32,000 nucleotides of DNA from Bifidobacterium longum subsp. longum JCM 1217 (GTDB taxonomy: Bacteria > Actinomycetota > Actinomycetes > Actinomycetales > Bifidobacteriaceae): positions 1,770,001 through 1,802,000 of the forward strand of contig NC_015067.1 in the NCBI RefSeq assembly GCF_000196555.1, written 5' to 3'. Positions 1-32,000 of the stretch are shown piece by piece. Below the pieces are notes generated by a model. That model had not been told where the DNA came from. It searched no databases and saw only the letters and a list, made by a program, of their open reading frames with translations. Numbering within the stretch: the first letter of the stretch is position 1; each line of letters opens with the position of its first letter. The translations under genes and the position numbers were made by a program.

Positions 1-2
1 AG

Positions 3-2075
3 CGCATCATCTTCCGCGGCGCCAACCGCCACGAGTTCGACGCGCGTTTGGGCCGTGCCATCACCGAGCAGGAGATGCTCACCGACATCATCACCTGCAA
101 GCGCAACAATATCAACGCTATTCGCACCTCCCACTACCCGAATCAGACGAGATTCTACGAACTGTGCGATGAATACGGCCTGTACCTGATCGACGAGACG
201 AACCTTGAGACCCACGGCAGCTGGACCATTCCCGGTGATGTGGAGACCCCTGAAACCGCCATTCCGGGCAGCAATCCCATCTGGGAAGGCCCTTGCGTGG
301 ACCGTATCGCCAGCATGATCGGGCGCGACCGCAATCATCCGAGCGTACTGATCTGGTCTCTGGGTAACGAATCGTACGCAGGCGAGGTGTTCCGCGCGAT
401 GTACCGCTTCGCTCACGCGGCCGACTCCACGCGACCCGTGCATTACGAAGGCGTGGTGCATGACCGCCCCTTTGACGACGTGACCGACATCGAGACCCGC
501 ATGTATGCCAAGCCCGCGGAAATCGAGGAATATCTGACCAATGATCCGAAGAAGCCCTATATCTCCTGCGAATATATGCACGCCATGGGCAATTCGGTCG
601 GCGGCATGCATCTGTACACCGAGCTGGAGCGTTATCCGCATTATCAGGGCGGCTTTATCTGGGACTTCATCGATCAGGCCCTGTGGCAGCAGCTGGACGA
701 CGGCACCGAACGCCTGACCTACGGTGGCGACTGGGACGATCGTCCCTGCGACTATGAGTTCGCCGGCGACGGCCTAGTCTTCGCCGACCACTCTCCCTCA
801 CCGAAGCTGCAAGAGGTCAAGCGTCTGTACGCTCCCGTGGTACTGACCGTAAGCGACCACGATGTGACCATCGAAAACCGCAATCTGTTCGTCTCCACCA
901 TTGATTTCGCGTTCACGGCGAAACTGCTGGCGGACGGCAATGCCATCTGGCAGGCCGACTACCGCTTTGATGTGCCCGCCGGCGAGACCCGCACCTTCCC
1001 GATTGACTTCCCGTCGGTGGACGCCGCTGGCGAAATCACCTATGAGGTCGATCAGTCGCTGGCAACGGCAACACCGTGGGCACCAGCCGGCTATGAACTG
1101 GCGTTCGGCCAACACACCGTTCAGTCAGTCGTGCCGGCTTCCGCCGGAACCGATTCGACCGCGTGCGGCGCGGTTCCCTCCACGGCTGATTCCGATACTT
1201 CCGATACCGGTACAGTAACGGTTGGCCGCTGGAACATCGGCGTGGTCAGCGGTGACGGACGTACCGAAGCGTTGCTTTCACGCACGCAGGGCGGCATGGT
1301 GTCATTCAAGCGTGACGGTCGCGAAATGGTGTTGCGCCGTCCGGCGATCACCTGCTTCCGCCCGCTGACCGACAATGATCGCGGCAATGGCAGCGGCTTC
1401 GACCGCGTGCGCTGGTTCGGTGCCGGCCGTTATGCACGTATAGCGAATCAGCAGTTCTCGCAAACCGAGACTGGTGTCATCGCCGAATACACATATACGT
1501 TGGCCGAGCCGGGCGAAACCCAAGTTGCCGTGCGCTATGAGGTGGATGCCGCCAGCGGACGTGTACATCTGGCCGCCCGATATGCCGGTGCCACCGATGC
1601 GCCGACGCTGCCGGCATTCGGATTGGAATGGACACTTCCCAAGCAGTACGAGAACCTGCGCTTCTACGGCCTTGGCCCCGAGGAGACCTATCGCGACCGT
1701 CTGCACGGTGGCAAGCTCGGCATTTTCGAGCGCACCGCGGCCGAAGACAATGCACCGTATCTGGTGCCGCAGGAGACCGGCAACCATGAAGACTTGCGTT
1801 GGGCCGAAGTGCTTGACGCCCAAGGACACGGCATGCGTATCAGCCAGGCCGGCAGCGAACATTTCGCGGCGAGCCTGTTGCCGTACAGCTCGCTCATGCT
1901 GGAAGAGGCGACCCACCAGAACGAGTTGCCGCCGGTCCGTCACACGTTCCTGCGCCTGTTGGCCGCGCAAATGGGCGTGGGCGGAGACGATTCATGGGGC
2001 GCGCCCGTCCATGAGCAGTACCAGCTGCCCGCCGATCGCGCCTACACGCTCGACGTGAATCTGGAACTGTTCTAA
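3..2075 (+). CDS. lacZ: beta-galactosidase, glycoside hydrolase family 2 (5' end outside window)
   Basis: Frame 3 is open from the first bases (RIIFRGANRHEFDARLGRAITEQEM...), so the gene starts upstream of the listed Met. GH2 hallmarks: NAIRTSHYPN, acid/base block WSLGNESYAG, nucleophile block YISCEYMHAMGNS, C-terminal small-chain domain. TAA at 2073-2075. Confidence 0.93.
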   Translation, partial: RIIFRGANRHEFDARLGRAITEQEMLTDIITCKRNNINAIRTSHYPNQTRFYELCDEYGLYLIDETNLETHGSWTIPGDVETPETAIPGSNPIWEGPCVDRIASMIGRDRNHPSVLIWSLGNESYAGEVFRAMYRFAHAADSTRPVHYEGVVHDRPFDDVTDIETRMYAKPAEIEEYLTNDPKKPYISCEYMHAMGNSVGGMHLYTELERYPHYQGGFIWDFIDQALWQQLDDGTERLTYGGDWDDRPCDYEFAGDGLVFADHSPSPKLQEVKRLYAPVVLTVSDHDVTIENRNLFVSTIDFAFTAKLLADGNAIWQADYRFDVPAGETRTFPIDFPSVDAAGEITYEVDQSLATATPWAPAGYELAFGQHTVQSVVPASAGTDSTACGAVPSTADSDTSDTGTVTVGRWNIGVVSGDGRTEALLSRTQGGMVSFKRDGREMVLRRPAITCFRPLTDNDRGNGSGFDRVRWFGAGRYARIANQQFSQTETGVIAEYTYTLAEPGETQVAVRYEVDAASGRVHLAARYAGATDAPTLPAFGLEWTLPKQYENLRFYGLGPEETYRDRLHGGKLGIFERTAAEDNAPYLVPQETGNHEDLRWAEVLDAQGHGMRISQAGSEHFAASLLPYSSLMLEEATHQNELPPVRHTFLRLLAAQMGVGGDDSWGAPVHEQYQLPADRAYTLDVNLELF

Positions 2076-2079
2076 CAGC

Positions 2080-3163
<1,084 letters not shown>

Positions 3164-3307
3164 TCAGTACGTAACAATACGCAGTATTTCAGTAAATAAC
3201 TTTACTACATAGTGTAACTCACGTCATGCGGGTATGACGCCGTATGGTTGCAGCATCGTCGATCCGCAGCGCTGATGAGAACGTGCATGTTTCAGGCCCT
3301 CCGATAA

Positions 3308-3667
3308 TTATCGGGCAGGCGGGAATCCCCAGACCGTGGAGTCAATGCGCTGGATTTTCCCGGACTTGTCAAAGACAACGGTGATGTCCGGCGCAGTAAA
3401 ACTGCCGGTCGAATCCCCGAATCGGTACGGATCACTCCAGTCGATAACGGCATGCATCGTCACGGTCCGAGTTTTCGCGTCATAGGACTCATTCGAGTAC
3501 TCGATACTGTTATGCGTGGCCGTAGTCCCGCCCAGACCGCCGCCATTGCCTTGATGCATTTGCTGACAATACTTCGTAAAATCCGCGCCGAGAACATTCG
3601 ACACTGCATAGCGCCTAAATGAACGTGTTAGGTCTGCATCCAATTCACGGCCTGCAAGACTCTGCAC
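3308..3667 (-). CDS. hypothetical protein (119 aa maximum, GTG start), last ORF of the nucleoside operon
   Basis: Open frame begins 8 nt after the ribokinase stop on the same strand. No recognisable motif, no signal peptide, start codon uncertain (GTG at 3667; first in-frame ATG is 36 codons in). Coding status not established. Confidence 0.35.
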   Translation of the reverse strand: MQSLAGRELDADLTRSFRRYAVSNVLGADFTKYCQQMHQGNGGGLGGTTATHNSIEYSNESYDAKTRTVTMHAVIDWSDPYRFGDSTGSFTAPDITVVFDKSGKIQRIDSTVWGFPPAR

Positions 3668-3674
3668 TCAGCAA

Positions 3675-4643
3675 TTACTTCGCACCAAACCGCTCACGAA
3701 TCTGAGCGGCAGTACCATAAGAGGCTTGCGCACCGACCCCAGTCGCGGCGTACGCGGAAACGTACGAGGCCAACTGCGCGCTGTCCGCCAACGCATGACC
3801 CGAGGCAAGTCCGGCCAGAACCGTGCCCATAAAGGCATCTCCGCACCCGGTAGTGTCGATGGCCGCAACCGCAACTGGCGCAATACGATAGATATCATCA
3901 CCATCGATGACCACCGACCCATCCCCGCCAAGCGTAATTACCGCCTGATTAAAGCCGAAGTCATGCATCTGCCGCGCCACATCAGACCAGTCCAGTCCAT
4001 CCCAATCGTCATCGTCAGGCTCGGCGATGTCCAGCAGCTGTGCCATTTCATGTTCATTGACCAGCAGAATGTCCGAAGCCTCGATAAGTTCAGCGGGTAG
4101 TTCAGCAACGAATGGCGAATCGTTGAGCAATACCTTGAGCCCGGCATCATGGCAGAGGCGAGCGCATGCCGTGACCGTTTCCATCGGACTCTCCAAACAC
4201 AGTCCCAGCACATCGGCGGCAACCAATGCGTCAGATGACTGGCGCACATAGTCGACAGACACCTCACCATTGGAACCAGCCGAATATACGATGGTGTTCT
4301 CACCATTCGCGTCCACGGTAATTACCGTAGTGCCACTGGGACCTGCAACGGCAGCGATATGCGAAGTATCCACACCAGCATCGCGCAAATGCTCCAGCAG
4401 AAAATCCGCATTGGCATCTTCCCCGACTGCACCAAACATCCGCACCTGCGCTCCAATTCGCGCAGCCGCCGACGCCTGATTCGCTGATTTGCCTCCCGGC
4501 AATAAGGTCAGCGGGCCACCGTTGACGGTCTCTCCCGGTTTCGGCAACCGCTCAGTAACGACCGTGTAATCAACATTCATTGATCCGACCACGGACACAC
4601 TGCCGTGCAGGTGGTCGAGCAAGTCAAGACATGATGCTGACAT
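3675..4643 (-). CDS. rbsK: ribokinase (PfkB family)
   Basis: GSMNVDY...LPKPGETV...GGKSANQASAAARIG N-terminal ribokinase block and C-terminal DTTGCGDAFMGTVLAGL PfkB signature. 322 aa. Confidence 0.9.
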   Translation of the reverse strand: MSASCLDLLDHLHGSVSVVGSMNVDYTVVTERLPKPGETVNGGPLTLLPGGKSANQASAAARIGAQVRMFGAVGEDANADFLLEHLRDAGVDTSHIAAVAGPSGTTVITVDANGENTIVYSAGSNGEVSVDYVRQSSDALVAADVLGLCLESPMETVTACARLCHDAGLKVLLNDSPFVAELPAELIEASDILLVNEHEMAQLLDIAEPDDDDWDGLDWSDVARQMHDFGFNQAVITLGGDGSVVIDGDDIYRIAPVAVAAIDTTGCGDAFMGTVLAGLASGHALADSAQLASYVSAYAATGVGAQASYGTAAQIRERFGAK

Positions 4644-4867
4644 GATGCATTTCCTTTCGGCCTTCTTGTTTGGCCTGTCTTCTATGTTCTGCGCTTGTTC
4701 TACGTTTCAGCAAAATCACGATGGAAACACAATCGTGCGGGTATGCAAATGCCCGGAGTCTGAAGTCAAATCCCGGGCATTGCACGTATTCGGGGCCAAA
4801 TCGTCTGCGCGATTGATATGTTCTGCTGACGACTGACGCCTAGCGGATTGTGATGGTTATATCAGCA

Positions 4868-6298
4868 TCACGCACCCATCGGCAGGAAGATTGCCATGGA
4901 CAGGATGAACATGACGATTACGCCAGCGATCATCGGCACACTGGTACGGCGCACAATGTCGATTGGGCTCTTCTTGATGGAGCCGGCGACGATCATCACC
5001 ACAGCGGAGACCGGCGAGACAGCGCGCAGCAGATTGCCAGCGAGACCCATCGGGATGGACACAGCGAGCACATTGATACCAGCAGCAGCGGCCAGCGGAA
5101 CCATGAGCGGAACCATCGCGAAGAACAGTGCGGTACCGGAACCGGAGAGTAGCACGATGAGCGCAGTGAGGCCGACAAGGATAAGCGGCAGCACGAAGCC
5201 CATACCAGAGCCGGACAGGCCGGTCATTGCGTTCTGCAGTTCGGTGATCAGACCAATGGACTTAAGACCAATGACGAACACAGAAGCAGCGACCAACAGT
5301 GCCACAATCGGCATTGCGCCACCCATGCCCTTGAAGAAGGACTCGGTGCCAGCGAGGGTTTCCTTGCCCTTGCGAGTGCGGATGAGCTCGCAGATAATGG
5401 CGATCACGAAGGAGAGAATGGAAGCGAGTTCAACACTCAGGTCGATCTTTGCGCCGGTGGTGGAAGTGATGGCGAACACGATGAGAAGCATGATGATCGG
5501 CAGCAGCGGCAAAATCGCATACACAGTGCGGTAGAGAGCGCTACCTTCGACAGCCTTAACCTCAGCCAGGTCAACATCACCGTCGGTCAAATCCGAGCCA
5601 GCGCGCTTGTCCATGAACTTCTGCCAGAAGTAGTGTGCCAGTGCCATGACGAGCAAGGTCGGGATGGAAACGAGCACGTGATAACGGAAGACGTAATCGC
5701 TGGCGGTCAGGCCGGAGAACATGTCGGTCTTAGCGAGTTCAGCGGCGATGGCAACATTGTCGGAGCCAAGCGGGGTCGGCATAATCGTTGCAGTAGTGGC
5801 AATGACTGCAGCTGCGCTCAGCAGGCTCATACCAGCTTGGCGAAGCACCGGGTACAGCGTTGCCATAAGGATGATAGCCAGGTTGGAAGCACTCGGAATG
5901 ACCAGAGACAACAGGTTGCCCAACAAGAAGGTAATCGGCACGAGTATATACGGGGACTTGATGTGCGCAATCGGCTTGGCGAGCACACTTACCGTGACTT
6001 CATTGGCTCCGATATGGGACATGTAGCCGGTGTAGCCACCAAGGATGAGGATGATGAAGCCAGCAGAAGTGAGCGTGCTCACGAACTGATCGCCTACAAC
6101 CTTGAACGGATCAAGCCAAGTGACACCACTGGAAACGAAGTCGGTGAATGAGATGTCCTTGCCCATCAGCAATGCGATGTACATCAGCACAATGCCGATG
6201 AGGAACAGGGAAATCTTGATGTCCATTTTCTTCACGAGCATAAAGCCCACAATGCCAACCGCGGCAATTGCCACGAGGTACATAATCACCAGTTCCAT
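4868..6298 (-). CDS. DcuC-family (C4-dicarboxylate anaerobic carrier family) membrane transporter
   Basis: 476 aa and polytopic. Aligns by eye with E. coli DcuC in several blocks: YMSHIGANEVTVSVLAKPIAHIKSPYIL, ILMATLYPVL, AHYFWQKFMDKR, IVRRTSVPMIAGVIVM. ATG at 6298 with GAAAGGA 8 nt upstream. Confidence 0.85.
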   Translation of the reverse strand: MELVIMYLVAIAAVGIVGFMLVKKMDIKISLFLIGIVLMYIALLMGKDISFTDFVSSGVTWLDPFKVVGDQFVSTLTSAGFIILILGGYTGYMSHIGANEVTVSVLAKPIAHIKSPYILVPITFLLGNLLSLVIPSASNLAIILMATLYPVLRQAGMSLLSAAAVIATTATIMPTPLGSDNVAIAAELAKTDMFSGLTASDYVFRYHVLVSIPTLLVMALAHYFWQKFMDKRAGSDLTDGDVDLAEVKAVEGSALYRTVYAILPLLPIIMLLIVFAITSTTGAKIDLSVELASILSFVIAIICELIRTRKGKETLAGTESFFKGMGGAMPIVALLVAASVFVIGLKSIGLITELQNAMTGLSGSGMGFVLPLILVGLTALIVLLSGSGTALFFAMVPLMVPLAAAAGINVLAVSIPMGLAGNLLRAVSPVSAVVMIVAGSIKKSPIDIVRRTSVPMIAGVIVMFILSMAIFLPMGA

Positions 6299-6399
6299 CG
6301 GTCTGGTCCTTTCTTTGTTCTCTTATTCTCTGTTGTTGAATTCACGAATACTGATGCGCTCAGGGGCGCCGGTGTTAGCGGCGTCGAAGAGACAAGGGA

Positions 6400-7320
6400 C
6401 TATGCACAATGGGCGATGCCGTCCATGAACCAGTCGCAGAATCGATCTGCGTGAACGCCGGTGGTGACGGTGGCATTCGGTTCGCGCTTAAGGTAGCCCT
6501 TAAGATCAACGACCGTACACCCTGCAGTGAGTTCGCCAGCGATTTCTACGTCCACAAATGCCTTAGTCATGTCGAATAGGTCAGGCTCCAGCAAGCATGC
6601 GACTGCGCAAGCGTCATACATTTTGAGACCGGTGCCGAAGCTGCGCTTGCGGTAGCGCTGGAACAGGTCATGAGCCATCAGACCGACCTTGCCCATATCC
6701 TTAAGCTGAGCGGTTTTCTCCGGCGGAATCACAGTTCCCAAGCCGGCGTCCAGTGTGGCCATAGTAATGTCAAGACCAGAAGTGAGCACAATCTTGGCGG
6801 CTTCAGGGTCAACGAAAATATTGAATTCGGCCATAACACCCTTGTTGCCGCGAGTGACCGAACCACCCATGAGCACAATGCGCTCAATACGCGACTTGAC
6901 TTCCGGAAAAGTTTTTAGCAACAGTGCGATGTTGGTCAGCGGACCGATTGGCATGACGGTGACGGGTTCAGCAGAAGCCATGATCTCGTCGCGCATTGCT
7001 TCGACAGCATGCTTATCCAGCAGAAGTTCAGTTTTGGGCTCAGGGAAATCGAATCCCTCCATACCGGTTTTACCGTGGATATCGCTTGCATCATCAAGCT
7101 GACGGATCAGCGGTTCAGCAGCGCCACGAGCGACCGGTACATCCTTACCGTAGTAGGCCATCAGCTTGAGCGCGTTCGTCGTTGTCGCTTCAATGCTGAC
7201 ATTGCCAGCAACCGTAGTAATCAGCCGCACGTCGAAGCGCGGGTTGAACACTGCCAGTGCGATGGCGACGGCGTCATCGATGCCGGGGTCAGTGTCGATA
7301 ATCAGAGGGATCTGCTTCAT
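6400..7320 (-). CDS. ribonucleoside hydrolase (inosine/uridine-preferring nucleoside hydrolase family)
   Basis: N-terminal MKQIPLIIDTDPGIDDAVAIALAV carries the DTDPGIDD fingerprint of IUNH/Rih enzymes. 306 aa, typical length. Confidence 0.92.
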   Translation of the reverse strand: MKQIPLIIDTDPGIDDAVAIALAVFNPRFDVRLITTVAGNVSIEATTTNALKLMAYYGKDVPVARGAAEPLIRQLDDASDIHGKTGMEGFDFPEPKTELLLDKHAVEAMRDEIMASAEPVTVMPIGPLTNIALLLKTFPEVKSRIERIVLMGGSVTRGNKGVMAEFNIFVDPEAAKIVLTSGLDITMATLDAGLGTVIPPEKTAQLKDMGKVGLMAHDLFQRYRKRSFGTGLKMYDACAVACLLEPDLFDMTKAFVDVEIAGELTAGCTVVDLKGYLKREPNATVTTGVHADRFCDWFMDGIAHCA

Positions 7321-7384
7321 TGCTTGTTCGGTTCCTTTCGTGGTGTGTTGATATACGTGTTATGCGTAGTGCTCGGCGAGCCGA

Positions 7385-7846
7385 TTACTTGATTCCGCTT
7401 GTGGCGGTGGATTCAGCTGCGCTGAGCGGAACGGGATCAACGAATTGGACTAATCCGCTGCCATAACCCGGTGCCGGCCGGCGCAGGAACCCATGCTCTT
7501 CGTAGAACGATTCCTTGCCAGGTGTTGCCATCAGGCCAATGTACGCATGGTTGCAGCAGTGTTCTCGAATGCGTGTGATAAGTGCGCGCAGCACCGCCGT
7601 ACCGACTCCACCCCCTTGGTATTGCGGTAATACCACGAGATCTTTGATGAAGAATGCGATACGTCCATCGCCGACCACACGACCAATTCCGGCCACCTGA
7701 CCATCAACGTAGGCAACCACGGAATACAGCCCACCATCCAGCGCCATACGCGCGTCTTCGCGGTCGTAATGGTAGAAACCCACAGCGTCGCGAACGCTGA
7801 CGTACAGTTCGGCTGTCAGCGCGTCTTGCTGAATCGATATGCACAT
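7385..7846 (-). CDS. GNAT-family N-acetyltransferase
   Basis: Acetyl-CoA motif A LVVLPQYQGGGVGTAVLRALI. The ATG at 7846 (MCISIQQD...) is preceded by GGAGGTGA. The ORF-track start at 7888 would add 14 residues and has no SD. Confidence 0.8.
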   Translation of the reverse strand: MCISIQQDALTAELYVSVRDAVGFYHYDREDARMALDGGLYSVVAYVDGQVAGIGRVVGDGRIAFFIKDLVVLPQYQGGGVGTAVLRALITRIREHCCNHAYIGLMATPGKESFYEEHGFLRRPAPGYGSGLVQFVDPVPLSAAESTATSGIK

Positions 7847-7903
7847 TGCCCGCTCACCTCCTCTGTGAGTTTCCTCCAAACCGATCATCGTTGATCATCG
7901 CCA

Positions 7904-7923
7904 TTGATAAAACGTTTAATCAA
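7904..7923. promoter_or_regulatory. 20-bp near-perfect palindrome, candidate LacI-family operator of the nucleoside operon
   Basis: TTGATAAAACGTTTAATCAA is symmetric around a central CG with one mismatched pair. It sits in the only AT-rich intergenic stretch (7889-8033), between the LacI gene and the GNAT/nucleoside hydrolase operon, about 60 nt upstream of the GNAT start. Confidence 0.55.
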
Positions 7924-8033
7924 CTAATGAAAATTATGATATAACCTTTTACCAATGCTGTCAACGATGTCGGCACGTCAGCACTGTTCAGCGCATAAAC
8001 CCAGCCTTCATGCACCTGATAAACGCTGCAATA

Positions 8034-9059
8034 TCAGGGCACACGCCACATAGGAGCCCCAACCGAATCACGCAGTACAAACGATGACGGGACATAGCGC
8101 GATTCACCACGACTGCAATCATTATTTATAATCATGTCGAGCAACATATCCACGCCCTGGCGACCCATATCCTCAGCTTGCTGCGAAATAATCGCGACTT
8201 GCGGAGTCAGCAGACGGAATACGGCAATGTCATCGAATGAAATCACTGACATTTCACTACCAATATCAATGCCGCGGTCATGCAGCAAACCAATCATCGT
8301 GATCATGTCAGGCGAGTAAGCGCAAATAATCGCCGTAACATCTGCTCTTACAAGTTCATTTAGTCCTGCTTCGCGCGAAACATATGTAGAATCACAGTCG
8401 ACAACCGCCGCAGTTCCCTCCCCCAACTGCGTCACCTGTGCCACAGCAGAACGGAATGCCGCTTCACGCTCATTTATATTGGACGAGCCCAGTGACGAGT
8501 GTGACACAAATCCAATGTGACGATGCCCTAAGCGCACAAGTTCGGCAACCGCCTCGCAAACACCTGGGTATGGGTCGGACACTACGAATGGCACCGAATT
8601 TACTCCCGATACCAAACGATCCACGAACACCAGTGGTAGCTCGCGCGCGATAAGCGACTGCATACCAGGCGAATTGACACCTTGCGGCACCACGATTGCC
8701 CCGTCAATACGTTGCCCAAGCAGATTGTCAATAAACGCATCCTGGCGTTCCACTGTTTCTGCTGAAGTACCAATCAGCGTGGAATAGCCCTGGGCATACA
8801 ACTCGTCTTCCATTGACGAGACTAAATCAGCGAAATACGGATTGCGCAAATCAGGAACCAGCAGGCCAACAGTCTTAGTATCCGACGAGCGCATGGAACG
8901 AGCACGTTGATCGGGCACATACCCCATTTCCTCAACAGTTTTCAGCACCAACTGTCGCGTATCACTAGAAAAGCGGCCTTTATTGTGAAGTATCTGGGAA
9001 ACAGTAGCAGCCGATACACCGGCACGTTGAGCAACATCCTTCAACGTCACGAACGCCAT
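8034..9059 (-). CDS. LacI-family transcriptional regulator
   Basis: MAFVTLKDVAQRAGVSAATVSQILHNKG HTH plus a sugar-binding core. ATG at 9059 with GGAGG 5 nt upstream. 341 aa. Confidence 0.9.
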   Translation of the reverse strand: MAFVTLKDVAQRAGVSAATVSQILHNKGRFSSDTRQLVLKTVEEMGYVPDQRARSMRSSDTKTVGLLVPDLRNPYFADLVSSMEDELYAQGYSTLIGTSAETVERQDAFIDNLLGQRIDGAIVVPQGVNSPGMQSLIARELPLVFVDRLVSGVNSVPFVVSDPYPGVCEAVAELVRLGHRHIGFVSHSSLGSSNINEREAAFRSAVAQVTQLGEGTAAVVDCDSTYVSREAGLNELVRADVTAIICAYSPDMITMIGLLHDRGIDIGSEMSVISFDDIAVFRLLTPQVAIISQQAEDMGRQGVDMLLDMIINNDCSRGESRYVPSSFVLRDSVGAPMWRVP

Positions 9060-9238
9060 AGTCCCCTCCTTGCGGCCGATACATCGTCAAAGCAACAATT
9101 CAAATGTACCCTTTTCACCGCCAATATTCGCAATCCTGCGCCAACACACGGCTCTCAACATAGAAAACCGCACCCCAACCACCGGATGAGAATTGCTTCA
9201 ACCCGATAATCGAGGTGCGGTTTTTGCAGGCGTACCGG

Positions 9239-11254
9239 CTACTCCAGCTCCACCGCGCCGGTGTACAGCTGGTAGTACTCGCCCTTTTGCGCGATCAGCT
9301 CGTCATGCGAACCACGCTCGATGATGTTGCCGTGGTCGAGCACCATGATCACATCGGAATTGCGCACGGTGGACAGGCGGTGGGCGATGACGAAGACCGT
9401 ACGGCCCTTCATCAGGTTATCCATACCAGCTTGCACAACCTCTTCAGTACGCGTATCAATCGAGGACGTGGCCTCGTCAAGGATCAGCGCAGGCGGATCG
9501 GCCACCGCCGCGCGAGCGATGGAGATCAGCTGGCGCTGGCCCTGGGACAGGCCGGAACCGTCGCCTTCGAGCACCGTGTTGTATCCCCCGGGCAGCATGC
9601 GGATGAAGCTGTCCGCATTGACCAGACGCGCGGCCTCGATGCATTCCTCATCGGTGGCGTTCAGGCGGCCGTAACGGATGTTGTCCATCACGGTGCCGGT
9701 GAACAGGTTCACGTCCTGCAGCACGATGCCCAAAGACCTGCGCAGGTCAGGCTTCTTGATGCCGGCCACGGAGATACCATCATACAGAATCTGGCCTTCC
9801 TGAATGTCGTAGAACCGGTTGATGAGGTTGGTCACGGTGGTCTTGCCGGCACCGGTGGCGCCGACGAGCGCGATCTTCTGGCCGGGCTTGGCGAACCAGG
9901 TGATGCCGTGCAGCACCGGCTTGTCCGGGTTGTAGCCGAAGGTCACGTTGGTGAAGCGCACGTCGCCGCGCAGCAGGGTCAGTCGGCCGTCGGGCGAGGT
10001 GATCGCCTGCTCCTTGGCCTTCATCGCCACCTCGCGGGCCGAGCCCTTGAGCTTTTCTGCGGCCTTCAGAGACCTCGTACCGTCGTCGCCGACCTCGCGC
10101 TTCCATGCCCAGTGGCCGGTCTCGTGGTCGACTTCGGTCATGGTGCGGCCATCCTCGCCAAGTTCCACGTTCACGAGCGTCACGGTGCCCTTGTCTTCCT
10201 CGATGGGCTCATCCATCAGCTTGAAGATACGGGAGGCACCGGCGAGCGCCATCATCACCATGGTCAGCTGCTGAGAGACCTGACCGATCGGGTTGATGAA
10301 CGAGCGGGACAGGGTCAGCAGGGAGACGAGCGTGCCGAGGGTGAGCGGCTTGACGCCGGTCAGACCGATGTCGTTGACGCCGGCCAGCGAGACGGCGGCG
10401 CCGACGATGGCAAGCAGGATGTAGAGCAGGTAGCCCATGTTGCCGACGACCGGCATGGTGACGTTGCCCCAGGTGTTCGCTTCGGCGGACGCCTCGAAGA
10501 GTTCCTCGTTCTTCTCGTCGAAGGTCTTCTGGGTGGCGTCTTCATGGTTGAAGACCTTGATGACCTTCTGGCCGTTGACGGATTCCTCCACGAAGGCGTT
10601 CACGTCGCCGATCCACTGCTGCTGCTTGACAAAGTAGCGGCCGGAGCGGCTCACGATCTTGCGCACGATGAAGTAGAGCAGAACGGTGAACACGATTACG
10701 AACGCGGTGAATGGAATGGACAGCCACAGCATGGACAGCAGCGCCGCGACCGCGGAGATAATCGAGGAGAACATCTGCGGGAACGACTGCGAGATGGCCT
10801 GGCGCAGCGTATCGGTGTCGTTGGTGTAGTGGCTCATGATGTCGCCGTGCTCGTGGCTGTCGAAGTAGCGGATCGGCAGCTTCTGCTGGTGGGCGAACAT
10901 GTCGTCACGAATCTTCTTGAGCGTGCCCTGCTCGACGGTGACGATCAGCCACTGCCACAGCCAGGACGCCACGATGCCGGCCACATACAGGCCCGCCATC
11001 AGGCTGATGGCCCGCAGCAGCGGGGCCCAGTCGGAGTTCGACTCCCCCACCATCGGCAGGATGTACGTGTCGATGAGCGACTGGAGGAACAGCGCGGAAC
11101 CGGCCTGCGCGGCGGCACCGACCAAGATGCACACCACGATGGCGATGACACGCCACTTGTACTGGAAGATGTAGCTGAAGATGCGCTTGATGGTGCCAGG
11201 CTCGGCTTTGCCCATGGCGGGCTTGCGGTTCTTGAAACTCTGGTCGCTGCTCAT
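9239..11254 (-). CDS. ABC exporter, fused permease/ATPase subunit (heterodimer partner B) with an extended TMD-NBD junction
   Basis: Six-TM exporter domain. Walker A GATGAGKTT, signature LSQGQRQ, Walker B LILDEATSSID, H-loop AHRL. Its ATG overlaps the stop of the upstream subunit (ATGA at 11251-11254). Confidence 0.92.
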   Translation of the reverse strand: MSSDQSFKNRKPAMGKAEPGTIKRIFSYIFQYKWRVIAIVVCILVGAAAQAGSALFLQSLIDTYILPMVGESNSDWAPLLRAISLMAGLYVAGIVASWLWQWLIVTVEQGTLKKIRDDMFAHQQKLPIRYFDSHEHGDIMSHYTNDTDTLRQAISQSFPQMFSSIISAVAALLSMLWLSIPFTAFVIVFTVLLYFIVRKIVSRSGRYFVKQQQWIGDVNAFVEESVNGQKVIKVFNHEDATQKTFDEKNEELFEASAEANTWGNVTMPVVGNMGYLLYILLAIVGAAVSLAGVNDIGLTGVKPLTLGTLVSLLTLSRSFINPIGQVSQQLTMVMMALAGASRIFKLMDEPIEEDKGTVTLVNVELGEDGRTMTEVDHETGHWAWKREVGDDGTRSLKAAEKLKGSAREVAMKAKEQAITSPDGRLTLLRGDVRFTNVTFGYNPDKPVLHGITWFAKPGQKIALVGATGAGKTTVTNLINRFYDIQEGQILYDGISVAGIKKPDLRRSLGIVLQDVNLFTGTVMDNIRYGRLNATDEECIEAARLVNADSFIRMLPGGYNTVLEGDGSGLSQGQRQLISIARAAVADPPALILDEATSSIDTRTEEVVQAGMDNLMKGRTVFVIAHRLSTVRNSDVIMVLDHGNIIERGSHDELIAQKGEYYQLYTGAVELE

Positions 11255-13209
11255 CGTGCTTCTCCTTCCTTGGTATCGGCTGCATTGGCATCAGCTGCGC
11301 TGGTATCGGCCGTGGGCATGGTCACTGTCACCGTCACGGTTTCGGACGGCTCAGCGGTAGATGACTCAGCAGCCTGTTCGGCAGCGGCCAGTTCTTCGGG
11401 CTGGGCCTGGTTCTTGGTCTGGGATTCGTAGATGGAACGGTATTCATCGCAGGTGGCGAGCAGTTCGTCGTGTGTGCCGGACGCCATGATGCGGCCGGAA
11501 TCCATCACCAGAATCATGTCGGATTCCTGCACGGAGGCCACGCGCTGGGCGATGATGATCTTCGTGGTGTCCAGAATCTCGTTGTGGAACGCGGAACGGA
11601 TCAGCTTGTCCGTCTTGGTATCGACGGCGCTGGTCGAATCGTCGAGAATCAGAATCTTCGGCTTCTTCAGCAGCGCACGGGCGATGCACAGGCGCTGGCG
11701 CTGTCCGCCGGACACATTGGTACCGCCCTGCTCGATGTACGTGTCGTACTTATCGGGGAATTCCTGAACGAATCCATCGGCCTGCGCGAGCTGCGCAGCA
11801 TGGCGAATCTCTTCATCGGTGGCGTTCGGGTTGCCCCACCTGAGGTTTTCGGCAATAGTGCCGGAGAACAGCACGTTCTTCTGCAACACCATGGCCACCT
11901 GATCGCGCAGCGCCTCGAGATCGTAGTCGCGTACATCCACGCCGCCGACCTTCAGCGAACCGGAGCTCACGTCGTACAGTCGCGGCACGAGCTGTACCAG
12001 AGACGACTTTGCCGAACCAGTACCGCCGACAATGCCGACGGTCATGCCGGAGCGGATCTTCAGGTTGATGTCGTCAAGCACGGGCTTTTCGGAACTGTCG
12101 GAGTAGCGGAAGGTGACATGGTCGAATTCGATGGAGCCGTCGGCCATGTCAGTCACCGGCTGTGCCGGGTTCTGCACCGTGCTTTCCTCCTGCAGCACCT
12201 GGCAGATACGCTCGGCAGAAGCCTGAGAAATAATCACCATGACGAAGATCATGGACAGCATCATCATGGCCATAAGGATCTGCATGGCGTAGGTGACCAG
12301 TGCGGTCAGGTCGCCGGTGGTCAGGCCCACGGCGGGGTTGTTGCCGGAGGCGACGATCTGCTGCGCGCCCATCCATGCGATGAGGATCATCGAACCGTAG
12401 ATGCAGATCATCATCAGCGGGCTGTTGAAGCTCATGATGCGCTCAGCCTTGGTGAAGTCCTTGAAGATGCGCTGGGAGATGCGGCCGAACTTGGAGACCT
12501 CGAAGGATTCGCGGTTATAGGACTTGACCACGCGGATGCCCTGCAGGTTCTCGTCGACCACGTTGTTCAACGCATCGTAGGTGTGAAACACGCGCTCGAA
12601 CACCGGATGCACGAGCACGGCCAGACCGCACAGGCCGATGGCCAGAATCGGGATGCAGGCCAGGAACACCATGGAAATCGACGGGGAGATACGGAACGAG
12701 AACAGCCAGGATACGACCACCATAATCGGGGCACGCACGCCCAGACGAATGATCATCATGTAGGCGTTCTGCAGGTTCGTCACGTCGGTGGTCAGTCGGG
12801 TCACGATCGAACCGGTGGAGAACCGGTCAATATTGGTGAAGCTGAAGCCCTGCACCTTCTCGAACTGGTCCTTGCGCAGGTTCTTGGCGAAGCCCGCGCC
12901 GGCCACGGCCGCGTACTTTCCGGACAGGAAGCCGGCACCCAGCGAAACCATCGCGCACACCAGCAGAATCACGCCGAACTTGACGGTGGCCGGCATGCTG
13001 CCACCGGTGATACCCTCATCGATCAGCGAAGCCATGATGGTCGGAATCAGGATTTCCAGAATACCTTCGACCGCCACGAACACCGGAGCCAGGATGCTGG
13101 CTTTCTTGTATTCACGAATCGAATGGCCCAGCGTGCGCAGTACATGTTTGGGCTTGTCCGGTTCGACGGCTTTGCGCGCCTGCGCGATTGCCTCTGCGGT
13201 ATCACTCAT
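11251..13209 (-). CDS. ABC exporter, fused permease/ATPase subunit (heterodimer partner A) with a low-complexity C-terminal tail
   Basis: Walker A GGTGSAKSS, signature VSGGQRQR, Walker B LILDDSTSAVD, H-loop AQRV. The last ~60 aa are an Ala/Thr/Glu-rich tail. Its ATG overlaps the marR stop (ATGA at 13206-13209). Confidence 0.92.
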   Translation of the reverse strand: MSDTAEAIAQARKAVEPDKPKHVLRTLGHSIREYKKASILAPVFVAVEGILEILIPTIMASLIDEGITGGSMPATVKFGVILLVCAMVSLGAGFLSGKYAAVAGAGFAKNLRKDQFEKVQGFSFTNIDRFSTGSIVTRLTTDVTNLQNAYMMIIRLGVRAPIMVVVSWLFSFRISPSISMVFLACIPILAIGLCGLAVLVHPVFERVFHTYDALNNVVDENLQGIRVVKSYNRESFEVSKFGRISQRIFKDFTKAERIMSFNSPLMMICIYGSMILIAWMGAQQIVASGNNPAVGLTTGDLTALVTYAMQILMAMMMLSMIFVMVIISQASAERICQVLQEESTVQNPAQPVTDMADGSIEFDHVTFRYSDSSEKPVLDDINLKIRSGMTVGIVGGTGSAKSSLVQLVPRLYDVSSGSLKVGGVDVRDYDLEALRDQVAMVLQKNVLFSGTIAENLRWGNPNATDEEIRHAAQLAQADGFVQEFPDKYDTYIEQGGTNVSGGQRQRLCIARALLKKPKILILDDSTSAVDTKTDKLIRSAFHNEILDTTKIIIAQRVASVQESDMILVMDSGRIMASGTHDELLATCDEYRSIYESQTKNQAQPEELAAAEQAAESSTAEPSETVTVTVTMPTADTSAADANAADTKEGEAR

Positions 13210-13754
13210 TCGTTCTCCTCCTTCGTGTTAGCAACCTCCGCTCCGTCTTGATCGGGAGCCATCACCACAGGTGACTGAGGGAGTGTTTGATGTTCAAATT
13301 CATGTTGTGCGCGGTCGATGTTCGCGCGCATGCGACTGACGTAGTCACGTAGGGCTGCTTTCTCGCTTTCGGAAAAGCCATCAACCAACAGACGTTCGAC
13401 GCGTTCGCCGTTCGCTTTGAGATCGGCGACGATGGCGTCCGCCTTATCGGTCAGGACGATACGCTTGCAACGGGCATCATGCGCCACCGATTCGCGGGCA
13501 ATAAGCCCTTTCTTTTCCATAAGCGCCAGCACGCGCGAAGCGGTGGAGCGGGTGATACAGAACTTCTGTTCGATGGTGTGCTGGTAGATTTCACGATTCC
13601 GGTTACGAGCCAGGAACATGATGATATGCGCGTTGCCGCCAGTGGTCTCCTTAGCGGAAAGCGGCATGCTCTCACCGAGATAGCGGTCGACGGCTTTGGT
13701 CACCGCTCGCATCTCAATGCTGAGAATATGCTGATCCATTGTCCTCCGTACCAT
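13206..13754 (-). CDS. MarR-family transcriptional regulator
   Basis: Winged-helix block HTIEQKFCITRSTASRVLALMEKKGLIARESVAHDARCKRIVLTDKA. First gene of the marR-ABC-ABC operon. Start is ambiguous: ATG at 13754, or ATG at 13739 with GGAGG only 3 nt upstream. Confidence 0.88.
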   Translation of the reverse strand: MVRRTMDQHILSIEMRAVTKAVDRYLGESMPLSAKETTGGNAHIIMFLARNRNREIYQHTIEQKFCITRSTASRVLALMEKKGLIARESVAHDARCKRIVLTDKADAIVADLKANGERVERLLVDGFSESEKAALRDYVSRMRANIDRAQHEFEHQTLPQSPVVMAPDQDGAEVANTKEENE

Positions 13755-13787
13755 GCGAGGCCATGCGCGTATGCGCCTTCACCCCAC

Positions 13788-13851
13788 ATTGTTGCATACG
13801 CAACAATTCATGATAAAGAGACCCATATACAACAGTTGCATATACAACAAT
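13788..13851. promoter_or_regulatory. two copies of a 17-nt motif, one inside a perfect 20-bp palindrome; candidate MarR operators
   Basis: ATTGTTGCATACGCAACAAT (13788-13807) is a perfect palindrome. GTTGCATATACAACAAT (13835-13851) repeats GTTGCATACGCAACAAT (13791-13807) with two substitutions. Both lie 35-100 nt upstream of the marR start. Confidence 0.6.
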
Positions 13852-13901
13852 CGGTGTGTTGCCTAGACAACGAATCCCACATATGCCCTATACACAAACT
13901 G

Positions 13902-13932
13902 GCTCCCTTCTCTGAATCTCAGAAAAGGGAGC
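13902..13932 (-). terminator. hairpin terminator downstream of the truncated GH3 gene
   Basis: GCTCCCTTCTCTGA / loop ATC / TCAGAAAAGGGAGC: a 14-bp stem with one mismatch, 18 nt past the stop at 13950. On the minus strand it is followed by CAGTTTGTGT. Confidence 0.55.
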
Positions 13933-13949
13933 TGGCAGTTTGCGTAGTA

Positions 13950-15533
13950 TTACTTGCTCAGCTTGGCGTACTCGTCAACCATGAACTGGGCGATCTTCTT
14001 GCCGCCTTCGCCCAACAGGGTGGGCAGCGAGTTGATGGGCATGGAGTTGAGGAACATGCGCATCATCGCATTATCCGGAAGCTTCGGCAGCTCGCCGGCC
14101 TCGCCGGCGGCGGCCACGGCGGCCACGATCTTGGCGCCGAACGGATCGGCCTCCCACTCGCCGTAGGTGGACCATTCGGTGAGCGGCTGGGTCTTGCCAT
14201 CGCCATCGAGGGCCACGGCAACGGTGTCGGCAATGTCGCGGGAGCTCACGCCCACTTCGATGGCATATTCGCCAGACTCCACATGCCAGTCGTTATACTT
14301 TTCGGACCAGTAGGCGAACGCGCGCTCGTCGAGGTCGATGGTCACGGTCTTGGACTCACCGGACTTGAGGAACACCTTGGTAAAGCCCTTAAGCTCGTGC
14401 TTCGGGCGAGCCACGTCAGCCTTGCCCGGTGCAACGTACACCTGCACGGTTTCGGAGGCATCCACATCGGAGGTGTTGGTCACGGTGGCGGTCACGGTGG
14501 CGGTGTTCGCGCCGGTCTTGGCAACGGCGACGTCAGCGATCTCGAACGTGGCATAGCTCAGGCCGTAGCCGAACGGGTAGTCCACAACCTTGCCGTAGGT
14601 GTCGTAGTAGCGGTAGCCGACGAACACGCCCTCGCCGTAGTCGACGTGGCCTTCCTCGCCCGGCCAGTTCAGCATGCTCGGGTCATCGTTGATGTCCAGC
14701 GGAATCGACTGGGCGAGCTTGCCGGACGGGCTGACCTGGCCGAAGATCACATCGGCGAGCGCCGGGCCACCGGACTGGCCGAGCAACCAGGATTCGAGGA
14801 TGCCCTTGGCGTTCTTGGCCCACGGGGCCACGGAGACCACGGAGCCGTTGGACAGCACGACCACGACGTTCTGGTTCGCGGCGGCGACCTGTTCGAGCAG
14901 GGCGATCTGCTTGGCGGGCATGTCGAGGGTGTCGCGGTCGAAGCCCTCGGATTCCGCGGCTTCCGGCAGGCCCAGGAACATGAGGACAACGTCGGCGTTC
15001 TTGGCGGTTTCCACGGCCTCGGATTCGAGGGCCGGGTCGGCCGGTTCCAGATCGAGCGTGAAGCCGGGGGCGAAGTCGGCCTTGATGCCGCGCTCGGCGA
15101 GCGTGTCGAGGAAGCTGGTCATCTTGGTGGGGGTGATGTGGGAGGAGCCGCCGCCCTGGTAGCGCGGGGTGCGGGCGAATTCGCCGATAACGGCGATCTT
15201 CTGGGGCGTGGCGGACGGATTGGCGACTGGGTCGGCGTTCAGCGGCAGAATCGCATCGTCGTTCTTGAGCATCACAATGGATTCAATAGCGGCCTGATGG
15301 GCGACTTCATCGTGGGCGTCCACATCGAAACGGTAATTATCGATGCTCATTGCAGCGCGGGTCTTGTTTACCAAGTCAATCATGCCCTGAGCCATACGAT
15401 CGAGCTGGGCGGGGATGATTAGGCCGTCGCGGACGGCGTAGACAATCTGGTCGTCGGTGTAGCTCGGCGGCATTTCCAGATTCAGGCCTGCATTCAGGGA
15501 GGCCCCACGGTCATGATCGGCGCCCCAGAGGAC
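13950..15533 (-). pseudogene. GH3 beta-glucosidase remnant: C-terminal (alpha/beta)6 and Fn3-like domains only, catalytic N-terminal half missing
   Basis: Homology reads upstream of Met 15473 as ...WGADHDRGASLNAGLNLEMPPSY. It then breaks: VL replaces the expected SD of the SDW nucleophile motif and an in-frame TGA lies at 15534-15536. The downstream part has typical GH3 C-terminal blocks (KIAVIGEFA..PRYQGGGSS, LSYATFE, Fn3-like end). Confidence 0.8.
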
Positions 15534-15765
15534 TCACTCGCTTAGGTGAGATTCTGCGTCCCCTAAGCAAATCCTCATAGAGCTTTCTAGGAGGAAGACG
15601 ACATCGCTTGGAATCATCCAGATAATAATCCAAGCCACATAGATGAGCGAAATTTCCCGAGTCCCAAACAATGGCAAGAGTCAGATCATCTTCACAGTGA
15701 TTTTTTATTGAACGGCCTTCAAGTCGCTCATGATACAGGAGAGCCGCAGCATGGGCTTGCGCCAA
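15511..15765 (-). CDS. small ORF (84 aa from TTG; 94 aa from GTG at 15795) in a low-GC block; possible truncated nuclease-toxin-like protein
   Basis: AAGGAG (15772-15777 on minus), a 6-nt spacer, then TTG at 15765. Sequence ...ALLYHERLEGRSIKNHCEDDLTLAIVWDSGNFAHLCGLDYYLDDSKRCRLPPRKLYEDLLRGR.... The frame runs across the junction into the GH3 remnant and stops at 15511, so the C-terminus is probably not native. Confidence 0.4.
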   Translation of the reverse strand: MAQAHAAALLYHERLEGRSIKNHCEDDLTLAIVWDSGNFAHLCGLDYYLDDSKRCRLPPRKLYEDLLRGRRISPKRVSPLGRRS

Positions 15766-15810
15766 TGCATACTCCTTTGTCTTCGTTATATTCACGGCTC
15801 CCCCTTTGCC

Positions 15811-15849
15811 GAAAAATAAGGGAGGGACATCTGAGCCAGATGTCCCTCC
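15811..15849 (-). terminator. strong intrinsic terminator (minus strand)
   Basis: Minus strand reads GGAGGGACATCT-GGCTC-AGATGTCCCTCC followed by CTTATTTTT: a perfect 12-bp GC-rich stem, 5-nt loop and U-tract. It lies between the structured segment and the SD of the small ORF. Confidence 0.8.
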
Positions 15850-16139
15850 TGAGATGAAAAGCCATGTTTTACAGTCTTCTGCATGACTATCATCCACTAC
15901 TTTCGAAGTGGAATCGGTAGTGGCTTCGGTTGGCCCAACCGTATCACCCAGCCACTGGGCTAGGCACCCTGCTTTCGCGGTATTCGTCCGCGCGGACGAA
16001 TCAAGTGCCAGCGGCGGCTGACTTCTCATCTCGAACCCGCAACCCACCCCGCCGCAAAGGATAGGCCGGGTCACGAAGCTCACTCTCTACCTTACACAAT
16101 TGGCTCGAATCATGCCACCAGAGAGCGATTTCGTTCTCA
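15850..16139 (-). ncRNA. candidate structured RNA or leader (unclassified)
   Basis: No convincing coding frame, yet hairpins are densely nested or serial: 16081-16127 (8 bp), 16011-16055 (GCGGCGG/CCGCCGC), perfect 20-nt palindrome 15982-16001, 15947-15959 (CCCAG/CTGGG), 15928-15940 and 15894-15923 (CCACTAC/GTAGTGG). It ends in the terminator at 15811-15849. Confidence 0.3.
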
Positions 16140-17354
16140 TTACACCATCCAACCGGCGTGCCAGACGTGAGTGAGATCCCAAGGGTCGAGGCGTGACGTG
16201 TCGGATTGCGGGTCGATGGTAGGCAAGAAATCACGATTACCACGTAATTGGTAGCTCCAATAGATTTGCCCGGCGGACACGTTCCATGCCTTGCGTTGCA
16301 TGGCGGCGATCTCGCGGTAAATAGAGCCTCTGATAGATGCACTGTGCATGGCGTTTTCCTTGGAGCGGCCACCATCGCCTGTACGCTTATCGACCACCCG
16401 ATTTACCAGACCATTAGCCACGCACCACTCCCCTACAATCACCGGCGTATAGCGCGCGGCCCGGCGGATGCGGCGTTCGTTCCAGCGCACGAACAAGCGA
16501 TACCAGCCCATCAGCCACCGATCCGGGATCAGACGGAACAGCGGGAATTGCTCGGCCATGACCAGATAGACATGCGTATCGAGCATGACGCCCCGCATGC
16601 CCTCGCGCACGAACCAGTCCCGCCAACGGCCCAGTCGGAAGCCGTCATGGAACACGATGACTTGATTCCCTGCCAGAATCGGGCGCAACCGGTGGTATGT
16701 CTCGCGGTAGAAACGCTTGAGGAACGCCATCGGAATAGGCCCGCTTCCTCGCGCTTCGGACCGGTCTTTCGCCTGCCTGCTCGATGGTGACATGGCATAC
16801 GTCAGCCAGTCAATCGGCTCATTCAGCACTTCGATACCGAACAGCGCCGCGTGGTCGCGATACCGGCGAGCCAGACGGACCAGCACATCCAGCGCATAGG
16901 CGACCGCTCGCGGGCTACGATGCCAGCGCACCACGCCGGTGAGGCCGCCGTTATCGAATCCGTTCTGCGAGCCGGGCACCGTGTGCAGGTCGATAAGAAT
17001 CTTGAGCCCGGTCCGCTCGGCCCAGTCGAACGCTCTGTCCAGATACTCGGTACAGCCCGGGTGACCGGGCACATCCCCGAACACGAAATACGGCACTGGA
17101 ATACGCACCAGATTGCAGCCATGTGCGGCAATGTTCCGAAAATCGGCCTCGGTAATATACGTGTCGCGATGCCGCGTCAGCAAAGCCTCCAGCTCAGCCG
17201 ACTTCGTAGCCCGATGCAGCCAGATCTCGTCCGCCTCGCCGCTGGCGGCAAAAATCCCCGGCTTCATCCACCGCTCCAGCACCAGCCAATTGCCGAGGTT
17301 CACCCCATTAATTCGTTCGCCAACACCCAGCGCGCCCGATGCCATACCTGTCAC
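16140..17354 (-). CDS. GH5 glycoside hydrolase (exo-beta-1,3-glucanase/cellulase-family), cytoplasmic
   Basis: INGVNLGNWLVLERWM N-terminal block typical of GH5 exo-glucanases. Also DLHTVPGSQNG and acid/base IEVLNEP. No signal peptide. Start is GTG at 17354 or ATG at 17345. Confidence 0.85.
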   Translation of the reverse strand: MTGMASGALGVGERINGVNLGNWLVLERWMKPGIFAASGEADEIWLHRATKSAELEALLTRHRDTYITEADFRNIAAHGCNLVRIPVPYFVFGDVPGHPGCTEYLDRAFDWAERTGLKILIDLHTVPGSQNGFDNGGLTGVVRWHRSPRAVAYALDVLVRLARRYRDHAALFGIEVLNEPIDWLTYAMSPSSRQAKDRSEARGSGPIPMAFLKRFYRETYHRLRPILAGNQVIVFHDGFRLGRWRDWFVREGMRGVMLDTHVYLVMAEQFPLFRLIPDRWLMGWYRLFVRWNERRIRRAARYTPVIVGEWCVANGLVNRVVDKRTGDGGRSKENAMHSASIRGSIYREIAAMQRKAWNVSAGQIYWSYQLRGNRDFLPTIDPQSDTSRLDPWDLTHVWHAGWMV

Positions 17355-17355
17355 G

Positions 17356-17757
17356 CTAATCGTTCAATGCTTCACCGTAGCGAGCGACCAACCCCTGATT
17401 TGCACGCTCAAACTCGGGGATGTAATCAGCGATGATGGCGTCCACAAGACGCCGAGCTCGTTCTTCATCATAGATATGAGCAGAATCATTGCGATCGCGC
17501 AGCATGCGCAGCCACAACGATTCGTCCATGAAATCATAGTATTGAAAAGCGGTTTTGAGCACATCTCGCGGAGAGCCGGAAGCGGAAACAGGGTCTCCCT
17601 CATAAGCCAGCAGCGCCTTGAACAGTTTCCAACCAAGCTCGAACTGCAACCCGAACTTGTCAATAATGCCGCTCTGGATGAAATCATTGCCGAGATCCTG
17701 TTCGGGAGCCTTGCGCAGCGAATTCAATGCGGAAACGTAATTCTCATACTTTTTCAT
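17356..17757 (-). CDS. hepT: HEPN-domain toxin, HI0074/nucleotidyltransferase-substrate-binding family (HepT-like)
   Basis: MKKYENYVSALNSL...FGLQFELGWKLFKALLAYEG... and the Rx4H HEPN motif in LRDRNDSAHIY. The ATG at 17757 overlaps the upstream MNT gene by 14 nt. Confidence 0.85.
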   Translation of the reverse strand: MKKYENYVSALNSLRKAPEQDLGNDFIQSGIIDKFGLQFELGWKLFKALLAYEGDPVSASGSPRDVLKTAFQYYDFMDESLWLRMLRDRNDSAHIYDEERARRLVDAIIADYIPEFERANQGLVARYGEALND

Positions 17758-18031
17758 ACAGCACCTTTCCGCTACGCTCAATCTCCGCCCTCAGCGATGA
17801 AGAAATCGGCTCATCCAGATTGATGACATCAACTTTAAGCAGTGACCACAGATTGTCCTGAAGGTTCTGCTCCAAGCGATTGAAATCGGGACAACCGGCC
17901 ACGGCAAGATCGATATCGCTTTTAGGCCGGTTCACGCCCTTTGCGCGAGAACCGAACAGCACGACCTTGCGAGCGCCGGCATCAGCGGCAAACGCGCGAA
18001 TCTGGTCGTACACGTGCTCGATAGGAACCAT
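17744..18031 (-). CDS. mntA: minimal nucleotidyltransferase antitoxin (MntA-like)
   Basis: VVLFGSRAKGVNRPKSDIDLAV is the GSx(n)DxD Pol-beta-type NTase motif. About 95 aa. ATG at 18031 preceded by GGGAGG. Confidence 0.85.
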   Translation of the reverse strand: MVPIEHVYDQIRAFAADAGARKVVLFGSRAKGVNRPKSDIDLAVAGCPDFNRLEQNLQDNLWSLLKVDVINLDEPISSSLRAEIERSGKVLYEKV

Positions 18032-18221
18032 GACACCTCCCGCCGCATCCAACAGTCCCGGACCAATCCCGGACCACCCGCGCTTCCATCATACGGCCGC
18101 GGCCCACTCACCGCACGGAGCCCGAACCACCCGAACGCGGCGACGTAGTTGCGGGAGGCGGGCTGGCGCTGTAGGGTGTGCGGGAAGTTCCTGACGTCTA
18201 CTTTTCAGGAGGTGAATCCTC

Positions 18222-18340
18222 ATGTTCACCACGTTTTCTCTGGCCATCATTCTCGACTGCACCGTACGCATTGTGCTCGGCACGGCATTGGGCGCGCTGA
18301 TAGGGCTCGAACGCCAGTTGCGCGCCCGAAGTGCTCGGCG
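18222..18340 (+). pseudogene. MgtC/SapB-family N-terminal stub (~38 codons) with intact SD and start
   Basis: AGGAGG (18207-18212), a 9-nt spacer, then ATG. MFTTFSLAIILDCTVRIVLGTALGALIGLERQLRARSA matches the conserved MgtC N-terminal helix and GLER motif. After this the frame loses all resemblance, passes a terminator hairpin and enters the antisense of the GH3 gene. Confidence 0.55.
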
Positions 18341-18416
18341 TGCGCTGGGATGTGGAGCACATCACCACGTCCGACTGACGCTGACCAGCAACATCGCAAC
18401 AGTACAACAAGCCAAC

Positions 18417-18449
18417 AAGTGGGATGGGGCATCGAGCCTCATCCCACTT
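18417..18449. terminator. hairpin terminator after the GH3 gene (also placed to stop the mgtC stub)
   Basis: AAGTGGGATGGGG / loop CATCGAG / CCTCATCCCACTT: a 13-bp stem with one G-U pair, followed by TGTTATTAT on the plus strand. It lies 30 nt beyond the GH3 stop (18479). Confidence 0.7.
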
Positions 18450-18478
18450 TGTTATTATCCGGCGATTGTCAGACTCAC

Positions 18479-20839
18479 TCACGCCACGGTGAACGTGGTG
18501 CGCTTCAGGTCCTCACGGCGCGAGGAGTGGCCGATGAGCAGTTCGAATTCGCCGGGCTCGACGATGCGGTTGGCGTCCGGGTCCACGATCGTGCAGTTCG
18601 CCACCGGGATCTCGAAGATGACGGTCTTGGTCTCGCCGGGTTCCAGTGCGACGCGCTGGAACGCCTTCAATTCGCGGTCGGTCCAGCTGTAGGAGGTCAC
18701 GATGTCGCCGATGTAGGCCTGCATGATCTCCACGCCGGCGCGCTCGCCGGTGTTGGTGAGGGTGATTTCGGCACGTACGGTGTCGGTTTCGGCGAATGTG
18801 CCGTCGGCGTTGCTTGCGCCGCCCGTAATGGTCGGTTCGCCGTATGCGAACGTCGTGTAGCTCAGGCCTTCGCCGAACGCGAACGCCGGATCCTGGGTGA
18901 GGTCGGCGTACCGGTCGCCGTGCTGGCCGCGAATCTGGTTGTAGTAGACCGGCAGCTGGCCCGCGTGGCGCGGGAAGGTGATCGGCAGTCGGCCCGACGG
19001 GCTGGTCAGGCCCAGGATTATTTCGGCGATGGCCTGACCGCCGCGCATGCCCGGGTTCGGCGCCCACAGGATGGAGCCGGTGCCGGTTTCAGGGTCGCTG
19101 ACGCGCTTGGCGAATACACTGGACTCGCCCACGATGGAGGCGGGCAACACCTGCGGCTTGGAGCTGATGAGCACGGTGACCATCGGCTTGCCGGTTTCGC
19201 GCGAGACGGCGGCGAGCGCGTCGAGCAGGGCGTTCTGGCCACCGAGCAGTTCGAGCGTGGCGGTGGAGCAGGTTTCGCCGACCAGCTGGACCACGTCGCC
19301 GACCACGGCCACGATCAGATCGGACTGGCGGGCGTTGGCCACGGCTTCGTCGATCATTGCTCGATCGACGGCGGCGGAAACGCCGATTTTCGGGCGAGGC
19401 TGGCCGTCCGGGTAGAACTCGCCGGCAGGGTCAGGCACGAGGTCGATGACGTTCGCGCCGCGCGAGTAGACCACTTCGCAATCGTCGGAGGCGAGCTGGG
19501 TCAGGCCGTCGAGCACGGTGGTAATCATGCCTCGAGGCTGGCCATCCGGCATCCAGGAGACCTGACCGGAGTTGCCGGTCCAGTCGCCGAGCTGGTTCTG
19601 GGCGTCGTCGGCAAGCGGGCCTACCACAGCGATGCGCTTGGCCTTGTTTGCGGCGAACGGCAGGGCGCCGTCGTTGCGCAGCAGGGCGACGGATTCGCGG
19701 GCGAGTTCCAGGTTGGTCTGCTGGTGTTCGGCGGAGCCGATGACCGCCTTGATGCGTTCGGCATCCGGCAGGCGCGGGTCTTCGAACAGGCCGAGGCGGA
19801 ATTTCAGGGCCAGGATGCGGGCTACCGCATCGTCAATCAGGGATTCGTCGAGCAGACCGGTTTTTACGGCTTCGATGGCTCCCTCATAGAACTGTGGGGT
19901 GGTCATGACCAGGTCGTTGCCGGCCTTGACCGCATCGGCTGCGGCGTGCACGTAATCGGGCTTGACATGCTGTTCCCATACCGAGCGGCCGACGTTGTCC
20001 CAGTCGGTGATCAGCGTGCCATTGTATTGCCATGCGCCGCGCAGCTTGTCGGTCAGCAGCCATTTGTTGAACGTGACCGGCACGCCTTCGATGGACTCGT
20101 AGCCGAGCATGAACGTGCCGCAGCCTTCCTTGGCCACGCGTTCGAACGGCGGCAGGAACCAGGATTCGAGCTTGCGGTGGGAGAGGTCGGCTTCGGAGGC
20201 GTCACGGCCGCCCTGGGTCTCGGAGTATCCGGCGAAGTGCTTGGCGCAGGCGAGGATCGCGTCCTTCGGCAGCGTCTCGCCGGCCTGGGCACCGCCCTGA
20301 TAGCCCTTGACCATGGCGGAGGCCATCTCACCGATGAGCATGGGGTCCTCGCCGAAGGTCTCGTCCACGCGACCCCAGCGGGTGTCGCGCGCGATGCACA
20401 GCACCGGGGAGAACGTCCAGTGCACGCCGGTCGAGGAGACTTCTTCGGCGGTGGCACGGCCGGCCGCTTCGACGGCCTTCGGGTCCCAGCTCAACGCCAT
20501 GCCGAGCTGGGAGGGGAAGATCGTGGCGCCGGGCCAGAAGGAGTAGCCGTGGATGCAGTCGTCGCCGATGACGAGTGGGATGCCGAGACGGGTCTTGGTG
20601 TTCACGGTTTCGACGGCGCGCGGCAGGTCCTCGGGGCTGGTGTGCAGGATGGAGCCGACGTGCTTGTTCACGATGAGCTCGTCGAGGTCGCCACCGCGGG
20701 CGTCGAGCTGCATCATCTGGCCGACCTTCTCTTCGAGGGTCATGCGGGAGAGCAGGTCGGCGATGCGCTCGGAGGCGGGCAGGTCGGGGTTCTTGTAGGG
20801 CAGCGTTTCGACTGTGGTTTCCGGTGTGGTCGCGGTCAT
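18479..20839 (-). CDS. GH3 beta-glucosidase / beta-xylosidase-type exo-glycosidase (intact)
   Basis: MTATTPETTVETLPYKNPDLPASERIADLLSRMTLEEKVGQMMQL is a typical GH3 N-terminus. Also GIPLVIGDDCIHG, KHFAGYS, nucleophile region LITDWDN, C-terminal Fn3-like domain. ATG at 20839 is preferred over the ORF-track start at 20926 (Pro/Ser/Arg-rich extension). Confidence 0.9.
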   Translation of the reverse strand: MTATTPETTVETLPYKNPDLPASERIADLLSRMTLEEKVGQMMQLDARGGDLDELIVNKHVGSILHTSPEDLPRAVETVNTKTRLGIPLVIGDDCIHGYSFWPGATIFPSQLGMALSWDPKAVEAAGRATAEEVSSTGVHWTFSPVLCIARDTRWGRVDETFGEDPMLIGEMASAMVKGYQGGAQAGETLPKDAILACAKHFAGYSETQGGRDASEADLSHRKLESWFLPPFERVAKEGCGTFMLGYESIEGVPVTFNKWLLTDKLRGAWQYNGTLITDWDNVGRSVWEQHVKPDYVHAAADAVKAGNDLVMTTPQFYEGAIEAVKTGLLDESLIDDAVARILALKFRLGLFEDPRLPDAERIKAVIGSAEHQQTNLELARESVALLRNDGALPFAANKAKRIAVVGPLADDAQNQLGDWTGNSGQVSWMPDGQPRGMITTVLDGLTQLASDDCEVVYSRGANVIDLVPDPAGEFYPDGQPRPKIGVSAAVDRAMIDEAVANARQSDLIVAVVGDVVQLVGETCSTATLELLGGQNALLDALAAVSRETGKPMVTVLISSKPQVLPASIVGESSVFAKRVSDPETGTGSILWAPNPGMRGGQAIAEIILGLTSPSGRLPITFPRHAGQLPVYYNQIRGQHGDRYADLTQDPAFAFGEGLSYTTFAYGEPTITGGASNADGTFAETDTVRAEITLTNTGERAGVEIMQAYIGDIVTSYSWTDRELKAFQRVALEPGETKTVIFEIPVANCTIVDPDANRIVEPGEFELLIGHSSRREDLKRTTFTVA

Positions 20840-20870
20840 GGTTGTGTTCGCCTTTCTGGGTTCCGTGCGG

Positions 20871-21190
20871 TCACTCGATGACGAAGGTGTTGAAGGAGCG
20901 CGGGGCGAGCGTGGCCTTGAAGCCACGGGAGGCGTCGGCCGGGTCGGCGAACTCGAACGGGCGTTCGTCCTCCAGCGCGTTCTGGGTCACGACCACGATG
21001 GTGCCGTCCGGGTTGCGGAAGGCGATGGCCATGGAGTTGAAGTGGCTGGTGGTGCCGAGCACCTTCGCGCCGGGGCGCACGTACTTGGAGAAGTGGCGCA
21101 TCACGTAGTATTCGGGGTTGTGGCGCACCTCGTGCGTGTCGGCGGTGATGGTGAACAGGGAGTTCTGGCGCGACCCCGGCCAGCCGACCA
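20871..21190 (-). pseudogene. GH30 (glucosylceramidase/O-glycosyl hydrolase 30) C-terminal remnant
   Basis: ...NSLFTITADTHEVRHNPEYYVMRHFSKYVRPGAKVLG...AFRNPDGTIVVVTQN...LAPRSFNTFVIE matches the last ~100 aa (beta-sandwich end) of GH30 enzymes. Only ~125 nt separate it from the upstream gene, so the catalytic barrel is absent. Confidence 0.65.
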
Positions 21191-21316
21191 CCGACCGGGG
21201 TTTTCGTAATCCTAGACCAAACACACCCGGCACCTGGCAGGCCGCGGCCGGTACGACAAGGGCCAGAACGCCCGCCAGGACGCTCCGGCCCGAATCACGG
21301 CCGGCATGGAACCCGG

Positions 21317-22594
21317 TCAGCGCTGGAACACGTCGGGGTGCTTCGGATCTCCGGGAATATCGTCGAGCAGGCCCTCGAGGCCGAGGAACTCACGCCAGAA
21401 GTCGAGCGGCTGGCCATACGGGTTGGATTCGCGGCCGTGCGCCTGGATGTTCGCCTTGGCTTCGAACACGTCTTCCTCGGTGAGCCCGTCGAAGTAGCTT
21501 TCGAGACGGATGCGGTTGGACGGCACGTAGTACAGGGACGCGATGATCTCGGTGAGCCGTTCGACGCGTTCGATCGGCAGCGAATCCCAGTGGCGGAACT
21601 CGATGAAGTTCTTGAGACGCACGTCGTTGAAATGCGTGGAGATGATGTGGTTGATTTCGTACGCGTTGAGCTCGCGGTCCGGGTAGACCTCGCCAGCGTT
21701 CTCACGGAAGGCGGCGCGATGCAGCTCCTTGCGGCTCAGCCCCGATTCCACCGCTTCGGGCGTGTGCGTCAGGTCGGCGAACATCAGCGGCGTGGACAGC
21801 ACGTCACGCGCGTAGTCCTCCCAGCCGAAACGCTGGTCGAACAGGCCGGGGGTCACGTTGGTGCGCTGGAAGTCGAGGTAGTCCCACATGCGCTGGCGCA
21901 GCAGCGGATACGGGTTGAGACGGCCCTCGAAGTAGGGGGTGTTGCGGAAGAACCATGCGAGAATCGGCCCGATGGCGGTGCCGACGCGCATCTTATCGAT
22001 CGAATCCTTCTCGTCGACATAGTCGATGCTCACCTGGGTGGAGGCGGAGCAGCGCATCATGCACGGACCGAACTGGCCGACGCGGCCAAGGAAGTCGGTC
22101 ATCGCGTCATAGCGGCCTTTCGGATTGACCGGCACGTCGACGAAACTCGACTTCGGCTGGTATCCGTAGTTGACGAAACGGAAGCCCAGCTCCTCGAGGA
22201 TCGGGTCCGCCTCACACCGGAAGTCGGCGTACAGGCCGTTGAGGTCGCCCGGCTCATGAAGCACGCCGATGGAAGCCTCCACCTGGCCGCCCGGTTCGAG
22301 CGACACCGCAACGCCTTCGCGCGCGAGTCCGACCAGATGGCCGTTCTCCCAGTATTCCTTGCTTTCGTCATAATACGGAGCGAGCCGTTTGAGGAACGCT
22401 TCGATGCCGTTCGGCTCGTAGTAGCTTACGGCCGTGTCGTCGGCGTCATGCACCGGCAGATGCTCAATCTCGACACCTAAACCACCGGTGCCGCGCTTGG
22501 AGCGCCCCGCCTCGAAGAACTTCAGAAGGCTCTCGACATGCTTCGGGTTCGGCTCGGCGAGCAGGTGCGCATAGCTGATTCTGGGAGTGACCAT
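21317..22594 (-). CDS. gshA: glutamate-cysteine ligase (gamma-glutamylcysteine synthetase, GshA2/COG3572-like)
   Basis: ~425 aa from the ATG at 22594 (MVTPRISYAHLL...). The GLGVEIEHLPVH and LEPGGQVE blocks are as I recall them for the clostridial/bifidobacterial GCL family. The ORF-track N-terminal extension (to 22732) is Arg-rich and lies in the skewed intergenic region. Confidence 0.7.
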   Translation of the reverse strand: MVTPRISYAHLLAEPNPKHVESLLKFFEAGRSKRGTGGLGVEIEHLPVHDADDTAVSYYEPNGIEAFLKRLAPYYDESKEYWENGHLVGLAREGVAVSLEPGGQVEASIGVLHEPGDLNGLYADFRCEADPILEELGFRFVNYGYQPKSSFVDVPVNPKGRYDAMTDFLGRVGQFGPCMMRCSASTQVSIDYVDEKDSIDKMRVGTAIGPILAWFFRNTPYFEGRLNPYPLLRQRMWDYLDFQRTNVTPGLFDQRFGWEDYARDVLSTPLMFADLTHTPEAVESGLSRKELHRAAFRENAGEVYPDRELNAYEINHIISTHFNDVRLKNFIEFRHWDSLPIERVERLTEIIASLYYVPSNRIRLESYFDGLTEEDVFEAKANIQAHGRESNPYGQPLDFWREFLGLEGLLDDIPGDPKHPDVFQR

Positions 22595-22689
22595 GAACGG
22601 TATCGTAGGCGAGTCGCGCGACGCGCGTCGCCGCGCGCCCGCGAATCGGCTATATCTTTTTCCGATAACCGGCACGTCGCCGGACATCC

Positions 22690-23159
22690 GCCATATCACG
22701 CCGCAACGCCGCACCGCGCCGTCGCACCACACCGCGCCGCCACGCCCCCATCACCGCACGCCACGCCTCCGCAACGCCGCGCCACACCGTACGGCTTTGC
22801 CGTTATGCGCGATGTCGGATACACTCATTGATTTGTAAACCTTGTTTACAGAAACGTCCGGCAGAGAGGCCGGACCACACCATCAACCCACCATCAACCC
22901 ACGGCGAACAGCCGGAATAAAAGAAAAACAACAGAAAACAACAGAACACGGAAAACAGCAACAACCCATACAAAACACCGGCAACCATAAGCACGTCGGA
23001 AGCACACCGGAACGCACACCGAAGCGCACCGGCGACCGCTCCGGTTCCACACCGAAACCACGCCGAAGGCCATACCGGAAACGGACCGAGGACATATCGG
23101 ACACGCCCGGCACCCCACCGGCACGCCGGTGCGCCACAATCGAAAGGAAGGAAAGCGGC
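22690..23159 (+). other. extremely strand-skewed A/C-rich, T-poor tract with short tandem repeats (probable 5' leader of the surface-protein gene)
   Basis: By hand count, 14 T in 22861-23160 (300 nt). Tandem CCATCAACCCA x2 (22880-22901) and tandem AAAACAACAG x2 (22925-22944). Reiterated CGCACACCGRA units occur around 23001-23030 and CACGCCGC-like units at 22700-22790. Confidence 0.6.
22834..22850. promoter_or_regulatory. perfect 7-3-7 inverted repeat, candidate operator in the divergent promoter region
   Basis: TGTAAAC-CTT-GTTTACA lies in the only AT-rich island (about 22820-22856) of the 565-nt region between gshA and the surface-protein gene. TTGATT abuts it on the left. Confidence 0.4.
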
Positions 23160-26100
23160 ATGACATCCCGTCAGGGCAGACAAGCCATAGCCGCGACGGC
23201 CGCAATGGGCGTGGCCGTCGCGCTGGCGTTGCCGACCGCTGCGTTCGCGCAGTCAGCAACGCAAGGAAAGGAGACCGCTACGACCACGTCATCAGGCACC
23301 ACCTACTACGTGTCGTCGGCACACGGCGACGACGCCAACGCGGGCACCAGCGAAAACGCGCCCTGGAAGTCCCTGACCAAGGTCAACGACATCGCCTCGG
23401 ACCTCGGTCCGGGCGATTCGGTGCTGCTGGAATACGGCTCCGAATTCAACGACCAGTACCTGCACATCAAGGACACCGCCGGCAACGCCGACGCGCCGAT
23501 CACGATCTCCGCCTACGGCGACGCCGACGAAGGCAAGCCGGTCATCGCGTCGAACGGCGTCAAAGGCAGCCAGTGGGAGCAGGACTACCGTGCCAACGTC
23601 GGCAACCACAAGAACAAGGGCACCGTCTCAACCACGCTGCTACTCAAGGACGTGTCGTACATCACCGTCTCCAACCTGGAGATCACCAACGACGACGCGG
23701 ACGTCTACGATCCGATCGACACGTGGAAGTGGACCGACACCCCTGATTCCGACGGCACAAAACTCGACCGCAGCGCCTCGCGCATGGACCGCACCGGCGT
23801 GGCCGGCATCGCCGAGAACGGCGCGACGATGAGCAACGTGACGCTCGACAACCTTTACATCCACGACGTGGACGGCAACATCTACAACAAGCACATGGCC
23901 AACGGCGGCATCTACTTCATGGCCCACTACCCCATGGAGAACACGAGCGCCGAAACCGACGTCTGGCTCAGGGAGCACGTCTCACGCTTCGACCACGTCA
24001 CCATCAGAAACAGCACCGTCAAGGACGTGGATCGTTGGGGCATCGCCGTCGGCTACACCGCCTACCTCAACTACATCGACGCGAACTACGGCGACGGCTC
24101 CATCGACGACGCCCTCATCGCGAAGTACGGTTCCACCAACGTGCGCATCGAGAACAACTACGTCAAGGGCGCCGGCGGCGACGCCATCACCCTGATGTAC
24201 TGCGACCGCCCGGTCATCGAACACAATGTGGGCGACAGCGTCTCGAAGCACATCAACACGCAGGACTACACGCAGCCCGGCTCCTACGGCGGACGCGTGG
24301 CGGCCGGCATCTGGCCGTGGCGTTGCAAGGATCCAGTGTTCCAGTACAACGAGATGTACAACAACCTCAACGCCGAGCACGGCAACGGCGACGGCCAGGC
24401 GTGGGACGCCGACTACGGCGACGGCACGCTGTACCAGTACAACTACTCGTACGGCAACAGCTTCGCCTCGCTGATGATCTGCAACTGGTACGCGGTTAAC
24501 ACCACGTTCCGATACAATATCTCGCAGAACGACCGTCAGGGCGTGTTCGACCTGCCGTCGAACGGCCCCGGCAACCACATCTACAACAACACCGTCTACG
24601 TGGACGCCGACAGCCAGGTGCTGACTAAGCGTTCCAACTCGCAGTCCCTGTTCGAGAACAACATCTTCATCAACGCGACCAACACGAAGAAGACGGAGAC
24701 CTGGAACCGCGGCAGCCAGAACGGCGGCCAGACGTACGACAACAACATGTACGTCAACTACGCGAACAAGCCCACCTCCGACGCCAACGCCATCGAGGCC
24801 GACGACGTGTCCGCAGTGCTTGCGGGCGCCGGTTCGGCTCCGACATCCGCCCTCAAGAGCGGCGCCGAGCATGCGCGCACCGGCGAGAAAGCCGCGTTCG
24901 ACGGCTACCGTCCGGTCGCGGGCTCGAAGGCGATCAACGCCGGCAAGGTCGTCTCCGACCTCAACGACTACGCGGTGGAGAACGACTTCCTCGGCAACGC
25001 AGTCAAGGGCAGGCCCGATCTGGGCGCCGTGGAAAGCGACGTGGTGTCCGTCACGATGGCCTCCTCCAAGTACGAGACCGGAACCGAAACCGATTCCGGG
25101 ACCGGTGACAAGACCAAGGTCATCCACGTGACCTTCACCGACAAGAACCCGGTGACCGTCAAGGAACTGCTCTCCAACGTGTCCGCCGACAAGGGCGTGG
25201 ACAAGGCCGTGTACCGAGTCGCCGACGCCAAGTCCGGCAAGTCCGCCGACGCCAGGTCCGCCGAGTCCGAACCGAACATGCTCGACCGCCTGCTCTCCCT
25301 GCTCCCAGGCTCCGACCGGAACGCCAAGGACGACGAGACGAAGCTCGCCGACTCCGAACCGGTCCGCGATGGCGACATCCTGCGCTTCTCCGCCGAAGGC
25401 ACGGACGAGACCGACGAGTACACGATCCGCCAGCGCATCACGTGGGATTGGGTCGCGGACTACGAGCAAGGCGTCGCCGACTTCGACTGGAAGGCGCAGC
25501 GCCGCACGTCCGCCGGCGGCGAGTGGACCACCATCTCCGCATACGACGGCTCGTGGCCGAACACCGTGTACGACCAGTACTACGGTGTCGGCGTCAACGG
25601 CACCCTCGCCGAACTCTCCGGCGACCGCAAGCAGACGCACGGCCTGCTGATCGACAAGCCCGGCGACGGCCTGCCCACGGCCATGGCGTGGAAGGCGCCG
25701 GAGTCCGGCACCGTCATGCTGTCGCTCAAGACGTTCGCCGACAAGATCGCTGAACCGTACCTGCGTCAGAACGCGGACAACGCCGGCAAGAAGGTCACAT
25801 TGTCGCTGATGCGCAACGACGAGACGCTCTGTTCGGCCGACGACCTGTCCGTCTATCAGAAGTCCTCCGAACAGTTCGCGCAGTGCCTCGCCGAGCACGG
25901 TTCGATCGACGTGCAGGAAGGCGACTGGATCCGCATCGTCGCCGACGCCGAGACCGGAGTCAAGGCGCCGTCGCTGCACATCAGCCCGGTCATCACATAT
26001 GAGGACAAGGCGCCCGCCGCGCCGAAGCAGAACGTGCGCTACGACGTCTCGTACGCCGCGACGGACGCCGTCGTCGGCACGCAGTCGGCCGTCGCCGCCG

Positions 26101-27959
26101 CGTTCACCGCGGACGGCGGCGAGGCCGACGCGCCGGACGGCGTCGCGTTCGCCTTCAAGGACGGCGGCGATGAGGGCGAGGCCTCGCCCGTCATCGACGC
26201 GTCCACCGGCGCCGTCACCTTCACGCCCGCCGCCGGACAGTACGGCGCGACCGTCACCCGCACCGTCGTCGTCACGTACGCGGACGGTTCGAGCGACGAG
26301 ACGACCGTCACGTTCCGTGTCGCGCAATCGCACGCGCAGCGTCTCAACGTGCTGTACCCGACCGTGCGCGGCGACGCCGGCACGGACCTGAAGCGCACGC
26401 CGAAGTTCACGCTGAAGGCGGACGGCGCGGCCGCGTCTGTGCCGGAAGGCACGACGTTCGCGCTCGGCGCGAACGCGCCGGCCGGCGCGAGTGTCGACAT
26501 GGCGAACGGCACGGTCACGCTGAACAGCGGGGTCGGCGGCACCGTCACCGTGCCCGTCACGGTGACGTTCGCCGACGACGGCGCCAGCGTCTCCTCCACC
26601 GCCCGCTTCGAGGTGACCGCGCCCGCCGCGCTCGGCTCGTCCGAGTTGGAGACCGCGACTGTCGACGGTGTGAACGTCGTCTACGCGCCGTTCTCCGCCG
26701 ACAGTCCGATGACCGTCGCGCAGCTGCTCGCCAAGGTGACGGCCGAACCGTCCGGCGCCGATAAGGGCGTGTACCGTGACGGCGTGCGGTTGGAGGCCGG
26801 CGCAGAACTCGCCGAGAACGACGTGCTCCGCTTCTCCGCGAAAGGTTCCACCGTGTCCGACGACTACGTGGTGAAGTCGAAGACCACGTGGGATTGGGTG
26901 AACGACTTCCAGGTGCGCGTGCAGGGTCCGATCTGGTACGGGCAGCGTCAGACCGAGGCCGACGGCGTGTGGTCGGATATCGCCGACTTCGACGCGACGT
27001 ATCCGAACTGGATGTACGAGACCTACTACGGTCCGGGCGTGGACTACGCGAACCACAGCCTGCCCACCGACCGCTCCGCCATCCATGGCCTGATCAGCGA
27101 TTCGCCCGCGTCCGCTGGTGGCTCCGCCATGGCGTGGAAGGCGCCGAAGGCCGGCACGGTGAAGGTGTCCATCCGCGAGGACGAGCCGTACCTGCGCCAG
27201 GACGGCAGCAACGGCAAGGCGTTGACGCTTCGTCTCATGCACGACGACAAGGTGGTGTGCTTCGCCGACCTGACCGTCTCCAAGCAGCGTTCCGAGGAGT
27301 TCGCCAACTGCGTCGCCGACAAGGGCGAGATCGCGGTCGAGGCGGGCGATTGGATCCGCGTCACCGCGACGTCCGCGTCCGGCATGAACAAGCCGTCCGC
27401 GCACATCTCCCCGGTCATCGCCTACATGGCCGCCTCCACGCCGGGCCCCGAACCCGTTCCGGTGGACAAGTCCACGCTGAAGGCCACGGTCGAGGAGGCT
27501 CTGGGATTGGCCGAGTCGGACTACACGGATGAGTCGTGGGCCGCGCTCGTCGCCGCGCGCGACGCCGCGCAGACCGTGCTGGACGACGATGCCGCCACCG
27601 CCGAACAGGTCGAGACCGCGCAGAACGCACTGCGTGACGCCATCGACGGATTGGAGAAGAAGCCGGTCGATCCGGACCCGAACCCGAAACCGGATCCGAA
27701 CCCCGATCCCGATCCGACGCCCGACCCGGACCCCGACCCCGGCCCCGACACCAAGCCGGGTGACGGTTCCGGCAACGGTTCCGGCACGGGCAACGGTTCC
27801 GGTTCCGGCAACGGTTCCACCGGTTCCGGCAGCGACGGCGCGACCACCGGCGGCAAGCTGACCGCCACCGGCGCCGACGTGGCCGGCGCGGCCGCGATGG
27901 TCGCGCTGACCGCGGCCGCCGGCATCGGACTGGCCGCCGCGGCCCGTCGCCGCAGGTGA
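23160..27959 (+). CDS. large secreted, wall-anchored right-handed beta-helix protein (probable glycan-active enzyme or adhesin)
   Basis: GAAAGGAAGGAAAG lies upstream of the ATG at 23160. Sec signal MTSRQGRQAIAATAAMGVAVALALPTAAFA/QS. N-terminal beta-helix start TTYYVSSAHGDDANAGTSENAPWKSL, then many NN/ND-rich coils to about ORF-track residue 735. There follow two copies of an unknown ~260-300-aa module, two Rib-like Ig repeats, a FIVAR-like three-helix segment and a PD/GS-rich linker. C-terminal LTATG plus hydrophobic stretch plus RRRR. Confidence 0.88.
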   Translation: MTSRQGRQAIAATAAMGVAVALALPTAAFAQSATQGKETATTTSSGTTYYVSSAHGDDANAGTSENAPWKSLTKVNDIASDLGPGDSVLLEYGSEFNDQYLHIKDTAGNADAPITISAYGDADEGKPVIASNGVKGSQWEQDYRANVGNHKNKGTVSTTLLLKDVSYITVSNLEITNDDADVYDPIDTWKWTDTPDSDGTKLDRSASRMDRTGVAGIAENGATMSNVTLDNLYIHDVDGNIYNKHMANGGIYFMAHYPMENTSAETDVWLREHVSRFDHVTIRNSTVKDVDRWGIAVGYTAYLNYIDANYGDGSIDDALIAKYGSTNVRIENNYVKGAGGDAITLMYCDRPVIEHNVGDSVSKHINTQDYTQPGSYGGRVAAGIWPWRCKDPVFQYNEMYNNLNAEHGNGDGQAWDADYGDGTLYQYNYSYGNSFASLMICNWYAVNTTFRYNISQNDRQGVFDLPSNGPGNHIYNNTVYVDADSQVLTKRSNSQSLFENNIFINATNTKKTETWNRGSQNGGQTYDNNMYVNYANKPTSDANAIEADDVSAVLAGAGSAPTSALKSGAEHARTGEKAAFDGYRPVAGSKAINAGKVVSDLNDYAVENDFLGNAVKGRPDLGAVESDVVSVTMASSKYETGTETDSGTGDKTKVIHVTFTDKNPVTVKELLSNVSADKGVDKAVYRVADAKSGKSADARSAESEPNMLDRLLSLLPGSDRNAKDDETKLADSEPVRDGDILRFSAEGTDETDEYTIRQRITWDWVADYEQGVADFDWKAQRRTSAGGEWTTISAYDGSWPNTVYDQYYGVGVNGTLAELSGDRKQTHGLLIDKPGDGLPTAMAWKAPESGTVMLSLKTFADKIAEPYLRQNADNAGKKVTLSLMRNDETLCSADDLSVYQKSSEQFAQCLAEHGSIDVQEGDWIRIVADAETGVKAPSLHISPVITYEDKAPAAPKQNVRYDVSYAATDAVVGTQSAVAAAFTADGGEADAPDGVAFAFKDGGDEGEASPVIDASTGAVTFTPAAGQYGATVTRTVVVTYADGSSDETTVTFRVAQSHAQRLNVLYPTVRGDAGTDLKRTPKFTLKADGAAASVPEGTTFALGANAPAGASVDMANGTVTLNSGVGGTVTVPVTVTFADDGASVSSTARFEVTAPAALGSSELETATVDGVNVVYAPFSADSPMTVAQLLAKVTAEPSGADKGVYRDGVRLEAGAELAENDVLRFSAKGSTVSDDYVVKSKTTWDWVNDFQVRVQGPIWYGQRQTEADGVWSDIADFDATYPNWMYETYYGPGVDYANHSLPTDRSAIHGLISDSPASAGGSAMAWKAPKAGTVKVSIREDEPYLRQDGSNGKALTLRLMHDDKVVCFADLTVSKQRSEEFANCVADKGEIAVEAGDWIRVTATSASGMNKPSAHISPVIAYMAASTPGPEPVPVDKSTLKATVEEALGLAESDYTDESWAALVAARDAAQTVLDDDAATAEQVETAQNALRDAIDGLEKKPVDPDPNPKPDPNPDPDPTPDPDPDPGPDTKPGDGSGNGSGTGNGSGSGNGSTGSGSDGATTGGKLTATGADVAGAAAMVALTAAAGIGLAAAARRRR

Positions 27960-27962
27960 CCG

Positions 27963-28805
27963 ATGCCACGTAGGCACCGGTTCGCCGCCGCCATCGCCGC
28001 AGTCGCGGTGGCGGCGGTCCTGCTCGTCACATTGACCGTCGCCGTCGTCACGCACGGCGACGGCGCCTTCGCGCCCGCAGGCACGCCTGCGGGCGCGGGC
28101 GCATCCGCCGGCATCGGCTCCGATACCGGCTCCAATGCAAGCGAGGATTCCGACATGTTCCCCACCATCGTCTTCGGCGACACCGTCATCGAACGCAAGG
28201 AGTACGTCGCGGCGCTCAAGGCGCAACACGGCGCGGCGCGGCTGTACTTTCGGCAGACGTACGGCGTCGACCCGGCCGAGGACGGCTGGGATAAGGCGCA
28301 CGACGGCGAGGTCCCGTGCCGTTGGCTCGCGAGCCGTGCCATCGACGAACTGCGACGTCGGCACGCCGCGTACCTCATCGGCGTGGATCTCGGGCAGGTG
28401 GCCGACGACTCCTATGCGAGCATCGTCGCGCGCATGGAGGCCGTGAACAGCGGCAACGCGGAACTGAAATCGGACGGCGGCATCGTCTACGGCCGTACCG
28501 GCTTCGACATCGACAGCTACCTGAGCTACGAACTGTCCGCGTTGAAGAACGCCTATACGGGCGACGAGTCGAACCCCGGCATGAGCCTGTCCGACGACGA
28601 GGTGCGACGCTACTACGACGAGCACGACTGGACAAAGGACGGCGTCGACGGGAAGACTCCGCTGGACGAGGTGCGCGGCAACGTGAAGGCGCAGATGCGG
28701 TCGGAACGTTACGACGAGCTCGTGAGCCAGCGCGCCGAAGCGATCGACGTGACCGACCTGCCATGGGACGCGCTGTACCGGTTCACGGCAGGCAGGCTCG
28801 GGTAG
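27963..28805 (+). CDS. membrane-anchored extracytoplasmic protein, PrsA/SurA-N-like chaperone motif (no PPIase domain seen)
   Basis: ATG is 3 nt after the stop of the surface-protein gene. N-terminal RRHR plus TM FAAAIAAVAVAAVLLVTLTVAVV. C-terminal LSDDEVRRYYDEHDW...PLDEVRGNVKAQMRSERYDELV resembles the motif found in PrsA/SurA-N type chaperones. Confidence 0.6.
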   Translation: MPRRHRFAAAIAAVAVAAVLLVTLTVAVVTHGDGAFAPAGTPAGAGASAGIGSDTGSNASEDSDMFPTIVFGDTVIERKEYVAALKAQHGAARLYFRQTYGVDPAEDGWDKAHDGEVPCRWLASRAIDELRRRHAAYLIGVDLGQVADDSYASIVARMEAVNSGNAELKSDGGIVYGRTGFDIDSYLSYELSALKNAYTGDESNPGMSLSDDEVRRYYDEHDWTKDGVDGKTPLDEVRGNVKAQMRSERYDELVSQRAEAIDVTDLPWDALYRFTAGRLG

Positions 28806-28847
28806 GACGGGTGTGACCGGTGCCGGCCGAAAAGCACCAGAACGAAT

Positions 28848-28922
28848 AAGGCGGGTGTCCCGTTCCATACGGAATGGGACACCCGCCTTGTCGTAGGCCG
28901 CAGACCGGTTTGCCCGGTCTGC
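28848..28922. terminator. two tandem hairpins between convergent genes (bidirectional terminator region)
   Basis: Hairpin 1, 28848-28889: AAGGCGGGTGTCCCGTTCC / ATAC / GGAATGGGACACCCGCCTT (19 bp, one G-T). Hairpin 2, 28900-28922: GCAGACCGG / TTTGC / CCGGTCTGC (9 bp perfect). Confidence 0.75.
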
Positions 28923-28967
28923 GCCGGTCTGGTGCCGACCGGGCGTCGGTTGGACGTCGGTTTGAGG

Positions 28968-31900
28968 TCAGTCGGCGGCAGTGAAGCCCTGCGGCTCGTC
29001 GCCGTCGGCGAACTTCGCCTTGTGCGCCTTCTTCGCGGCCGCGATCATCAGCTTGATGCGGTTGAGCTGGTTCGCCTCGGAGGCGCCCGGATCGTAGTCG
29101 ATGGACACGATGTTGGCCTCCGGGTGCAGGCGGCGGATCTTGCCGAACATGCCGCGGCCGGTCACATGGTTCGGCAGGCAGGCGAACGGCTGCGCGCAGA
29201 TCACGTTCGGGCATCCCTGTTCGATAAGCTCGAGGATCTCGGCGGTGAGCAGCCAGCCTTCGCCGGCCTGCACGCCGATCGACGTGACCTCGGCAGCCTT
29301 CTCGACGAGTTCGGGCATCGGATCGTCTTGCTTGAACTTGCCGTGAGAGGTGGCGATGGCCGCCTTGATCGGCGCGTTGTAGCGGTCGAGGCTCCAACGC
29401 ATGAGCGCGTACAACGTCTTGTTGCCGCCGGTGCCGAGATACTTCTCGTTCCAGTCGGTGATGTACGGGCGCGTGGTCATGAACTCCATGATGCCGGGCA
29501 CCACGGCCTCGCAATCCTGCGATTCGATGACGTCGACGACATGGTTGTTCGCATCCGGCTGGTATTTGACGAGGATCTCGCCGACCACGCCGACGCGCAC
29601 CTTGCGCGGCACGTCCTTCAACGGCAGAGCGTCGAAGCTCTTCACGATCTCTCGGGCGAGCACGGGGTACGGCAGGTAGCGGCGCTTGAGCCACGGGGTC
29701 TTCGCGGCCGTCTTCGAGAAGCCGTGGTGTTCGAGCGCCTCGCGCACGATCACGTCCCACTGCTCGTACAGGCGGTTCGCCGCGCCCTTCTCCACCTCGT
29801 ACGGGCGCACGCGGTACAGGCACTTCATGAGCAGGTCGCCGAGGATCAGCGCCTTGACGGTGCGGTGCAGCAGCGCGGGCGTCACCTTGAAGCCCGGATT
29901 GTCCTCCAGGCCCTGCGTGGAGATCGCGATGACCGGGATCTGCGGGTAACCCGCGTCGATCAGGGCCTTGCGGATCAGGCCGAAGTAGTTGGTGGCTCGG
30001 CACATGCCGCCGGTCTGCGTAATCGCGAGACACACCTTGTCTGGATCGTATTTGCCTTCGAGAATCGCGTCGATGAGCTGTCCGATGACCATGATGGCCG
30101 GATAGCAGGCGTCGTTGTTCACGTATTTGAGGCCAGTCTCCACGTCTTCGCGCGAGGCGTGCTTGAGGATGTCGAACTTGTAGCCGCCGGAGCGGATCAC
30201 CGATTCGACGAGGGAGAAGTGGATCGGGCTCATCTGCGGGGCGACGATCGTGTAGTCCTTCTTCATGTCCTTGACGAACTTCTCACGGTGCGCGTAACGG
30301 GACATGGTCGCGTTGTTGTGGCCGGACTTCGACTTCGCGGACTTCGACTTGGCGTTCGCGGCATCGTTCGTGGTGCCGTCGCCGAGCGCGGCGAGACGCA
30401 CATCGGCGATGTCGCGCTTCGCGGCGCGCTTGGACGCGTCGCGCATCGCCTTGGTGAGCTTCGGGTTCGCGGCCATCGTCGCGTCGAGCAGGACCTGACG
30501 GCCCGGCGTGGGCGCCTTGGAGCCGGTCTTGCGGAATCCGGTGGACTTCGGCGCGTTCGCGGGGGCGGCGGCGTCGCTGCCGGCATCGGCCGCGTCCACG
30601 GGCCTGTCGGCGGCCTTAACCTTCGCTTCGGCGGCGGCGACGGCGGCCTGCGCTTCGGCGAGCGCGGCCTGCGCGGTGGCGAGATCGGATTCGGCCTGCT
30701 CCTGCGCCTTGCGGGCGGCGGCCTGCGCGGCGGCGTGAGCCGCGTTGCGCGGGGCGTCGGACTCGGCGGAACCGGACTCGTCGGACGTGGCGAGCGCGGC
30801 CTTGGCCATGCGCGCCTTGTTCGCCTCGCGTTCCTCGACGGCGGCCTTGAGCGAGCGCAGGCGGATCTTCGCCGCGCCGAGGTTGGAGACCTCGTCGATC
30901 TTGAGCAGCGTGTACACGTCGGCCTTGTCGGCGAGGATCTCGGCCACCTGGTCGGTGGTGATGGCGTCGAGGCCGCAGCCGAACGAGTTGAGCTGCACGA
31001 GTTCGAGGCCCGGATAGGAGGCGACGAAGTGCGCGGCCGCGTAGAGGCGCGAATGGTAGGCCCACTGGTTGGTGACGCGCAACGGCATGCGGTTGACGGT
31101 GACCTTGCGGTCGTCGACGTGGCGGAATCCGTTCGCGTTCTTCTTGCGCGGGTCCTCTTCGCCTTCGGACAGGAAGTCGGTCAGGTCGAGCTTCTCCCCC
31201 GGCTGCAGTTCGCAGATCGAATCCTCGGAGAGGACGACCATGCCGAGCGCGCAGATGGTTTCGGGGATGCCGTGGTTGATTTCCGGGTCGATGTGGTAGG
31301 GGCGTCCGGCAAGCACGATGCCGCGGCAGTCGTGCTCCTTCATGTAGGCGAGGGCTTTGAGGCCTTCCTGCTGGACGTCGTGTTTGAAGACCTTGTCTTC
31401 GGCGTAGGCGGCCTTGACAGCAGTTTCGGCCTCTTCGCGGCTGACGCTCGCCCATGCGAACTCCTCGACGATACGGTCGACCATGAGCTCGTGGTTGGCG
31501 AGGTTGAAGTACGGGTGCATGTAGCGCACGTCGGGGTCACGCAGTTCGGGCATGTTCGCGCCGACGACGAGCGGATAGTTGGCGACGACCGGGCAGTTGT
31601 AGTGGTTGTCCGTGTTGGGCACGAGGTTGTCCTCGTAACTGACGCACGGGTAGAAGATCGTCTTCATGCCCTTGTTGAGAAGCCATTTGATGTGGCCGTG
31701 CACGAGCTTGGCCGGGTAGCAGATGTTCTCGGAGGCGATCGATTCGATGCCGGTTTCGAACAGTTCGTGGCTGGAACGGCCGGAGATCATCACCTTGAAG
31801 CCCAGCGAGGTGAGCAGCGTGAACCAGAACGGGTAGTTCTCGTACATGTTGAGGGCGCGCGGGATGCCGATTTCGCCTCGGGTGGCGTTCTTGTCGGTGA

Positions 31901-32000
31901 GGCGGCGGTAGGCGAAGCAACGCTTGTACTTGTAGTCGTACAGGTTCGGACGGTCGGAGCGTTTCTTCTTGGCGTCGCCGCCGCGTTCGCAGCGGTTGCC
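28968..32000 (-). CDS. BcrAD/BadFG/HgdC-type activase-related giant protein, C-terminal ~1010 aa (5' end outside window)
   Basis: The frame stays open upstream of the listed Met to the window edge (...RCFAYRRLTDKNATRGEIGIPRALNMYENYPFWFTLLTSLGF). IGIPRALNMYENYPFW and ENICYPAKLVHGH are characteristic of the 'CoA-substrate-specific enzyme activase' fusion family (YjiL/YjiM-like). The second half is 2-hydroxyacyl-CoA dehydratase-like (NNDACYPAI, TQTGGMCRATNY). Confidence 0.85.
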   Translation of the reverse strand, partial: GNRCERGGDAKKKRSDRPNLYDYKYKRCFAYRRLTDKNATRGEIGIPRALNMYENYPFWFTLLTSLGFKVMISGRSSHELFETGIESIASENICYPAKLVHGHIKWLLNKGMKTIFYPCVSYEDNLVPNTDNHYNCPVVANYPLVVGANMPELRDPDVRYMHPYFNLANHELMVDRIVEEFAWASVSREEAETAVKAAYAEDKVFKHDVQQEGLKALAYMKEHDCRGIVLAGRPYHIDPEINHGIPETICALGMVVLSEDSICELQPGEKLDLTDFLSEGEEDPRKKNANGFRHVDDRKVTVNRMPLRVTNQWAYHSRLYAAAHFVASYPGLELVQLNSFGCGLDAITTDQVAEILADKADVYTLLKIDEVSNLGAAKIRLRSLKAAVEEREANKARMAKAALATSDESGSAESDAPRNAAHAAAQAAARKAQEQAESDLATAQAALAEAQAAVAAAEAKVKAADRPVDAADAGSDAAAPANAPKSTGFRKTGSKAPTPGRQVLLDATMAANPKLTKAMRDASKRAAKRDIADVRLAALGDGTTNDAANAKSKSAKSKSGHNNATMSRYAHREKFVKDMKKDYTIVAPQMSPIHFSLVESVIRSGGYKFDILKHASREDVETGLKYVNNDACYPAIMVIGQLIDAILEGKYDPDKVCLAITQTGGMCRATNYFGLIRKALIDAGYPQIPVIAISTQGLEDNPGFKVTPALLHRTVKALILGDLLMKCLYRVRPYEVEKGAANRLYEQWDVIVREALEHHGFSKTAAKTPWLKRRYLPYPVLAREIVKSFDALPLKDVPRKVRVGVVGEILVKYQPDANNHVVDVIESQDCEAVVPGIMEFMTTRPYITDWNEKYLGTGGNKTLYALMRWSLDRYNAPIKAAIATSHGKFKQDDPMPELVEKAAEVTSIGVQAGEGWLLTAEILELIEQGCPNVICAQPFACLPNHVTGRGMFGKIRRLHPEANIVSIDYDPGASEANQLNRIKLMIAAAKKAHKAKFADGDEPQGFTAAD

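Follow-up and report, generated by a model that had tools for sequence, protein, structure and literature searches.

Introduction

In type III toxin–antitoxin (TA) systems (ToxIN, CptIN and TenpIN), the gene for an endoribonuclease toxin is immediately preceded by an RNA gene, and an intrinsic terminator between the two sets the ratio of RNA to toxin. These systems reside on phages, on plasmids and in defense islands; they contain no protein antitoxin, and their RNAs, which form a pseudoknot, are built of 34–45-nt tandem repeats that are cut by the toxin. In C. difficile, the prophage-encoded AbiF toxin, an RNA-targeting protein, is neutralized by RCd22, a structured, non-repeat ncRNA encoded 5′ of it; RCd22 affects expression in cis and, by binding the protein directly, serves in trans as its antitoxin (PMC12373285). 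In the AvcID system of phage defense, the small RNA antitoxin AvcI is encoded beside AvcD and inhibits it post-translationally (PMC10511110). Finally, terminating riboswitch leaders present a complex, aptamer-like fold with a pseudoknot, followed by a terminator, a Shine-Dalgarno (SD) sequence, and an ORF.

Here, we describe a locus in a 32,000-nt stretch of Bifidobacterium longum subsp. longum JCM 1217 (contig NC_015067.1, positions 1,770,001 to 1,802,000). We refer to this whole stretch as the window, and all coordinates are given in its numbering; the features discussed are on its minus strand. The locus holds a new RNA family and a new family of predicted toxin in the known type III-like architecture: an RNA gene directly upstream of the gene for a predicted endoribonuclease, PBECR4 (phage Barnase-EndoU-ColicinE5/D-RelE-like nuclease 4), with an intrinsic terminator between them. 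The mobile location, the lack of a protein antitoxin and the pseudoknot are further points of likeness to type III systems. Unlike the tandem-repeat antitoxins, however, the RNA is a single, multi-helix fold of ~270 nt, and PBECR4, with its predicted BECR fold, is not ToxN, CptN or TenpN. The locus resembles AbiF/RCd22 in that a non-repetitive structured RNA is prophage-encoded 5′ of a protein that would be toxic and RNA-targeting. However, the two RNAs belong to different families (Rfam 15, abiF models included, gives no match here), ours exceeds RCd22 in size and contains both a closing helix and a pseudoknot, and its neighbor is PBECR4 rather than an Abi_2/HEPN-like protein. As in AvcID, an RNA gene to which we ascribe a candidate antitoxin role adjoins that of a predicted protein toxin, but AvcD deaminates dCMP/dCTP rather than cutting RNA, and the RNAs are unrelated. 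Terminating riboswitch leaders, for their part, differ from this locus in that, by a 7-mer test, it has no conserved antiterminator or expression-platform overlap; it also belongs to no known class, and its gene encodes a predicted mobile-element toxin.

Results and Discussion

A structured RNA between GH5 and PBECR4

The GH5 ORF ends at 16140, and the next 374 nt hold a palindrome, a terminator and an AAGGAG-N6-TTG element. The segment 15805–16139 has a minimum free energy of −151.8 kcal/mol (z = −7.5 vs. dinucleotide shuffles), and its conserved core, 15812–16084, has one of −129.2 kcal/mol (z = −6.6, likewise vs. dinucleotide shuffles). The opposite strand of the core folds to just −107.1 kcal/mol. 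This strand asymmetry of 22 kcal/mol, taken together with the numerous G-U pairs in the helices, indicates a transcript of one strand. The GC fraction falls across the terminator, from ~0.60 at 15900–16099 to ~0.455 at 15600–15799, which reproduces the contrast (~60% vs. ~45%) reported in the first-pass annotation of this DNA.

That annotation had described the hairpin-dense stretch after GH5 as an unclassified, structure-constrained RNA of ~290 nt. The structured RNA is there, but its 5′ boundary had been placed too far upstream. Conservation is limited to 15812–16084 within the hairpin-rich segment, and a covariance model (CM) matches the window at 15805–16084 with 261 bits. On the basis of conservation, the CM and the folding z-scores, we define the PBECR4-associated RNA as 15812–16084, a length of ~270 nt with the terminator counted. 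The ~55 nt that immediately follow the GH5 stop codon, with a CTCTCT...AGAGAG hairpin at 16125–16083, are found in B. longum only; this hairpin overlaps the −10 box that we assign to the RNA below. The proposal that the RNA is unclassified was upheld. The whole window gave no matches to Rfam 15 at gathering thresholds and only noise at E ≤ 10 (the best being mir-610, with 20 bits vs. a threshold of 90); the homologous loci yielded just a tRNA elsewhere, and locus L107 gave noise only. A tRNA/tmRNA scan found none, and BLASTN of the segment against plasmid and phage collections returned no match. The absence of tandem repeats, also claimed at the outset, was confirmed for the RNA both by TRF at a minimum score of 30, which found nothing, and by a direct-repeat search, which found no families.

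It had also been stated that the segment holds no convincing reading frame. A 190-aa ORF (15511–16083) does in fact span the RNA, and public gene callers call it. We rejected it as a real protein. Homologues differ by indels that break the frame and by substitutions that preserve stems rather than following a three-nucleotide period; the ORF is therefore not coding, and the verdict of a non-coding, structure-constrained segment stands. The same observations bear on the notion that no RNA gene exists here at all, the segment being instead a GH5 3′-UTR with chance hairpins, decayed coding sequence, or a DNA element (cos/pac, an origin, or a recombination site). Its location directly 3′ of the GH5 stop codon, the open 190-aa frame across it and its proximity to the terminase gene in some prophages would all suit such an account. 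However, the segment is conserved where GH5 is absent, its position differs among prophages, the frame is broken by indels while substitutions are compensatory, and the G-U pairs and the strand asymmetry are those of an RNA. The comparative data have already largely refuted this explanation, which we regard as barely credible.

We conclude that the hairpin-rich segment is a real, structured, pseudoknotted RNA of ~270 nt that was previously uncatalogued. Neither Rfam 15 nor the literature that we searched contains it, and publications that define or classify PBECR domains mention no RNA partner; its structure, including the pseudoknot, is well supported (see below). In the text and 200 of the 408 supplementary files of a large human-microbiome RNA catalogue, the RNA is not described; within that same portion, a table row lists PBECR3 and PBECR4 beside ToxN, TenpN and CptN as neighbors of a Firmicutes candidate RNA. 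Table S1 of Fremin & Bhatt (2021) gives a hint of copies on Firmicutes ICEs.

Architecture of the RNA

The architecture was derived from RNAalifold and from pair counting, the latter on a diverse 17-sequence alignment with a hand-curated structure; the CM was likewise built from 17 sequences. In this alignment, which was fitted to the model structure, paired cells amounted to 94.0%, compared with 35–49% when partners were slid, and 45 of the 65 pairs changed on both sides, compared with 8–26 for slid partners. None of 500 shuffles reached the observed values. Among B. longum copies, intergenic substitutions are few, and they are compensatory or fall in loops.

The 5′ hairpin, P1 (16035–16071; helices 1 and 2), has the form ACCCGG.CCUAUCC ... 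GGGGUGGG..CGGGU, and six of its ten pairs change on both sides. It is followed by the 5′ strand of P2, a long closing helix of 12–14 bp (helices 3 and 4) in which GAGAUGAGAAGUCAGC (16017–16032) pairs with GGCUUUUCAUCUC (15851–15863), the 3′ strand ending 1–2 nt before the terminator. The sequence of P2 is wholly different from lineage to lineage, and 11 of its 12 pairs covary. At 16011–16018 lies a near-invariant junction motif, GCYGYCGC (here GCCGCCGC), which every lineage retains; there may be a contact between this motif and the P7 loop with its GCAG, though covariation lends it no support.

The P3 domain (15963–16009; helices 6–8) has the stem GGCACUU/GGGUGCC, which encloses a palindrome hairpin (16001–15982) and a small hairpin with a GAAA/GAGA loop (15979–15969); 5/7 and 3/3 pairs covary in this domain. 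The first-pass annotation had listed several stems, among them a perfect 20-nt palindrome and a GCGGCGG/CCGCCGC helix. The former, ATTCGTCCGCGCGGACGAAT, is indeed perfect and lies within P3, with a C-G to U-A change among B. longum copies. Both halves of the latter are present (16055–16049 and 16017–16011), but they show no covariation, and we rejected the stem.

A scan for further covarying helices led to the pseudoknot. The loop of the P4 hairpin (GCCC-AGUGGCU-GGGU, 15946–15960; helix 9) pairs through AGUGGCU (15950–15956) with AGCCACU (15919–15925; helix 10), a segment just 3′ of P5. Five of the seven pairs change on both sides, and the lineages show no fewer than seven distinct complementary combinations: AGUGGCU/AGCCACU, GUGACU/AGUCGC, UGGCA/UGCCA, ACGGCU/AGCCGU, AGCGGA/UCCGCU, GCGAAC/GUUCGC, and GGCGAU/AUCGUC. 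The P5 hairpin itself, CGGUUGGGCCAACCG (15927–15941; helix 11), has covariation in 5/6 pairs. P6 (CCACUUCGAAAGUAGUGG, 15894–15911) is a variable hairpin; every lineage has one, and its sequence and length are unrelated between lineages. P7 (AGUC-AUGCAGAA-GACU, 15873–15888) carries an invariant GCAG in its loop on a covarying stem of 3–4 bp that takes the forms GUC/GAC, GCC/GGC, and ACCG/CGGU. RNAalifold had proposed a different pairing for P7, UGCAG/CUGUA; L105 and sequences of the L107 type disrupt it, and we discarded it in favor of the covarying GUC/GAC stem.

Transcription of the module

A putative −10 box of the RNA's own promoter, TAAGGT, was read by eye at 16089–16094. By the same means, a TAnnnT hexamer was recognized that ends 3–7 nt before the model start in nine representatives of eight lineages, in the forms TAAGGT, TATGCT, TAGGCT (twice), TACAAT (twice), TATCGT, and TATATT; in loci L017 and L020, there is an additional TTGACG or TTGGCT at an 18-nt spacing. 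A sigma-70 consensus scan of the window did not call the RNA's putative promoter. At the other end of the RNA, an intrinsic terminator (15812–15849; helices 15 and 16) consists of a 13-bp stem at 15849–15821, one pair longer than the 12-bp stem originally described, plus CUUAUUUUU, with the tract CTTATTTTT (15820–15812) directly after the stem. All eight of the modelled pairs covary. Nearly all lineages have a terminator with a clear U-tract; that of L105 is weak and without one. From these elements, the RNA of 15812–16084 most likely stands alone, with its own (putative) promoter and terminator.

The Rho-independent terminator that characterizes type III TA loci is accordingly found here between RNA and nuclease gene (15849–15812, with the PBECR4 start at 15795), and other lineages are alike. 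In the window, it ends ~15 nt before the PBECR4 ribosome-binding site; across lineages, an SD sequence and a start codon follow within ~20–35 nt. This gap is too short for a separate promoter, so PBECR4 would be transcribed by read-through alone.

The main rival to an RNA antitoxin is a cis-regulatory leader, either riboswitch-like or a factor-binding attenuator, whose pseudoknotted fold would sense a metabolite, a second messenger, a tRNA or a protein and thereby set transcription or translation into PBECR4. The order of structured domain, terminator, SD and gene is what such a leader would have. The pseudoknot and invariant unpaired nucleotides are kept even at ~18–30% protein identity, and the RNA is always in cis on the same strand, with no orphan copy in IMG/VR; these observations, too, favor a leader. 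However, a 7-mer test, which weaker alternatives could escape, revealed no upstream column complementary to either terminator arm in at least 6 of 11 lineages, and none in the window. P2 and the terminator are adjacent without overlap, and therefore both are able to form together. In addition, no known riboswitch class was matched in Rfam 15, and the gene that would be controlled encodes a mobile-element nuclease rather than a metabolic enzyme, in a context that offers no metabolic clue. On balance, we hold a leader of this kind to be unlikely.

A second form of regulation in cis would be leader-peptide attenuation or translational coupling through a short ORF (MQKTVK...) that runs from an AUG in the P7 loop through the terminator to the PBECR4 start. 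Its stop codon overlaps the PBECR4 start (GTGA or ATGA) in the window, in L015 and in L020, as coupling would require. Elsewhere, the arrangement does not hold: in L023 and L139 the ORF is cut short, in L007 and L107 it shares the reading frame of PBECR4, and L105, L103 and L022 lack an AUG at this position while retaining the GCAG loop. Outside the invariant nucleotides, the peptide shows no conservation, and we deem this explanation very improbable.

PBECR4 and its truncation in the window

The first-pass annotation had opened a small ORF at the AAGGAG-N6-TTG element. That element is present, but its TTG (15765) is inside the PBECR4 coding sequence, which alignment and context place at a GTG start (15795–15793) preceded by the SD sequence GGGGGAG (15804–15798; the whole initiation region spans 15793–15804). 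The product read from this GTG, MNITKTKEYALAQ..., aligns from residue 1 with the PBECR4 of B. biavatii, and the start context is kept across lineages. A gene for a predicted PBECR4 RNase lies directly 3′ of the RNA; in the window, it is a truncated copy, cut at 15525.

The truncated gene (15525–15795) retains the N-terminal ~90 of ~175 codons, as judged from Pfam PF18813 (PBECR4) and the end of homology. It covers only profile positions 4–71 of 188 and scores 23.6–24.1 bits, below the PF18813 cut-off of 27, which is exceeded by full-length P0024 of B. longum (40.9 bits) and by a clade-2 protein (38.3 bits). Full-length relatives have 165–178 aa. Homology to the intact locus L001 stops at 15525, where the PBECR4 remnant is fused to a 5′-truncated GH3 gene (13950–15524, the deletion junction included), which belongs to the surroundings of the module and not to the module itself. 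The end of homology and the presence of GH3 beyond it mark a PBECR4 pseudogene left by a deletion. The window contains an orphan RNA gene and a toxin pseudogene from which the C-terminal half of PBECR4 has been deleted. PADLOC and NCBIfam returned no matches for the truncated window ORFs.

PF18813 is the sole Pfam match of the downstream protein, and no ToxN, CptN or TenpN family was matched. The PBECR4 relatives share an invariant His in the motif NFAHLCG and a near-invariant Ser in PQSL. A search of the PDB by Foldseek with an AF2 model of PBECR4 (pLDDT 88.3) gave nothing below E = 0.1; RelE/HigB and CDI toxins appeared at E values of 0.5–1.4 only. A profile search of PDB sequences gave nothing significant, and a search of BFVD found two unnamed phage proteins only. 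The RNase activity of PBECR4 is a prediction by Iyer et al. in 2017 (PMC5512222), and we likewise treat the protein as a predicted metal-independent endoribonuclease of the BECR fold class.

PBECR4 has been inactivated repeatedly and independently: by the deletion in the window, by insertion sequences (IS) in L022 and L014, and by frameshifts in alleles elsewhere. In L022 and L014, the IS is at the 5′ end of PBECR4, and the RNA is intact. In L005, the IS is upstream of PBECR4, and the RNA was not detected.

Distribution of the RNA and its link to PBECR4

Within B. longum, the block of MNT-HEPN, GH5, the intergenic region and PBECR4 recurs with different flanks. Beyond this species, PBECR4 genes that are just 42–51% identical are preceded by the RNA as well; they come from 40 IMG/VR loci and from prophages of three other species, B. 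biavatii, B. miconis and B. samirii. Altogether, the RNA directly precedes stand-alone PBECR4 genes on contigs from IMG/VR and from human-gut metagenomes, on a plasmid-like contig and in prophages of Bifidobacterium, and it spans at least eight lineages in which the proteins are just 18–50% identical. The RNA is common in human-gut Bifidobacterium prophages. The expectations that it would be conserved outside the source strain and carried on foreign DNA were both borne out: it occurs in prophages and other Bifidobacterium species, and RNA and PBECR4 recur together in prophages, phage contigs and the plasmid-like contig.

The association with PBECR4 was approached from both sides. Exact copies of the 15-mer CATGCAGAAGACTGT, at P7, occur in 59 of 62 loci, in each case ~90–120 nt upstream of PBECR4 and on the same strand. 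A scan of IMG/VR with an exact 20-mer RNA motif returned 40 places, the same 40 that had been found with the PBECR4 protein. In clade 2 of PBECR4 (~28–31% identical), sampled as one IMG/VR contig and 39 human-gut metagenome contigs, 38 of the 40 loci have a full-length CM match (E ~1e-10 to 1e-13); the upstream sequence of the other two is missing because the contigs end. The CM also matches over its full length in L022 (B. margollesii; E = 4e-19), where the IS has since split the RNA from PBECR4, and upstream of distant PBECR4 genes in L105 (E = 5e-06) and L106 (E = 0.007). L103/L104, which are plasmid-like and have RepA_C, HicAB and YafQ/Phd as neighbors, match at E = 9e-04, and the faecal phage scaffold MT835895 gives a borderline match (E = 0.014). 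Searching IMG/VR with single distant PBECR4 proteins yielded no related loci, and tblastn of P0067 against plasmids gave no match. Wherever adequate upstream sequence is available, the link between RNA and PBECR4 is obligate.

No conserved protein partner was found, as flanking genes differ among lineages. In particular, we considered an upstream protein as a third component and rejected it, since lineages do not share related proteins at this place. The surroundings suit a toxin: L103 has TA pairs (HicAB and YafQ/Phd) as neighbors, an MNT/HEPN pair is part of the B. longum block, and prophages place the module as they would a moron, either 3′ of the endolysin gene or 5′ of the terminase gene. 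Because the flanking proteins are not conserved, the module has two parts, RNA and PBECR4, and it is a mobile module of Bifidobacterium prophages, gut phage contigs and the plasmid-like contig. Stand-alone PBECR4 proteins, which are uncharacterized, hereby gain a consistent genetic partner, and the 2017 domain prediction becomes a testable two-component system.

Such strict co-occurrence could also mean that the RNA is a cofactor, that is, a scaffold or activator required for the activity or targeting of PBECR4 rather than its inhibitor. The conservation of the RNA motifs and of the protein motif NFAHLCG alike would agree with a ribonucleoprotein of this sort. However, the RNA has no variable guide-like segment, the P6 hairpin being its sole variable part, and mutual dependence would not lead one to expect that the protein is lost again and again while the RNA is kept, although these events may be recent. 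Moreover, no such RNA partner is reported for the PBECR domains of polyvalent proteins (PMC5512222). We consider a cofactor role improbable.

A candidate type III-like antitoxin

Our preferred reading, to which we assign a probability of roughly one half, is that the RNA–PBECR4 pair is a type III-like RNA antitoxin/toxin or abortive-infection module of a new class. In this scheme, transcription would start at the RNA's promoter, and the terminator would halt most transcripts, giving abundant free RNA; occasional read-through would supply the only PBECR4 mRNA. The RNA would bind and neutralize PBECR4, its invariant loops possibly acting as a substrate mimic for the nuclease, and the toxin would be freed once the RNA is no longer made or is broken down. 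The toxicity of PBECR4, the binding of RNA to protein and the ends of the transcript are features that we infer.

The first-pass annotation had likened the layout to a riboswitch or attenuator leader and to a type III TA locus; the evidence leans toward the latter. Several observations favor the type III-like reading. The two genes are strictly associated across contexts, no protein partner accompanies them, and their locations are TA-rich or moron-like. The terminator, which has no conserved antiterminator, is seemingly constitutive. The toxin gene has been inactivated repeatedly, with the RNA intact where this could be checked. AbiF/RCd22 and AvcID provide precedents (PMC12373285, PMC10511110). 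Conversely, the lack of tandem repeats in the RNA, unlike canonical type III antitoxins, counts against it. So does the invariance of several RNA motifs among lineages with protein identities of only ~18–30%, a pattern more typical of the recognition of an invariant ligand or cellular factor, as by a riboswitch, than of a fast co-evolving antitoxin. Should the RNA prove to be an antitoxin, the type III-like systems would come to include a BECR-fold toxin with a large, non-repetitive RNA, beside AbiF/RCd22, and the module would be a candidate for anti-phage defense or prophage maintenance in an important infant-gut commensal.

In a variant of this reading, the RNA might be the sensing element of a new RNA–protein abortive-infection class rather than a mere passive inhibitor. 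Its invariant GCAG and GCYGYCGC loops and the GAGA hairpin would either imitate the cellular RNA that PBECR4 attacks or serve as binding sites for an invariant infection signal, and the pseudoknotted, aptamer-like RNA would keep the nuclease inactive and free or activate it on cue. Such a system, spread over gut prophages of actinobacteria and others, would combine a riboswitch-like sensor with the function of a type III-like antitoxin. We regard this variant as speculative and clearly unlikely.

Independently of the function of the RNA, its presence exposes a widespread annotation error, in that public gene calls translate across the RNA and the terminator. The miscalled “proteins” of 190 aa and 271 aa have 772 and 1701 member sequences, respectively.

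Insertions, frameshifts and a deletion at PBECR4

In three independent cases, IS/transposase insertions lie at or beside the 5' end of PBECR4, the predicted RNase/toxin gene directly 3' of the structured RNA. In B. margollesii (L022, 2400-3965) and at the homologous locus L014 (3822-4922), the inserted element is found directly 3' of the RNA terminator; at a third locus (L005, 13-781), no RNA is left upstream. Frameshifts were also found in several B. longum alleles of the gene (P0016, P0017, P0030 and P0031). Together, the insertions and the frameshifted alleles suggest either that the toxin is selected against or that the IS elements prefer the terminator hairpin.

The window copy of PBECR4 runs into a deletion junction (15473-15530). 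The match of its coding sequence to the intact locus ends at 15525, after which a 5'-truncated GH3 beta-glucosidase gene follows. Compared with the homologous loci L001 and L014, the window is missing the TetR gene; also absent is the MFS/peptidase/esterase cluster of L001.

Unusual copies and reading frames

A second RNA copy in B. biavatii (L021, 3728-3976) lacks both the terminator and the 3' strand of P2, the long closing helix, and has ACG at the position of the PBECR4 start codon; this copy is probably decaying. On a 1.45-kb metagenome contig (L013, RNA at 730-1004), the RNA is followed not by PBECR4 but by unrelated, AT-rich sequence. This contig is most likely a chimeric assembly, but no other locus is even a candidate for the RNA without a PBECR4 gene. 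B. longum PBECR4 also shares 94% identity with P0032 (GKF79_24965), an incomplete protein assigned to Escherichia coli, which probably reflects contamination of the Escherichia coli assembly.

Two types of reading frame overlap the RNA. A short minus-strand ORF (MQKTVK..., 15792-15884) has its AUG start within the invariant loop of hairpin P7, and its stop overlaps the PBECR4 start (GTGA or ATGA) in the window, in the B. biavatii prophage (L015) and at L020. Neither frame, length nor start codon is conserved in other lineages. In public gene predictions, an ORF is called across the RNA and its terminator (15511-16083, minus strand), yielding “proteins” of 190, 253 and 271 aa (P0001, P0002 and P0004) with 772, 153 and 1701 member sequences, respectively. 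These look like non-coding RNA that has been widely mis-annotated as an N-terminal extension.

Genomic surroundings

Immediately 3' of the GH5 stop codon, a B. longum-specific hairpin (CTCTCT...AGAGAG, 16083-16125, minus strand) overlaps the putative -10 box of the RNA; it could serve as the terminator of GH5 or, alternatively, occlude the RNA promoter. Directly upstream of GH5 is a minus-strand MNT/HEPN pair (17359-18052), comprising Polbeta/NTP_transf_2 (17747-18052) and NTase_sub_bind (17359-17781). The MNT-HEPN-GH5-RNA-PBECR4 block recurs in B. longum with differing flanking genes, as if it had been moved, or kept, as one unit.

PBECR domains also neighbor candidate structured RNAs in other phyla. 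Among the entries considered from Table S1 of PMC8040213, one such RNA from Streptococcus/Lactococcus ICE-like elements is listed with ToxN (112), TenpN (29), PBECR3 (16), PBECR4 (15) and CptN (8), and one from Capnocytophaga with PBECR1 and PBECR3. On these entries, PBECR genes in other phyla may therefore be found in the positions that type III toxins take.

About 140 nt 3' of PBECR4, the B. biavatii prophage (L015) carries a tRNA gene at 5671-5743, which scores 46.8 bits against the Rfam tRNA family.
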